A stretch of DNA of 47,246 nt from Lachnospiraceae bacterium (GTDB lineage: Bacteria > Bacillota > Clostridia > Lachnospirales > Lachnospiraceae), in NCBI GenBank assembly GCA_047242405.1, contig JBKTKK010000001.1, forward strand, positions 1-47,246, read 5' to 3'. Shown here piece by piece: positions 1 to 47,246 of this stretch. How positions within the stretch are numbered: the first letter of the stretch is position 1; every line of letters starts with the position of its first letter. A model generated the notes under the pieces. That model made no database searches. It worked only from the letters and a program-made list of their open reading frames with translations, and was not told the origin of the DNA. A program made the position numbers and the translations under genes.

Positions 1-35
1 AGGAACGGCAAAATTTTTACACTTCTACTACTTCT

Positions 36-1514
36 TTATCGAACATCAGTAAAAGAGCGGGGATTGTCATAGCCAACCATTCCACAGATTTCAATAATCT
101 TATAATCTGAGTTTTTAAGAAAATCCTGGACTTTCCTCATCCTTACTTCTGTTAGATAATCCACAAAATTTTCTCCTGTTTTTTCTTTAAACAGACGACT
201 AAGATAATTGGGATGCATATAAAACTGTTTTGCTAACATGTTTAAACTTATATTCTCACTATAATGCTGTCTGATAAAACTCTGGATTTCAGAAATAACA
301 CCTCTGTTCATCCTCTGACTACTGATCTGATCTAGTTCTGTAGTTATCCACTCTAAATATGAAGACATACAATGCATCACTTCCTGCCCATTTCCACAGG
401 AAAGCAGATACTGAAGCACTTCATTCAATCTGTCGTGCAGATTAATCTCCTCAAGACCGGCCCCCTGCAGGTGTCCATTTACTTCAATAAGAAAACGAAT
501 GCAGACGGTCTGGAATTCCAATAAACTCATCTGTTCTCTACTTTCCATAGCCGTCAACACACTTTTTATCCAACATACCGCCTGTTTTCTACTTTCTGCT
601 CCATTGAGCTTCTGTAGGAATTCCGTTATAATCTCTTGAATTTCAGAGGATTTTTCAGAAAATATTGTATCTATGTTCTTATAGAAGATAACCTTCTTAT
701 GAGTGTCTGCCAAAAGATATCTCATCGCCTGTTCTGTCTCTTTCCATGCATCCGGCAATGACTGGATTCCATCTTTCTCTTTACTTACTCCCATTGCCCA
801 ACGTTCATCCGAGCAGCATACCTGCTCCAGAATTGAAAGAAAGTATGTAAACTCTGAATCTGATTTCACCGGTACTATCGCAAACAGTGCATACACCGAA
901 CTGTCCAGTATTATGGAATCCGGAATTACCGCTGTAATACGGCTCTGCATTGCTTTTTTTTCCTGTTCCATTTCCTCTTGATTTAGATTTCTCTCTGTCA
1001 TAAATACAGAAATACCATACCATTTTCCTAGAACTGGAAGACAATATTTCTCTATCTCTGCATCTACATATCCTCTTGCTATAGAAAGAAGCAACCCTTC
1101 CATATGGTACGTATGCACCCGAACCTCTTTCTGCCTGCGGTCCAGATCCGCTGACAGCCGCCCAAGCAACTCTTCCACTTCTCCCAGATTCACTGGTTTT
1201 GTGAGATACTGAACCGCTCTGTAACGCATTGCTTCTTTCACATAATCAAAATCACTATATCCACTCAGGACTACGGTTTGAATATCCGGATAAAGTTCTT
1301 GGATCTTTTTTAGCAAATCTAATCCTGATTTCTCTGGCATCCGGATATCCGTAAGAACTACATCAATATGCATGTTCTTCAACATCAGTAAAGCTTCATC
1401 TACACTTACAGCAATTCCTGCAACCTCAAATCCATGTTCTTTCCATTTTACAAACTGAGCCATCCCACGGCAAACGATTTCTTCATCATCTACTATCAGA
1501 ACCTGATATATCAT
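36..1514 (-). CDS. YesN-like response regulator (receiver + AraC HTH), C-terminus apparently truncated
   Basis: Receiver motifs VLIVDDE and DIRMP; AraC region ISLNMLAKQFYMHPNYLSRLFKEKTG. Ends GYDNPRSFTDVR*, lacking the usual last helix (F..VFK..G.TP..YR). Start moved to ATG 1514 (MIYQVL). Confidence 0.85.
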   Translation of the reverse strand: MIYQVLIVDDEEIVCRGMAQFVKWKEHGFEVAGIAVSVDEALLMLKNMHIDVVLTDIRMPEKSGLDLLKKIQELYPDIQTVVLSGYSDFDYVKEAMRYRAVQYLTKPVNLGEVEELLGRLSADLDRRQKEVRVHTYHMEGLLLSIARGYVDAEIEKYCLPVLGKWYGISVFMTERNLNQEEMEQEKKAMQSRITAVIPDSIILDSSVYALFAIVPVKSDSEFTYFLSILEQVCCSDERWAMGVSKEKDGIQSLPDAWKETEQAMRYLLADTHKKVIFYKNIDTIFSEKSSEIQEIITEFLQKLNGAESRKQAVCWIKSVLTAMESREQMSLLEFQTVCIRFLIEVNGHLQGAGLEEINLHDRLNEVLQYLLSCGNGQEVMHCMSSYLEWITTELDQISSQRMNRGVISEIQSFIRQHYSENISLNMLAKQFYMHPNYLSRLFKEKTGENFVDYLTEVRMRKVQDFLKNSDYKIIEICGMVGYDNPRSFTDVR

Positions 1515-1559
1515 TTCATTCAACCTCTTCCCAATTGTATAATATTTACCAAACATAGT

Positions 1560-1725
1560 CTTACGGGCAATATGCTTTGCCTCACTATTCCAACATGATC
1601 TTTGCTATTAATTCGAACTCCATAATCTTCCCCATAAAGAGATGGATTCTTTGATTTACAATAACCATTTCAATACCGCTGGAATTTGGCGTAAGACTTT
1701 AGCTGCTTGTTCGATATTCTCCATA
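1560..1725 (-). pseudogene. Remnant C-terminus of a YesM-like sensor histidine kinase
   Basis: Manual translation with one frameshift gives SGIEMVIVNQRIHL(F)YGEDYGVRINSKDHVGIV, resembling the HATPase end of YesM-type kinases; lies directly upstream of the response regulator. Confidence 0.7.
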
Positions 1726-1784
1726 ATCATATCTATTATAACTCTAAAACACTTGGCTTACCAGTTCTTTGAGAAACAAAAAGA

Positions 1785-1970
1785 TGCATCCTCTGAAATT
1801 GATGAAATCGAATCCGAAATCCATCACATTATGGATACGGAAATCCAATCCCCCATCCCCACCATTCCCGGTATTGATTACCGGACGGGAGCAATGATCA
1901 TCGCCGAAATTGGCGATTTCAGCCGTTTTGATTGTGAAGATAAGATACTGCCTTATGCCGGGTCGCCAAT
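1785..1970 (+). pseudogene. IS110-family transposase internal fragment
   Basis: EIDEIESEI...TIPGIDYRTGAMIIAEIGDFSRF..EDKILPYAG resembles the IS110 Transposase_20 region; no N-terminal RuvC domain or C-terminus. Confidence 0.8.
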
Positions 1971-1982
1971 CTTGCCAGGATA

Positions 1983-2844
1983 ATGAATCAGCGTGAAATT
2001 ACTCTTCCAGAGAAACAGCGCCACTACATCGAAAAAGATGAGCTTAATCGTTGCGTATACCATAAACGGGAGATGGATGCCACAGAGCGGACACTGGTGG
2101 TCATGCATGACGCAGAAGAACTGATTGCAATCTGCTATAAAACAGGTAAGCTTGATGATACGAGCGAGTACCAACTTCTGATTCTACTTTTGAAAGAAAG
2201 AACGATACGATGACGGGAACAGACGTCTCCGCAAAAAAGAAGAAGTTGAAAACTCATCTCAAGTTTTACTAAATCCATCCGGCCCAGAGGCCTTTCGATA
2301 TAAAGCCGGCAAAAAGAACCTTGGCTATGTTGGAAATATTGTGGAATCCGTTAGTGAAAAAGGGAGCGTTATAACGGACTATGCATATGAAAAAAATACA
2401 TATGCCGACAATCAGTTCATGAAAGATTATCTAAAACAGCAGGATACTTTTACTAAAGGCGCATTCATTGTTGCAGACGGCGCTTATAGCGGTGAGACGA
2501 ATTCACAAATCGCGTCTTCCCATAATCTTAAGTTGGTGACGACGAATTTTACCGGGCGTAAACCGGATGAAGTCTATGCTGATTTTAAATTTTCTGCTGA
2601 CGGATGTATTCCGGCGAAATGTAGTTATAACCCGAAGAATGAGTGTTCCGTTGCTTACTTCAAAACAGAGGAATGTAGTTCATGCCCGTATAAAGAGCGA
2701 TGCCAACCGCGTTTTCTAAAAACAAGAGTCCGTAAGGAAGTTTCCTGGAAATCTGTAGAGAGGGCAAAACAGTTGCAATTCATGAAAACGGAAGAATTCA
2801 GCCAGTATGCCCGGTTCCGAAATGGGGTGGAAGCAATTCCATAG
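1983..2844 (+). pseudogene. Fragmented DDE transposase (IS1182/IS5-like clostridial type)
   Basis: ORFs 1983-2213 and 2341-2844 are linked by frameshifted sequence reading FRYKAGKKNLGYVGN; motifs IVADGAYSG, CSSCPYKERC, RFRNGVEAIP; truncated at both ends. Confidence 0.75.
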
Positions 2845-2867
2845 TCACCTCTCGTAGCGTTAAATTA

Positions 2868-2896
2868 TTGACAATAAACGCAATGCGTGTTATGAT
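2868..2896 (+). promoter_or_regulatory. SigA promoter with palindromic operator in the spacer (copy 1)
   Basis: TTGACA (2868-2873), 17 nt, TATGAT (2891-2896); spacer contains ACGCA-A-TGCGT. Confidence 0.8.
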
Positions 2897-2945
2897 ATGC
2901 TTAGAAGATAAAGAAAGGGACTGTAATAGCAGTAGGGTACACAAA

Positions 2946-3128
2946 ATGAACAAATTAAAAGAAGCAAGACTAAAAGCAGAACTTACACAGAAGGAAATGA
3001 GTGATATGCTTGAAATACCGGTAAGAACAATACAGGACTGGGAGCGTGAAGAACGAAAGCCACCTGTATACGTTGAAAAGTTGGTATTAAGGGAATTAGA
3101 AAGAATAATAATTGCAAAAAGCAATTGA
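2946..3128 (+). CDS. Small XRE/Cro-like HTH protein (60 aa)
   Basis: MNKLKEARLKAELTQKEMSDMLEIPVRTIQDWE..PP.YV; start at ATG 2946 because the ORF-track start lies within the promoter. Confidence 0.85.
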   Translation: MNKLKEARLKAELTQKEMSDMLEIPVRTIQDWEREERKPPVYVEKLVLRELERIIIAKSN

Positions 3129-3153
3129 AAATGCACGCAGTGCGTGTTGTAAT
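3125..3153 (+). promoter_or_regulatory. SigA-like promoter with palindromic operator (copy 2)
   Basis: TTGAAA, 17 nt, TGTAAT; spacer contains CACGCA-G-TGCGTG; diverged repeat of copy 1. Confidence 0.7.
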
Positions 3154-3183
3154 GTGTTTAGATTAAGAGAAAGAAGGGAAAAC

Positions 3184-3282
3184 ATGATAGATGATATACT
3201 TGATAACTTAATAAAGATACTTACTATCATTTCTCTTGCGTTGGCCATTGCAAAACAACTAAAAGACGAAATAGATAAATAA
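3184..3282 (+). CDS. 32-aa hydrophobic peptide, type I toxin-like
   Basis: MIDDILDNLIKILTIISLALAIAKQLKDEIDK; purine-rich SD (AGAAGGGA); one hydrophobic helix with charged tail; followed by hairpin GTGGGG-CAAATA-CCCCAC. Below the ORF-track cutoff. Confidence 0.6.
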   Translation: MIDDILDNLIKILTIISLALAIAKQLKDEIDK

Positions 3283-3353
3283 GTATCTTACAGTGGGGCA
3301 AATACCCCACACCATTCTAATGGTGAATCAATTATATCACATCACGGAGAAAT

Positions 3354-3524
3354 ATGAAAGGTAAAACTTATATTTTCAGCACGATTCTTTATATTATAGT
3401 AATAATTAATTTTGTCAATTTTGATAATATACAATTACTAGACCTAGTTATTTTGTTATTATTTTTTATTCATGTCTTTTTAATGATTTTTCACAAACGA
3501 AAAGGAGGAAAAAATGAACCTTAA
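3354..3524 (+). CDS. 56-aa two-helix membrane protein
   Basis: MKGKTYIFSTILYIIVIINFVNFDNIQLLDLVILLLFFIHVFLMIFHKRKGGKNEP; GGAGA upstream; 3' end overlaps the start of the next HTH gene. Confidence 0.55.
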   Translation: MKGKTYIFSTILYIIVIINFVNFDNIQLLDLVILLLFFIHVFLMIFHKRKGGKNEP

Positions 3525-3723
3525 GGAAATCCGCACTAGCAAAAACCTATTTGTTCCACAACTTGTTGACCTAAGCGGTTTTCCTAGACGTACCATACAA
3601 GACATCGAAAAACGTTGTGATGGACGCGTATCTACTATGATAAGGTTAGCAGATGCTTTAAATGTGAGTTTGGATGAATTATGTAAAAGCAAAGATGAAG
3701 AGAACGGCATGATCGATAAATAG
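3514..3723 (+). CDS. XRE-family HTH regulator
   Basis: MNLKEIR..VPQLVDLSG.PRRTIQDIE..LADALNVSLDEL; strong SD AAAGGAGG. Confidence 0.85.
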   Translation: MNLKEIRTSKNLFVPQLVDLSGFPRRTIQDIEKRCDGRVSTMIRLADALNVSLDELCKSKDEENGMIDK

Positions 3724-3734
3724 GATTTATAATG

Positions 3735-3770
3735 AAAAGAAAGGTGGGTTTATAGCCCACCTTTTTCTTT
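3735..3770. terminator. Bidirectional intrinsic terminator
   Basis: AAAAGAAAGGTGGG-TTTATAG-CCCACCTTTTTCTTT between convergent genes. Confidence 0.8.
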
Positions 3771-4165
3771 ATCTTTGAACCAAGTCTGAATCAAGTGCAA
3801 TCCAACCTGCACCAGATAGTAATCTGCCCCACTTTTTACTTCCTGGACCGTCTGCCTCCGCTACGACCGTATAGCTGCCATTGTCTGTAATGCGGCCTAC
3901 GATAGGATAATTCGTTCCTGGGCCTTTACGAATGTTTAAAGCTGTATCTATAACCTTTAACATGTAAGGCTTAAAAATAGATATTTGTTGCTCCTTTTCA
4001 AGCCCAAAACCGTCCACAATACCATCTACTACAGCTGCAGCAATCGCATCCTTGTTCGCAAAGTACCAGTTGCAGTCCTCGGCATTAGAGATAAAGCATG
4101 TTTCCAATAAGCCATGAGATACTCCTTGTTCTTTGCATCTGTTCTGTACCAACAACCCTTCTTTC
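3769..4165 (-). pseudogene. C-terminal part of phage endolysin (Amidase_3 end + SH3-like domain)
   Basis: LLETCFISNAED (amidase) and LNIRKGPGTNY..WGRLLSGAGWI (SH3b-like); N-terminal catalytic half is missing. Confidence 0.8.
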
Positions 4166-4700
4166 AATTGATGCATTTGTAATTGCTACATTTGGAAGAT
4201 CTATATTTTTACATGTAATATATCCAGTGCTTGATGATATACCAAACATCATTGTTCCGTTATATCTCCCGAAAAGTCCTCCTGACTGCACTTGTGTAGT
4301 TGTATTATAAATACCACTAGCTACATCCATTTCCCATGCGTTGAACTTAGTTGTAGCATATTGCCCATCTGTCAATTTAATCAGCGACGACGATTGGCTA
4401 CCTGACACAATATTTATCGAACCACCTGTTATATCTGCATTACAAGCTTTTAATGAAATTCCTTCTAATACTTTACCTTTAATCATATCTGCGGTAATAG
4501 AGCCATCTACAATTAATTCTCCAGAACTCATTCTTAACACCTGAACATTTCTAACTCGCAACGTTCCAGAAAATGAATTCCATCCATCTATTTGAATATA
4601 TACGGCAAATTCACGAGCATTAGATGGCAATGTAATAACAGAAGAAATTTCTCCATTTGTAGAGTTAGTAATCCTAGAACTTGTTTGATAATTTCGAATA
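4165..4700 (-). pseudogene. Internal fragment of a phage tail/host-specificity protein
   Basis: Gly/Ser/Thr-rich; ELIVDGSITADMI..ITGGSINI motif typical of Firmicute siphophage tail proteins; frame stays open upstream of 4630 to about 4715 with no evident start. Confidence 0.65.
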
Positions 4701-4756
4701 TAGCCTTTAACACTTTGTTATCTTGGAGCGCTTCATTCAAAGCAAATGTAAGTATT

Positions 4757-4788
4757 GTCACTCCTCACGCGGGAGTGTGGGTTGAAAT
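4757..4788 (+). CRISPR. Solitary type I-C-like CRISPR repeat (no array)
   Basis: GTCACTCCTCACGCGGGAGTGTGGGTTGAAAT: 32 nt, GTC start, 7-bp hairpin CACTCCT/GGGAGTG, 11-nt 3' tail ending TTGAAAT. No second copy seen. Confidence 0.8.
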
Positions 4789-4806
4789 AGAATAGGAGGA
4801 AATAAA

Positions 4807-6018
4807 ATGGGAGAATTAAGGACCAGAAAACGAGGGAAAACTTGGGAATACAGTTTTGAAGCTGCAAAAGTAGAAGGGAAAAGAAAAACAATTTCAAAAG
4901 GTGGGTTCCGCACAAAAACAGATGCCATTGCAGCAGGAACACAAGCCAAGGCGGAATATGATAATGCTGGGATTGTATTTACACCGTCAGAAATGTCAGT
5001 AGCAGACTATATGAATTATTGGTATGAGCAATATGTATTAGTGAATTTAAGGCCAAATACACAAAGTTCTAAAAAAAATATTATAAATAATCATATTGTA
5101 CCAAAGCTTGGTCACTATAAACTTAAAGCATTAACTCCTACTATATTACAAGATTTCATTAATCAAATTAAATTAAATGGTTTTTCAGAGAATATGCTTA
5201 TTGGAATAAAATCGTGCCTATCATCTGCTTTGTCATATGCGGTGCATCCCTGTAACTTTTTATCATCAAATCCAATGATCTATGTTAAGTCGCCTAAATA
5301 TACAGATATAAACAAAAAAAGAAATAAAGTAGGTATAAATAATTGGATTGTAACTCATGAATGTTTTGAAACAATTATCAATCGATTTAATGAAAATAGT
5401 AATTTTTATATCCCCTTAATGATAGGGTATTATGCTGGGTTAAGAATTGGAGAAACATTTGCACTAACATGGAATGATATTAATTTAAAAGAAAAGACGC
5501 TTACAGTAAATAAACAATTGATAAAGCATAACCGCTGTTGGTTTGTATCTCCACCTAAAACAAATAATTCATATAGAACAATTTATATTGGAGACATTTT
5601 AGTAAACGCTCTAAAAACTATAAAAAAAAGACAACTTGAAAACAAAATGAATTATGGGGAATTTTATTTTCACACCTATAAGCTAGATAATAACTTGATT
5701 CGCCAATCAATGCAAAATGAATTAATTACTGGAGAAGAACTTGATTTTATTTGCAAAAAAGAAAATGGGGAATTATTAACACAAGAATCATTCAAGTATT
5801 GTGCTAGAGTTATTCATTATGAATTAGAAATTAGTGAATTTCATTATCATGCCCTACGACACACACATGGAACAATATTAGCAGAAAACGGAGCTAATCC
5901 AGTAGCTGTACGAGATCGATTAGGACATGCAGATATTAAGGTCACATTAAATAATTACACCTTTAACACAAAGAAAATGGGCATCGATGCGGTCAATATA
6001 TTTGAAAATAATGCATAA
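4807..6018 (+). CDS. Phage-type tyrosine integrase
   Basis: N-terminal arm-binding region (GKRKTISKGGFRTK); catalytic GLRIGE, HALRH, RLGH and Tyr in TLNNY; SD AGGAGG; convergent on the rlmD 3' end. Confidence 0.95.
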   Translation: MGELRTRKRGKTWEYSFEAAKVEGKRKTISKGGFRTKTDAIAAGTQAKAEYDNAGIVFTPSEMSVADYMNYWYEQYVLVNLRPNTQSSKKNIINNHIVPKLGHYKLKALTPTILQDFINQIKLNGFSENMLIGIKSCLSSALSYAVHPCNFLSSNPMIYVKSPKYTDINKKRNKVGINNWIVTHECFETIINRFNENSNFYIPLMIGYYAGLRIGETFALTWNDINLKEKTLTVNKQLIKHNRCWFVSPPKTNNSYRTIYIGDILVNALKTIKKRQLENKMNYGEFYFHTYKLDNNLIRQSMQNELITGEELDFICKKENGELLTQESFKYCARVIHYELEISEFHYHALRHTHGTILAENGANPVAVRDRLGHADIKVTLNNYTFNTKKMGIDAVNIFENNA

Positions 6019-6020
6019 GC

Positions 6021-6060
6021 TTGTCAACCACTCTAAATTACGTTGACAAATGGTTGACAA
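6021..6060. repeat. Probable integrase arm-type binding sites
   Basis: TTGTCAACCA (6021-6030) is the exact inverse of TGGTTGACAA (6051-6060), plus tandem CGTTGACAAA (6041-6050). Confidence 0.65.
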
Positions 6061-6102
6061 GACTGCTTTTTCAGGACACTATAAGTTCTTTAAGTCCTTA
6101 TT

Positions 6103-7453
6103 TTACTTAGATAAAAGAACGACCGTCTCCACATGCACCGTAGATGGAAACATATCAACAGCACATGCCTTTACTACTTTATAGCCTGCTTTTTGTAAAA
6201 TTTCTAAATCTCTTATAAGACTCGTTGGCTTACAAGAAACATAAACGATACGGTCTACTTGGAAATTAATGATTTTTTCCAACGCTTTTGGATGAATTCC
6301 GTCTCTTGGTGGATCTAAAACGATTAAGTCTGGTTTATCTGTAATCTCATCAATTACCTTTAAGACATCCCCTGCGATGAATTCACAATTTTCCAAACTA
6401 TTTAATTGGGCATTGATTTTTGCTGCCTCAACTGCCTCTTTTACAATCTCAACGCCAATTACTTTCTTGGCTACGGGTGCTAAAATCTGTGCAATGGTAC
6501 CCGTACCACTGTATAAATCAAAAACCTCCTTGTCCTTCGTCTCTCCAATATAATTTCTTACGACAGAATATAATACTTCTGCACCTAGGGAATTGGTCTG
6601 GAAGAAAGAGAATGGAGTTATTTTAAATAATAAACCTAACACTTCTTCGCAAATATAATCTCTACCGTATAAAATATTCGTTTTATCACTTTGTACGACA
6701 TCGGCCAATGAGTCATTTAACGTATGCAAGACACCAACAATGGTCCCGTCTAAATCCAATTGAAGCAATCCTTTTGTAAAGCCTTGACAGTCAATTTTTT
6801 CTTGCGTCGTTGTTACTAAATCTACTAAGATATCTCCAGTTTTTGCTGCTTTACGCACTAAAAGGTGCCGGAGTACACCGGTATGTTGCATCTTCTTATA
6901 AAATGGAGTGCCTTTTTCCTGAAAATAATTCAATACAAAGGTAAGAATCTTTCTATAGTCCTTATCAACGATTCTACAGTCGTTAACCGTCACAATGTCG
7001 TGGAAACTGCCTCTTTTATGCATGCCAAGGGATAATGGACCGTCTTTTACCTCATCGCCAAAAGAAAATTCCATTTTATTACGATACCCCGTTTGGATTG
7101 GACTTCCTTTAATTCCATCAAACACATAATCTTCAACAACACTGTCCAAAAGATTTTCACTTGTTCTTCTTTTATCTTTAGTTGTACTTCATAAGGAACT
7201 GATTGATAATTACAACTATACATTGTCCAAAATGGGCACATACTCCTTCTGTTAACTCATAACTAGCAGGCTCGATTACCTCTAATAACCGCCCCTCACA
7301 CTTATCTTTTCTAACTTTATTTACAGAAAAAGAGATTTTTTGTCCAGGAATCCCATTTTTAATCACTACTTTTTTATCTTCTACATGAACGACTGCTTTA
7401 TTTGGAAAATCGACTTTTTCAACAATTCCTTCAAAAATTTGTCCTTTTTTCAT
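6103..7453 (-). CDS. rlmD: 23S rRNA (uracil-C5)-methyltransferase RlmD/RumA, two apparent frameshifts near 7150-7225
   Basis: TRAM-like N-terminus; YRNKMEF, SFFQTN, DLYSGTG, DPPRDG, YVSC, DMFP.T.HVE; pieces spread over three frames. Confidence 0.93.
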
Positions 7454-7645
7454 ATCAAACCTATCTGCGTGCTGCGATTCACGCGATCACTCTTCGTTGA
7501 ACACGCAATTTTGTCCAACTTCTAACATTTAAAAGCAGATATCATATTATCATAAAATAAGGAATTTAACAATCCATAAGAAAATCTCAATTTCTGTAAC
7601 TTTATGCTATTAACACTTTTTCCTTTATTTCAACGAAATTTACTT

Positions 7646-9017
7646 TCATTGAAAAATGGTTATTTCTTTTATCCTTCGTATTGTAAACGTATCCATCAAT
7701 TCTAACTCCTCTTTATCGGTATAGTAAGTATCCAAACATAAGGTATCCTCTGTTACTGTTACCTTCGTAATACTTGTGCGATTACTTTGATCCTGCACTG
7801 CCACATAGGAGGGCCAACCAGTGCTTAGATTGCTATTTCTAGTATAGTATTTACTTCCGGATGCCGAGTTTGCTGTCAAATACAATACTTGGCCTTCTTT
7901 TGGGTTTATTACGCTTATTGGTGCAGCTTCACCTTTTGTTGTATCATATCCCTCTGGAATAATTGGGTTACACCCCTCCATTAAGTAAGTTCTCGTAAAA
8001 TAATGGTCATGTCCCATTAAAACTACATCGATGCCTAAAAGAGAGAAAATCGGTGACAATTCCTTTCTTCTTTGTAAAACATCGGTGTCTTTAAAGTGGT
8101 TTCCTACACTATACGTTGAGTGATGAAAGGACACGACTCTCCAGTTTACATCAGGATTTTTTTCTAATGCCTCCTCCATAAACACCTTATGAACATTGGT
8201 GCTTAAATTACTCGTATTTAAGCATAAAAATAATACCCCATTATAAGTAAACCAGTAATCACCACTTCCTTCTCCTGTACCATTTGATACCCCGTAAGTA
8301 GAAATATTTGGCATATAAAAGTGATCGGTATACTTTTCACTTCCCACATCATGGTTTCCTACATTTGTTGCTATCGCAAAAGCTCGCATCGCACTAGGAA
8401 ATAGAAAACCTTCATACTGCAGATCTTCGCTGCTGCTTCTATCATTCACCTGATCACCGGAAGATAGAATGAAACTTGTATCTGGAAATGCATCAATTGC
8501 CTTTGTTATCGTATGATTCCAATTTGTGACATCATTGGCAAGATTCCCTTGCCCCAATTTGTGTATCTCCGATAAAAAAGAAATGAAAGGGTTGATTAAT
8601 CCCAAATGAATTTGTTTTAAATGAATACGTTTTTGACCACTGTTCTTCGTTTCCAACACGATAGAAATACTTCGTATTGGCTTTTAGCTTCGTAATGGTA
8701 GCTTTATTTGTCTTATAACCCGTTATTGTTGCAGTATCTTGAACTGCCATAAAGGTGTCTACACAACTACTTGTAAATGCACTTCCTTCAACAACATCCG
8801 CACTCCCTTCCAAAACTTGTACCATTGTAGGTTGTCTGGATGTTCCAAGCCAGGTTATATTTTTTTCTGTTTCATCGGATCCGATATTCAGACAAATATC
8901 TTTTATCGCTTTCTCCTCAAACTCTGCCCCAAGCACGATATCTGGTGATAAGCTAACACTAATAAAAAAAACGACTGATGCCAGAAGGCAGGTAAGCTTT
9001 TTCCACTGTTTTTTCAT
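7646..9017 (-). CDS. Secreted purple-acid-phosphatase-like metallophosphoesterase, frameshift near 8560
   Basis: Signal peptide MKKQWKK..; FN3-like YFYRVG; motifs GDTQ, GDQVN, GNHD, HH, GHDH. Confidence 0.85.
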
Positions 9018-9187
9018 ATCTTCCTCCTCTTTTGAAATAGATACTTTCCTATTTTGCCCTTCTAGGGAGAAGAAAACAGAAAAACTTTCGCCAAATCTGC
9101 TTGTAATAATTGAAACTAGTTCCATTTATTACAAGTAAATTTTAAGCAAACCAATTTAATGATAAATTTTCGCTTTCATAGCATTAG

Positions 9188-9225
9188 AAAAACAGGAGCT
9201 ATTGTTTCTTAGCTCCTGTTTTTTT
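9188..9225 (-). terminator. Terminator of the polyamine operon
   Basis: AAAAACAGGAGCTA..TAGCTCCTGTTTTT inverted repeat at the nspC stop. Confidence 0.8.
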
Positions 9226-10351
9226 AGGAAAGACGCATTTTAAAGTCTTTGTAACCAAATTGTTTTACAATTTCACATTGTCCATCGGTCTTTTGTATCG
9301 CAATAGCAGGCAATGGCATACCGTTAAACGTATTATTTTTTACCATTGAATAAATTGCCATATCCTCAAATATGAGTCGCTCTCCAACCGCTAATGGACT
9401 TTGGAAGGAATAGTCCCCAATTACATCTCCTGCTAGGCAGGTCGGCCCTGCGAGCCGATAGGTATAATCTTTCTCTCCAGGCCTTCCCGCGTCTTTTAGA
9501 GGGGGACGATAAGGCATTTCTAATACATCTGGCATATGACATGCAGCCGAAGTATCTAAAATTCCAATGGCAAGATCATTTTCTATAATTTCTAATACGC
9601 TCGTTACTAAATAACCAGCATGATAAGCAATGGCTTCACCAGGCTCGATATACACCGTTACATCATAGGTTTTTTGAATTCTTTTAATCGCCTTTTCTAA
9701 TGACGCAATATCGTAACCATTCTTTGTTATATGATGACCGCCTCCAAAGTTTATCCACTTCATATTTTTTAAATATGGACCAAACTTATCTTCTACTGCA
9801 TCTAGCGTTGTGAGTAATGCATCTGCATCCTGCTCGCAAAGTGTGTGAAAGTGTATGCCCTCCACTCCGTCGAGCTGCTCTGGTTGAAAATTTTTTAATG
9901 TCACTCCGAGTCTAGAACCTGATGCACAAGGGTCATAGATTTCATGGCCCTCCTGGGTAGAACACTCTGGATTAACTCGTATTCCTATGCTTACACCATT
10001 TTTCATCGCAATATCTTTGTACTTTTTCAACTGTGAAAAGGAATTAAATACGATATGTCCACAAAGTTTACATATTTCTTCAAACTCATCTTCCCGATAG
10101 GCAGGAGAGAAAATATGATTTTCTAATCCCATTTCTTCAAAACCTAGTTTGGCTTCATACAAGCCACTGGCCGTTGTTCCTGACAAGTAAGATTTAACCA
10201 ATGGGTAAACGGAAAACATAGCGAATGCTTTCTGGGCCAAAAGTATATGACACCCCGTTCGTTTCATAATACCTTGCAAAATCTCTAAATTATGAATCAA
10301 TCTTTTTTCATCTACGACATAACAAGGCGTAGGTAATTCATGAAACTTCAT
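9224..10351 (-). CDS. nspC: Carboxy(nor)spermidine decarboxylase
   Basis: LLAQKAFA, GIHFHTLCEQ, NFGGGH, HMPDVLEMPY, GPTCLAGD, FNGMPLP. Confidence 0.95.
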   Translation of the reverse strand: MKFHELPTPCYVVDEKRLIHNLEILQGIMKRTGCHILLAQKAFAMFSVYPLVKSYLSGTTASGLYEAKLGFEEMGLENHIFSPAYREDEFEEICKLCGHIVFNSFSQLKKYKDIAMKNGVSIGIRVNPECSTQEGHEIYDPCASGSRLGVTLKNFQPEQLDGVEGIHFHTLCEQDADALLTTLDAVEDKFGPYLKNMKWINFGGGHHITKNGYDIASLEKAIKRIQKTYDVTVYIEPGEAIAYHAGYLVTSVLEIIENDLAIGILDTSAACHMPDVLEMPYRPPLKDAGRPGEKDYTYRLAGPTCLAGDVIGDYSFQSPLAVGERLIFEDMAIYSMVKNNTFNGMPLPAIAIQKTDGQCEIVKQFGYKDFKMRLS

Positions 10352-10352
10352 A

Positions 10353-11555
10353 TTAGTCCACCAATTCTGGTGTTTCTGAAATTTTCCATGGTAAGCCCCA
10401 CTTATTTAATGCTTCCATAAATGGATCTGGGTCAAATTCTTCAATATTGTACACGCCGGCCTTGTTCCACTGTCCCGTTAACACCATCATTGCCCCAATC
10501 ATAGCAGGTACACCGGTTGTATAAGCCACTGCTTGTGATCCAACCTCTTTAAAACATTCCTCATGGTCGCAAACATTATATATGTAAATATCGCGGTCCT
10601 TCCCATCTTTTTTACCACGGAAGATACAACCAATATTTGTTTTTCCCTTTGTACGAGGACCTAACGATGATGGATCTGGTAAAACCGCTTTTAAAAACTG
10701 TAATGGCACGATTTGCTTTCCTTCAAATTCAATTGGTTCAATGGACGTCATTCCTACATTTTCTAAACATTTTAAGTGTGTTAAATAACTCTGTCCAAAT
10801 GTCATAAAGAAACGAATTCTCTTTATTCCCGGAATATTTAATGCCAATGACTCTAACTCCTCATGATGGAGCAGGTACATATCTTTATTTCCGATCTCTG
10901 GGAAGTTGTAAACACGCTTAATTTCCATAGGTTCGGTTTCTACCCACTTGCCACCTTCCCAGTAGCTACCTTTTGCCGATACTTCGCGAATGTTTATTTC
11001 CGGATTAAAGTTTGTTGCAAATGGATAACCGTGGTCTCCTGCATTACAATCTAAAATATCGATGTAGTTTATTTCATCAAAGTAGTGTTTTAAGGCGTAG
11101 GCAGAGAAAACTCCCGTAACACCAGGATCAAAACCGCTACCTAATAAGGCAGTCACTCCTGCTTCTTGGAATTTTTCACGATAAGCCCATTGCCACTTAT
11201 ATTCAAATTTTGCCGTATCTTCTGGTTCATAATTAGCTGTATCAATATAATGTGTTTTTGTCTCTAAACATGCATCCATAATTGTTAGATCTTGATATGG
11301 TAGTGCTAAATTTAATACAACATCCGGTTTTACTTCATTAATTAATGCAATTAACTCTTCTACGTTATTCGCATCGACTTTTGCCGTTGTAATCTTTGTT
11401 TTTGTTGTTTTTTCTAGTTTTTTCTTTAAGGCATCACATTTTTCCTTCGTACGGCTTGCAATACAAATCTCTTGGAACACCTCACTATTTTGACAACATT
11501 TATGAATTGCGACACTAGCTACTCCACCACATCCAATAATTAAAACTTTTCCCAT
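10353..11555 (-). CDS. Carboxy(nor)spermidine dehydrogenase (saccharopine dehydrogenase family)
   Basis: IGCGGVA, NLALPYQD, DTANYE, GFDPG, ATNFNPEINIRE; adjacent to nspC. Confidence 0.93.
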   Translation of the reverse strand: MGKVLIIGCGGVASVAIHKCCQNSEVFQEICIASRTKEKCDALKKKLEKTTKTKITTAKVDANNVEELIALINEVKPDVVLNLALPYQDLTIMDACLETKTHYIDTANYEPEDTAKFEYKWQWAYREKFQEAGVTALLGSGFDPGVTGVFSAYALKHYFDEINYIDILDCNAGDHGYPFATNFNPEINIREVSAKGSYWEGGKWVETEPMEIKRVYNFPEIGNKDMYLLHHEELESLALNIPGIKRIRFFMTFGQSYLTHLKCLENVGMTSIEPIEFEGKQIVPLQFLKAVLPDPSSLGPRTKGKTNIGCIFRGKKDGKDRDIYIYNVCDHEECFKEVGSQAVAYTTGVPAMIGAMMVLTGQWNKAGVYNIEEFDPDPFMEALNKWGLPWKISETPELVD

Positions 11556-11651
11556 TCTAATCTCTCCTCACTAAAATTATAGTTTTTATACCGTAAATAA
11601 TTATTTGACTATTTGCGGTACAATATATGAAAAAGGAGTTTGCTCCTAATT

Positions 11652-12518
11652 CTAGCTTTCTTGAGCTTTTAAATACAATAAAAATTCTCTCGTTAGTTTA
11701 CATGCCGTAGCAGTGGAAACACCGCTTAAATCCAGTGGAGGACTTAATTCATTTACATCGCAACCAACTACCTTTCCTCCGCTACACACCGTTTTCATTG
11801 CCTCTAATAGTTGTAAAAAAGTAACGCCTCCAGCCTCTGGCGTACCTGTACCAGGAAATACAGAAGGATCAAGTACATCCAAGTCAATTGTAAAATAAAT
11901 AGGTTTCCCGTCTAAACGCTCTACTGTTTCCTTTAGACCATGAAAATCAAATTTTCTTGTAGTTACGTGTCCACGCGCTCCCCAAAGGAACTCTTCTTTA
12001 TCCCCAGAACGAATACCAAACTGATGAATTCTATCATCACCTAATAACTCCCAACATCTGCGCATAACACAAGCATGGGATAACTTTGCCCCTAAATAAT
12101 CCTCTCTTAAATCTGCGTGGGCATCAAAATGGATGATATGTAAATCCGGGTACTTTTCAACAACTGCTTCTACCGCACCTAAAGTCACTAAATGCTCACC
12201 GCCGATTAAAAACGGGAGTTTTCCATCGTTCAGAATTATAGATGCCCGTTCTTTAATATCGTTTAGGGCAAGTCTTGCATCTCCAAAACAAAGTTCTAAA
12301 TCACCACTATCAAACACAGAAATCTCGGTTAATTCTCGATTTTGATATGGACTATATATTTCCAGGCCGTAAGATTCTGAACGAATGGCACGGCTTGCAA
12401 AACGAGTTCCTGGTCGATAAGAAGTGGTCGAATCATAGGGTGCACCATATAATACGATTTCGGCATCTTCATAAGATGCGTCACAACCAATAAAAGTTTC
12501 AACATTTCTCTTCAACAT
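11652..12518 (-). CDS. speB: Agmatinase / ureohydrolase
   Basis: GGEH, DAHAD, DLDVLDP, PGTGTPE. Confidence 0.93.
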   Translation of the reverse strand: MLKRNVETFIGCDASYEDAEIVLYGAPYDSTTSYRPGTRFASRAIRSESYGLEIYSPYQNRELTEISVFDSGDLELCFGDARLALNDIKERASIILNDGKLPFLIGGEHLVTLGAVEAVVEKYPDLHIIHFDAHADLREDYLGAKLSHACVMRRCWELLGDDRIHQFGIRSGDKEEFLWGARGHVTTRKFDFHGLKETVERLDGKPIYFTIDLDVLDPSVFPGTGTPEAGGVTFLQLLEAMKTVCSGGKVVGCDVNELSPPLDLSGVSTATACKLTREFLLYLKAQES

Positions 12519-13359
12519 CTCTAAGCAACTCCTCTACATAAGCTGGCAGTGCAAATGCACCTGCATGCAGCTGTGGTGTATAATATTTTGTTGATAAACC
12601 TAGCATTTTCCAGCTAACGGCATTTCTATCATGTACGGGATGATATTTTTTGGAAGCAAAGCCAAATAACCAATGCCCCGATGGATAAGTAGGAATATGA
12701 GCCTGATAAACACGGCTAATTGGAAAACTTTCTACTATACGTTTATGGGCCCGTTGCATTGCAATGGCATCTTCCGTGTAAAAAGGACTTTCATGCTGAT
12801 TAACCATGATGCCATCTTCCTTTAACGCTTTGTAGCAGTTGCCGTAAAACTCCTTCGTAAATAGCCCCTCACCTGGCCCAAACGGATCCGTTGAATCAAC
12901 AATTATTAAATCGTATTCGTTCTCATGAGAGCGAATAAATTTTAACCCATCTTCGTAATAGATTGTCAATCTTTGATCATCAAGTCGACATGCCGTCTTA
13001 GGTAAATACTGCCGACAAACTTCTACCACCAAAGGATCTATTTCAACCATATCAATGTGTTCAATAGAAGAATAGCGGCTTAATTCTCTAATTACTCCAC
13101 CATCGCCCGCCCCAATAACTAAAACATGTTTTACCGATGGATGAACCGCCATTGGTACATGAGTTATCATTTCATGGTAGATAAATTCATCCTTTTCAGT
13201 TAACATCATATATCCGTCTAGGGTAAGAAAGCGTCCAAATTCTTTCGAATCAAATATATCTATTCTTTGAAACTCACTTTGCCCACTATAAAGCTGCCGG
13301 TCTACCCGAATGGAAAACTTCACATTCTTCGTATGTCGTTCTGTAAACCATAATTCCAT
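12499..13359 (-). CDS. speE: Polyamine aminopropyltransferase
   Basis: LDGYMM..DEFIYHEM, GAGDGG, DSTDP, PTYPSG.W. Confidence 0.95.
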   Translation of the reverse strand: MELWFTERHTKNVKFSIRVDRQLYSGQSEFQRIDIFDSKEFGRFLTLDGYMMLTEKDEFIYHEMITHVPMAVHPSVKHVLVIGAGDGGVIRELSRYSSIEHIDMVEIDPLVVEVCRQYLPKTACRLDDQRLTIYYEDGLKFIRSHENEYDLIIVDSTDPFGPGEGLFTKEFYGNCYKALKEDGIMVNQHESPFYTEDAIAMQRAHKRIVESFPISRVYQAHIPTYPSGHWLFGFASKKYHPVHDRNAVSWKMLGLSTKYYTPQLHAGAFALPAYVEELLRDVEEKC

Positions 13360-13362
13360 TTC

Positions 13363-14812
13363 TTATACTCCTTTCAATACGTTGAGACATTCAATATTTG
13401 GATCCTCCGGGCCTGTCATAGAACAACCTTTCTCTTTTGCATACACAATGTGGCTTAGAATATCCGCAGTTATTTTTTCGCCAGGAGCCAAAATTGGAAT
13501 GCCAGGAGGATAACACATAACAAATTCACTACAGATGCGGTCCACACTTTCACAAAGGGGGATCGATTCTTTTTGCGCATAGAACGCTTCCTGTGGCGAT
13601 ACAATTACTTTCGGTGCTATATATTCCTGTGTAACCATGCCATTTTTCTCTCGCTTATATAATCGACGAATCTCTGCTAGCGCACTAACCAACCGCTCAA
13701 TTTCCCTTTTTCTATCACCAATTGAAACGTACGCTAATATATTCCCTAAATCACCAAATTCAATCTGTATATCATACTCATCCCTTAGTAAATCGTATAC
13801 TTCAATACCGGCAAGACCAATATCAAGTGTGTATATGGATAACTTTGTCCGATCAAAATCAAAGATACTATCTTTATTAATTAACTCATCCGAATAAGCA
13901 TAATAACCGTCTATTTCATTAATCTCTTTTCTTGCATACTCAGCCATTGCATTTACTTGAGTGAAAATTTCTCTACCGCGTAGCGCTAAGTTTCTCCTTG
14001 ATATGTCTAAACTTGCTAGCAATAAATAAGAACCACTCGTCGTTTGGGTTAAATTAATAATTTGTCTTACATAACCTTCGTTTACATTTGGTCCTGTTAA
14101 CAACAAGGAGCTTTGTGTTAAGCTTCCACCTGATTTATGCATGCTAACCGCTGCCATATCCGCCCCTGCTTTCATCGCTGCAACTGGCATATTTTCCCCA
14201 AAGTAAAGATGTGTTCCGTGGGCTTCATCTGCTAATATGAGCATGTTATGTTTATGGGCTAGATGAATAATACTTTTTATATCGGAACAGATTCCGTAGT
14301 AAGTCGGGTTATTGACTAGAACAGCTACTGCATCTGGATTTTCTTTTATTGCTTGCTCCACCTGGGATACTTTCATACCTAAAGCAATTCCAAGTCGTTT
14401 ATCCACATCAGGATTTACATAGATTGGAATTGCTCCACAAAGAACGAGGGCATTAATCACACTTCGATGCACATTTCTTGGTAAAATTATTTTATCCCCT
14501 TTTTTACACGCCGTTAGTACCATTGTTTGTATCGCTGAGGTCGTTCCACCAACCATCAAAAAGGCATGGGCTGCACAAAATGCATCGGCTGCTAACTCTT
14601 CCGCCTCTTTTATAACCGAGATCGGATGGCATAAGTTATCCAAAGGTTTCATAGAGTTTACATCCACCTGTATGCAGCGTTCTCCCAAAAATCTGTTAAC
14701 TCCTGGTTTCCTCTCCCTCTTTATGACCTGGTACATCAAAAGGTACAATTCGCATATGACGAAACTTCTCTAGTGCCTCGTAAATAGGCGCCTTTTCCTG
14801 TGATAAGTTCAT
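13363..14812 (-). CDS. speA: PLP-dependent arginine (Orn/Lys/Arg) decarboxylase, 5' frameshift
   Basis: True start ATG 14812 with SD (MNLSQEKAPIYEAL..PFDVPGHK) is out of frame with the body; DEAHG, SMHK, YPPGIP. Confidence 0.88.
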
Positions 14813-14895
14813 ATTCCTCCTCATTTCTACACTGCATTTTTACGCATAAAAGGGTTTGTGGCGCAGCGCAGCCCCAAACTTTGTAGATGAAAGAA

Positions 14896-15660
14896 TTAGT
14901 CAAAAATATTCCGACCACTATAAATTTCAATCATCTCACGCCTTAAATTATTCGTTATTTCAAGTCTTACTTTCGGCGGTAATTCATATACATCAGCATT
15001 AAATAAATAATTCTGTAAATCAAGCTCTTTTATTAACATCTTTGTATGAAAAAGACTCGCTTCATACACATTAATATCAATGATGTCATATTTTCGTAAA
15101 ATCGTCTGATCTATATAATCTTGTATAGATCTTATTTTATGATCCATAAATAACTTTTTCCCATCCATGTCCCGCGTAAATCCTCGAACTTTATAATCAA
15201 TATTTATAATATCCGAGTCGAAACTGCCGATCAAATAATCTAACGTGGAAAGCGGCGTAATTTCCCCACAGGTTGCCACATCGATGTCTACCCGAAGGGT
15301 TGCTAAAAATGTGTCCGGATGATATTCTGGATACGTATGTACGGTAATATGACTTTTATCTAAATGAGCAGCAATCTCATTTCCCAATGCAGGAATCATA
15401 GATCCTTCTGCGATTAATAACGTCACACTCGCCCCTTGTGGCTCATAATCCTGGCTCGAAATATTAAGTACGGTAGCTCCAATCATATCGGCTACCTTTG
15501 TAAGTATGTTTGTTAGTCGGCTAGAATTGTATTGCTCATCAATATAGGCAATATAGTCTTTTTGTTCCCTAGGTGTTTTTGCATAACATACGTCATAAAT
15601 ATTAAAGCTTAATGACTTGGTTAAGTTATTGAACCCATATAGCTTTAGTTTTTCTCCCAA
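14896..15660 (-). CDS. speD: S-adenosylmethionine decarboxylase proenzyme
   Basis: LKLYGFNNLTKSLSFNIYD; self-cleavage region HLDKSHITVHTYPE; TCG; TTG start with GGAGG. Confidence 0.95.
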   Translation of the reverse strand: MGEKLKLYGFNNLTKSLSFNIYDVCYAKTPREQKDYIAYIDEQYNSSRLTNILTKVADMIGATVLNISSQDYEPQGASVTLLIAEGSMIPALGNEIAAHLDKSHITVHTYPEYHPDTFLATLRVDIDVATCGEITPLSTLDYLIGSFDSDIINIDYKVRGFTRDMDGKKLFMDHKIRSIQDYIDQTILRKYDIIDINVYEASLFHTKMLIKELDLQNYLFNADVYELPPKVRLEITNNLRREMIEIYSGRNIFD

Positions 15661-15699
15661 ACCAATTACCTCCGTCCTTGATTACCCTTGTTATCCGAA

Positions 15700-16131
15700 T
15701 TGACAACAAAAAAAAGCAAGTGAATGCACTACATGCACAACACTTGCGTTAAAATCGATTCTTTTCATTTTGATAATTAATTGGGTACAAAAAAGCTTTA
15801 TCCAAAATAAACAACAAAAAAAGAACAGAGTCTATATAGCAAACATTTTACTTTTACTACTCTTATTGACCGTTTCACAAGTTTTGCGCTAGTTGCACAC
15901 TGATTATTAAGTAATCAACTTATAAAATTTGAGCTTCAAACTCAATCAATAAGGCAATGATAGTATGCTTTGCATACTATCTGCCAATCGGCAGTTGACC
16001 CGGCTGTCCGTGTGGCCTCAACTCCTATAAGCGGAGTGGTCTAAAATATTTGCATGGAAATATCTCTATTCTTATAGCTATTCCATTACAGTTGTTCATA
16101 GGATGAAAGATTATGCTTTCTCATCCATACT
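15700..16131 (-). ncRNA. Structured 5' leader RNA of the polyamine operon (candidate riboswitch/attenuator)
   Basis: Upstream promoter, nested multi-stem pairings, two U-tract hairpins; no long ORF. Confidence 0.7.
15708..15747 (-). terminator. Intrinsic terminator within the speD leader
   Basis: RNA GCAAGUG..UGCA-UGUAG-UGCA..CACUUGC followed by U8, about 45 nt before the speD start. Confidence 0.8.
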
Positions 16132-16137
16132 AAACAT

Positions 16138-16166
16138 AAAATAACATAATTTCCAAATATTGTCAA
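16138..16166 (-). promoter_or_regulatory. SigA promoter for the speD leader
   Basis: Minus strand TTGACA (16166-16161), 17 nt, extended TGn-TATTTT (16143-16138). Confidence 0.65.
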
Positions 16167-16268
16167 TAATTATTTTGGATAGAAACAAAAAAGACCGCAC
16201 GAAACCATTCTTGATTTCTTACAGCCCTTTCTGCGTTCTAATAATTTAATTTTATAGGTTTTTTTGTG

Positions 16269-16553
16269 TTACTCTTCTACTGCGCGATCCGTCCCATCAT
16301 CTTCGTCTTCTTCATCATCAAAGAAATCGTCATCAAAGTCATCTTCGAAATCGTCTTCAAAATCTTCTAAATAGTCTGGCGTTAGAAAACGATAGACTGC
16401 ATATGCTATACCTGCTACAGATGCGATTACACCTATAATAGCTAATATCCAAATTAAAGTATTTTTTTTCTTATCATCATCTTCTTTTTTCTTCAAAAAT
16501 TCTGCAATTTTTGAAGCGTTAATCATCTCTTCTACTTTATTCATTGTATACAC
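16269..16553 (-). CDS. Small membrane protein with acidic tail (DUF4366-like)
   Basis: One TM helix then PDYLEDFEDDFEDDFDDDFF; start may be 16544. Confidence 0.7.
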   Translation of the reverse strand: MYTMNKVEEMINASKIAEFLKKKEDDDKKKNTLIWILAIIGVIASVAGIAYAVYRFLTPDYLEDFEDDFEDDFDDDFFDDEEDEDDGTDRAVEE

Positions 16554-16646
16554 GTCCTTTCTATATTCTGCTCTTTTATCTATTATTACCCGCTATCGTT
16601 ATTATATCATTCTTTTTATGTTTTTACTATAATAAAAAATTATTTT

Positions 16647-19004
16647 TTAATTAAATTTCTTTAACATCGCAAAACTTGCAAACATTCTCTTTTGACCAGC
16701 ATTTTCGAAGTTAACCGTCACTTCAAAATCTTTCTTTCCTTCTTCTATTTCTAGAACAACGCCGCGGCCAAATTTAATGTGTCTTACGGTATCACCGACC
16801 TTATAGTCCAAGCCATCTGCTTTTGTCACAGAAAAGGCTTTACCACCGACGCTACTTTGTTTGGTAGAAAATCCCTGACTTGTCCCATTCGTATAGCCAG
16901 TTCCAAATCCCTTTGTCGTATTTGGCAATTCGAACAAAGATTTCCGATCCACCTTTGGTGAAGCTTGCCCAGTTGCTCCACTGCCAAAACGGCTTACCGC
17001 AGAAGAAAATCCTCCTGAAAAACCACTTCCGAATGAATTATTACTATTATATGCAGTGCGTGGCCGTTCCTCTTTACGCTTCAACAGGTGGGATGGTATT
17101 TCCTCGATAAATCGAGAAACTCGATTATACTGGGTTTCACCATGTAAGGTTCGCATCTTAGCAGCTGTTAAAGTCAAATGCTCCATTGCACGCGTAATAC
17201 CAACATAACAAAGTCGTCTCTCTTCTTCGATATCGGTAGGATCTCCAGAATTCATTGACATGAAACTAGGGAACAACCCTTCTTCCATACCACATAAGTA
17301 CACTTTCGGAAATTCCAGTCCCTTTGCTGCGTGTAGGGTCATTAGTACCAGGCGATTTGCCGAAGAATCTACCGTATCAATATCCGCAACTAAGGCGACT
17401 TCCTCCAAAAAGCCACTAAGCGTAATATCATCAGAATCATGTAGCTTCATATAATCAGCTGCTTTGCTGACAAATTCTTCGATATTTTCTTTTTTTTGCT
17501 GTGCCTTTTCATCTTCTAAAGTATCCAAATCTTCTAAATAGCCTGTATTTTCTATTACCGTTTCCATCAGTTCTGGTAAATCCATAAATTCGGCTTGGGT
17601 TCGAAAAACCATAATTTGTTTAACAAAGGATTGGAGTTTTGCTAATCCTCTTCCTATACCTGGAATTTGTTCTGCATTTTGCAGTGCAGTGAAAAAACTC
17701 ACTTCTTTTTCATCCGCAAATTGCTGAACACGTTCTATTGTTGTCATACCGATTCCTCTTTTTGGTACATTGATAATACGGCGAACGGAAATATCATCTT
17801 TTCCATTATCAATGGTTTTCAAATAAGCTAAAATATCCTTAATTTCCTGTCTTTGATAGAAGTTTATACCACCAATTAAGCGATAAGGGATATTCATAGC
17901 AATACACTTTTCTTCTAATGCACGCGATTGGGCATTGGTACGATATAATACCGCACAATCGCTATATTGTAGGCCATCTTCTTCCACAGCACTGCGAACC
18001 CCTTTTATCACAGCATCTGCTTCCTGGTAGGCATCATCATATTGATTAAATTCAACTAAATCGCCCTCTCCCTTATCTGTCCACAACCTTTTTGATTTTC
18101 TTCCTTTGTTATTTCTTATCACTTCATTGGCACAATCCAAAATACTGGACGTAGATCGATAATTTTGTTCTAATTTTATTACCTTTGCACCAGGAAATGA
18201 TTGTTCAAATCCTAGGATATTTGTAATATTGGCACCGCGAAATTTGTAAATAGACTGGTCATCGTCACCAACAACACATAGATTCTTATATTTTTTTGCT
18301 AATATGCTAACAAACTTAAATTGAACCGTATTCGTATCTTGGTATTCGTCAACCATAATATATCGAAAACGCTCTTGGTAATTTTCTAATACCTGTGGGT
18401 TGTTTTGAAACAGTTCTACTGCTTTTACGAGCAAATCATCAAAATCCAAAGCATTATTGCTACGTAACTGTTTTTGGTATTCGAAATACACTTTTGCTAC
18501 CTGTTTTTGTCTGAAATCAGCGCCTGCGGTTAGTGCATATTCTTCCGGTGTTATCATTTCATTTTTCGCTGATGAAATTGCTGATAACATAGCTTTTTCC
18601 TTATACATCTTCGGATCTAAGTCTAATTTCTTAATTACTTGTCGCATCAACGTCTTTTGATCATCTGAATCATAAATCGTGAAATTTGTATCATAGCCTA
18701 AGAGATCAATATGTCTCCGCAAAATACGAACACAAGTTGAGTGAAAGGTAGCAACCCATATACTTTCCGCACCAAACCCAACCAAGCGGTCAACACGTTC
18801 CCGCATTTCTTCCGCTGCTTTATTCGTAAATGTAATTGCTAGTATATTCCAAGGGTTTACCCCTTTTTCTTCGATTAAATACGCTACTCTATGCGTTAAC
18901 ACTCTCGTTTTTCCAGATCCTGCGCCTGCCAAGATAAGTAAAGGTCCCTCTGTATGAAATACAGCTTCTTTTTGTTTATCATTCAATGAATCATATATAC
19001 TCAT
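16647..19004 (-). CDS. pcrA: ATP-dependent DNA helicase PcrA/UvrD
   Basis: AGAGSGKT, TFTNKAA, DEYQD, GDDDQSIY, QNYRS, EEERRLCYVGITRA; start at ATG 19004 after GGAGG. Confidence 0.97.
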   Translation of the reverse strand: MSIYDSLNDKQKEAVFHTEGPLLILAGAGSGKTRVLTHRVAYLIEEKGVNPWNILAITFTNKAAEEMRERVDRLVGFGAESIWVATFHSTCVRILRRHIDLLGYDTNFTIYDSDDQKTLMRQVIKKLDLDPKMYKEKAMLSAISSAKNEMITPEEYALTAGADFRQKQVAKVYFEYQKQLRSNNALDFDDLLVKAVELFQNNPQVLENYQERFRYIMVDEYQDTNTVQFKFVSILAKKYKNLCVVGDDDQSIYKFRGANITNILGFEQSFPGAKVIKLEQNYRSTSSILDCANEVIRNNKGRKSKRLWTDKGEGDLVEFNQYDDAYQEADAVIKGVRSAVEEDGLQYSDCAVLYRTNAQSRALEEKCIAMNIPYRLIGGINFYQRQEIKDILAYLKTIDNGKDDISVRRIINVPKRGIGMTTIERVQQFADEKEVSFFTALQNAEQIPGIGRGLAKLQSFVKQIMVFRTQAEFMDLPELMETVIENTGYLEDLDTLEDEKAQQKKENIEEFVSKAADYMKLHDSDDITLSGFLEEVALVADIDTVDSSANRLVLMTLHAAKGLEFPKVYLCGMEEGLFPSFMSMNSGDPTDIEEERRLCYVGITRAMEHLTLTAAKMRTLHGETQYNRVSRFIEEIPSHLLKRKEERPRTAYNSNNSFGSGFSGGFSSAVSRFGSGATGQASPKVDRKSLFELPNTTKGFGTGYTNGTSQGFSTKQSSVGGKAFSVTKADGLDYKVGDTVRHIKFGRGVVLEIEEGKKDFEVTVNFENAGQKRMFASFAMLKKFN

Positions 19005-19131
19005 AACTTCCTCCGTCTGAAAAAAAACGTGAAAACACTCAATCAAGAAGTCTTCACGTTTTATTTACTGAATGGTTAATCTATGAAAACGGTTGTTCGC
19101 TTTCCTAACATAGTATACACAATCCAAGCTC

Positions 19132-20103
19132 TTAAATCAACTTATATCCACAATTTCCGCAAAATTTTGTACCATTGGTTTTCGTACCACAATTTGGGCA
19201 AAAGTTCGGTATCGTTCCTTCTGTCGTTGGATTTTGCCTACTTAATTGCTCTGATGTCTTGTTTTCCTTCATCTGCTCAACCATTTGTTGCCCCATCATC
19301 ATTCCTACCTGAATGGATGCCATGTCGGCCGCTGTACCTGAACCTCGGCCACCATTTCCAATGGAATCTGCCATGGCTACTTGGGTGTACTTATTCATAT
19401 CTCCAACCATTGCTTGCGAAGCTGCCTTTGCTTGCATTTTCGCAACCTCTTCTGGATATGAAACACTTTGAATTTGAAAACCAGTAATTGTTATACCAAT
19501 CTTTATCATTTCCATATCCAAATCTTGCGCAATGCCTTTTCCTATATCAAAAGCATTTGCCTGTAAATTAAACATATCCTTACCTTCCCGTACAATCCAC
19601 TTCATTAAAAGTTGATCCACCATGGCAAGGACGCGGTCTTTCACGTCATCAATGGTAAATATTTTCTTTACCCCAGCTATTTTATCAATTAGCACGAAAT
19701 AATCATCGATTTTACAAGTAAACGTGCCAAATGCACGAATTGGCATGCCTCCTGGCAAACCAGGTGCAGGTATACTAATGGCATTCTTAGTGCCCCATCG
19801 TATCGTGAATTCTTTTGTATTGACAAATAACACTTCGGCTCGAATACCACTATTAAAACCAAATTTAAACCCCTTTAATGTAGAGAGGAAAGGGATAATT
19901 TGCGATTCTATATCAAAACTACCTTCATCTGTAAAAATTCCCTCTACTTTTCCATTGTACATAAAGATAGCATCCTGTCCCTGACGTATAATGAGCTTAC
20001 TACCCTTTTTTATTTCATCGTTGTTCCATTTCCAAAATAACACATCATCGCGATACTCCTGCCACTCAACGACATTTGCAAATTGGCCTCCAAAAAGTCC
20101 CAT
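19132..20103 (-). CDS. SPFH-domain protein (YdjI-like) with C-terminal zinc ribbon
   Basis: NVVEWQEYR..GSKLIIRQGQDAIF; CPNCG..CGNCG; downstream of pspA. Confidence 0.8.
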   Translation of the reverse strand: MGLFGGQFANVVEWQEYRDDVLFWKWNNDEIKKGSKLIIRQGQDAIFMYNGKVEGIFTDEGSFDIESQIIPFLSTLKGFKFGFNSGIRAEVLFVNTKEFTIRWGTKNAISIPAPGLPGGMPIRAFGTFTCKIDDYFVLIDKIAGVKKIFTIDDVKDRVLAMVDQLLMKWIVREGKDMFNLQANAFDIGKGIAQDLDMEMIKIGITITGFQIQSVSYPEEVAKMQAKAASQAMVGDMNKYTQVAMADSIGNGGRGSGTAADMASIQVGMMMGQQMVEQMKENKTSEQLSRQNPTTEGTIPNFCPNCGTKTNGTKFCGNCGYKLI

Positions 20104-20214
20104 TTCAACCCTCCATCGTAATAATTAAAATCAATATACCAAAGGGGACAGGCAAAGGAATTCCCATACCAGTCCCCTATTTTTAAATTTATCTTTTATT
20201 GCATTTCTATCTTT

Positions 20215-20896
20215 CTATAATCCCATTTTTGCTTTTAGTGCGGCTAATTCATCTTCAACTGCTTCCTTAGGCGTCCCATCATATTTTGCCATCAAGTCCT
20301 CTACGCCATCCTCCTCTGCCTTTGAAGCATTTAATTCCGCCATAGCATTTGCTGTATCTAACATTTTGTTTGCTTTATCTTCCATACGGTCAAACGCAGA
20401 AAGATTATCGGCAGCTCCACTAATACTTGAACCTATTTTATGTCCACGCTCTTGGGTCTTAGCAACCGCAACCTTTGCTTTAATTGCATCTCTTCTAGAA
20501 TTTAAAGTAGCAATATCCTGCACCAATTTATCATGCATTTGACGCATTTTTGCTGCATTATCTGCTGCTAATCGGTATGTCTGTTCCAAAGCGGTCTGTT
20601 TTTCTACTAATGCACTTTTTTCGTCAAAAATTGTTTTGCATCTGCATCGTACCAGCCATCACTGCCTTTTCTGCGTATATCTGCATTTTTGATACTTCTG
20701 CAATGCATTCATCCAACTCTCTTTTTGCACGGTTTTCTTCTGCCATTATTGAGGCTGTTTCTGCTTTTACTTTCCCCAAATCACTTTCTAAATTTCTCAA
20801 ATACTGATCAATCATTTTTGCAGGATCTTCTGCCTTATCCATCAACGCATTAATATTAGCAGACATAATGTCTTTAAATCTTTGAATAACACCCAT
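20215..20896 (-). CDS. pspA: PspA/IM30 family protein, frameshift near 20640
   Basis: RFKDIMSANINALMDKAEDPAKMIDQYLR; AFDRMEDK; DELAALKAKMG; split into two ORFs. Confidence 0.9.
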
Positions 20897-21114
20897 TTGA
20901 AATCCTCCTTCATTTGCGGACGTTGTTACCCGAACTGCTTATATTATATTATATTTCCTTGCCTTTGTCATTAGATTTTTCGTAGTTTAAGAAAAGCGTA
21001 ATTTCCATGAAAATTTTATAAAATTGGAATTGTTTTTATTTACCTCTTGTCATATAGTAATGAAAACTATATAATAGAATAGTATTATTATCTTAATACG
21101 AATGAGGTGAATAA

Positions 21115-21718
21115 ATGACCAATCAAGAAATGTATGATGTACTTATGGAAAAATTATCGAACTTAAACATATAAAACCGATGAAATTCCCAATATTGATT
21201 TATATATGGACCAAGTCACGACGTTTATGGACGAACATCTACAAAATGTGAAACGATATGACGAAGATAAAATTTTAACAAAAACAATGATTAATAACTA
21301 TGCCAAAAATAATCTTCTACCACCGCCGATTAAAAAGAAATATACAAAAGATCATATGCTTTTGCTCATATTTATTTACTATTTTAAGAATTTCTTATCC
21401 ATAAATGATATTAAGACGATCTTATCTCCGCTGACCAATAAATATTTTTCCTCAGAATCATCCCCAAATTTAGAAGATATCTACTCAGAAGTGTTTTCCT
21501 TTGAAAAAAATGGAATGGAAAAATTAAAGAAAGATATTGAACGCAAATTTATAGATTCAACCCAATCCTTTGCCCAAACTCCTGAGGATGAGAAGGACTA
21601 TCTTCAACTATTTTCTTTTATCTGTATGCTTGGATTCGATATTTATTTGAAAAAGCAAATGTTAGAATCGATTATTGATGAATTAAAAACGAACGGAGAA
21701 CCAAAATCTAAGAAATAA
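21115..21718 (+). CDS. DUF1836-domain protein, 5' frameshift(s)
   Basis: IPNIDLYMDQV..LTKTMINNYAKN..PPPIKKKY; SD GAGGTGA and ATG at 21115. Confidence 0.8.
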
Positions 21719-21723
21719 CAGAA

Positions 21724-21758
21724 AACAGCGGTCAATCGAAACGATTAAGACCGCTGTC
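21724..21758. terminator. Hairpin between convergent genes
   Basis: ACAGCGGTC..GACCGCTGT. Confidence 0.65.
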
Positions 21759-21769
21759 ATTATTTACAA

Positions 21770-22072
21770 TTACTCTTCCGCCTCTTCTTCTTTTCGTCTC
21801 TCAAATGTCATATCATAACCATCGTTACCAAAATTTAAGCTGCGATTCACACGGCTAATGGTTGCGGTTGAAGCTCCTGTTTTTTCCGCAATTTCCAAAT
21901 AAGTATTCCCTGCTCGTAGCATCATAGCTACTTCGTATCGCTGGGATAAAGAAAGTAGTTCATTGACCGTGCAAACATCTTCAAAAAATGCATAACATTC
22001 TTCTACATCTTTCAGTGTTAAAATTGCACGAAACAGTGAATCCACTGCCGGTGTTTTGATTTTCTTGTTCAT
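21770..22072 (-). CDS. YerC/YecD TrpR-related protein
   Basis: FFEDVCTVNEL..QR..TGASTATISRVNRSL. Confidence 0.9.
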   Translation of the reverse strand: MNKKIKTPAVDSLFRAILTLKDVEECYAFFEDVCTVNELLSLSQRYEVAMMLRAGNTYLEIAEKTGASTATISRVNRSLNFGNDGYDMTFERRKEEEAEE

Positions 22073-22147
22073 TACATTGACCTCTTTTCAAGTTAAGTAA
22101 TCTCCCCCACACTGCAATATTTTAACACAGTAGCTTTTAAAAATCCA

Positions 22148-22882
22148 CTATTTTTCCTTATACTTTTGAATATATTTCTTGAATTGTTCTACGGATTGGT
22201 TTACAATCAGGTTTTCAGGAAACTTCAATTCTTTTAATAAACTTTCAACAAATGGGAAATTACCGATTGCATCCATAAAGTGAGCATCACTATCAATTAC
22301 AATGGGCTGCTCATATTTAATACAATACGAAAGCATTTCTTTATAATTTTCGTTTGCATTTAAACGGAATCCATTGGGATTGAGAGAACTATTATTTACT
22401 TCTAATAGCTTTCCATTTTCCTTTGCTGCTTTTACAATGGGTTCATACTCTAATGGAAAACGCCCATCATCTGGATGACCAATAATATCTATATAAGGAT
22501 TTTCAATTGCACCTATCACCCCTGCTGTATTCTCTGCTCTTCCTCCTGGTTTTAAGCATGGTAAATGCATACTTGCTATTGTCACATCCAGCTTCTTTAT
22601 GGTAGAAACGGGTAAATCCACTGTTCCCTTGTAATCAATAATATTTAATTCGGCACCAAGAATAAGTTCAATACCGTATTTCTCCATAATGACCTCACGG
22701 TTGACGGCTTTTAAGTTTTGAAAATAAAATTCGTGGCATGTACCTGGCATTTTTGGTGCATGTTCCGTAATGCCTAAAATTTTCAGTCCTCTCTTTGATG
22801 CTGCATCTACCATTTCTAACATACTATTATATGCATGACCACTTGCTATCGTATGGGTGTGTGTATCTAGTAATATATTCAT
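22148..22882 (-). CDS. PHP-domain phosphatase (YcdX-like)
   Basis: DTHTHTIASGHAY, ITEH, GHPDD, SDAH. Confidence 0.9.
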   Translation of the reverse strand: MNILLDTHTHTIASGHAYNSMLEMVDAASKRGLKILGITEHAPKMPGTCHEFYFQNLKAVNREVIMEKYGIELILGAELNIIDYKGTVDLPVSTIKKLDVTIASMHLPCLKPGGRAENTAGVIGAIENPYIDIIGHPDDGRFPLEYEPIVKAAKENGKLLEVNNSSLNPNGFRLNANENYKEMLSYCIKYEQPIVIDSDAHFMDAIGNFPFVESLLKELKFPENLIVNQSVEQFKKYIQKYKEK

Positions 22883-23039
22883 AATTTACTCCTGTATTCT
22901 ATCGACGTGAAAACATTGTGCTACAAACTCTAGTATACCATATAATGTCAATGAAAATGAGCAAGAAAAATATAACTATGCATGCACATATTGAATTGTC
23001 AACCCGTATTATGTAGTAATCGATCAGTCGGAGGAGTAT

Positions 23040-24056
23040 ATGAAAAAGAATTTTAAGAAGATAATTATGGTGGTATTCGTCATTGCCATAACAATAATAC
23101 CGCTTTCCGCATGTAAAAAAGGTAACAACAACGGAAAAGAATTAACAAAATTAAATTTAAACGAAGTAGCCCACTCGATTTTTTATGCACCGCAATATGT
23201 CGCTATTGAGAAAGGGTATTTTAAAGATGAGGGCATTGATCTCACCCTTACAACTGGCTTTGGCGCCGATAAAGTTATGACTGCATTAATTAGCGGTGAT
23301 GCAGACATTGGCTTTATGGGAAGCGAATCATCCATTTATATTTATGCGGAAGGATCGGAAGATTACGCGGTAAACTTTGCTCAACTTACGCAACGAGCTG
23401 GTAATTTCTTAGTTAGTCGCCAAGATGAACCGAATTTTAAATGGACCGATTTAAAAGGAAAGACGGTTATCGGTGGTCGTGCAGGTGGTATGCCTGAAAT
23501 GGTATTTGAGTATATTCTCAAAAAGAATGGCCTTGATCCAACAAAGGACCTTACTATCATACAAAATATTGACTTTGGCGCCACTGCAGCAGCTTTTTCC
23601 GGTGGGCAAGGAGATTATTCTGTAGAATTCGAACCATCTGCCACCACTCTGGAATTAGAAAATGCCGGACGCGTCGTTGCATCTTTAGGGGTAGACTCTG
23701 GCTATGTACCATATACTGCATACTGCGTAAAGCAGAGTTATTTAAAAGATAACCAAGAAGTAATTCAAGGTTTTACAAATGCTCTTCAAAAAGGTATGGA
23801 TTTTGTAAATTCCCATACAGCAGAAGAAATTGCAAAGGTGATTGCACCCCAGTTTAAAGAAACAGATGAAAAAACAATTGCAATTATTGTAGCTCGTTAT
23901 AAAGATCAAAATACTTGGAAAGAAGATTTAATCTTTAATGAGGACAGTTTTGACTTACTCCAAAACATTCTTCAAGAAGCAGGCCAATTGGATCAGAAAG
24001 TGCCTTACACGGATTTAGTTACAACAGACTTTGCCAAAAAGGCAACTGAAAAATAA
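23040..24056 (+). CDS. ABC substrate-binding lipoprotein, NMT1/SsuA-like
   Basis: Lipobox LSAC; EVAHSIFYAPQYVAIEKGYF; GGRAGGMP. Confidence 0.85.
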   Translation: MKKNFKKIIMVVFVIAITIIPLSACKKGNNNGKELTKLNLNEVAHSIFYAPQYVAIEKGYFKDEGIDLTLTTGFGADKVMTALISGDADIGFMGSESSIYIYAEGSEDYAVNFAQLTQRAGNFLVSRQDEPNFKWTDLKGKTVIGGRAGGMPEMVFEYILKKNGLDPTKDLTIIQNIDFGATAAAFSGGQGDYSVEFEPSATTLELENAGRVVASLGVDSGYVPYTAYCVKQSYLKDNQEVIQGFTNALQKGMDFVNSHTAEEIAKVIAPQFKETDEKTIAIIVARYKDQNTWKEDLIFNEDSFDLLQNILQEAGQLDQKVPYTDLVTTDFAKKATEK

Positions 24057-24057
24057 G

Positions 24058-24096
24058 CAAAAAGGGCTTTCGCAAAAACTACGAAAGCCCCTTTTT
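24058..24096. terminator. Bidirectional terminator
   Basis: AAAAAGGGCTTTCG..CGAAAGCCCCTTTTT. Confidence 0.8.
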
Positions 24097-24428
24097 CATT
24101 CCCATAACTTCCACACTTCGGGTCGATACCCAGTGGTGGCCTTCTTTCCATTGCGGACAATCGGCGTCCGAAAAAGTTTTGGATTTTCCATTAATTTTTC
24201 AAACCAATCCTCTTTGACTAGATATTGAATCATGCAATAATCTCTTGCTTTTTCGTCCACTACATTTTCAATTCCCCCTAGCGCTGCTATAACACTTGTT
24301 AGCTCTCCTTTGCTAAGACCTTTCGCCAAAATATCTACCGATTTATACTTAATTCCACGTTCTTTAAAATAACGTTCTGCTTTTTTTGTTTCAAAACATT
24401 TTAATTTTCCAAATATTTGTACATTCAT
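24096..24428 (-). CDS. ArsC/Spx-like protein
   Basis: MNVQIFG..CFETKKAERYFKERGI; TPIVRNGK. Confidence 0.85.
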   Translation of the reverse strand: MNVQIFGKLKCFETKKAERYFKERGIKYKSVDILAKGLSKGELTSVIAALGGIENVVDEKARDYCMIQYLVKEDWFEKLMENPKLFRTPIVRNGKKATTGYRPEVWKLWE

Positions 24429-24480
24429 TTAAATTTTACCTCACTTTAAAATGCCAACTTATACTGACGGATCAAATCTG

Positions 24481-25393
24481 TCAGTCCTTATGATCATCGG
24501 CTCTATTTAAACTTTTATGTCGACTCTTCTTTACTACTTTGCGGATAATAACAAAGCTAAGCCCTATTAGGATACCCCAAATAATAAAATATGGCAGGGA
24601 ACTCACTAACCAAATGCTTATCGCTTTTATGTCATCCCCAATTTGACCTAAATTCCGAATGAGCTTTACTTTAATCTCACCCCAAAACGAAGTTTCTATC
24701 TTTGTTATTCTTTCTACTTCCTCAATTAATAAAGTAATGGTACTGTAATCTATTAAATTGTCATAGGTACGTAATTGGAACTCATAATTCTCTAACTCAT
24801 AGCGGACATCCGTGAGCCGTGATTGTATTTTAATGATATCATCAAGAGCCTCTGCTTTTTCCATTAGAGCCAACAGGCTGTCTTGCTCAATTTTTAAGGC
24901 CTTTATATGACTTTCGGTATCTACATAGTCTAACGTAACATCCTTAATCGTTTCACTTTTATTCGTTACGTTAGCAATTTCTGTCACCTGACTTAAAAAT
25001 GCATCGACTCCTTCTGATGGGATACGTATAATGAGTGTTCCAAAGCGGTTGCCCGTGTAATTATAACTATTTCCTGAAATGTCAGAGTTTTCAACGTAAC
25101 CACCTAATTGATTCACTTGCTCATCCATACGACTCAATAATAGGTCGAAATCTTTTGTTTCTAAGTTAAGGTTTACATTGCGAATTAACTTTCTTACACC
25201 TATATCTAGAATTTGATTACCCGATGACTCCGTATCCTCTAGCATTTCGTTCTTAACGCCACCACTATCCGTATTATAACTGATTTCTTGTGTTGAACTA
25301 TCATTGCTTGACTTCGACTGCCCACATCCTGTAAAGACAACCATTATCAATAATACAGAAAAATCATTTTAAAATTTTATTTTTCTTTTTCAT
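24481..25393 (-). CDS. DUF4349-family lipoprotein, 5' frameshift
   Basis: ATG 25393 with GGAGG (MKKKK..); lipobox FTGC; RKLIRNVNL, GGYVENS, DVTLDYVD; C-terminal TM helix. Confidence 0.8.
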
Positions 25394-25409
25394 CCTCCAT
25401 ACCCCTTCC

Positions 25410-26087
25410 TTAATCTTTCAAACCTATATCCACTGGAACAATATATTCAACTTCATCCACCTCCCACAATAATTGATACGATTTATCTATGTCTAAGAAA
25501 TGCTCCAATGTTATAGGTACAGACAATTGTTCCGTTTGACTAGCCTCCACTATAGTTTTTTCAATAAAGCCATTTCCTATTTCTTGCCAACGCTGCCCAT
25601 CCCATTCTTGTAGCCGACATAATGACTCAATTGTCACATTCTCCTCATACACATTTGTATAGAGCATCGTTGCTACCACCTTTGTCGTGTTTAATTGATA
25701 GTTTAGTTCTGCATGGGGAAGCTGTTCCGCCCCTGCAATGGCTGTCTTATCCTGGCTAAGTTCTATTTCCGCTTCGTCCTTCTCTAAAAACATATCGTTT
25801 GCCTTGTTGCTTGAAACCGACTTGTTATCACTTTTTTTCACTCCTATAACGATTGGAATTGTTATCCCTATGAGTATGGCAAAACCAGCTGCCGTCAGAA
25901 GCACTTTTTTTATCACCTGTTTTAAATGCTTCTGATAAACTAAGCGTATCATACGATGTTCAAAGGATGGTGAAAATTGATGCATCTGTTCCATGTCTTT
26001 CTTATCTGGAATCTTTGACAATTCGCGTTCCATATAACAGTTAAAAGCATCTGTCAAAATAGATCTGTTATTCTTTTCCTCCATCAT
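25410..26087 (-). CDS. Putative membrane anti-sigma factor
   Basis: Overlaps the ECF sigma stop; HQFSPSFEHRM then one TM helix and an external domain. Confidence 0.65.
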   Translation of the reverse strand: MMEEKNNRSILTDAFNCYMERELSKIPDKKDMEQMHQFSPSFEHRMIRLVYQKHLKQVIKKVLLTAAGFAILIGITIPIVIGVKKSDNKSVSSNKANDMFLEKDEAEIELSQDKTAIAGAEQLPHAELNYQLNTTKVVATMLYTNVYEENVTIESLCRLQEWDGQRWQEIGNGFIEKTIVEASQTEQLSVPITLEHFLDIDKSYQLLWEVDEVEYIVPVDIGLKD

Positions 26088-26625
26088 TTTCCTCCTTAAT
26101 CATTTGCTGTAATTTCTTTCGCGCTCGAAAAATTCGTACATTTACCGTTTTTTGCGTAATGTTTAGCAGGTCTGCAATTTCAATCTCTTTTAATTGATGT
26201 ACATATTTATATTCAAATACAACGCGATAAATTTCATCAAGATTCGATATACACCGTAATAATTCTTCATAACCAGTCTGTGAAAGATACTCATCTAAAA
26301 TATCTCTAACCTCTCCCTGAATGTCCTCATCTTGTTCCTCAAAGCTGTAGGCTGGATGTTTGTTTTTTTTGCGTAAAATATCAATGGCTTTACTTTTTGT
26401 AACTGTCATTAGAAACTTTTTTGTCGATGGACTTTCTAATGACTGAATTTTATCCATATGCCTTGTTAATGCAATGAATGCATCCTGTACCGCATCCTCT
26501 GCCAAATATCTATCATTTAATATGCCATTTGCAATATACCACATAAAAGACTTGTAATTTTGATAAAGTTGAATAAACTTTACCCTATCTTCCTTCGTAT
26601 CTATCATGTACAGAAAAATATACAT
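26068..26625 (-). CDS. ECF sigma-70 factor
   Basis: AEDAVQDAF (region 2); EIADLLNI..TVNVRIFRARKKL (region 4). Confidence 0.92.
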   Translation of the reverse strand: MYIFLYMIDTKEDRVKFIQLYQNYKSFMWYIANGILNDRYLAEDAVQDAFIALTRHMDKIQSLESPSTKKFLMTVTKSKAIDILRKKNKHPAYSFEEQDEDIQGEVRDILDEYLSQTGYEELLRCISNLDEIYRVVFEYKYVHQLKEIEIADLLNITQKTVNVRIFRARKKLQQMIKEENDGGKE

Positions 26626-26666
26626 ATACGCCCCCCATAAGTACTAATTAAATCACCTCTATTAAG

Positions 26667-26695
26667 TTAACGATTGTTTTTCGTAATTTACTACA
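26667..26695 (-). promoter_or_regulatory. Possible ECF-type autoregulatory promoter
   Basis: Minus strand TGTAGT-N17-CGTTAA upstream of the sigma gene, resembling TGTAAC/CGT ECF promoters. Confidence 0.4.
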
Positions 26696-26802
26696 CGTTT
26701 TAATATAATTATTGCGCAGGGTTGAATGCAAAACTAACTTATGCCTATAATCTAGAAAACAGGAACTGGTTATACCAATTCCTGTCCTGTCTATCCTATT
26801 TC

Positions 26803-27597
26803 TTATTTATATGCTTTAAGCCATTGATAGCGACACCATACATTAATCTTATCATTTAAAAAGAGGCTTTGTACAATATTGTAAGTTAGATCAAACATCT
26901 TCTTTCCCTCTAAAACATTCAAATTCGAACGTTTATACATAAAATAAGAAGCTCCACATATTAAACCGGTCGCATACTCTTTCCACGAGGAATATAAGGA
27001 TAGTACCCGTTCCATCATGCCTCCAACCAAATCATGAAAATCTTCTTCCTCTACAATACCACAAGCATAGGCTAGCTTTAATACGCCAATTTTTTCACTG
27101 CAGTCCCATGCGTAGAATCCCCCAGTCCCAACATAATCCTTGAATATTGCAGCATATTCCATACACCCCTCGAACAATCTTCTAGCTTCGGGCTTTAAAC
27201 CGTCAAGATTATACTTTGCTTTTCCCCCCCAAAATTTTAAAAATTGTTCATAATTATCACCACAGTCAAACTGTGCATTGCAGTGTTCGATTAATGTTTG
27301 GTAATCATAAATTCCAAATAATTTATTTAAATAAGCTAAAACTTCTTTCTTTTCTTCCTCGTTCTTACAAAGATATAACTCATCTATTGCAATGAGGCGA
27401 TTGATGCCAGGTATCTTACGCATAGACGATACTGCCCCCAGTAGGAAACCAAATTTCTTTTTCCCACAAGTATCTTTACCTGATATCCCCCGTTTGGAAA
27501 GCTCATCCATTCCTGCCCACATTTTATTCAGCTTTTCATATTCCTCTTCTTTTGGAAATGCAGATAAGCCGTATTGATCTTCCATATCATTTGCCAT
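26803..27597 (-). CDS. DUF1266-like protein
   Basis: AWDCS..LAYACG..YSSWKEYA..G pattern. Confidence 0.6.
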   Translation of the reverse strand: MANDMEDQYGLSAFPKEEEYEKLNKMWAGMDELSKRGISGKDTCGKKKFGFLLGAVSSMRKIPGINRLIAIDELYLCKNEEEKKEVLAYLNKLFGIYDYQTLIEHCNAQFDCGDNYEQFLKFWGGKAKYNLDGLKPEARRLFEGCMEYAAIFKDYVGTGGFYAWDCSEKIGVLKLAYACGIVEEEDFHDLVGGMMERVLSLYSSWKEYATGLICGASYFMYKRSNLNVLEGKKMFDLTYNIVQSLFLNDKINVWCRYQWLKAYK

Positions 27598-27904
27598 CTT
27601 ATACTTCTCCTCTCAGTATCCTTTACTCACTCCCATCCCCTAATTGTCTCGTCTAATTGTGAAAACGGGATTTCTCTTATCTATTATAACATAAAACAGT
27701 TCAATTACGAATGAAAACTTATTTAAAATTTTGTAATCACTCATCCAATCACAAGAAATATTGTACATTTTTTTACTATAATTGATAATTATTTTGGATT
27801 ATTGCTATTTTTCTACATTGATTTAATATTTCATCAACTTATAATTGACTGAATATCCATATAGTCATATACTGATGGTAGAAAATAACAGGGAGGAAAT
27901 ATTT

Positions 27905-28437
27905 ATGAACACAAAAAACGATTTTTTTGACTGGACCTCTCTGCAAAATTGCAACGATTTCGATATGGTTATCCATTCTGTTTTTTCATCGGGATTTTGC
28001 ATGGACGTAGAAACAGGAATAATGTGTTTTACTAGAAAGGCTGCTTTCGCTATCGCTCCTTTTAACCATGAACCGTTTAAAAATATCTCTGCAAAAGATT
28101 TCACCTATTATCTAACGGTACAAACAGGGGAGGCCTTTTTTAAAAGAAGTCGATCTAATAAAGCGTGAAATAAAACGCACTTCAATCGTGCATATAGCAT
28201 CTATTTCGGATGAGAAACCAATTCATTCCATCATCTGGATGATGAAAATGCCTAATAGCGGGCATATCATTGGTATATTACACGGTAATGCATGTGTTAT
28301 GGATGATTATAATGCTAAATTAGAATTGATGAATGATGAGCTGAACAAGGCACAAATCATTAATAATTTAATTGTAGAAGGGGCTTCCGATTATGTGTAT
28401 CAATTAGATGTTGTTAACGATACTTGTACCTTTTCTC
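27905..28437 (+). pseudogene. Broken N-terminus of a PAS-type signalling protein
   Basis: SD GGGAGG + MNTKNDFF; frameshifted; coiled coil then EGASDYVYQLDVVNDTCTFS, cut off where the opposing DUF362 fragment ends. Confidence 0.45.
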
Positions 28438-29051
28438 TTATTTGGGTCAATTCCCATAATCTTGGTTCCTTCCCGGTCAACTGCAACTGCATTATCCCCT
28501 GAAAGGATGACTCCCACATCCACTGGATCTACCGGTGCAGGTGTATTCCCTTCTCCACCAATAATTCCATCAATAATCACTAAATTAGGTTGAAATAAAT
28601 ACAACAAATCTGCTAACTTTTTATTTATGTAATAATTGTGATTTCTTTCTCTTAAAAAATATGGAATTGTTCCCATGGCATTTTTAAAACCTAGCGTCAC
28701 ACCGGTATATACGTTTGTCTTTAACTTTGGGACAGCGATATAGTAAGATTCACCACGTACTACTTCATCTAATATTTCAGGAATATAAACTTCCTTCATA
28801 ACTTCTGCCTTTGGAACCATATATCGGACGACACTGCATGTTTATAATTTTTCTGTAAACTGCAGTCTTTTATCTAATTCATCAAGATTCTCATATACAG
28901 CTTTATAAATTGCCTTTACATCCTCTCTAGCAAAGTATTCTTCTGTTCCATAATTTTGGGGTAACGCAACATAATCATTACGAAAGTTCATTTTTTCTGC
29001 TTCCGTTATTACCACATAATTTTTTATGCCGATACTTCCTTTATCTGTCAT
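28435..29051 (-). pseudogene. DUF362-family pseudogene
   Basis: VPKLKTN..GVTLGFKNAMG, IDGIIGGEGNTP, AVAVD; split at about 28840 and C-terminally truncated. Confidence 0.7.
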
Positions 29052-29233
29052 AGATTGTCCAATACAACGCTATTCTACACAGAAAGCATTGAAAAGTCTT
29101 GTGGATTTTTCCAGCGTTCCCACGAGCAATACCGCATACACAAAAAGACACGATTCTATCATAATAAGAAGATCACTTTAGTATTTTCTGATCAAAGTAA
29201 TCTTCTTTCCTAGCGACACGGACAAAAGTCTGT

Positions 29234-30517
29234 TTAAATACTATTTTTAATTCTTCTTACAATATCATTTGCATTCTTATAAATCGTATCTGGCTGAAAA
29301 CCAATAAAAAATCTACCGTCCTCATAAAGAATTTTTCCATTTACCATCGTCAATTTAATATTATGTTTGCTACCGCTGTATACAATATTTTTCGGAATAT
29401 TGTTTAATGGCTGCATATTCGGTTGATTTAAATCAAGCATAATTAGGTCCGCGTTCTTTCCTTTTGCTAGGACATCACAATCCGCTAACCCCATTGCAAT
29501 TGCTCCACCTACCGTTGCCATTCTTAATACTTGATGCGCATCAACAGCCGATGCATCCTCTTGACATAATTTTGCTAGTCCCGTTGTCAGGAACATTTCC
29601 CGAAACATATCCAAACAGTTGTTACTTGCCGGCCCATCTGTGCCAATTGCAACATTAATGCCCAAATCTAGCATCTTTTGAACTGGAGCAATTCCGCTTG
29701 CAAGCTTAACATTGGAACCTGGATTTGTTACAACGGTTAGTTTGTTCATTTTAAAAATATTAAGGTCTTCCTCGGACATATGAACGCAATGATATCCTCC
29801 ACCGCCATAGGCATAAATTCCTACATCCTCAAATAATCTTGTTGGCGTTACACCGTATTTTTCCAAGCATTGTCTAACTTCTGCCTTTGTTTCTGAATTG
29901 TGTGTAAATACAGGTGCTTCATATTTCCTTGCTAATTTTGCCACCCCTTCTAATAAATTTCTTGATGTCGTATATTCTGCATGAAATCCAAGGCAAAAAC
30001 GGATCAACTCATTGTTACTGTTAAATTTCTCATAATATTCTTCCAATTTATCAATGGATTGGGTAAAATCATTCAGTCCACTTGTTAGTACTGTTCGAAA
30101 TCCACAGTCAATGGATGCCTGCGCGATCGTATCAGGTGTTAAATACATATCAAAATTCGCTGTAATTCCACTTGTCAAATACTCCATTATGGCCAATATT
30201 GATAAATAATAAATATCCTCTGGCGTTAATTTCGCCTCCATTGGAAACACTTGCTTTTGCAACCAATCTAACAACGGTAAATCATCGGCATAGGAACGTA
30301 AAAATGTCATACCAGAATGGGTGTGGGCGTTTTTAAATCCGGGCATTAACAAATTACCATTTGCATTAATCTGTCGGTCCCACTTCCGTTTCTCTGCTTC
30401 TGTGTCATTTTCCTCCCCTACATAAGTAATTTTATTTTCTTCTACCCAAACCTCCCCGTCTATTAAATTGAAATCTTCCATTGTAAGAATCCTTGCATTA
30501 TAAAATCGTACTTGCAT
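29234..30517 (-). CDS. mtaD: Amidohydrolase, MTA/SAH deaminase-like
   Basis: PGFKNAHTH, HNSE, HCVH, NPGSNVKLASG, GTDGPASNN; operon with a nucleoside ABC transporter. Confidence 0.8.
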   Translation of the reverse strand: MQVRFYNARILTMEDFNLIDGEVWVEENKITYVGEENDTEAEKRKWDRQINANGNLLMPGFKNAHTHSGMTFLRSYADDLPLLDWLQKQVFPMEAKLTPEDIYYLSILAIMEYLTSGITANFDMYLTPDTIAQASIDCGFRTVLTSGLNDFTQSIDKLEEYYEKFNSNNELIRFCLGFHAEYTTSRNLLEGVAKLARKYEAPVFTHNSETKAEVRQCLEKYGVTPTRLFEDVGIYAYGGGGYHCVHMSEEDLNIFKMNKLTVVTNPGSNVKLASGIAPVQKMLDLGINVAIGTDGPASNNCLDMFREMFLTTGLAKLCQEDASAVDAHQVLRMATVGGAIAMGLADCDVLAKGKNADLIMLDLNQPNMQPLNNIPKNIVYSGSKHNIKLTMVNGKILYEDGRFFIGFQPDTIYKNANDIVRRIKNSI

Positions 30518-30534
30518 AACCCCTCCTATTTCAA

Positions 30535-31494
30535 TTAACGTTTTCCTTTTTCGTATACTTCTCCCAAGGCTCTCGGTGCCATATTTTCTCCCGAGAAAAA
30601 GATTAATAATATTATTGTTACAGCATATGGTAAAATCATCGCTAAATCGGAAAAGCTACCCGGCATATTCAAAATCTGCACCAATTGAAATCCACCTGAG
30701 CGTGCGAATCCAAATAGTAAACATGCGAACAAAGTAGGAATCATCTTCCAGTTGCCAAAAATCATCGCAGCAATGGCAAGATATCCATAGCCTACATAGA
30801 TAGATGAAGAAAAACTAGCAGATATAGAATAAGCAAAGCAAATGCCACCTAAACCAGATAAGGCCCCCGAGACCATTACCGCTGCAAGTCGTACTTTTCC
30901 AACTTCTAGACCTGCAGCATCAACTGCATGTGGATTTTCCCCGCAACCTCTAAGATGCATTCCAAACCTTGTTTTATATAAAAGATACCATGCAACAATG
31001 GCAATGACAATAATGATTACTTCAAATGGGTAAATATTTCGGAACATGGCACCAATCACTGGTATTTCAGATAAACCGGGTATCGAAAAACGATTTGATA
31101 CCCCTAGTTGAAATTTTTCAGACGGTGCTTTAAATATTACCTTATTTATTTCTTTGGTCAGAAAAGAGGTCAATGCCATTGCTAATATATTGATAACAAT
31201 CCCACTTATGACCTGGTTCGCTTTTAAACGTATGCAAAGTAGTGCATGTACCAAAGCGTATACAAGACCACCTAGAGAGGCTGCAATCAATGCAATATAA
31301 AAGGGGGTTTTAGAATCTACTGGAAAATATCTTGCTACAATGACTGCAGCAAGTGCGCCAAAAAAAGCACCTACTCCTTGTAACCCTTCTAACGCTAAGT
31401 TTGTAATACCACTTTTTTCACTATAAATACCGCCTACTGCGATAATAAACAGTGGTAAGGCAAATGATAAACCATCTATAATTATTGTATCCAT
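30535..31494 (-). CDS. Nucleoside ABC transporter permease (NupC-like)
   Basis: SEKSGITNLALEG; GENP.A.DAAG; AAMIFGNW. Confidence 0.9.
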   Translation of the reverse strand: MDTIIIDGLSFALPLFIIAVGGIYSEKSGITNLALEGLQGVGAFFGALAAVIVARYFPVDSKTPFYIALIAASLGGLVYALVHALLCIRLKANQVISGIVINILAMALTSFLTKEINKVIFKAPSEKFQLGVSNRFSIPGLSEIPVIGAMFRNIYPFEVIIIVIAIVAWYLLYKTRFGMHLRGCGENPHAVDAAGLEVGKVRLAAVMVSGALSGLGGICFAYSISASFSSSIYVGYGYLAIAAMIFGNWKMIPTLFACLLFGFARSGGFQLVQILNMPGSFSDLAMILPYAVTIILLIFFSGENMAPRALGEVYEKGKR

Positions 31495-31496
31495 AC

Positions 31497-32639
31497 TTAC
31501 CTCCCTTTTTTATTATTTTGTTTTTTTCGCTTAGATTTTTCTAAAATATAATGAATAAAAGCGGAACAAGCACTAAATAACAAAATAATTCCAGTTATAA
31601 CAGATGTCATTTCAGGAAAAATGCCAGAGGCAGAACTCATATACGTGCTCCCTTTATTGATTACTGTGATTAACAACGAAGAGGCAAGTATCCCAAATGG
31701 GTGATTGGCACCTAACAACGATACCGCAATTGCATCAAACCCAGTTGTCGGTAAAACGCCTGGTTGTATAGAAGAAAAATACCCTAGATAATAAGTCACT
31801 CCAGCCAAACCAGCCAATGCGCCCGATATTATCATCGCCATTACCATACGATAACCTACCGCAATACCAGCATATTTTGCCGCCTTTCTTCCAGTACCAA
31901 TTGCTTTAATCTCAAAGCCTGCTTTCGTATATTTTATTAAAAACCAAATATAAAAAACGGCTATAATTGCAAGAATAATTCCATATGGAATATCCATCTT
32001 CAAATTCCCAATTAATTGATCACTTTTTGTTAACTTCGCAGCTGCCTGTACTGGATTGGACTGCCGAGATACAGGATTAACATAATAGGTATTGATAAAA
32101 AAACTAATTGTATATTGTGCAATGTAATTAAACATAATTGTGGATACAACTTCATTAATATTAAAGCGATATTTTAGCCAGCCTACAATTGCCCCCATCA
32201 ATCCGCCCACTATAATTGCAACTACAATAACAAGTGGCTTGGAAACAATTGCAGGTAATGAACTGTAACCAACGAAAATTGACGCTAGAAAACCCGCTGA
32301 TAACATCTGGCCAGATACTCCAATATTAAATAAGCCAGCTTTTAGAGCAATCGCTACGGATAAGGAGGCTAATATCATCGGGGTCCAGGCATTTAATAAA
32401 CTCATAAAGTCTGTCAACATGCTTTTATAGCCAGGATATTTGGGTTTTGGATATAGACCAGAACCTTGTAAAAGATTCAAATACGCTGTAAATGGATTCG
32501 TTCCCAGTAATGCAATAAATATTGCACAAATGAGTAAACTTAAAATAACTAAAAATAAAGGTACCGCCAAAGGCCCTAAGCTCCCCTGCTTCTTACGTTT
32601 TAGGATATCAGGTACCCTCTTATCTCTTATCTGCTTCAT
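31497..32639 (-). CDS. Nucleoside ABC transporter permease (NupB-like)
   Basis: GLFNIGVSGQ; NEVVSTIMFNY; GFDAIAVSLLG. Confidence 0.9.
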   Translation of the reverse strand: MKQIRDKRVPDILKRKKQGSLGPLAVPLFLVILSLLICAIFIALLGTNPFTAYLNLLQGSGLYPKPKYPGYKSMLTDFMSLLNAWTPMILASLSVAIALKAGLFNIGVSGQMLSAGFLASIFVGYSSLPAIVSKPLVIVVAIIVGGLMGAIVGWLKYRFNINEVVSTIMFNYIAQYTISFFINTYYVNPVSRQSNPVQAAAKLTKSDQLIGNLKMDIPYGIILAIIAVFYIWFLIKYTKAGFEIKAIGTGRKAAKYAGIAVGYRMVMAMIISGALAGLAGVTYYLGYFSSIQPGVLPTTGFDAIAVSLLGANHPFGILASSLLITVINKGSTYMSSASGIFPEMTSVITGIILLFSACSAFIHYILEKSKRKKQNNKKGR

Positions 32640-34167
32640 TTTCTTTCGCTCCCATCATATACTGGCCTATTTCGCTGGCTGTTAGGGTATGCGCTTCTGC
32701 AATGGTATTTATTGCACCATTGTATATAACAGCAATGGTATCTGCGCAGTTCATGACCTCATCCAATTCTAGAGAAATTAGCAAAATAGCTTTTCCATTA
32801 TCTCGCTCATGAATCATTTGCCTGTGTATATTTTCAATTGCTCCAACATCCAACCCTCTTGTCGGTTGAACAAAAATAATCAAGGAAGAAGGCATATCGA
32901 GTTCCCTTGCTATAATCGCTTTTTGCTGATTTCCACCACTCATTGACCGTACAACTGTTTTAGTCCCATTGGCACATCTTATATCGTATCTTTTTATAAG
33001 ATCCTTAGCCTTTTTTTCTATTTCCTCCCTATTTAAAATATCTTTATTTAAAATAGGTGGTGCTGTGTAACTTTTTAAAACTAAATTATTTTCGAGTGAA
33101 AAATTTAATATTAATCCTTCTTCTTGCCGATCTTCTGGAATATAGGAAATTCCAGCTTTAATTCTATTTTTAATAGATTCGGTCGTTATATCTTTTCCAT
33201 TCAATTTAATGGTTCCTTTTTTGACTGGCATCATCCCATAAATGGCATCTGCGATCTCAATCTGACCATTTCCAGCTACTCCAGCAATGGCTAAGATTTC
33301 TCCTTTACGAATCGAAAAAGATACGTCATTAACGACAGGAAAGTTTTCTTGATTAAATACCGTTAGCCCACTTACTTCTAATACATTTTCTCCAAATTTC
33401 GGTTTTTGTTTTTTTAATTCTAGCTCCACTTCTCGACCGACCATATGTCTAGCTAATTCATTTATAGGTGTCGTTTTCATGTCATAGATACCCGTTAACT
33501 TTCCACGGCACATAACTGCACACCGATCTGCTACCTTTTTTATTTCCTGTAATTTGTGCGTGATTAAAATAATCGTTTTTCCATCTGCTTTTAAATTTTC
33601 AATGATTTGAAGTAAAAAGTCTATTTCTTGTGGGGTAAGTACTGCTGTTGGTTCATCAAATATTAAAATTTCTGCATCCCGATAAAGCATTTTTAGAATT
33701 TCTACACGTTGCCTTACGGAAACGCTTACCTCGTCGATTCTCTTATCTGGATCTACTTCCAAACCGAATCTAGTGGATAACTCTTTTATTTGCTTAGATG
33801 CTACTTTCTTATCGACGTATGGCAAAAAACCAAGGAAATGTCCAATTGGTTCCTGTCCCATTACTATATTTTCTGCTATTGTATAATCTGGTACGAGCTT
33901 AAAGTGTTGATGTACCATTCCGATATTAAGTTTTGCTGCATGATTTGGTGAAGTAATCGTAACTTTTTTGCCTCGGATAAAAATTTCCCCAAAATCCGGT
34001 TCATACATTCCAAACAGTATACTCATAAGTGTTGATTTTCCTGCACCATTCTCTCCCAATAATGCAAATACTTCACCCTTTTTTATTCCCAATGTAACAT
34101 CATCATTCGCTATAATTCCTGGAAAACGTTTTATTATATGCTTCATTTCTACGATATAATCAGACAT
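32620..34167 (-). CDS. Nucleoside ABC transporter ATPase, duplicated NBD (NupA-like)
   Basis: GENGAGKST, DEPTAVL, SGGNQQK, QPTRGLDVG. Confidence 0.93.
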   Translation of the reverse strand: MSDYIVEMKHIIKRFPGIIANDDVTLGIKKGEVFALLGENGAGKSTLMSILFGMYEPDFGEIFIRGKKVTITSPNHAAKLNIGMVHQHFKLVPDYTIAENIVMGQEPIGHFLGFLPYVDKKVASKQIKELSTRFGLEVDPDKRIDEVSVSVRQRVEILKMLYRDAEILIFDEPTAVLTPQEIDFLLQIIENLKADGKTIILITHKLQEIKKVADRCAVMCRGKLTGIYDMKTTPINELARHMVGREVELELKKQKPKFGENVLEVSGLTVFNQENFPVVNDVSFSIRKGEILAIAGVAGNGQIEIADAIYGMMPVKKGTIKLNGKDITTESIKNRIKAGISYIPEDRQEEGLILNFSLENNLVLKSYTAPPILNKDILNREEIEKKAKDLIKRYDIRCANGTKTVVRSMSGGNQQKAIIARELDMPSSLIIFVQPTRGLDVGAIENIHRQMIHERDNGKAILLISLELDEVMNCADTIAVIYNGAINTIAEAHTLTASEIGQYMMGAKENEADKR

Positions 34168-34333
34168 AAGATTCACCTTTTTCTTTGTAATCTTCTAATA
34201 GCATAACCAATTCATAAAATTTTACCGTCAAAATACAATTTATTCTTGTTTCGCACCAATACTTCCAAAAAAACAGTGATACACAAGCATAAATAAATGC
34301 TTATATATCACTGCTTTTTAATAGATATTGGAT

Positions 34334-35533
34334 TTATAATCCCTTGAAATTACTTGGGGATTGTCCATCAATGGAGGAAGGCGGAATAACTTCTCCCGCT
34401 TTGACTAAGTCATATGCAGCGTCCAATTTTTCTATCGTATCATTGGATAATTGATTTCTACCTTCGGTTTTTACAAAACCAGTTGAGTCCGTATCCGCCT
34501 TACAGATAACATTCGCACCTTGGAAGGACCCATCTCTGATTTTTACTAATTGCTCATTAACATTTTTCCCCATTACCTTTAATGCGCTGGTTAATACAAT
34601 ATTGCTATTTCCATTTATTCCATCATCGTATTGATCCACATCACATCCTATAACTTTTATTCCAGTCGCTTCTTTTGCTGCAGTAAAAACACCATTGCCC
34701 GATCCACCAGCTGCTACAAATAAAATATCGCAACCAGCATCAATTAAGGCCTGGCCAACTACCTTTCCTTTTGCTTCGTCGCCAAAACTCCCTATATAGT
34801 TGCCTCCAACATTTTTCCCATTGCTATCGGTACCGGCATAGGATGGTAAGGATACTAGCTCTACATTTTTTTGATACTGTTTATTAACATAATTTACTCC
34901 AGATTCAAATCCATATTGATAATTTACGTTAGATGGAAAGGCAATACCGTTTACAACTGCTACTTTTCCTGTTTGTGTTTCCAATGCTGCTGCCATTCCT
35001 GCAAAAAAGCCACTTTCCTGTTCGGCGAATTTCATACCGTAAACATTTTCGCAAACAGCTTCATTTCCATCTGCACCCATAGGTGCCCCATCAACTAAAA
35101 TAAACTTTGTATCCGGATTGTCTTGTGCTAAAACTCCGATTCCTTCAAATTGATAACCACAGCAAACAAAAACATCATAATCTGCTACAACATCGGCAAC
35201 TGCCGAAACTGCAGCTTGGGGATCACCAGAAGATTCTTGAATCGGTGTAACCGTTGCATCCGGATTATCTTTTATAAAAGCTTGTAATCCGCTATAAATT
35301 TCCTGATTGAAACTACCATCATCAACACCAGTTGGACTGGTAACAATCGCTATTTTTAGTGCTTTTGTATTGGTATTGCTCTGTGATTGTTTCGATTCAT
35401 CCAAAGAGGACATACCTCCACTTTGACTGCTTGGGTTGTCATTATTTTTGTTATCATTACCTGAACAACCACTTAACAGCATAGTAGTGAGTAATAAAAT
35501 CCCCAAAACACGCTTCGTTACTCTTCGTTTCAT
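34334..35533 (-). CDS. BMP-family nucleoside-binding lipoprotein
   Basis: Lipobox LSGC; DDGSFNQ; AAGGSG; IGCDVDQ. Confidence 0.92.
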   Translation of the reverse strand: MKRRVTKRVLGILLLTTMLLSGCSGNDNKNNDNPSSQSGGMSSLDESKQSQSNTNTKALKIAIVTSPTGVDDGSFNQEIYSGLQAFIKDNPDATVTPIQESSGDPQAAVSAVADVVADYDVFVCCGYQFEGIGVLAQDNPDTKFILVDGAPMGADGNEAVCENVYGMKFAEQESGFFAGMAAALETQTGKVAVVNGIAFPSNVNYQYGFESGVNYVNKQYQKNVELVSLPSYAGTDSNGKNVGGNYIGSFGDEAKGKVVGQALIDAGCDILFVAAGGSGNGVFTAAKEATGIKVIGCDVDQYDDGINGNSNIVLTSALKVMGKNVNEQLVKIRDGSFQGANVICKADTDSTGFVKTEGRNQLSNDTIEKLDAAYDLVKAGEVIPPSSIDGQSPSNFKGL

Positions 35534-35668
35534 AACCTAACAAACCTGTTTCTGTTGTACCTTATAATATGCACAACAGCTCCTTTCCATTTCTTCTTGA
35601 AATTTCCTATTTTAGTATTTGTATCAAGCCTATATTTTATCCATTTACTTTTGAAAATTTTATGGTAC

Positions 35669-35703
35669 AAAAAAAGCGCCACTTAGCAAAAACGAAATGG
35701 CGC
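35669..35703 (-). terminator. Terminator after the sugar SBP gene
   Basis: Minus strand GCGCCAT..GTGGCGC followed by a T-run. Confidence 0.7.
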
Positions 35704-35739
35704 ATAAAATAGGAAAAATGTTAGCAAGGGAATTGCGGC

Positions 35740-37416
35740 TTACCTGGCTTTATAAGCATCATAACTTTCCTGCCATACCTCTTCTAAAACCGGTAATCCC
35801 AATAAATCCACCTGATCTAAATAAGTATCAAAAGATGAAAAAGGTTCTTCCCCTAACACATATTTTTGTCTCATAGTATTTATATAGTCAATCATTCCTT
35901 CTGTAGCTTCATTCACCTTATCATCCTGTTCTGGTGATAGCATGATTGGGTAAGGCATAGTTAAATCCTCCCCTTTTGACCATATGGTACAGGCATTAAT
36001 AAATGCGTCTGACTTTGTAGAAAGTATGAACTTACTATATTGTCCAAAAGATGGTAAAAACATAATTTGTGGATCGATATATAATTTTAGTCTTTGAATC
36101 TTTGTACCGTTATAATCAACTTCTTCAAACATCTCTTCTTTGATCTTCATCTCTCCATTAACTACTTCGTAACTTTCACCTTCAATACCCCAATTTAGCA
36201 ATTTGGATCCTTCTTCCGAATACAGATAATCAATTAGAAAAGCCGCCGCTTCGGGGTTTTTACAATTTGAGGTTATAACCGTTGTATCACGACTAAATGA
36301 GGCTAAACTAAAATAGTTGTAATGAGTACCGTCAGCCGTTTTCGGCCAAGGTGCCGCAACAAATTCAGCATTTGGAACCTTTTCCTTTAATTTGCTTAAG
36401 TACGAGTCATCTTCATTCAACTGTTCCGCTCGACCTTTCCACGCACCAGCCAGATTATTTATAACACGTTCTTCTTGTATTTCTAAAGAAGTCCCGTCAA
36501 ACATATTGTATATTAGCCCTTCACTATACCATTTATTCATTTCTTCTAGAAATCCCTTATAATACTCACTTCCCATACCATAAATAACCGTACCATCCTC
36601 TTGTACGGTAGCATCCTTTCCTATGCCATATGCACAAAGAAAGTATTTCCAACCGCTTGAGCCTAAGGATAGTGGTTCCTCATCTTGAATGCCATTGCCG
36701 TTAGGATCCTGTGTTTTAAAAGCCTTTAACACCTCATACCACTCGTCCATAGTCGTCGGTACATCTTTCCCCACTGCATCTAACCAGTCTTTGCGGATTA
36801 CCAATCCATCAACTGTTTGAGATACCCGATCTTCTTCATTTTCCAAATCAAATAGTCTACTAAAATAAGTATATTCACCACTATCTAGCTTTAAATCATT
36901 GGCCATTTGTGGGTGTTCTTCTAAGATATTTTTTAAGTTTGGCATATACTTATCAATTAATTCATCTAGCTGTATTGAGATTCCATCTTTAAACATGGCA
37001 GGCAACCGCCCTGGATATTTCATCATATTTTTCGCTGTTATAATATCCGGATACGTTGCAGATGTCATCATTGGAAGATAAGAGTCATAGTTTGTTATTA
37101 CTTCAAACTCTATATTAATATTAGTAGCCTCCTCAATTGCCTTAATTGACTCCATTTCATTCCACAATGTTTGTACATACTCTGGTTCTTTTTCTGCAAC
37201 AATATACCATTTTAGTGTAACATTTTCTGGCCATTTTTCTATTTCTGCAGATTGGGAACTTGAGGGAGCTTTACTTGTTGCTGTGTTTGCTTCTGTACTT
37301 TGCGTTTCACTGCTTGTTTTTGATGGCTGTGTATTTGATTTCTTGTTGCCACAGCCACCAAGCATTGATGCTACTGTTACCATAGATAGTAATAAGGAAA
37401 TAACCTTTTTGTTCAT
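35740..37416 (-). CDS. Extracellular solute-binding lipoprotein family 1 (LplA-like)
   Basis: Lipobox LGGC; IRKDWLD..VPTTMDEWYEVLKAFK..DPNGNG..DE; WGIEGE. Confidence 0.9.
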   Translation of the reverse strand: MNKKVISLLLSMVTVASMLGGCGNKKSNTQPSKTSSETQSTEANTATSKAPSSSQSAEIEKWPENVTLKWYIVAEKEPEYVQTLWNEMESIKAIEEATNINIEFEVITNYDSYLPMMTSATYPDIITAKNMMKYPGRLPAMFKDGISIQLDELIDKYMPNLKNILEEHPQMANDLKLDSGEYTYFSRLFDLENEEDRVSQTVDGLVIRKDWLDAVGKDVPTTMDEWYEVLKAFKTQDPNGNGIQDEEPLSLGSSGWKYFLCAYGIGKDATVQEDGTVIYGMGSEYYKGFLEEMNKWYSEGLIYNMFDGTSLEIQEERVINNLAGAWKGRAEQLNEDDSYLSKLKEKVPNAEFVAAPWPKTADGTHYNYFSLASFSRDTTVITSNCKNPEAAAFLIDYLYSEEGSKLLNWGIEGESYEVVNGEMKIKEEMFEEVDYNGTKIQRLKLYIDPQIMFLPSFGQYSKFILSTKSDAFINACTIWSKGEDLTMPYPIMLSPEQDDKVNEATEGMIDYINTMRQKYVLGEEPFSSFDTYLDQVDLLGLPVLEEVWQESYDAYKAR

Positions 37417-37651
37417 AAAAACCCTCCCACCTCTTTTTATTCATAACAACTACGCTTGCTATGAATAGTGTATCGGATTATTTGTAATTTATCTTGTATT
37501 ATAGCGCTAAGAACTTGTAATTTTGTTCAATTTTATTGAATTTATCGTTTTTAGTCACAAATAATTAAACATTTTATATAGTATCCTCCTATTTCACAAT
37601 AAGAAATCGTTATATTGTTCAGTTTCAAATAAAAAAGCCCTGACTATTATG

Positions 37652-38512
37652 TCAGGGCCTGTTTCTATATTCTCTTGGTGATACTCCGATATATTTTTTA
37701 AAAACTCGATTAAAATATGAACTGCTATTAAAACCATTCGTTAATGCTACATCAGTAATCGTATTGCTGCTTGCCCGCAAATCCATACAACTCTTGCTTA
37801 TTCGCAAAGAATCTAAATATTCAAAAACAGTACAAGACATAACCTCTCGAAAGCAGCAGGTTATACTAGTTTTACTCAATCCCGTATCCCTTGTTATCTG
37901 ATCCATCGTGACTCGCTCTGCATAATGTTTCGAAAGATATTCAAGTACTGGTCGAATCCTCTCGTACTTACCTAATTTTATTGGACCGTCCTTTTCAATG
38001 TTTCCCTTTCTTAAATCAAATCGATAAAGGTTCATCAATATATTAAGTAGACATGACTGGATCATAACAGGATAACCCGCATCCTTTTTCTTATACTCCT
38101 TTAACAGCTTTTGTAATTGTGTCTTCACTTCTCCATACTCGACTGTGTCTCTCTCATATAACTCTTTAAAATACACCTTCCTTTTATAAAACGGAATTAT
38201 ATGGCAATAATCATTTTGCCCTGTCCATAGAATCTTTGGATCAAATGTTATTACAAGAATTCTTATATCACTTGTTGTAGCAGCCTTATGATAAATCATA
38301 TTATGAAAAAGGTAAATATCCCCTTCGTTTATACCAACTTTCTCATCTTCAATGTAATAAGTTCCTGTCCCTCTTACTATATAATTAATTTCCCAACAAT
38401 CATGTCTGTGTAATTTACGTGAATCATCTTTCAGTAATTCATCCATGAAAAAAAGTCTAAATGCGAAATCTTTATCCATTGGCACCTGTTCAACAACATA
38501 CCCATTCTCCAT
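37652..38512 (-). CDS. AraC-family regulator with cupin domain
   Basis: HRHDCWEI; GFNSSSYFNRVFKKYIGVSPREYR. Confidence 0.92.
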   Translation of the reverse strand: MENGYVVEQVPMDKDFAFRLFFMDELLKDDSRKLHRHDCWEINYIVRGTGTYYIEDEKVGINEGDIYLFHNMIYHKAATTSDIRILVITFDPKILWTGQNDYCHIIPFYKRKVYFKELYERDTVEYGEVKTQLQKLLKEYKKKDAGYPVMIQSCLLNILMNLYRFDLRKGNIEKDGPIKLGKYERIRPVLEYLSKHYAERVTMDQITRDTGLSKTSITCCFREVMSCTVFEYLDSLRISKSCMDLRASSNTITDVALTNGFNSSSYFNRVFKKYIGVSPREYRNRP

Positions 38513-38532
38513 AAATCACCTCTAAGATTCTC

Positions 38533-40310
38533 CTATTCAATCATACTAAGTGATAAAATACCAAATTGCGATTCCCTTGTTTCAATGTCATCTTCCCTAC
38601 GATCAATGATTTCTCCCCATTTACCATTATCCTCTAATGTTTGGTAGGGTAAATTTTCTTTTGTCGTAAATAAAATTCGTTCCACCGACCATGCATTCTG
38701 GCTAAAAGCCCCCCTCTTTTCATAGCAACTTTTTCCATCCTCTATACAAATTTTAAAACAACTATTTATACAATCAATTGTCCATTGTATTTTATACTCC
38801 CTACCACAAACATAGGTAGCGATAGGATAGTTAACACCACTATTTTTAACATAAATTGATTGATCTGGATCAAAATAAATTGCAACTGGTACATTGCCAC
38901 AATGATTTTGTATCTCAATTGTAACCTTTGCGTGTTCTTCTATAGCAAATGGAATGCAAGTGATTTCCAACACAGCGTGCTGAGTTTCTGGAAAGATTCT
39001 CATAGCTCTTGCTCGATCAAAGGGGTCTTTGTCATAGAGCATTAGTAAGCGTCGTTTCCCATGATATTCTTCCACCCTTACCTTACATAAACGGGGCCCA
39101 TAAATATTCCAGTTTGGTATGTACGCACCTATTAAAAAATCATCAAATACTTCATTAAGCTTAGTACTCTCTGTTTCACTTAAATCCGCAGGAATTCTTG
39201 CTACCCATATGTCTTCTTTATTTACACTATAAGTAATCCATATGCCACCATCCTTTGGCTGCGGATTATATTCGCAAATACCTCTTACATATTGTGCACC
39301 TAAATTTTTATATAAACCAGGGTAACGACAAGGGCTTATCTCGGGCGTAATACAAAGCATGTTCTCATAATTTTCTCCATCTTCGCTAATATTTAATGCC
39401 AGCGGCCAACGATGTTGAGAGTCCTTACTTGGATTGTAAATTAAAACATATTTCTCTCCTGATGTTTTTTGAGCCCAAATTTTACCTGTTGATGTAACAA
39501 TTGAACTTTCATACACAATATCACTCCAGCTATGGCCTCCATCTAAACTAGATGTTACATATCCATTTTTATAAAATCCGTAAATCTTTCCCGATGGACA
39601 GGTATAATAGAAAAAGCTTCTCTTTCTTCACCCCCCTGAAAAATTGCTTCATAGCGTTGTTCTTCCCACCATTGTTTTATTACCAGTGGATGATTTAATA
39701 TTTCATTGCAATCCCCTATAAATTCTTCATCATTCGATTCTGTATAAATCGGAAAAGCCTTCGTATTTTCCCTAGTAAATCCAACCGCTTCATTAAAATA
39801 TATAAAATATATATTGGACCAAGTAAGATCTTCTTTTATTTCCCGTATCACTCTTCCGACCCCATAACCTTTATTCGGAGCAATATTCGGTTTCGGGCTA
39901 ATACCATAAAATCCCATTACGTACAAACGTTTATTGGCTGAAACATAAAACCCCATTCGTTGGTGCATGATACAAGGTGTTTCTTCCTCTCGCAAGTACT
40001 CTTTTCCTATTCCTTTATACAAATTCGATGGTACTTTGATTTCAGGGAAGACCTCTTGTGGATCCGCCCAATCATAACCATTTTTCGACCAAGTTAAAAA
40101 AGTCCTTGATGGCGGAACATGCTCACTTTGCTTATTCGATAGATATTCAATAAAAAATCGGCCTTTCCAACAAGCGATCATAGGAGCATGATTATAGGTA
40201 TATTGGCCATTGGCCCGATGAACTTGATAGCATAAAACTCCTTTTACATGCCGTAACGAACCATCTTGAAATCGGATATCTGCTTCCTTTTCTCGATTAT
40301 AATGTAGCAA
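38533..40310 (-). CDS. Sialidase-like beta-propeller glycoside hydrolase, frameshift near 39610
   Basis: YNHAPM, EHVPP, MHQRMGFY, Asp-box-like SLDGGHSW, RWPLA, QYVRG, YSVNKEDIW; TTG start after AAGGAGG. Confidence 0.6.
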
Positions 40311-40494
40311 GTATCCCCCTCCCTCCTTCTGTTTCAATTTGAAACTCTTTTTTTATTTGTGACCGATAAGCAAACGATATAAATTAAGTATAACATCTCC
40401 ACTTTTCCTAGTCCAGTAAAACGCCCTTTTAATTGTGTTTCATTATACAACAAAAGAGTTGTTGGATATCCAACAACTCCTTATACTCCTTTTA

Positions 40495-41319
40495 TTACTT
40501 ACCCATCTTTGTTATGGATGCTGTAACCAATTTCTTAAACATAGGCGCTACTTTATCGGCAGTTTCTTGCACCTCTTTATGACTTAGTGGCTCATCGGAC
40601 ATTCCGCATCCTAAATTTGATATACAAGATATACCGCAAATCTTCATTCCCATATGATTCGCCGCTATTGCCTCACACGCCGTACTCATTCCTACCGCAT
40701 CTGCCCCTAAAACACGACATCTTAACCCTCATGGGACATTCAAAGTTCGGGCCAGTTAATTGAATATAAACCCCTTTTTTAACGGTATGTTCTCTTCCAT
40801 TGCTGCATGTTCAATAATTTTTTGAAGATCCTTGTTATAAATTTCACTCATATCGCAAAATCTTGGACCTAATTCGTCCACATTAGGTCCAATTAAAGGA
40901 GATGGCACAAAATTTGCAATTTGATCTGTAATAAGCATAAAATCTCCAGCCTGAAACTCATAATTAACGCCACCCGCTGCATTAGTTAGAAATAAAATTT
41001 CAGCTCCTAATAATTTCATAAGGCGTACAGGAAGCACTACATCTTGCATGGAATACCCTTCATAAAAATGTACGCGTCCTTGCATAATTACAACAGGTAC
41101 TTGATTGACATAACCAAAAATAAATCTACCTTTATGCCCTGGTACAGTAGAAACCGGGAATCCTTCTATATCACTATAATTAATACTCGCTTCTACCTGA
41201 ATATCATTTGCATAATCCCCTAGACCAGACCCCAAAATCAATGCAACTTTTGGAGTAAAATCCACTTTCTTTTTTACATCATTGACACATCCCATTAACT
41301 TTTCGTACACCGCATTCAT
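40495..41319 (-). CDS. punA: Purine-nucleoside phosphorylase, indels at about 40720-40775
   Basis: ILGSGLG, STVPGH, GRVHFYEG, TNAAGG, GADAVGMST, LSHKEV. Confidence 0.92.
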
Positions 41320-41358
41320 AAATTTTACCTTCCTTTCAGATACTCCCCGTACCATTTG

Positions 41359-41988
41359 TTATAACTCTTTTATTGCATCAGGAAGTTCTCTAATATCATT
41401 AATATAGTTCGTACCCTCTGGAACCATTCCAAATCCATATTTGGCATGGATAAATGGAACCTTTGCCTTTTCACATGCCTTGTAGTCTCCCATCGTATCC
41501 CCTACGTAAACAGGTGCAGATAATCCATTCCGTTCTACTATAAGCTGAATATTTTCCGCCTTTGCCAATCCAGTGTTTCCCGAACACTCAAAGTCTTTAA
41601 AGTATATTGAAAAATGCGAACAGATAAAAAAGGATTCGATGTACCCCTTTTGACAATTGCTTACAATAAATAATTTATAATCTTTTGATACTTGTTTTAA
41701 AACATCTTCTAAGCCTTCAAAAATATCCGCTCCATTTTCGCATATATAACCACATTCTTCTTCGCAACATTTTTTTGCTATTTCCAAGGCTCTTTCAAAC
41801 GAAACTTCCGGAAGCAATTTTTTTGCTACATCCTCTATGACAAGACCCATAATTGATTTTAAATCTTCTATTGTCATTTTTTTTGTTACATCATTATATT
41901 TCTCAAGGGTTAAATTCCAAGACTTGCAAGTGCTTTCACAGGCATCCCAAAGAGTTCCATCTAAATCAAAAATAATGCTATCAATCAT
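41359..41988 (-). CDS. HAD-family hydrolase
   Basis: FDLDGTLWD; VSN; YVGDT.GD. Confidence 0.9.
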   Translation of the reverse strand: MIDSIIFDLDGTLWDACESTCKSWNLTLEKYNDVTKKMTIEDLKSIMGLVIEDVAKKLLPEVSFERALEIAKKCCEEECGYICENGADIFEGLEDVLKQVSKDYKLFIVSNCQKGYIESFFICSHFSIYFKDFECSGNTGLAKAENIQLIVERNGLSAPVYVGDTMGDYKACEKAKVPFIHAKYGFGMVPEGTNYINDIRELPDAIKEL

Positions 41989-42094
41989 ACCTACTCACCT
42001 TATTCTTTCCTATTTATTTTACTCTATTTACCATAAATCATGATGGAAATTTTTTCAAGCACAAAAAAAGAGTGTTGCTTTTATATAACAACAC

Positions 42095-42994
42095 TCAACC
42101 ATCTAAAGCTAAATTTAAATAGGCATTTTCTATCGATATCGGCTCACTAAGCATACCAAAGGGTAACACTTCACCCTCTAAAAAATAAGCAGGAACATAA
42201 GCTACTGCATATTTACATCCTTTTTCTTGACATAACCAATAAACGATATCGGAAAGATAGGATGAATCTAACGTAGTTTCTCGAATGATTAATCTCTTGT
42301 CCGCTATTGCCGCCATAATAATATACTCTTTTTGTTTAATTGTAAGTTTAACGGTAAAGCCATTATAATGATTGTTTTCTTTTAATGCATAGGAAACTGC
42401 CTCTAAATCCCATTTTACATATCCATTCTTTCGAAAAGCCCCATCACGTAACCTCTTATAAGTTTCTGGTTCAATAAAATCTAATTGCATTTGCTTGTAT
42501 AAATATTCGCTCTCGCATAGCTGACACTTATTACTACGTGTACGCTTCAACCAACTTTCATCATATTCAATTTTTTTTCTATAAAAGCTGGAGATAAATC
42601 CTTGCTTCTCATAGTAAGAGAATAATTTAGCAGATGCTGGTACTAAGCATAAAAGGGCCTCTTCTTTGTCTGCCACATCTTTGACAAATGTTAGCAAGTC
42701 AGAAGCAACTCCTTGTTTTTGAAAATCAGGCAGAGTAGCCACAGCATAAATATAATAGATCTTTTTTTCTTGTTCCTGCAATAATAAGGTAGCCGGCAAC
42801 ATTGTTAACATACCAACGACTTTCTCTTCTCGAATGTATACGCAGGTATTTTCATAGCGAAAACGATTTTTATAATAGAATTCCCAACTATCTTCCGTTT
42901 CCTGAAAACACTCCATCCAAATAACTTTTAAATCTGATACTAGTTTTGCATCATTTTCATCTAGTTTCCTGATTTCTTTCATTCCAATCCTCAT
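42095..42994 (-). CDS. GNAT acetyltransferase
   Basis: YIYAVATLPDFQKQG; LVPA..LFSYYEKQGF. Confidence 0.85.
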   Translation of the reverse strand: MRIGMKEIRKLDENDAKLVSDLKVIWMECFQETEDSWEFYYKNRFRYENTCVYIREEKVVGMLTMLPATLLLQEQEKKIYYIYAVATLPDFQKQGVASDLLTFVKDVADKEEALLCLVPASAKLFSYYEKQGFISSFYRKKIEYDESWLKRTRSNKCQLCESEYLYKQMQLDFIEPETYKRLRDGAFRKNGYVKWDLEAVSYALKENNHYNGFTVKLTIKQKEYIIMAAIADKRLIIRETTLDSSYLSDIVYWLCQEKGCKYAVAYVPAYFLEGEVLPFGMLSEPISIENAYLNLALDG

Positions 42995-43007
42995 TCCTAT
43001 CGAACCG

Positions 43008-43895
43008 TTACTTTGCTCTTGCGGTAAATTTGTCTAATAGGATGTCCGGATAATAAGATAATTTCGCCTTTCTTAGTCCCTCATCACCCATATCTTCTTC
43101 TCGATTTACATAAGTGAAATCCTGACAATTATTAAGAACAAATTGCTGATTCATTATTGGATAAGCACCTTGAATATCTGCAAAGGCTTTTTCAATATGA
43201 ACGACAAAGGTGTCAGATGATAAAGGTTCTCCTATTGAATAAGCAACAACTTCGCCTTCTCTTCGGATCAAACCACCTTGCAACTTAAGTTCAGAGAAAT
43301 GTTCAAAAGCTTCTTTTACCGCACGTAATTCTTTATCCAGCCCATCTTCTTCACCACTATTATATTTTTGACGCCATTTTTCGTTCATAATCAAACAATC
43401 TTCTATATTCTCGCTGGTAATTGGTTCATAGGACCAATTGGGGTTATCCTTAAAACGAGCAATATGGTTTCTCTTTCCATGTAATTTTTTCCCAGATAAG
43501 TTAGAAAGTTTTTCAACTGTATAAATATAATCACTCTCTCCACGATTTGTTGTGATTTCAAAAGCATCGTCAAATGTTTCATTGATAAATTTCACCTGCT
43601 CCTCTGTTAAAGCACGGATTGTAAATGTTACATTTCTACTTTTGGCATCCTCCCATAGCGTTTGAATGACCGCTTTTAAATCCCCTTTTCCTGCAGGAAA
43701 CGTATAGATTGGTGCTGACTCTTTACCACTTATCATACAACAAAAACCATCTACAAACGCCACTTTTGTATTATAGGCATTACGCCATATAAAGCATCCA
43801 GCGAAACAGTATTCACACCCTTTCAAATCCGCTTCTTTAAAACATTGATTCATCCATTCTCTATCTTGTAACGTAACTTCTTTAAACTCTATCAT
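43008..43895 (-). CDS. DUF2156 / phosphatidylglycerol lysyltransferase C-terminal-like protein
   Basis: DYIY..LSGKKLHGKRNH; HIEKA; VNREEDMG.EGLRKAKLSY.P. Confidence 0.9.
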   Translation of the reverse strand: MIEFKEVTLQDREWMNQCFKEADLKGCEYCFAGCFIWRNAYNTKVAFVDGFCCMISGKESAPIYTFPAGKGDLKAVIQTLWEDAKSRNVTFTIRALTEEQVKFINETFDDAFEITTNRGESDYIYTVEKLSNLSGKKLHGKRNHIARFKDNPNWSYEPITSENIEDCLIMNEKWRQKYNSGEEDGLDKELRAVKEAFEHFSELKLQGGLIRREGEVVAYSIGEPLSSDTFVVHIEKAFADIQGAYPIMNQQFVLNNCQDFTYVNREEDMGDEGLRKAKLSYYPDILLDKFTARAK

Positions 43896-44144
43896 TGTTC
43901 CTCCATTAAATTATTCATTCTTTCTTATGTCTACTATCTCATTAAATAACTATTTGTAGAAATTGAGGTAATTATGCAAAATCAAAGCGGGTATTCCCAA
44001 TTCGATATTTGCCCCTTACCACATAGCAACTTTCGTACCTTTCAACTGAAGCGGTACCCCACCTTGCACAAGTAAGTCCGCTCTTCCTCTTTATCTCTGC
44101 GACATTCGAGCACTACGATCTTTGTTTCATTCAGACAAAACAGT

Positions 44145-44204
44145 AATGATAGTAATCATTCTCATTTAATCACTCATTATATCATATAATTCCGATAGGA
44201 ACAA
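44145..44204 (-). promoter_or_regulatory. SigA-like promoter followed by a Fur-box-like operator
   Basis: Minus strand TTGTTC, 17 nt, TGA-TATAAT; then AATGAGAATGATTACTATCATT (12/15 match to TGATAATCATTATCA). Confidence 0.5.
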
Positions 44205-44280
44205 TAGCCCATTATAAAATAACAAAGCCAGCGGAATAATATATATTTGCTGGCTTTGTTATATAAAGGACCAAATCCCA

Positions 44281-44547
44281 TTAAGCACGAATTGACTCAT
44301 CCTGCAAAACTGTTTGCATAGCTATGATTGCCTTACTTTCATCTCGGCCGGTACACTGTAATGTCACCTCATCTCCTGCCAAAATCCCACATGCCACCAA
44401 GTTAAGAACGCTCTTTGCATTTATATTATTATTTTTATACTGTATGTAAGAATACGCATCATATTTTGAAGCTGCATTTGCTAGAATTCCAGCTGGTTTA
44501 AGGTGTATGCCACATGGAATTCGCACTTTTAACCTTTTTTTAACCAT
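44281..44547 (-). CDS. HPr-family phosphocarrier protein
   Basis: GIHLKPAG (His15), INAKSVL (Ser46), G.DE..A. Confidence 0.9.
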   Translation of the reverse strand: MVKKRLKVRIPCGIHLKPAGILANAASKYDAYSYIQYKNNNINAKSVLNLVACGILAGDEVTLQCTGRDESKAIIAMQTVLQDESIRA

Positions 44548-44821
44548 ACTAGCACCTCCTTGCTAGAACCATTATTCTATTATTTATTAACTCTATTATA
44601 CAATAGGGCTCTAAGTAAATCCTAACAAAGATTCCTATTATTTTATGCCATTTTTACGTATCTTCCTTTTTCATTGTATACATTATACAATGTTCTCATC
44701 ATTTTCCGTGTATAAATTGAGGTGCAATTTGTTAACACCCCCACATTTACACCTCCCCCCCCCTATAGAAATAAAAACAGGGATGGGATCTGAATGATTC
44801 CTCCCTGTTTTATCTTTTAAA

Positions 44822-45244
44822 CTATAAAAATTTTTTCATTTCTTCAATGTTATTTTCTTCTGTCTTTAATAATGCTTTTGCTAATGACAAATATTTTTTA
44901 TCCGTTTCCTGATTATCATTAATAGCCTTTGTTATATTTGTTACACCCATAGTACTTCCTTGAACAATCATTTTAGCTAAATACTCCGGTGAACTATTGG
45001 CCATTGTCTTTAACGAGGCCATTACTTCCGATGTCATTTTTGAAAATCCACTTCCTTCTGTTGGTTGCGCACCGCCCTCTTTAATCATCTGATCGGCTTG
45101 ATCAAATATTTTTTCGTATTCTGTTAATTGTTCTTCCAATACAATCCGAAAATTTGTGTCATCGGTTCGTTTAATGACACTCATAAGTGTATTTCTACCC
45201 ATTTCAGCATTTTGGTAAATTTCATTTAATAAATTTGTGTTCAT
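44822..45244 (-). CDS. Conserved hypothetical helical protein
   Basis: LLNEIYQNAEMG..AKMIVQGSTMG..EENNIEEMKKFL; SD GGAGGGG; downstream terminator at about 44773-44811. Confidence 0.7.
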   Translation of the reverse strand: MNTNLLNEIYQNAEMGRNTLMSVIKRTDDTNFRIVLEEQLTEYEKIFDQADQMIKEGGAQPTEGSGFSKMTSEVMASLKTMANSSPEYLAKMIVQGSTMGVTNITKAINDNQETDKKYLSLAKALLKTEENNIEEMKKFL

Positions 45245-45477
45245 AAGCCCCTCCATATTATTAATTATCTAAATTATTGTGAGCCTTTTTCTTGAAAAGA
45301 TTGCTAGAAGATAATGGATTAACAAATAATACAAATACTTCTAATTTTACCAGAAGATATTTTTGATAATATCATTTAATTTTAAGATTTTTGTACCACA
45401 ATATTAAATATAAACTTGCTATAATAATTAACAATGATTAAAAATTTGGCTTTAAGATACGGAAGGAGAGCGATTGT

Positions 45478-47246
45478 ATGGTAAAAAACGATTATAAACA
45501 TGTGCAAGGATTAACAAGCGCTCAAGTAGAAGAACGAGCAGACGCTGGGCAGATAAATGTTCAACAAATAAAAATCAGTAAATCTTACCGCCAGATTTTT
45601 ATTGAAAATATATTTACTCTGTTTAACCTGTTCAACTTACTCATTGCTGCTGCACTAATTTACGTTGGTGCTTATGAAAATGTCCTATTTCTCGGTTTGA
45701 TAATGCTAAATACAACGATTAGCATTATACAAGAAATTCGATCCAAAAGAATGCTTGAAAAACTCTCTTTATTATCTGCTTCTTATGCCCATGTTATCCG
45801 TGATGGGAAAGAATGTGCAATTTCGCTGGATGAAATTGTTTTAGATGATACGCTGCTATTCCAAATGGGAAATCAAATTTGCGTAGATAGTATCGTGCTT
45901 GATGGTGAAGTAGAAGTGAATGAATCATTGTTAACGGGAGAGGCAGACCCAATCTATAAGCGGCCTGGTGATACCTTATTATCCGGAAGTTTTATTATTT
46001 GTGGCAACTGTTCTGCCAAAGCAATTCATATAGGTGCCGATAACTATGCCGTTAAAATCGCTTCTGAAGCAAAAAAACATAAGAAGTTCCATTCGGAATT
46101 GATGGATTCTATGAATAAAATCGTACAATTTACTGGATTTTTTATAATTCCATTTGGGATACTAATATTTTTTCGATCTTACTATAATTTAAATATGAGT
46201 TTTACGGATACGGTTGTATCCACTGCTGGTGCCCTCCTAGGTTTAATGCCAAAAGGGTTGATACTGTTAACGACGGTCTCTTTAGTCGTAGGCGTTATCC
46301 ATCTAGCGAAAAAGAAAACATTGGTACATGAATTATTCTGTATTGAAACCCTATCTCGTGTAGATACCCTCTGTTTAGATAAAACAGGGACACTAACGAA
46401 AGGAACGATGAAAGTTTCCGATACAATCCCTTTTCCATGTCCGAACTTACCAGATTCTCTTATGAATGTAATTGGTACAAGTATATATGCCATCGACGAC
46501 TGTAATGCAACTGCAAATGCTTTGCGCGATCATTTTCCCAACCATGCGAATTGGATAATAAAAGAAAGACAACCATTCTCGTCCCAACGAAAATGGAGTG
46601 CTGTAAGTTTTAAAGAAAAAGGATCTCTCTTTATAGGAGCCAGTGATATCCTTTTACCTAACTACCCCTTCCCCGAACAGATAACCCAATATGCCCAAGA
46701 AGGGAAACGGCTTATACTAATTGGTTACAGTCCATCTTGCAATTTAAAAATGGCAGAAAATAATATTACTCCAGCAGCAATTATCGTATTAGAAGAAGAG
46801 TTAAGGGATAATGTAAATGATATATTACAATTTTTCTATAAAGAAGATGTGACTATAAAAATAATATCTGGAGACCATCCAACCACAGTAGCTAGTATTG
46901 CAAAACAAGCTGGAGTCCCCAATGCTGATAAATATATTGATGCATCCACCCTGCATAGTAAACAGGATATTATGGAGTCAATTGAGACCTATACCGTTTT
47001 CGGGCGCGTTTTACCAGCACAAAAAAAGCAGCTTATCCAAGCCTTAAAGGAAAATGGACATACGGTAGCAATGACCGGTGATGGTGTAAATGATGTATTG
47101 GCTCTAAAAGAAGCGGATTGTTCCATTGCAGTAGCTTCTGGAAGTGAGGCTGCACGAGATGTTTCCCAACTTGTATTAATGGATAATGACTTCTCCTCTC
47201 TTCCATCTGTCGTTATGGAAGGTAGAAGGGTGATTAATAATATAAC
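45478..47246 (+). CDS. P-type cation-transporting ATPase (CtpE-like), runs off the window; absent from the ORF track
   Basis: SD GAAGGAG, ATG 45478, GLTSAQVEER; NESLLTGE; CLDKTGTLT (about 46375); ISGD; MTGDGVNDVLALK. Confidence 0.93.
   Translation, partial: MVKNDYKHVQGLTSAQVEERADAGQINVQQIKISKSYRQIFIENIFTLFNLFNLLIAAALIYVGAYENVLFLGLIMLNTTISIIQEIRSKRMLEKLSLLSASYAHVIRDGKECAISLDEIVLDDTLLFQMGNQICVDSIVLDGEVEVNESLLTGEADPIYKRPGDTLLSGSFIICGNCSAKAIHIGADNYAVKIASEAKKHKKFHSELMDSMNKIVQFTGFFIIPFGILIFFRSYYNLNMSFTDTVVSTAGALLGLMPKGLILLTTVSLVVGVIHLAKKKTLVHELFCIETLSRVDTLCLDKTGTLTKGTMKVSDTIPFPCPNLPDSLMNVIGTSIYAIDDCNATANALRDHFPNHANWIIKERQPFSSQRKWSAVSFKEKGSLFIGASDILLPNYPFPEQITQYAQEGKRLILIGYSPSCNLKMAENNITPAAIIVLEEELRDNVNDILQFFYKEDVTIKIISGDHPTTVASIAKQAGVPNADKYIDASTLHSKQDIMESIETYTVFGRVLPAQKKQLIQALKENGHTVAMTGDGVNDVLALKEADCSIAVASGSEAARDVSQLVLMDNDFSSLPSVVMEGRRVINNI

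What the first reader, a model, noticed from the sequence alone, without database searches (positions are those of the whole stretch)
4757..4830. Solitary type I-C CRISPR repeat placed directly on the integrase ribosome-binding site
Seen: one 32-nt unit GT-CACTCCT-CACGC-GGGAGTG-TGGGTTGAAAT in the integrase sense orientation. It ends 5 nt before the SD (AGGAGG, 4794-4799) and 18 nt before the ATG; I see no second repeat and no cas gene in the window. Known: Cas5d cuts I-C repeats after nt 21 leaving an 11-nt 5' handle, and solitary repeats on mobile elements can act as RNA anti-CRISPRs (Racr). Inference: cleavage would give an RNA starting UGGGUUGAAAU whose ~34-nt pseudo-spacer contains the integrase SD and start codon. 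Cas5d/Cas7 loading could then both decoy host Cascade and alter integrase translation, tying integration/excision to host CRISPR status. Caveat: a deletion just upstream may have removed further repeats.
Basis: partly seen in the sequence, partly recalled or inferred. Interest (0 to 1): 0.9.

Follow-up and report, generated by a model that had tools for sequence, protein, structure and literature searches.

The report
Lone CRISPR repeat beside prophage integrase
A single genuine type I-C CRISPR repeat sits just upstream of the integrase gene of a badly decayed prophage; it belongs to the known class of solitary repeats that phages use as RNA decoys, and nothing shows that it controls the integrase.

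Summary
GTCACTCCTCACGCGGGAGTGTGGGTTGAAAT lies at 4757-4788 (+), 5 nt before AGGAGG and 18 nt before the integrase ATG. It is the only copy in the window and in the 449-contig, 75%-complete MAG. It is a real type I-C repeat: it matches 30 of 32 bases of array repeats that flank csd1-cas7-cas4-cas1-cas2 in Lachnospiraceae, and it has the Cas5c substrate layout. The MAG carries cas3 and the 5' part of cas5d at a contig end.

The setting is a prophage remnant at the 3' end of a rumA-like gene. A truncated tail-fibre gene breaks off at 4695/4696, 61 nt upstream of the repeat. The endolysin is also truncated, and the lysogeny genes upstream of int are missing.

The proposed coupling to integrase translation has no support:
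- 0 of 61 integrase-homologue loci carry such a repeat, including a same-genus int-rumA locus.
- No promoter was detected upstream.
- The two bases that set this copy apart weaken the predicted canonical hairpin.
- Other solitary copies of this repeat family also sit 0-45 nt before co-oriented ORFs.

Verdict: a new member of the known SRU/Racr kind, probably a relic. Interest is low to moderate.

The parts
4757..4788 (+). Solitary type I-C CRISPR repeat (SRU). Layout: GT overhang; stem 4759-4765 paired with 4771-4777, with a U.G pair at the top; pentaloop CACGC; 11-nt tail TGGGTTGAAAT at 4778-4788.
   Evidence: sequence and uniqueness. (30 of 32 to array repeats beside I-C cas genes). (Cas5c substrate layout, from the paper). 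(folding).
4696..4756 (.). 61 nt of unique sequence between the tail-fibre breakpoint and the repeat. It has no leader-type TTTGCT end and no detected promoter.
   Evidence: breakpoint. (no other copy in the MAG or in fetched loci). (leader motif in 51 of 94 first-repeat flanks, absent here). (no + strand promoter).
4794..4799 (+). Shine-Dalgarno AGGAGG of the integrase gene. Homology to integrase relatives begins here.
   Evidence: (the G202 DNA match starts at 4794).
4807..6018 (+). Tyrosine integrase, 403 aa, apparently intact.
   Evidence: Arm-DNA-bind_4, Phage_int_SAM_3, Phage_integrase. (phrog_1 integrase). (42% identity to C. difficile phage integrases).
6021..6060 (.). Cluster of three GTTGACAA motifs (one inverted) just downstream of int. 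These are probably integrase-binding sites of the att region, and the G202 int-rumA locus has similar, not identical, motifs at the same place.
6103..7453 (-). rumA-like (uracil-5) RNA methyltransferase, the integration target. It is split here into ORFs of 348 and 91 aa, against 458 aa in the same-genus genome G202.
4088..4717 (-). 5'-truncated tail-fibre-like gene fragment (open frame without a start codon). 4163-4695 is 92% identical to own contig C4:27550-28082.
   Evidence: phrog_18983 tail fiber, E 3.7e-5.
3772..4185 (-). C-terminal fragment of an amidase-type endolysin with an SH3_3 domain. 3753-4170 is 78% identical to C4:30112-30535.
2868..3723 (+). Two small XRE-type HTH genes (2868-3128 and 3514-3723) with two 56-aa ORFs between them. 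They are part of the mobile remnant. No Acr homologue was recognised.
   Evidence: (79% match of 3144-3685 in same-genus G208).

Best explanation
This is a genuine solitary type I-C CRISPR repeat (an SRU) carried by a temperate-phage-type integrative element that inserted at the 3' end of a rumA-like gene and has since decayed.

Shown: the repeat's identity, its solitude, the prophage-remnant setting, and a cognate cas3-cas5d fragment in the host MAG.

Inferred, by analogy with RacrIC1: in the intact phage the repeat lay at the end of the lysogeny operon, just before int, and was co-transcribed with it. Host Cas5c would bind the hairpin and the UGG-containing tail and cut after nt 21. The RNA would then tie up Cas5c and Cas7 in non-productive complexes, acting as an RNA anti-CRISPR decoy.

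In the present locus the upstream lysogeny genes and any promoter are gone, and two copy-specific substitutions (C9T, A25G) disfavour the canonical hairpin. The copy is therefore most likely an inactive relic. Its closeness to the integrase RBS reflects compact phage gene spacing and is not evidence of a regulatory link.
For: - Repeat identity: 30 of 32 to array repeats beside csd1-cas7-(cas4)-cas1-cas2. It has the same orientation as those arrays relative to their cas genes.
- Cas5c substrate layout with U22-G23-G24 intact (passages of PMC8524198).
- Solitary.
- Mobile-element setting: phage-type integrase, truncated tail-fibre and endolysin genes, and att-type motifs 3' of int beside rumA, with similar motifs in a same-genus int-rumA locus.
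- In the intact phage phiCDKH01, int is the last gene of a co-directional lysogeny block, with the lysin convergent downstream. A repeat just 5' of int would therefore be operon-internal.
- Host subtype match: cas3 plus cas5d at the end of contig C8. Cas5d relatives of 55-72% identity use repeats of the same family.
- Precedent: 2,103 viral SRUs are reported, 83% matching the host subtype, and RacrIC1 lies 11 nt behind acrIC5 on a bicistronic RNA (passages of PMC10651486).
- Other solitary copies of this repeat family lie in phage or MGE intergenic gaps. L126 is 9 nt after one gene and 26 nt before the next. L124, L215 and L211 are further cases.
- Relic status: breakpoint at 4695/4696; no + strand promoter; canonical hairpin -9.3 against an alternative fold at -10.3 kcal/mol; probability of the canonical pairs 0.08 alone and 0.18 in context, against 0.76 with the two bases set back and 0.78 for the L061 array repeat. 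The T9+G25 combination occurs in 0 of 2,397 array copies.
Against: - No transcription, cleavage or inhibition data exist. The public runs gave only low-depth DNA contigs that do not bridge 4742-4875, and no usable RNA.
- SRUs are described as often lying directly behind a promoter. None was found here, unlike the G425 copies, which carry TTGCGA-N17-TATAAT.
- No acr homologue was recognised nearby, though that test was weak: Pfam, PHROGs and a PDB sequence search of three small ORFs.
- The host I-C locus is cut by a contig end. No Cas1, Csd1, Cas7 or array was found in the 75%-complete MAG. The Csd1 search rang in no control genome. The host's own repeat is therefore unknown.
- No closer relative of this element was found: the best integrase identity is 52%, and the exact 32-mer has 0 matches in metagenome contigs. 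It therefore cannot be shown that the repeat was native to the intact phage and not acquired by a later rearrangement.
- Thermodynamic prediction does not decide protein binding. T9 alone and G25 alone both occur in real arrays.
Confidence: 0.55

Rival explanations
1. Array remnant. The repeat is the last surviving unit of a CRISPR array (the host's, or a phage-borne mini-array) that was destroyed by the deletion or rearrangement whose junction lies at 4695/4696. It was never selected as a stand-alone decoy.
For: A breakpoint lies 61 nt upstream. The copy carries two deviations from the family consensus, as decaying repeats do. The T9 variant (31 of 32 to this copy) occurs inside a degenerate array with at least 8 repeat variants at G424:C13. 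No promoter was found. Mini-arrays with one spacer and a degenerate second repeat exist in related genomes (L213, L012, L009).
Against: No second repeat, full or degenerate, lies in spacer phase on either side. The bases where a preceding repeat would sit (about 4689-4720) show no likeness on direct reading, and no second repeat of this family was found within about 350 nt on either side. The upstream flank lacks the TTG[CG][TAG] leader end seen in 51 of 94 first-repeat flanks. No cas gene lies in the window. The 3' handle, which is usually the first part to decay in terminal repeats (recalled), is intact apart from A25G.
Confidence: 0.22
2. The repeat is a dual-purpose 5'-UTR element. Cas5c cuts 29 nt before the ATG, Cas5c and Cas7 load onto a pseudo-spacer that covers the SD and start codon, and this both decoys Cascade and makes integrase translation depend on host CRISPR status.
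For: The geometry is as stated. The substrate features are present. The host has cas3 and cas5d. Six of 12 solitary copies of this family have a co-oriented ORF start 18-45 nt downstream and a seventh starts at 0 nt (7 of 12 within 0-45 nt), so pseudo-spacers covering RBSs recur. In a 62-nt fold the 5' arm CUCCU can pair with the SD.
Against: Not conserved: 0 of 61 integrase-homologue loci have it, and the same-genus int-rumA locus lacks it. No promoter was detected and the upstream operon is deleted. Pairing between the SD and the repeat falls to about 0.12 probability in a 131-nt context, and folds are no better than shuffles (z 0.62 and -1.10). Short gaps to the next ORF are expected in compact phage genomes, and no control for this was run. 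The element is a remnant with no second att end, so regulated excision has nothing left to act on.
Confidence: 0.07
3. Recombination scar or recombination site. Either the repeat was picked up from a host array by spacer-protospacer or repeat-mediated recombination, or it serves as the integrase's attachment site.
For: Passages of PMC10651486 mention the older suggestion that SRUs may enable viral integration into CRISPR arrays. In L211 a canonical leader plus one repeat abuts the ATG of an MGE gene with 0 nt between, upstream of a serine recombinase. This shows that repeat-MGE junctions of this kind exist.
Against: The integrase's att-type motifs (three GTTGACAA) and the conserved rumA 3' end lie on the other side of int, and the G202 locus has similar motifs at the same place. 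No second repeat copy marks another element end. The left flank is neither a leader nor a spacer-plus-repeat. No integrase relative is adjacent to a repeat.
Confidence: 0.08
4. Assembly artefact. The contig is a chimera joined through a CRISPR repeat or through a spacer-protospacer match in the metagenome.
For: The window is a contig of a fragmented, 75%-complete MAG. The only DNA run that holds it does not bridge 4742-4875.
Against: Both flanks are unique and neither looks like array sequence. A 32-35-nt overlap is short for a join at the usual final k-mer sizes (general knowledge). The run's contigs are fragmentary everywhere because depth is about 3, so the gap carries no information.
Confidence: 0.05

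Closest known systems
RacrIC1, the type I-C RNA anti-CRISPR of a Bifidobacterium pseudocatenulatum prophage (Camara-Wilpert et al. 2023, PMC10651486; passages read)
   Same: A single type I-C repeat on a prophage. It lies in an intergenic gap of a protein-coding transcription unit, in the sense orientation, in a host that carries I-C cas genes.
   Different: RacrIC1 lies 11 nt downstream of acrIC5, has a mapped promoter and TSS, and was shown to inhibit I-C. This copy lies upstream of an integrase, has no recognised acr neighbour or promoter, sits in a decayed element, and is untested.
Solitary repeat units (SRUs) of viral genomes (Faure et al. 2019, known here only as cited in PMC10651486; SRUFinder survey in that paper)
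   Same: An intergenic match to a known CRISPR repeat on an MGE with no further full or partial repeat nearby. The subtype matches the host cas genes.
   Different: [quoted passage not shown] None was found here, whereas four of the five G425 copies seen in passing share a leader-like flank, two of them with a clear promoter.
Virus-borne mini-CRISPR arrays (Medvedeva et al. 2019, PMC6858448; search listing and start of abstract only)
   Same: CRISPR repeats carried by a virus without cas genes, relying on host Cas proteins.
   Different: Mini-arrays have at least two repeats that enclose a spacer against a rival virus. Here there is one repeat and no second, even degenerate.
cr-like regulatory RNAs: CreA of CreTA (recalled) and the repeat-like elements of Shmakov et al. 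2023 (10.1101/2023.03.03.530964; search listing and start of abstract only)
   Same: A stand-alone repeat whose downstream pseudo-spacer gives Cas proteins a regulatory rather than an immune role.
   Different: Those elements lie in cas loci and act in trans through partial complementarity to a promoter. This repeat lies on an MGE remnant far from cas genes, and the proposed action is in cis on its own mRNA.

Membership tests
Type I-C CRISPR repeat (Cas5c/Cas5d substrate) | 32-nt unit with a 2-nt 5' overhang, 7-pair stem, pentaloop and 11-nt 3' tail; U22-G23-G24 directly after the cleavage site | tested here: met
   Direct reading: GT / CACTCCT / CACGC / GGGAGTG / TGGGTTGAAAT. The top pair is U.G instead of C-G. 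Feature list from passages of PMC8524198.
Type I-C CRISPR repeat (Cas5c/Cas5d substrate) | Sequence likeness to repeats of arrays that adjoin I-C cas genes, in the same orientation | tested here: met
   30 of 32 to L026 (43 copies) and L061 (18 copies). Csd1, Cas7, Cas1 and Cas2 genes lie beside them, and Cas4 in L053.
Type I-C CRISPR repeat (Cas5c/Cas5d substrate) | The canonical hairpin is the favoured fold | tested here: not met
   Canonical -9.3 against alternative -10.3 kcal/mol. Canonical pair probability is 0.08 alone and 0.18 in context, against 0.78 for the L061 repeat and 0.76 after setting T9 and G25 back. This is a prediction only.
Type I-C CRISPR repeat (Cas5c/Cas5d substrate) | Cleavage by the cognate Cas5c after nt 21 | not testable with these tools
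   No RNA data. The runs found hold only contigs.
CRISPR array | Two or more repeats at regular spacer spacing | tested here: not met
   One copy at up to 8 substitutions in the MAG. No degenerate copy within about 350 nt.
CRISPR array | Leader abutting the first repeat (in this repeat family it ends in TTG[CG][TAG]) and neighbouring cas genes | tested here: not met
   The flank ends ...GTAAGTATT. The motif is present in 51 of 94 first-repeat flanks. No Cas family hit among 51 window ORFs.
SRU / Racr candidate | Intergenic solitary repeat on a virus, prophage or plasmid, not associated with other full or partial repeats or with cas genes | tested here: met
   (solitary). (prophage remnant). 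It lies between a gene fragment and int.
SRU / Racr candidate | Host encodes the CRISPR-Cas subtype that the repeat mimics | tested here: inconclusive
   cas3 (C-terminal domains) and the first 159 codons of cas5d lie at the end of contig C8. No Cas1, Csd1, Cas7 or array was found in the 75%-complete MAG. That the two contigs belong to one organism rests on binning.
SRU / Racr candidate | Own promoter directly upstream, or co-transcription within an operon | tested here: not met
   No sigma-70-type site on the + strand of 4300-5000. Upstream genes are on the opposite strand and truncated.
SRU / Racr candidate | acr gene within about 1 kb (an enrichment, not a requirement) | tested here: inconclusive
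   No hit for the small ORFs in Pfam, PHROGs or PDB sequences. No dedicated Acr library was available.
SRU / Racr candidate | Expressed RNA binds Cas proteins and lowers interference | not testable with these tools
   An experiment is needed.
cr-like regulatory RNA (CreA-type) | Located in or beside a cas locus, with a pseudo-spacer partly complementary to a regulated promoter | tested here: not met
   No cas gene in the 47-kb window. The pseudo-spacer is simply the int 5' UTR and first codons.

The most novel reading that the evidence does not exclude
Solitary type I-C repeats on mobile elements may form a general class of Cas-responsive 5'-UTR elements. They are placed 0-45 nt before co-oriented start codons (7 of 12 copies seen here). 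Cas5c cleavage and Cas7 coating of the pseudo-spacer would then act in two ways: they would titrate Cascade subunits, and they would change translation of the downstream gene. In the window that gene is the integrase, so the lysogeny/excision decision would sense whether the host's CRISPR system is active. A variant of this idea is that the repeat plus the first ~34 nt of int yields a working guide that directs host Cascade against sibling elements sharing the int 5' end but lacking the repeat.
Probability: 0.06. Interest if true: 0.7.

Novelty: new member of a known kind. Interest (0 to 1): 0.3.

Why it matters
If the copy is active, it would add a Lachnospiraceae gut-prophage example to the RNA anti-CRISPRs. 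It would also be the first seen inside an integrase 5' UTR, a position from which it would be expressed with the lysogeny operon. As it stands, it is mainly a clean example of how such repeats persist as fossils in decayed prophages. It also shows that closeness of a solitary repeat to a ribosome-binding site is common and should not by itself be read as regulation. The side observation may be the better material for experiments: one Acetatifactor MAG carries five dispersed solitary copies, four sharing a leader-like flank, two of them with a strong promoter.

Tried and rejected
- Rfam: no family at the repeat, at gathering or at E up to 10.
- Other copies of the repeat:
  - 0 of 200 other family genomes (one per genus) and 0 of 8 same-genus genomes, at up to 3 mismatches.
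  - The exact 32-mer has 0 matches in metagenome contigs.
  - The 22-nt core has 0 matches in viral contigs.
- blastn of 4640-4830 against 50,697 phage records: no match.
- The 61-nt left flank and the right flank against the MAG and all fetched loci: only chance-level words.
- Likeness of either flank to array leaders or trailers: none beyond 9-15-nt words.
- att-type direct repeats in 1-7600: none convincing.
- Public sequencing runs:
  - One low-depth DNA run (share 0.43) holds fragments of both this contig and the C4 prophage but does not bridge 4742-4875.
  - The one RNA run laid only under 90% likeness on the endolysin and int/rumA parts, so it comes from relatives.
  - There is no information on transcription or RNA ends.
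- SD sequestration by the repeat's 5' arm appears in a 62-nt fold but dissolves in a 131-nt context, where the partners are spread over 4704-4708, 4731-4734 and 4761-4765. It was rejected as evidence.
- Chance resemblance was rejected.
- The repeat as the integrase's att site was rejected, because the conserved GTTGACAA cluster and the rumA junction lie 3' of int.
- Not done: structure prediction, complex prediction, the search for homologous proteins, the search of protein representatives and the protein atlas were not used. They give no genomic context, and the question was about DNA/RNA context.
Full report
**1. The observation**

The 32-mer GTCACTCCTCACGCGGGAGTGTGGGTTGAAAT lies at 4757-4788 on the + strand. 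The start codon is confirmed by N-terminal alignment with homologues.

The repeat occurs once in the window at up to 3 mismatches, against 0 in 100 shuffles. It occurs once in the whole MAG, at up to 3 mismatches and at up to 8 substitutions. The MAG has 449 contigs, is 75% complete, and the window is its whole contig C1. No degenerate second repeat lies within about 350 nt on either side. None of the 51 window ORFs scanned hits a Cas family.

**2. It is a real type I-C repeat**

Nearly all are arrays, with up to 94 copies, and many are in Lachnospiraceae.

- The nearest array repeats are L026 (43 copies) and L061 (18 copies). They differ from the window copy at two places, C9T and A25G.
- These arrays, and L053 and L012, lie directly downstream of Csd1(Cas8c)-Cas7-(Cas4)-Cas1-Cas2 genes and in the same orientation.
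- The unit has the layout given for Cas5c substrates: 2-nt overhang, 7-pair stem, pentaloop, 11-nt tail, cleavage after nt 21, and recognition of U22-G23-G24 (passages of PMC8524198). All these features are present, with U.G in place of C-G at the top of the stem.
- T9 alone occurs in 90 and G25 alone in 15 of 2,397 array copies. The two together occur in 0 (overlapping loci mean some copies are counted twice).
- A T9 copy (31 of 32) sits in a decaying array at G424:C13.
- Rfam has no match at the site.

**3. The host**

Contig C8 of the same MAG ends with a cas3 gene followed by the first 159 codons of cas5d. The cas3 assignment rests on Cas3-like_C_2 and Helicase_C hits in the last 489 residues scanned. 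The cas5d gene (PF09704, 97 bits) is cut by the contig end.

Cas1, Csd1 and Cas7 were not found, and my crude array finder saw no array. In a 75%-complete short-read MAG this does not show absence, and the Csd1 search rang in no control genome.

The closest Cas5d relatives have I-C arrays with repeats of the same general family:

| Genome | Cas5d identity | Repeat |
|---|---|---|
| G011 | 72% | GTCGCTCCCC...TGGATTGAAAT |
| G418 | 61% | GTCACTCCCCACACGGGGAGTGTGGATTGAAAT |
| G204 (same genus) | 55% | ...TGAGTTGAAAT |

The subtype match between repeat and host is therefore likely, but the host's own repeat is unknown.

**4. The surroundings**

The integrase (4807-6018, 403 aa) has Arm-DNA-bind_4, SAM-like and catalytic domains. 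It matches phrog_1 and is 42% identical to integrases of C. difficile phages such as phiCDKH01.

Its 3' end faces the 3' end of a rumA-like methyltransferase gene. Between them lie three GTTGACAA motifs at 6021-6060. The int-rumA locus of same-genus genome G202 has similar, not identical, motifs at the same place. This is the att side of the element.

On the other side of the repeat, all on the minus strand, lie two gene fragments:
- A tail-fibre-like open frame without a start codon (4088-4717).
- The C-terminal part of an amidase/SH3 endolysin (3772-4185).

Both have fuller counterparts in a prophage on own contig C4 (92% and 78% identity). There the two segments are about 2 kb apart, whereas here they abut. 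The tail-fibre homology stops exactly at 4695/4696. The 61 nt between that break and the repeat match nothing else.

Further left are two small HTH genes and transposase fragments. No second att end or GTTGACAA cluster exists on that side.

The order lysin(-), tail fibre(-), gap, int(+), att, rumA is what a prophage of the phiCDKH01 type would show after losing everything between the tail-fibre gene and the end of its lysogeny operon. In phiCDKH01 the regulator and several small genes precede int on the same strand.

**5. Is the position on the integrase RBS conserved?**

I collected integrase homologues from three sources:
- 400 family genomes: 46 with E up to 1e-40, best identity 52%, 29 loci taken.
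- IMG/VR: 2 loci.
- JGI metagenomes: 29 loci. Two of these contigs end about 50 codons into the gene and match those first residues at 78-79%.

Together with the G202 locus this makes 61 loci and 248,838 nt. None contains anything within 9 substitutions of the repeat, or an I-C-type handle. Aligned upstream regions share nothing before the SD. G202 has a plain A/T-rich leader.

All these relatives are distant, so they do not show what the intact ancestor of this element carried. They do show that the family of integrases has no such leader element.

**6. Can it be expressed and folded?**

The consensus scan finds no sigma-70-type promoter on the + strand of 4300-5000. By eye, the best candidates are 3-of-6 hexamers. 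The genes upstream run the other way and are broken.

The flank does not end in the TTG[CG][TAG] motif that closes 51 of 94 first-repeat flanks in this repeat family. It is therefore not a leader.

Folding results:

| Sequence folded | Result |
|---|---|
| L061 array repeat | canonical hairpin, -11.5 kcal/mol, ensemble frequency 0.78 |
| Window copy, alternative fold (CACGC/GUGUG plus CC/GG) | -10.3 kcal/mol, favoured |
| Window copy, canonical hairpin | -9.3 kcal/mol |
| Window copy, canonical pair probability | 0.08 alone, 0.18 in a 131-nt context |
| Window copy with both copy-specific bases set back in silico | canonical pair probability 0.76 |

Both substitutions therefore push away from the Cas5c substrate fold. 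Proteins can capture minority folds, so this lowers but does not abolish the case for activity.

A pairing between the repeat's CUCCU arm and the SD shows up in a 62-nt fold. It falls to about 0.12 in the longer context, where the SD pairs mostly elsewhere. No fold beats its shuffles (z 0.62 and -1.10).

**7. How other solitary copies of this family sit**

Solitary copies of this family occur in several settings:
- Viral contigs L124 and L126.
- Beside IS66 and VapE-type genes.
- Five times in one Acetatifactor MAG, G425.

L126 lies 9 nt after a DUF2800 nuclease gene and 26 nt before an SSB gene. This mirrors RacrIC1, which sits 11 nt behind acrIC5 on a bicistronic RNA.

Of 12 solitary copies, the window included, 7 have a co-oriented ORF of at least 60 aa starting 0-45 nt downstream, at 0, 18, 26, 32, 36, 36 and 45 nt. 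Two more have one at 110-113 nt and three have none. The window's geometry is therefore ordinary for this class. I ran no control for what compact genomes give by chance.

**8. What it most likely is**

It is a member of the known class of solitary repeat units on phages. Such units were shown for several subtypes, including I-C, to act as RNA anti-CRISPRs (PMC10651486, passages; review PMC11656645, passages).

The likely original mechanism is co-transcription with int at the end of the lysogeny operon, followed by Cas5c binding and cleavage after G21. The RNA would then sequester Cas5c and Cas7 in dead-end complexes. This mechanism is inferred, not shown.

In its present state the copy has lost its promoter, has a weakened hairpin, and sits in an element without a second end. 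It is probably a fossil.

I put 0.55 on this reading. The alternatives are:
- A mere array remnant: 0.22.
- A recombination scar or recombination site: 0.08.
- An assembly chimera: 0.05.

**9. Novelty and score**

This is a new member of a known kind. The one unusual point is adjacency to an integrase start. It is unsupported as a function and is matched in geometry by other copies. Interest is 0.3.

The boldest reading still open is that I-C SRUs are Cas-responsive 5'-UTR elements, or self-derived guides against sibling elements. I give that about 0.06. It would deserve about 0.7 if true.

Noticed in passing
G425 loci L209, L211 (=L034), L213, L215, L217: One Acetatifactor MAG holds five dispersed solitary copies of the same I-C repeat on four contigs. 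Four of them share a leader-like flank (...GGATATTATTGTTTNTTTTTGC[TA]). Two of these also have a TTGCGA-N17-TATAAT promoter overlapping the palindrome TTGCGACGTCGCAA. In L211 the repeat is followed with 0 nt by the ATG of a HicB-like ORF, upstream of a large serine recombinase. L213 is a one-spacer mini-array. This looks like a family of promoter+leader+single-repeat cassettes on mobile elements.
   Followed up: partly
L128, L133, L135, L141, L190 (upstream of integrase homologues); L132: Several integrase homologues share a motif GTGTAT(T/C)TTTTATACCCA 20-60 nt before their RBS. L132 instead has GCGACGTCGCAAC there, the same palindrome as in the G425 cassettes. These are probably operator or promoter elements of this element family. 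Both are absent from the window.
   Followed up: no
window 6103-7453 (-): The rumA-like methyltransferase gene is split into ORFs of 348 and 91 aa, whereas the same-genus genome G202 has one ORF of 458 aa. This is a frameshift or stop in the integration-target gene.
   Followed up: partly
G000 contig C4:27550-30535: The same MAG holds a second prophage with fuller versions of the tail-fibre gene (92% identical) and the endolysin gene (78% identical). The window copy has lost about 2 kb between them.
   Followed up: partly
window 15988-16042 (-): Rfam match to SpF59 sRNA / ldcC RNA (62.5 bits, E 5.6e-9), upstream of the polyamine gene cluster: AdoMet decarboxylase, Orn/Lys/Arg decarboxylase, spermidine synthase, agmatinase, saccharopine dehydrogenase-like gene, carboxynorspermidine-decarboxylase-like gene.
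   Followed up: no
window 1642-2844 (+): Fragments of an IS110-family transposase (113 aa) and a DDE_Tnp_1_6 transposase (open frame 2194-2844) lie between the AraC-type response regulator and the prophage remnant. This is further decay or insertion debris.
   Followed up: no
window 20215-20896 (-): A PspA/IM30 homologue is split into two ORFs (90 aa covering profile positions 2-81 and 124 aa covering 105-217).
   Followed up: no
L125 (IMG/VR contig of 143 kb): A large viral contig encodes a Cas7 (PF05107) homologue and several irregularly spaced, partly degenerate repeats of this I-C family, each small group preceded by TAATATAATAT-type promoter-like sequence. This is apparently a phage-borne I-C system with multiple mini-arrays.
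   Followed up: no
G424:C13:41090-41787 (L210-L218): An 11-repeat I-C array in which at least 8 different repeat variants occur, including the T9 variant that is 31 of 32 to the window copy. This is an array in decay.
   Followed up: no
L009 (Lysinibacillus alkalisoli, 3930-5760): A short I-C array of this repeat family (three or more repeats plus a degenerate one) is followed about 450 nt later by a convergent tyrosine integrase that is 25% identical to the window's.
   Followed up: no

Follow-up and report, generated by a model that had tools for sequence, protein, structure and literature searches.

The leader of a polyamine operon from a Lachnospiraceae bacterium appears to be a two-state attenuator, and likely a direct spermidine sensor that would switch the operon off at high spermidine; taken as a whole, we hold this reading to be just on the favourable side of even. 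Its parts carry different weights. The attenuator wiring is very probable, the polarity (high polyamine means off) is probable, and direct sensing by the RNA itself has a somewhat better than even chance. Polyamine sensing in Gram-positive bacteria is largely open, with one validated spermidine riboswitch, a rare SAM-I variant. The leader is a further member of the catalogued ldcC orphan family, and what goes beyond the catalogue is the extension of the conserved RNA, the optional nature of the catalogued arm, and the antiterminator. We found no printed account of these three in a literature search.

The polyamine operon and its surroundings

The window (the whole stretch of DNA that was analysed, 47,246 nucleotides) carries the leader on the minus strand, flanked by a small gene upstream (16269-16553) and by speD downstream (15660-14896). 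The operon has the gene order speD-speA-speE-speB-CASDH-nspC, as follows.

14896-15660, minus strand: speD, E. coli-type S-adenosylmethionine decarboxylase (TIGR03331, 388.8 bits against a cut-off of 255.8)
13363-14812, minus strand: speA-type Orn/Lys/Arg decarboxylase, with a frame shift near 14720-14690
12499-13359, minus strand: speE, spermidine synthase (NF002010 and TIGR00417 above cut-off)
11652-12518, minus strand: speB, agmatinase (TIGR01230 above cut-off)
10353-11555, minus strand: carboxy(nor)spermidine dehydrogenase-like (CASDH) gene (NF043000, 434.8 bits, below the cut-off of 800)
9224-10351, minus strand: nspC, carboxynorspermidine decarboxylase (TIGR01047 above cut-off)

speD begins with a TTG start, with GGAGGU at 15673-15668, and the CASDH-like protein (10353-11555) has saccharopine-dehydrogenase domains. 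The speA-type decarboxylase has its ATG at 14812, and the frame is lost right behind the PFDVPGHK motif. Since other genes in the window are also split (7178-7453/6103-7149, 8532-9125/7646-8659 and 20624-20896/20215-20589), the speA frameshift points to an assembly indel error rather than to a pseudogene. A hairpin at 14860-14890 (minus strand), between speD and speA and before the speA ribosome site, is possibly a processing or repeat element, and a perfect 14-bp inverted repeat behind nspC (within 9120-9230) is likely the operon terminator.

The small upstream gene (16269-16553, minus strand) encodes a 94-aa protein with a single hydrophobic segment and a very acidic tail of repeated DFEDD-like units; it had no match in Pfam or NCBIfam, and the gene has a strong terminator of its own (-28.5 kcal/mol). 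Further away, the ORF at 4807-6018 (plus strand), which from its motifs we take to be tyrosine-integrase-like, ends beside the 3' end of the RNA methyltransferase gene 6103-7149, and the junction is likely a mobile-element boundary.

The leader is a member of the ldcC family

The original prediction had treated the leader as unrecognised. We observed a single Rfam match in the window, to RF02440 (SpF59/ldcC RNA) at 15988-16042, which covered model positions 1-54 of 54 with 62.5 bits against a cut-off of 37.2. The GC-rich segment that had been left unclassified belongs to this catalogued motif (PMC5737381). The prediction was right that the leader is not a SAM-I, T-box or lysine riboswitch; these families, and the M-box (ykoK), gave no match at the gathering cut-off or at E values up to 10, and a permissive Rfam scan of 15600-16300 added nothing but a chance snoRNA match (E 6.3).

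As described in the ldcC passage of Weinberg 2017 (PMC5737381), the motif is a bulged hairpin with a possible pseudoknot of invariant bases, and it lies in the 5' UTRs of decarboxylase (SAM/arginine), C39A peptidase and potA genes of Firmicutes/Bacillota. That passage suggests a possible role in polyamine homeostasis, and names no ligand, terminator or antiterminator. The genomic setting here fits, as speD follows the leader and its homologues were found in Bacillota records ahead of polyamine genes. It had been foreseen that a match to a characterised family would remove the novelty of the leader. Such a match was found, but ldcC is catalogued without a known ligand, and novelty is therefore reduced rather than removed. 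Our literature search found no account of an extension beyond the ldcC model or of a ligand test (the supplement of Weinberg 2017 may say more), and no binding or termination experiment for the family; a C. difficile review (PMC11477304), in its accessible part, does not mention ldcC.

The copy in this window is an ordinary family member. RF02440 matched in 16 of 101 related genomes and in 5 of 151 across the phylum. This genome (75% complete) contains one match, and no second copy was seen ahead of its potA-like genes at the three loci checked. A search for RNA runs containing this DNA found none, and the one run inspected had just fragments, one of them the armless core of a relative.

The conserved RNA extends far beyond the catalogued motif

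Conservation runs from about 16090 to 15826 (about 265 bases), far past the 54-base RF02440 model. Homologues were collected with a pattern for the 3' part, which gave at least 120 genome loci, and with an arm pattern, which gave 120 loci from metagenomes and 83 from viruses. When these were compared with a profile built on the extended region, 117 of the 120 listed genome loci matched, as did 31 of the 120 metagenome loci (one by chance) and none of the 83 viral (phage) hits. The three genome hits without a profile match were dropped, as was one chance hit in a coding region (L161). Loci with the arm, the core and the 3' RCTCT were then reduced from 104 to 84 by removing sequences more than 88% alike, and these 84 are the homologues referred to below. 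The elements of the leader are as follows.

16166-16138, minus strand: promoter, sigma-70-type, TTGACA-17-TATTTT with TG (extended -10), 10 of 12 matches
16101-16126, minus strand: extra 5' hairpin, -8.4 kcal/mol
16073-16064/15830-15821 and 16099-16091/15815-15807, minus strand: P-1, closing helix (5' strands within 16064-16099)
16054-16086, minus strand: P0, 5' hairpin
16042-16053 (5' strand)/15850-15839, minus strand: P1, 12 bp, closes the multi-branch domain
15988-16042, minus strand: ldcC/SpF59 motif, the optional arm, with P2, P2a, P2.1 and a possible invariant pseudoknot
15953-15985, minus strand: P3 hairpin, of which the 10-bp hairpin 15959-15981 is a variable extension
15862-15953, minus strand: conserved core, comprising P4, P5, P6, P7 and P8
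15953-15945/15870-15862, minus strand: P4, outer helix of the core
15945-15929, minus strand: P5, hairpin, -4.3 kcal/mol
15928-15917/15883-15872, minus strand: P6, first pair an A-C wobble, replaced by G-U in other species
15917-15901, minus strand: P7, hairpin, -1.7 kcal/mol
15899-15885, minus strand: P8, hairpin, -4.7 kcal/mol
15876-15889, minus strand: antiterminator strand, the 3' strands of P8 and P6 (ACUUGUG)
15827-15863, minus strand: P9, AGAGU/ACUCU hairpin, competes with P1 and P-1
15708-15747, minus strand: intrinsic terminator, -16.3 kcal/mol, 8 U, CARGY motif in the 5' arm

All the helices and hairpins of the original prediction were found on the minus strand where it had placed them, including the outer helix (15953-15946 with 15869-15862), the 10-bp hairpin 15959-15981 (-11.6 kcal/mol) and an 11-bp helix (15927-15917 with 15883-15873) that lies within P6 and contains two G-U pairs. 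The folding energy of the 486-nt leader was -139.6 kcal/mol (z = -6.26), and none of 100 shuffled sequences folded as well. The predicted promoter was also present. Its site was the best among 8 sites where 5.9 are expected by chance, which is weak taken alone; its placement recurs in 70 of the 84 homologues, at a median of 41 nt ahead of helix P1. Transcription would start at about 16131, as judged from this promoter. The extra 5' hairpin exceeds the usual spacer length of the homologues and is probably particular to this copy.

We evaluated the helices by alignment, by covariation and by partner exchange. In 40 aligned leaders, the 61 named pairs were paired in 90.6% of cases (slid pairs, about 31-43%), and double-sided changes were seen in 101 cells against 47 in shuffles. 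A tree-based covariation analysis of the 84 sequences placed five pairs above the null, and these five, which were also the top five, all belong to P2/P2a, the bulged hairpin of the motif. In this copy, A-A takes the place of the outermost P2 pair. The possible pseudoknot (16010-16005 with 15993-15989) is complementary here, and was paired in 99% of cells without a compensatory change among 40 sequences. The next-ranked covarying pair was the non-standard 15928-15872 (E about 0.6), which is A-C in 104 of 145 sequences and G-U in 20 of 145, two wobbles of like shape; only about 3-5 changes on the tree account for it. A T-loop reading of the UGAAA in P6 was dropped, as these bases pair and the A-C/G-U wobble lengthens the helix.

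The peripheral helices P1 and P-1 vary freely in sequence, and their own partners are still preferred. P1 preferred its own partner in 78 of 84 homologues (-9.0 kcal/mol, against -6.4 with the partners of others and -3.7 shuffled). For P-1, the 5' leader paired more stably with its own tail than with the tails of other loci in 63 of 84 (-16.4 vs -12.9 kcal/mol). P0, which is mutually exclusive with P-1, beat shuffled sequences in 79 of 84 (-8.5 vs -4.0 kcal/mol).

So little varies in P4, P6 and the pseudoknot that covariation hardly tests them; seven of the eight P4 pairs never vary. Part of the P4/P6 invariance comes from the sample, which was mostly drawn with a pattern inside their strands. 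In the loci found through the arm instead, P4 closed the predicted fold in 38 of 44, and divergent copies keep the pairing by G-U, C-G and double changes. P9 retained GAGU and ACUC in 107 of 142 sequences and was 93% paired, but its covariation was not above shuffles.

A divergent subtype (L004 and L244) has an altered P4 and a GAGC/GCUC version of P9. Much reduced leaders were also found (L047, L112 and L342) and are useful as minimal constructs; L047 consists of little beyond P4, the ACUUGUG strand and, directly after them, a terminator, and L342 has the ldcC arm with a shortened core, ahead of an agmatinase gene.

The catalogued arm is optional and the core is retained

In the sequences compared, the catalogued ldcC arm is optional and the core is not. 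Twenty-one loci failed the arm pattern despite enough upstream DNA; by eye, 13 were armless, one had a remnant and seven had divergent arms. Among eight other genomes of the same genus, none matched RF02440, while six had the 3' core, three without an arm and three with a decayed remnant. At least two of these precede the same speD. The remnants (L351, L352 and L353) stand before an intact core, showing arm loss in progress. All 44 arms in a leader setting that were found without selecting for the core possess it; nine further arm-pattern hits without a core were GC-rich chance matches by eye, and two were too short to judge.

One terminator and a co-evolving antiterminator

The original prediction had proposed tandem terminators. 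The downstream one (15708-15747) stood as described, with -16.3 kcal/mol and 8 U. The upstream AGAGU..ACUCU element with its U-tract (15816-15863) is present in this copy (-7.2 kcal/mol, the U-run lying 4 nt past the stem), but it is not conserved as a terminator, since the U-tract behind this hairpin had at least six U in only 7 of 114 sequences, five U in another 7 and fewer in 100. The U-run behind P9 here is the 3' strand of P-1. There is thus one conserved terminator (15708-15747) and not two. A terminator of -12 kcal/mol or better was present in 62 of the 84 homologues, 44-205 nt (median 78) past the domain, and had CARGY in its 5' arm in 52 of the 62; the other 22 had no terminator under the cut-offs used, some of them owing to short loci. 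A simple terminator scan found none, because the real terminator has an internal loop.

The 5' arm of the terminator can pair with the 3' strands of P8 and P6. Here 15889-15876 pairs with 15748-15735 (7 + 6 bp), and an antiterminator duplex of -8 kcal/mol or better was found in all 62 homologues with a terminator. The duplex averaged -14.9 kcal/mol with the locus's own terminator arm, -12.4 with the arms of other loci and -7.4 with shuffled arms. The own arm was better in 57 of the 62. As controls, the terminator arm was set against five other segments, namely the tail, the P1 3' strand, the P4/P5 5' strand, the ldcC arm and the 5' leader; at 19-28 of 62 none gave an own-partner signal, and these pairings were rejected. 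By eye, the terminator arm of this copy appears complementary to the P1 3' strand. Another candidate, the extended P5 hairpin as an ON-state partner of the P4/P6 5' strands, reached a pairing probability of at most 0.24 and was also rejected. In a side set of 20 armless, same-genus or streptococcal loci, the antiterminator beat shuffles by at least 2 kcal/mol in 13; the misses include the two streptococcal loci, and two loci of the set were too short to contain the terminator.

By these computational antiterminator tests, the leader has a riboswitch-type expression platform that is excluded by the domain fold. The proposal of a conserved cis-acting attenuator of polyamine genes is backed by a terminator/antiterminator pair that passes comparative tests.

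We also estimated the balance of the two states at the decision point. In the energy model, the difference ON minus OFF had a median of +2.7 kcal/mol. The two folds were no more than 5 kcal/mol apart in 38 of 62 homologues, and the predicted ground state was ON in 17 and OFF in 45. For this copy without ligand, OFF was ahead by 7.8 kcal/mol (-107.9 vs -100.1), so that read-through here would need kinetic trapping, unless the model overstates the gap. A NusG pause motif was not enriched (17 of 62, 13.6 expected).

Regulated genes and proposed mechanism

The first gene behind the leader was scanned in 90 of 105 loci (the window's own and 14 metagenome loci were left out), and all 90 matched polyamine synthesis or uptake families, namely 49 Orn/Lys/Arg decarboxylases, 15 SAM decarboxylases, 10 CASDH-type proteins and 16 ABC ATPases. 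For all 16 ATPases the spermidine/putrescine PotA models were the best among the matches listed, with scores under the cut-offs. Five further first ORFs, from divergent or new loci, comprised four of polyamine or ABC type and one M28 peptidase lipoprotein (L004). Synthesis and import under one switch suggest the end product as the ligand. SAM derivatives play no part in CASDH or PotA function, and operons that begin with CASDH argue against such derivatives as the ligand. The gene context thus favours spermidine over dcSAM or agmatine.

In the proposed OFF fold, P-1, P1, P4 and P6 would close a compact multi-branch domain that hides the antiterminator strand; the terminator would then form and a 424-nt RNA would be released. 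In the ON fold, P0 and P9 would stay in place as local hairpins, the terminator 5' arm would invade P8/P6, and the polymerase would read on into speD-speA-speE-speB-CASDH-nspC. Spermidine binding, or polyamine-driven compaction, may tip the balance to OFF, within a decision window of about 80 nt of transcription between the domain and the terminator. Because the Rfam arm can be lost, the ligand site is placed, putatively, in the P4/P6 core and the junctions.

A broader proposal, to which we give slightly less than an even chance, is that Bacillota have their principal and widespread class of spermidine riboswitch in the ldcC leader at full length, a polycation sensor of 265 nt with an A/U-rich G-U core and a detachable arm. 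If so, it would be among the largest aptamer domains, reading the polyamine level via the folding of a G-U-containing A/U-rich core, and the pseudoknotted arm would be a separable second module, used for tuning or as a second ligand site, lost or decaying between lineages, even inside one genus.

Published pneumococcal data

The S. pneumoniae member, F59, is described between SP0915 and SP0916 (PMC3395615), inside srn235/Spd_sr49, and srn235/F59/Spd_sr49 as a discrete 327-nt RNA just upstream of SP0916 (PMC12323649), which is an arginine decarboxylase gene (PMC7531197). An alternative length of 251 nt is reported for srn235 (PMC7196914), and the published ends of this RNA disagree (82, 251 and 327 nt). 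The predicted start-to-terminator lengths of two streptococcal homologues, 330 and 353 nt, are close to 327 nt, in a comparison made by published lengths.

As reported, deletion of potABCD, with lower polyamines, raised speA 16.9-fold and speE 14.4-fold by qRT-PCR, whereas both were unchanged in RNA-seq of the same deletion (PMC8540371). Under a transport inhibitor, expression of the operon rose 1.4-1.9-fold; under DFMO, two of its genes fell 1.5-fold (PMC10887117). These data lean toward low polyamine being ON, but are mixed.

Alternative explanations

The same wiring could be controlled by a protein, with a polyamine-responsive RNA-binding protein sitting on the invariant A/U-rich P4/P6 and holding OFF (or ON). 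We consider this unlikely, though it is the most probable of the alternatives. Helices that conserve sequence beyond pairing, such as P4 with seven of its eight pairs invariant, are typical of protein recognition, but the invariance is also explained by the two partners that the P6 and P1 strands each have, and partly by the sampling pattern. The operon contains no regulator gene, and the leader is, to our knowledge, far larger than known protein-bound attenuators. In Grad-seq, srn235 peaked in fractions 3-4 and trailed through all fractions, with 0.45 in the pellet (PMC7196914), which would be compatible with a protein partner. Somewhat less probable still is a riboswitch for another metabolite (dcSAM, MTA, SAM, agmatine or carboxyspermidine), perhaps working as an ON switch by stabilising the P0, P9 and antiterminator fold. 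speD is the first gene here and in 15 of the 90 loci, OFF is favoured by the ligand-free model here and in 45 of 62 homologues, conservation of the P9 strands is strong, and the DFMO result (PMC10887117) is in the same direction. On the other hand, 26 of the 90 first genes encode PotA or CASDH, proteins that make no use of SAM derivatives, a precursor that switches on an importer makes little sense, and the rise of speA and speE by qRT-PCR in the potABCD deletion (PMC8540371) is opposed to it.

We regard as improbable a mostly constitutive terminator with little conditional read-through, whose product would act in trans or as a stand-alone RNA like srn235. Several studies have listed the pneumococcal RNA as an sRNA, and F59 is tied to lung fitness (PMC4387999), but that effect could be a polar one on speA. 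The model predicts OFF as the ground state here, yet a co-evolving antiterminator would be purposeless in a constitutive terminator, and in each of the 90 loci scanned the RNA lay in cis to polyamine genes. Ribosome-controlled attenuation through a leader peptide is very improbable. An AUG does stand at the P0/P1 junction here and in some relatives, but the frame here ends after 4 codons, no single frame opened by an ATG crosses the ldcC arm in more than 31 of 122 homologues, and nine homologues have 1-2 nt deletions in the arm; among the 122, no conserved short ORF across the switch was seen. The attenuator with direct spermidine sensing remains our preferred reading.

Implications and comparison with known systems

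A test built on the 54-nt ldcC model would omit the sequence that connects to the terminator. With the boundaries corrected to about 16100 to 15700 and the antiterminator pairing named, constructs are at hand, the natural armless versions of the same genus serve as controls, and the ligand question is directly testable. The answer matters for the spermidine that gut Bacillota produce and for the speA operon of the pneumococcus.

With ldcC/SpF59 (RF02440), the leader shares a full-length match (62.5 bits), the bulged hairpin, perhaps the pseudoknot of invariant bases, and the place ahead of SAM/arginine decarboxylase and potA genes in Bacillota; the model, in contrast, comprises 54 of about 265 conserved bases, and the arm that it models is optional. 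The validated spermidine riboswitch (Salvail 2023, PMC10853860) is a rare SAM-I variant with 13 representatives. The kinds of genes are alike (ldcC, speE, speB), as is the proposed logic, in which spermidine leads to premature termination. However, the ldcC leader has no SAM-I match, a different fold and, going by that report, a much wider spread.

The proposed wiring resembles that of the mgtE M-box, where, as described in PMC11602163, the 3' end of the domain pairs with the 5' part of the terminator at low Mg2+. In both, the 3' end of a large domain can pair with the terminator 5' arm when unfolded, and in the ldcC leader too, cation-driven folding would free the terminator. The ldcC leader differs in having no Rfam M-box match, other genes, a spacer of 44-205 nt to the terminator and no enrichment of the NusG pause motif. 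The leader is best read as an M-box-like attenuator that is off at high polyamines, and that may sense spermidine directly.
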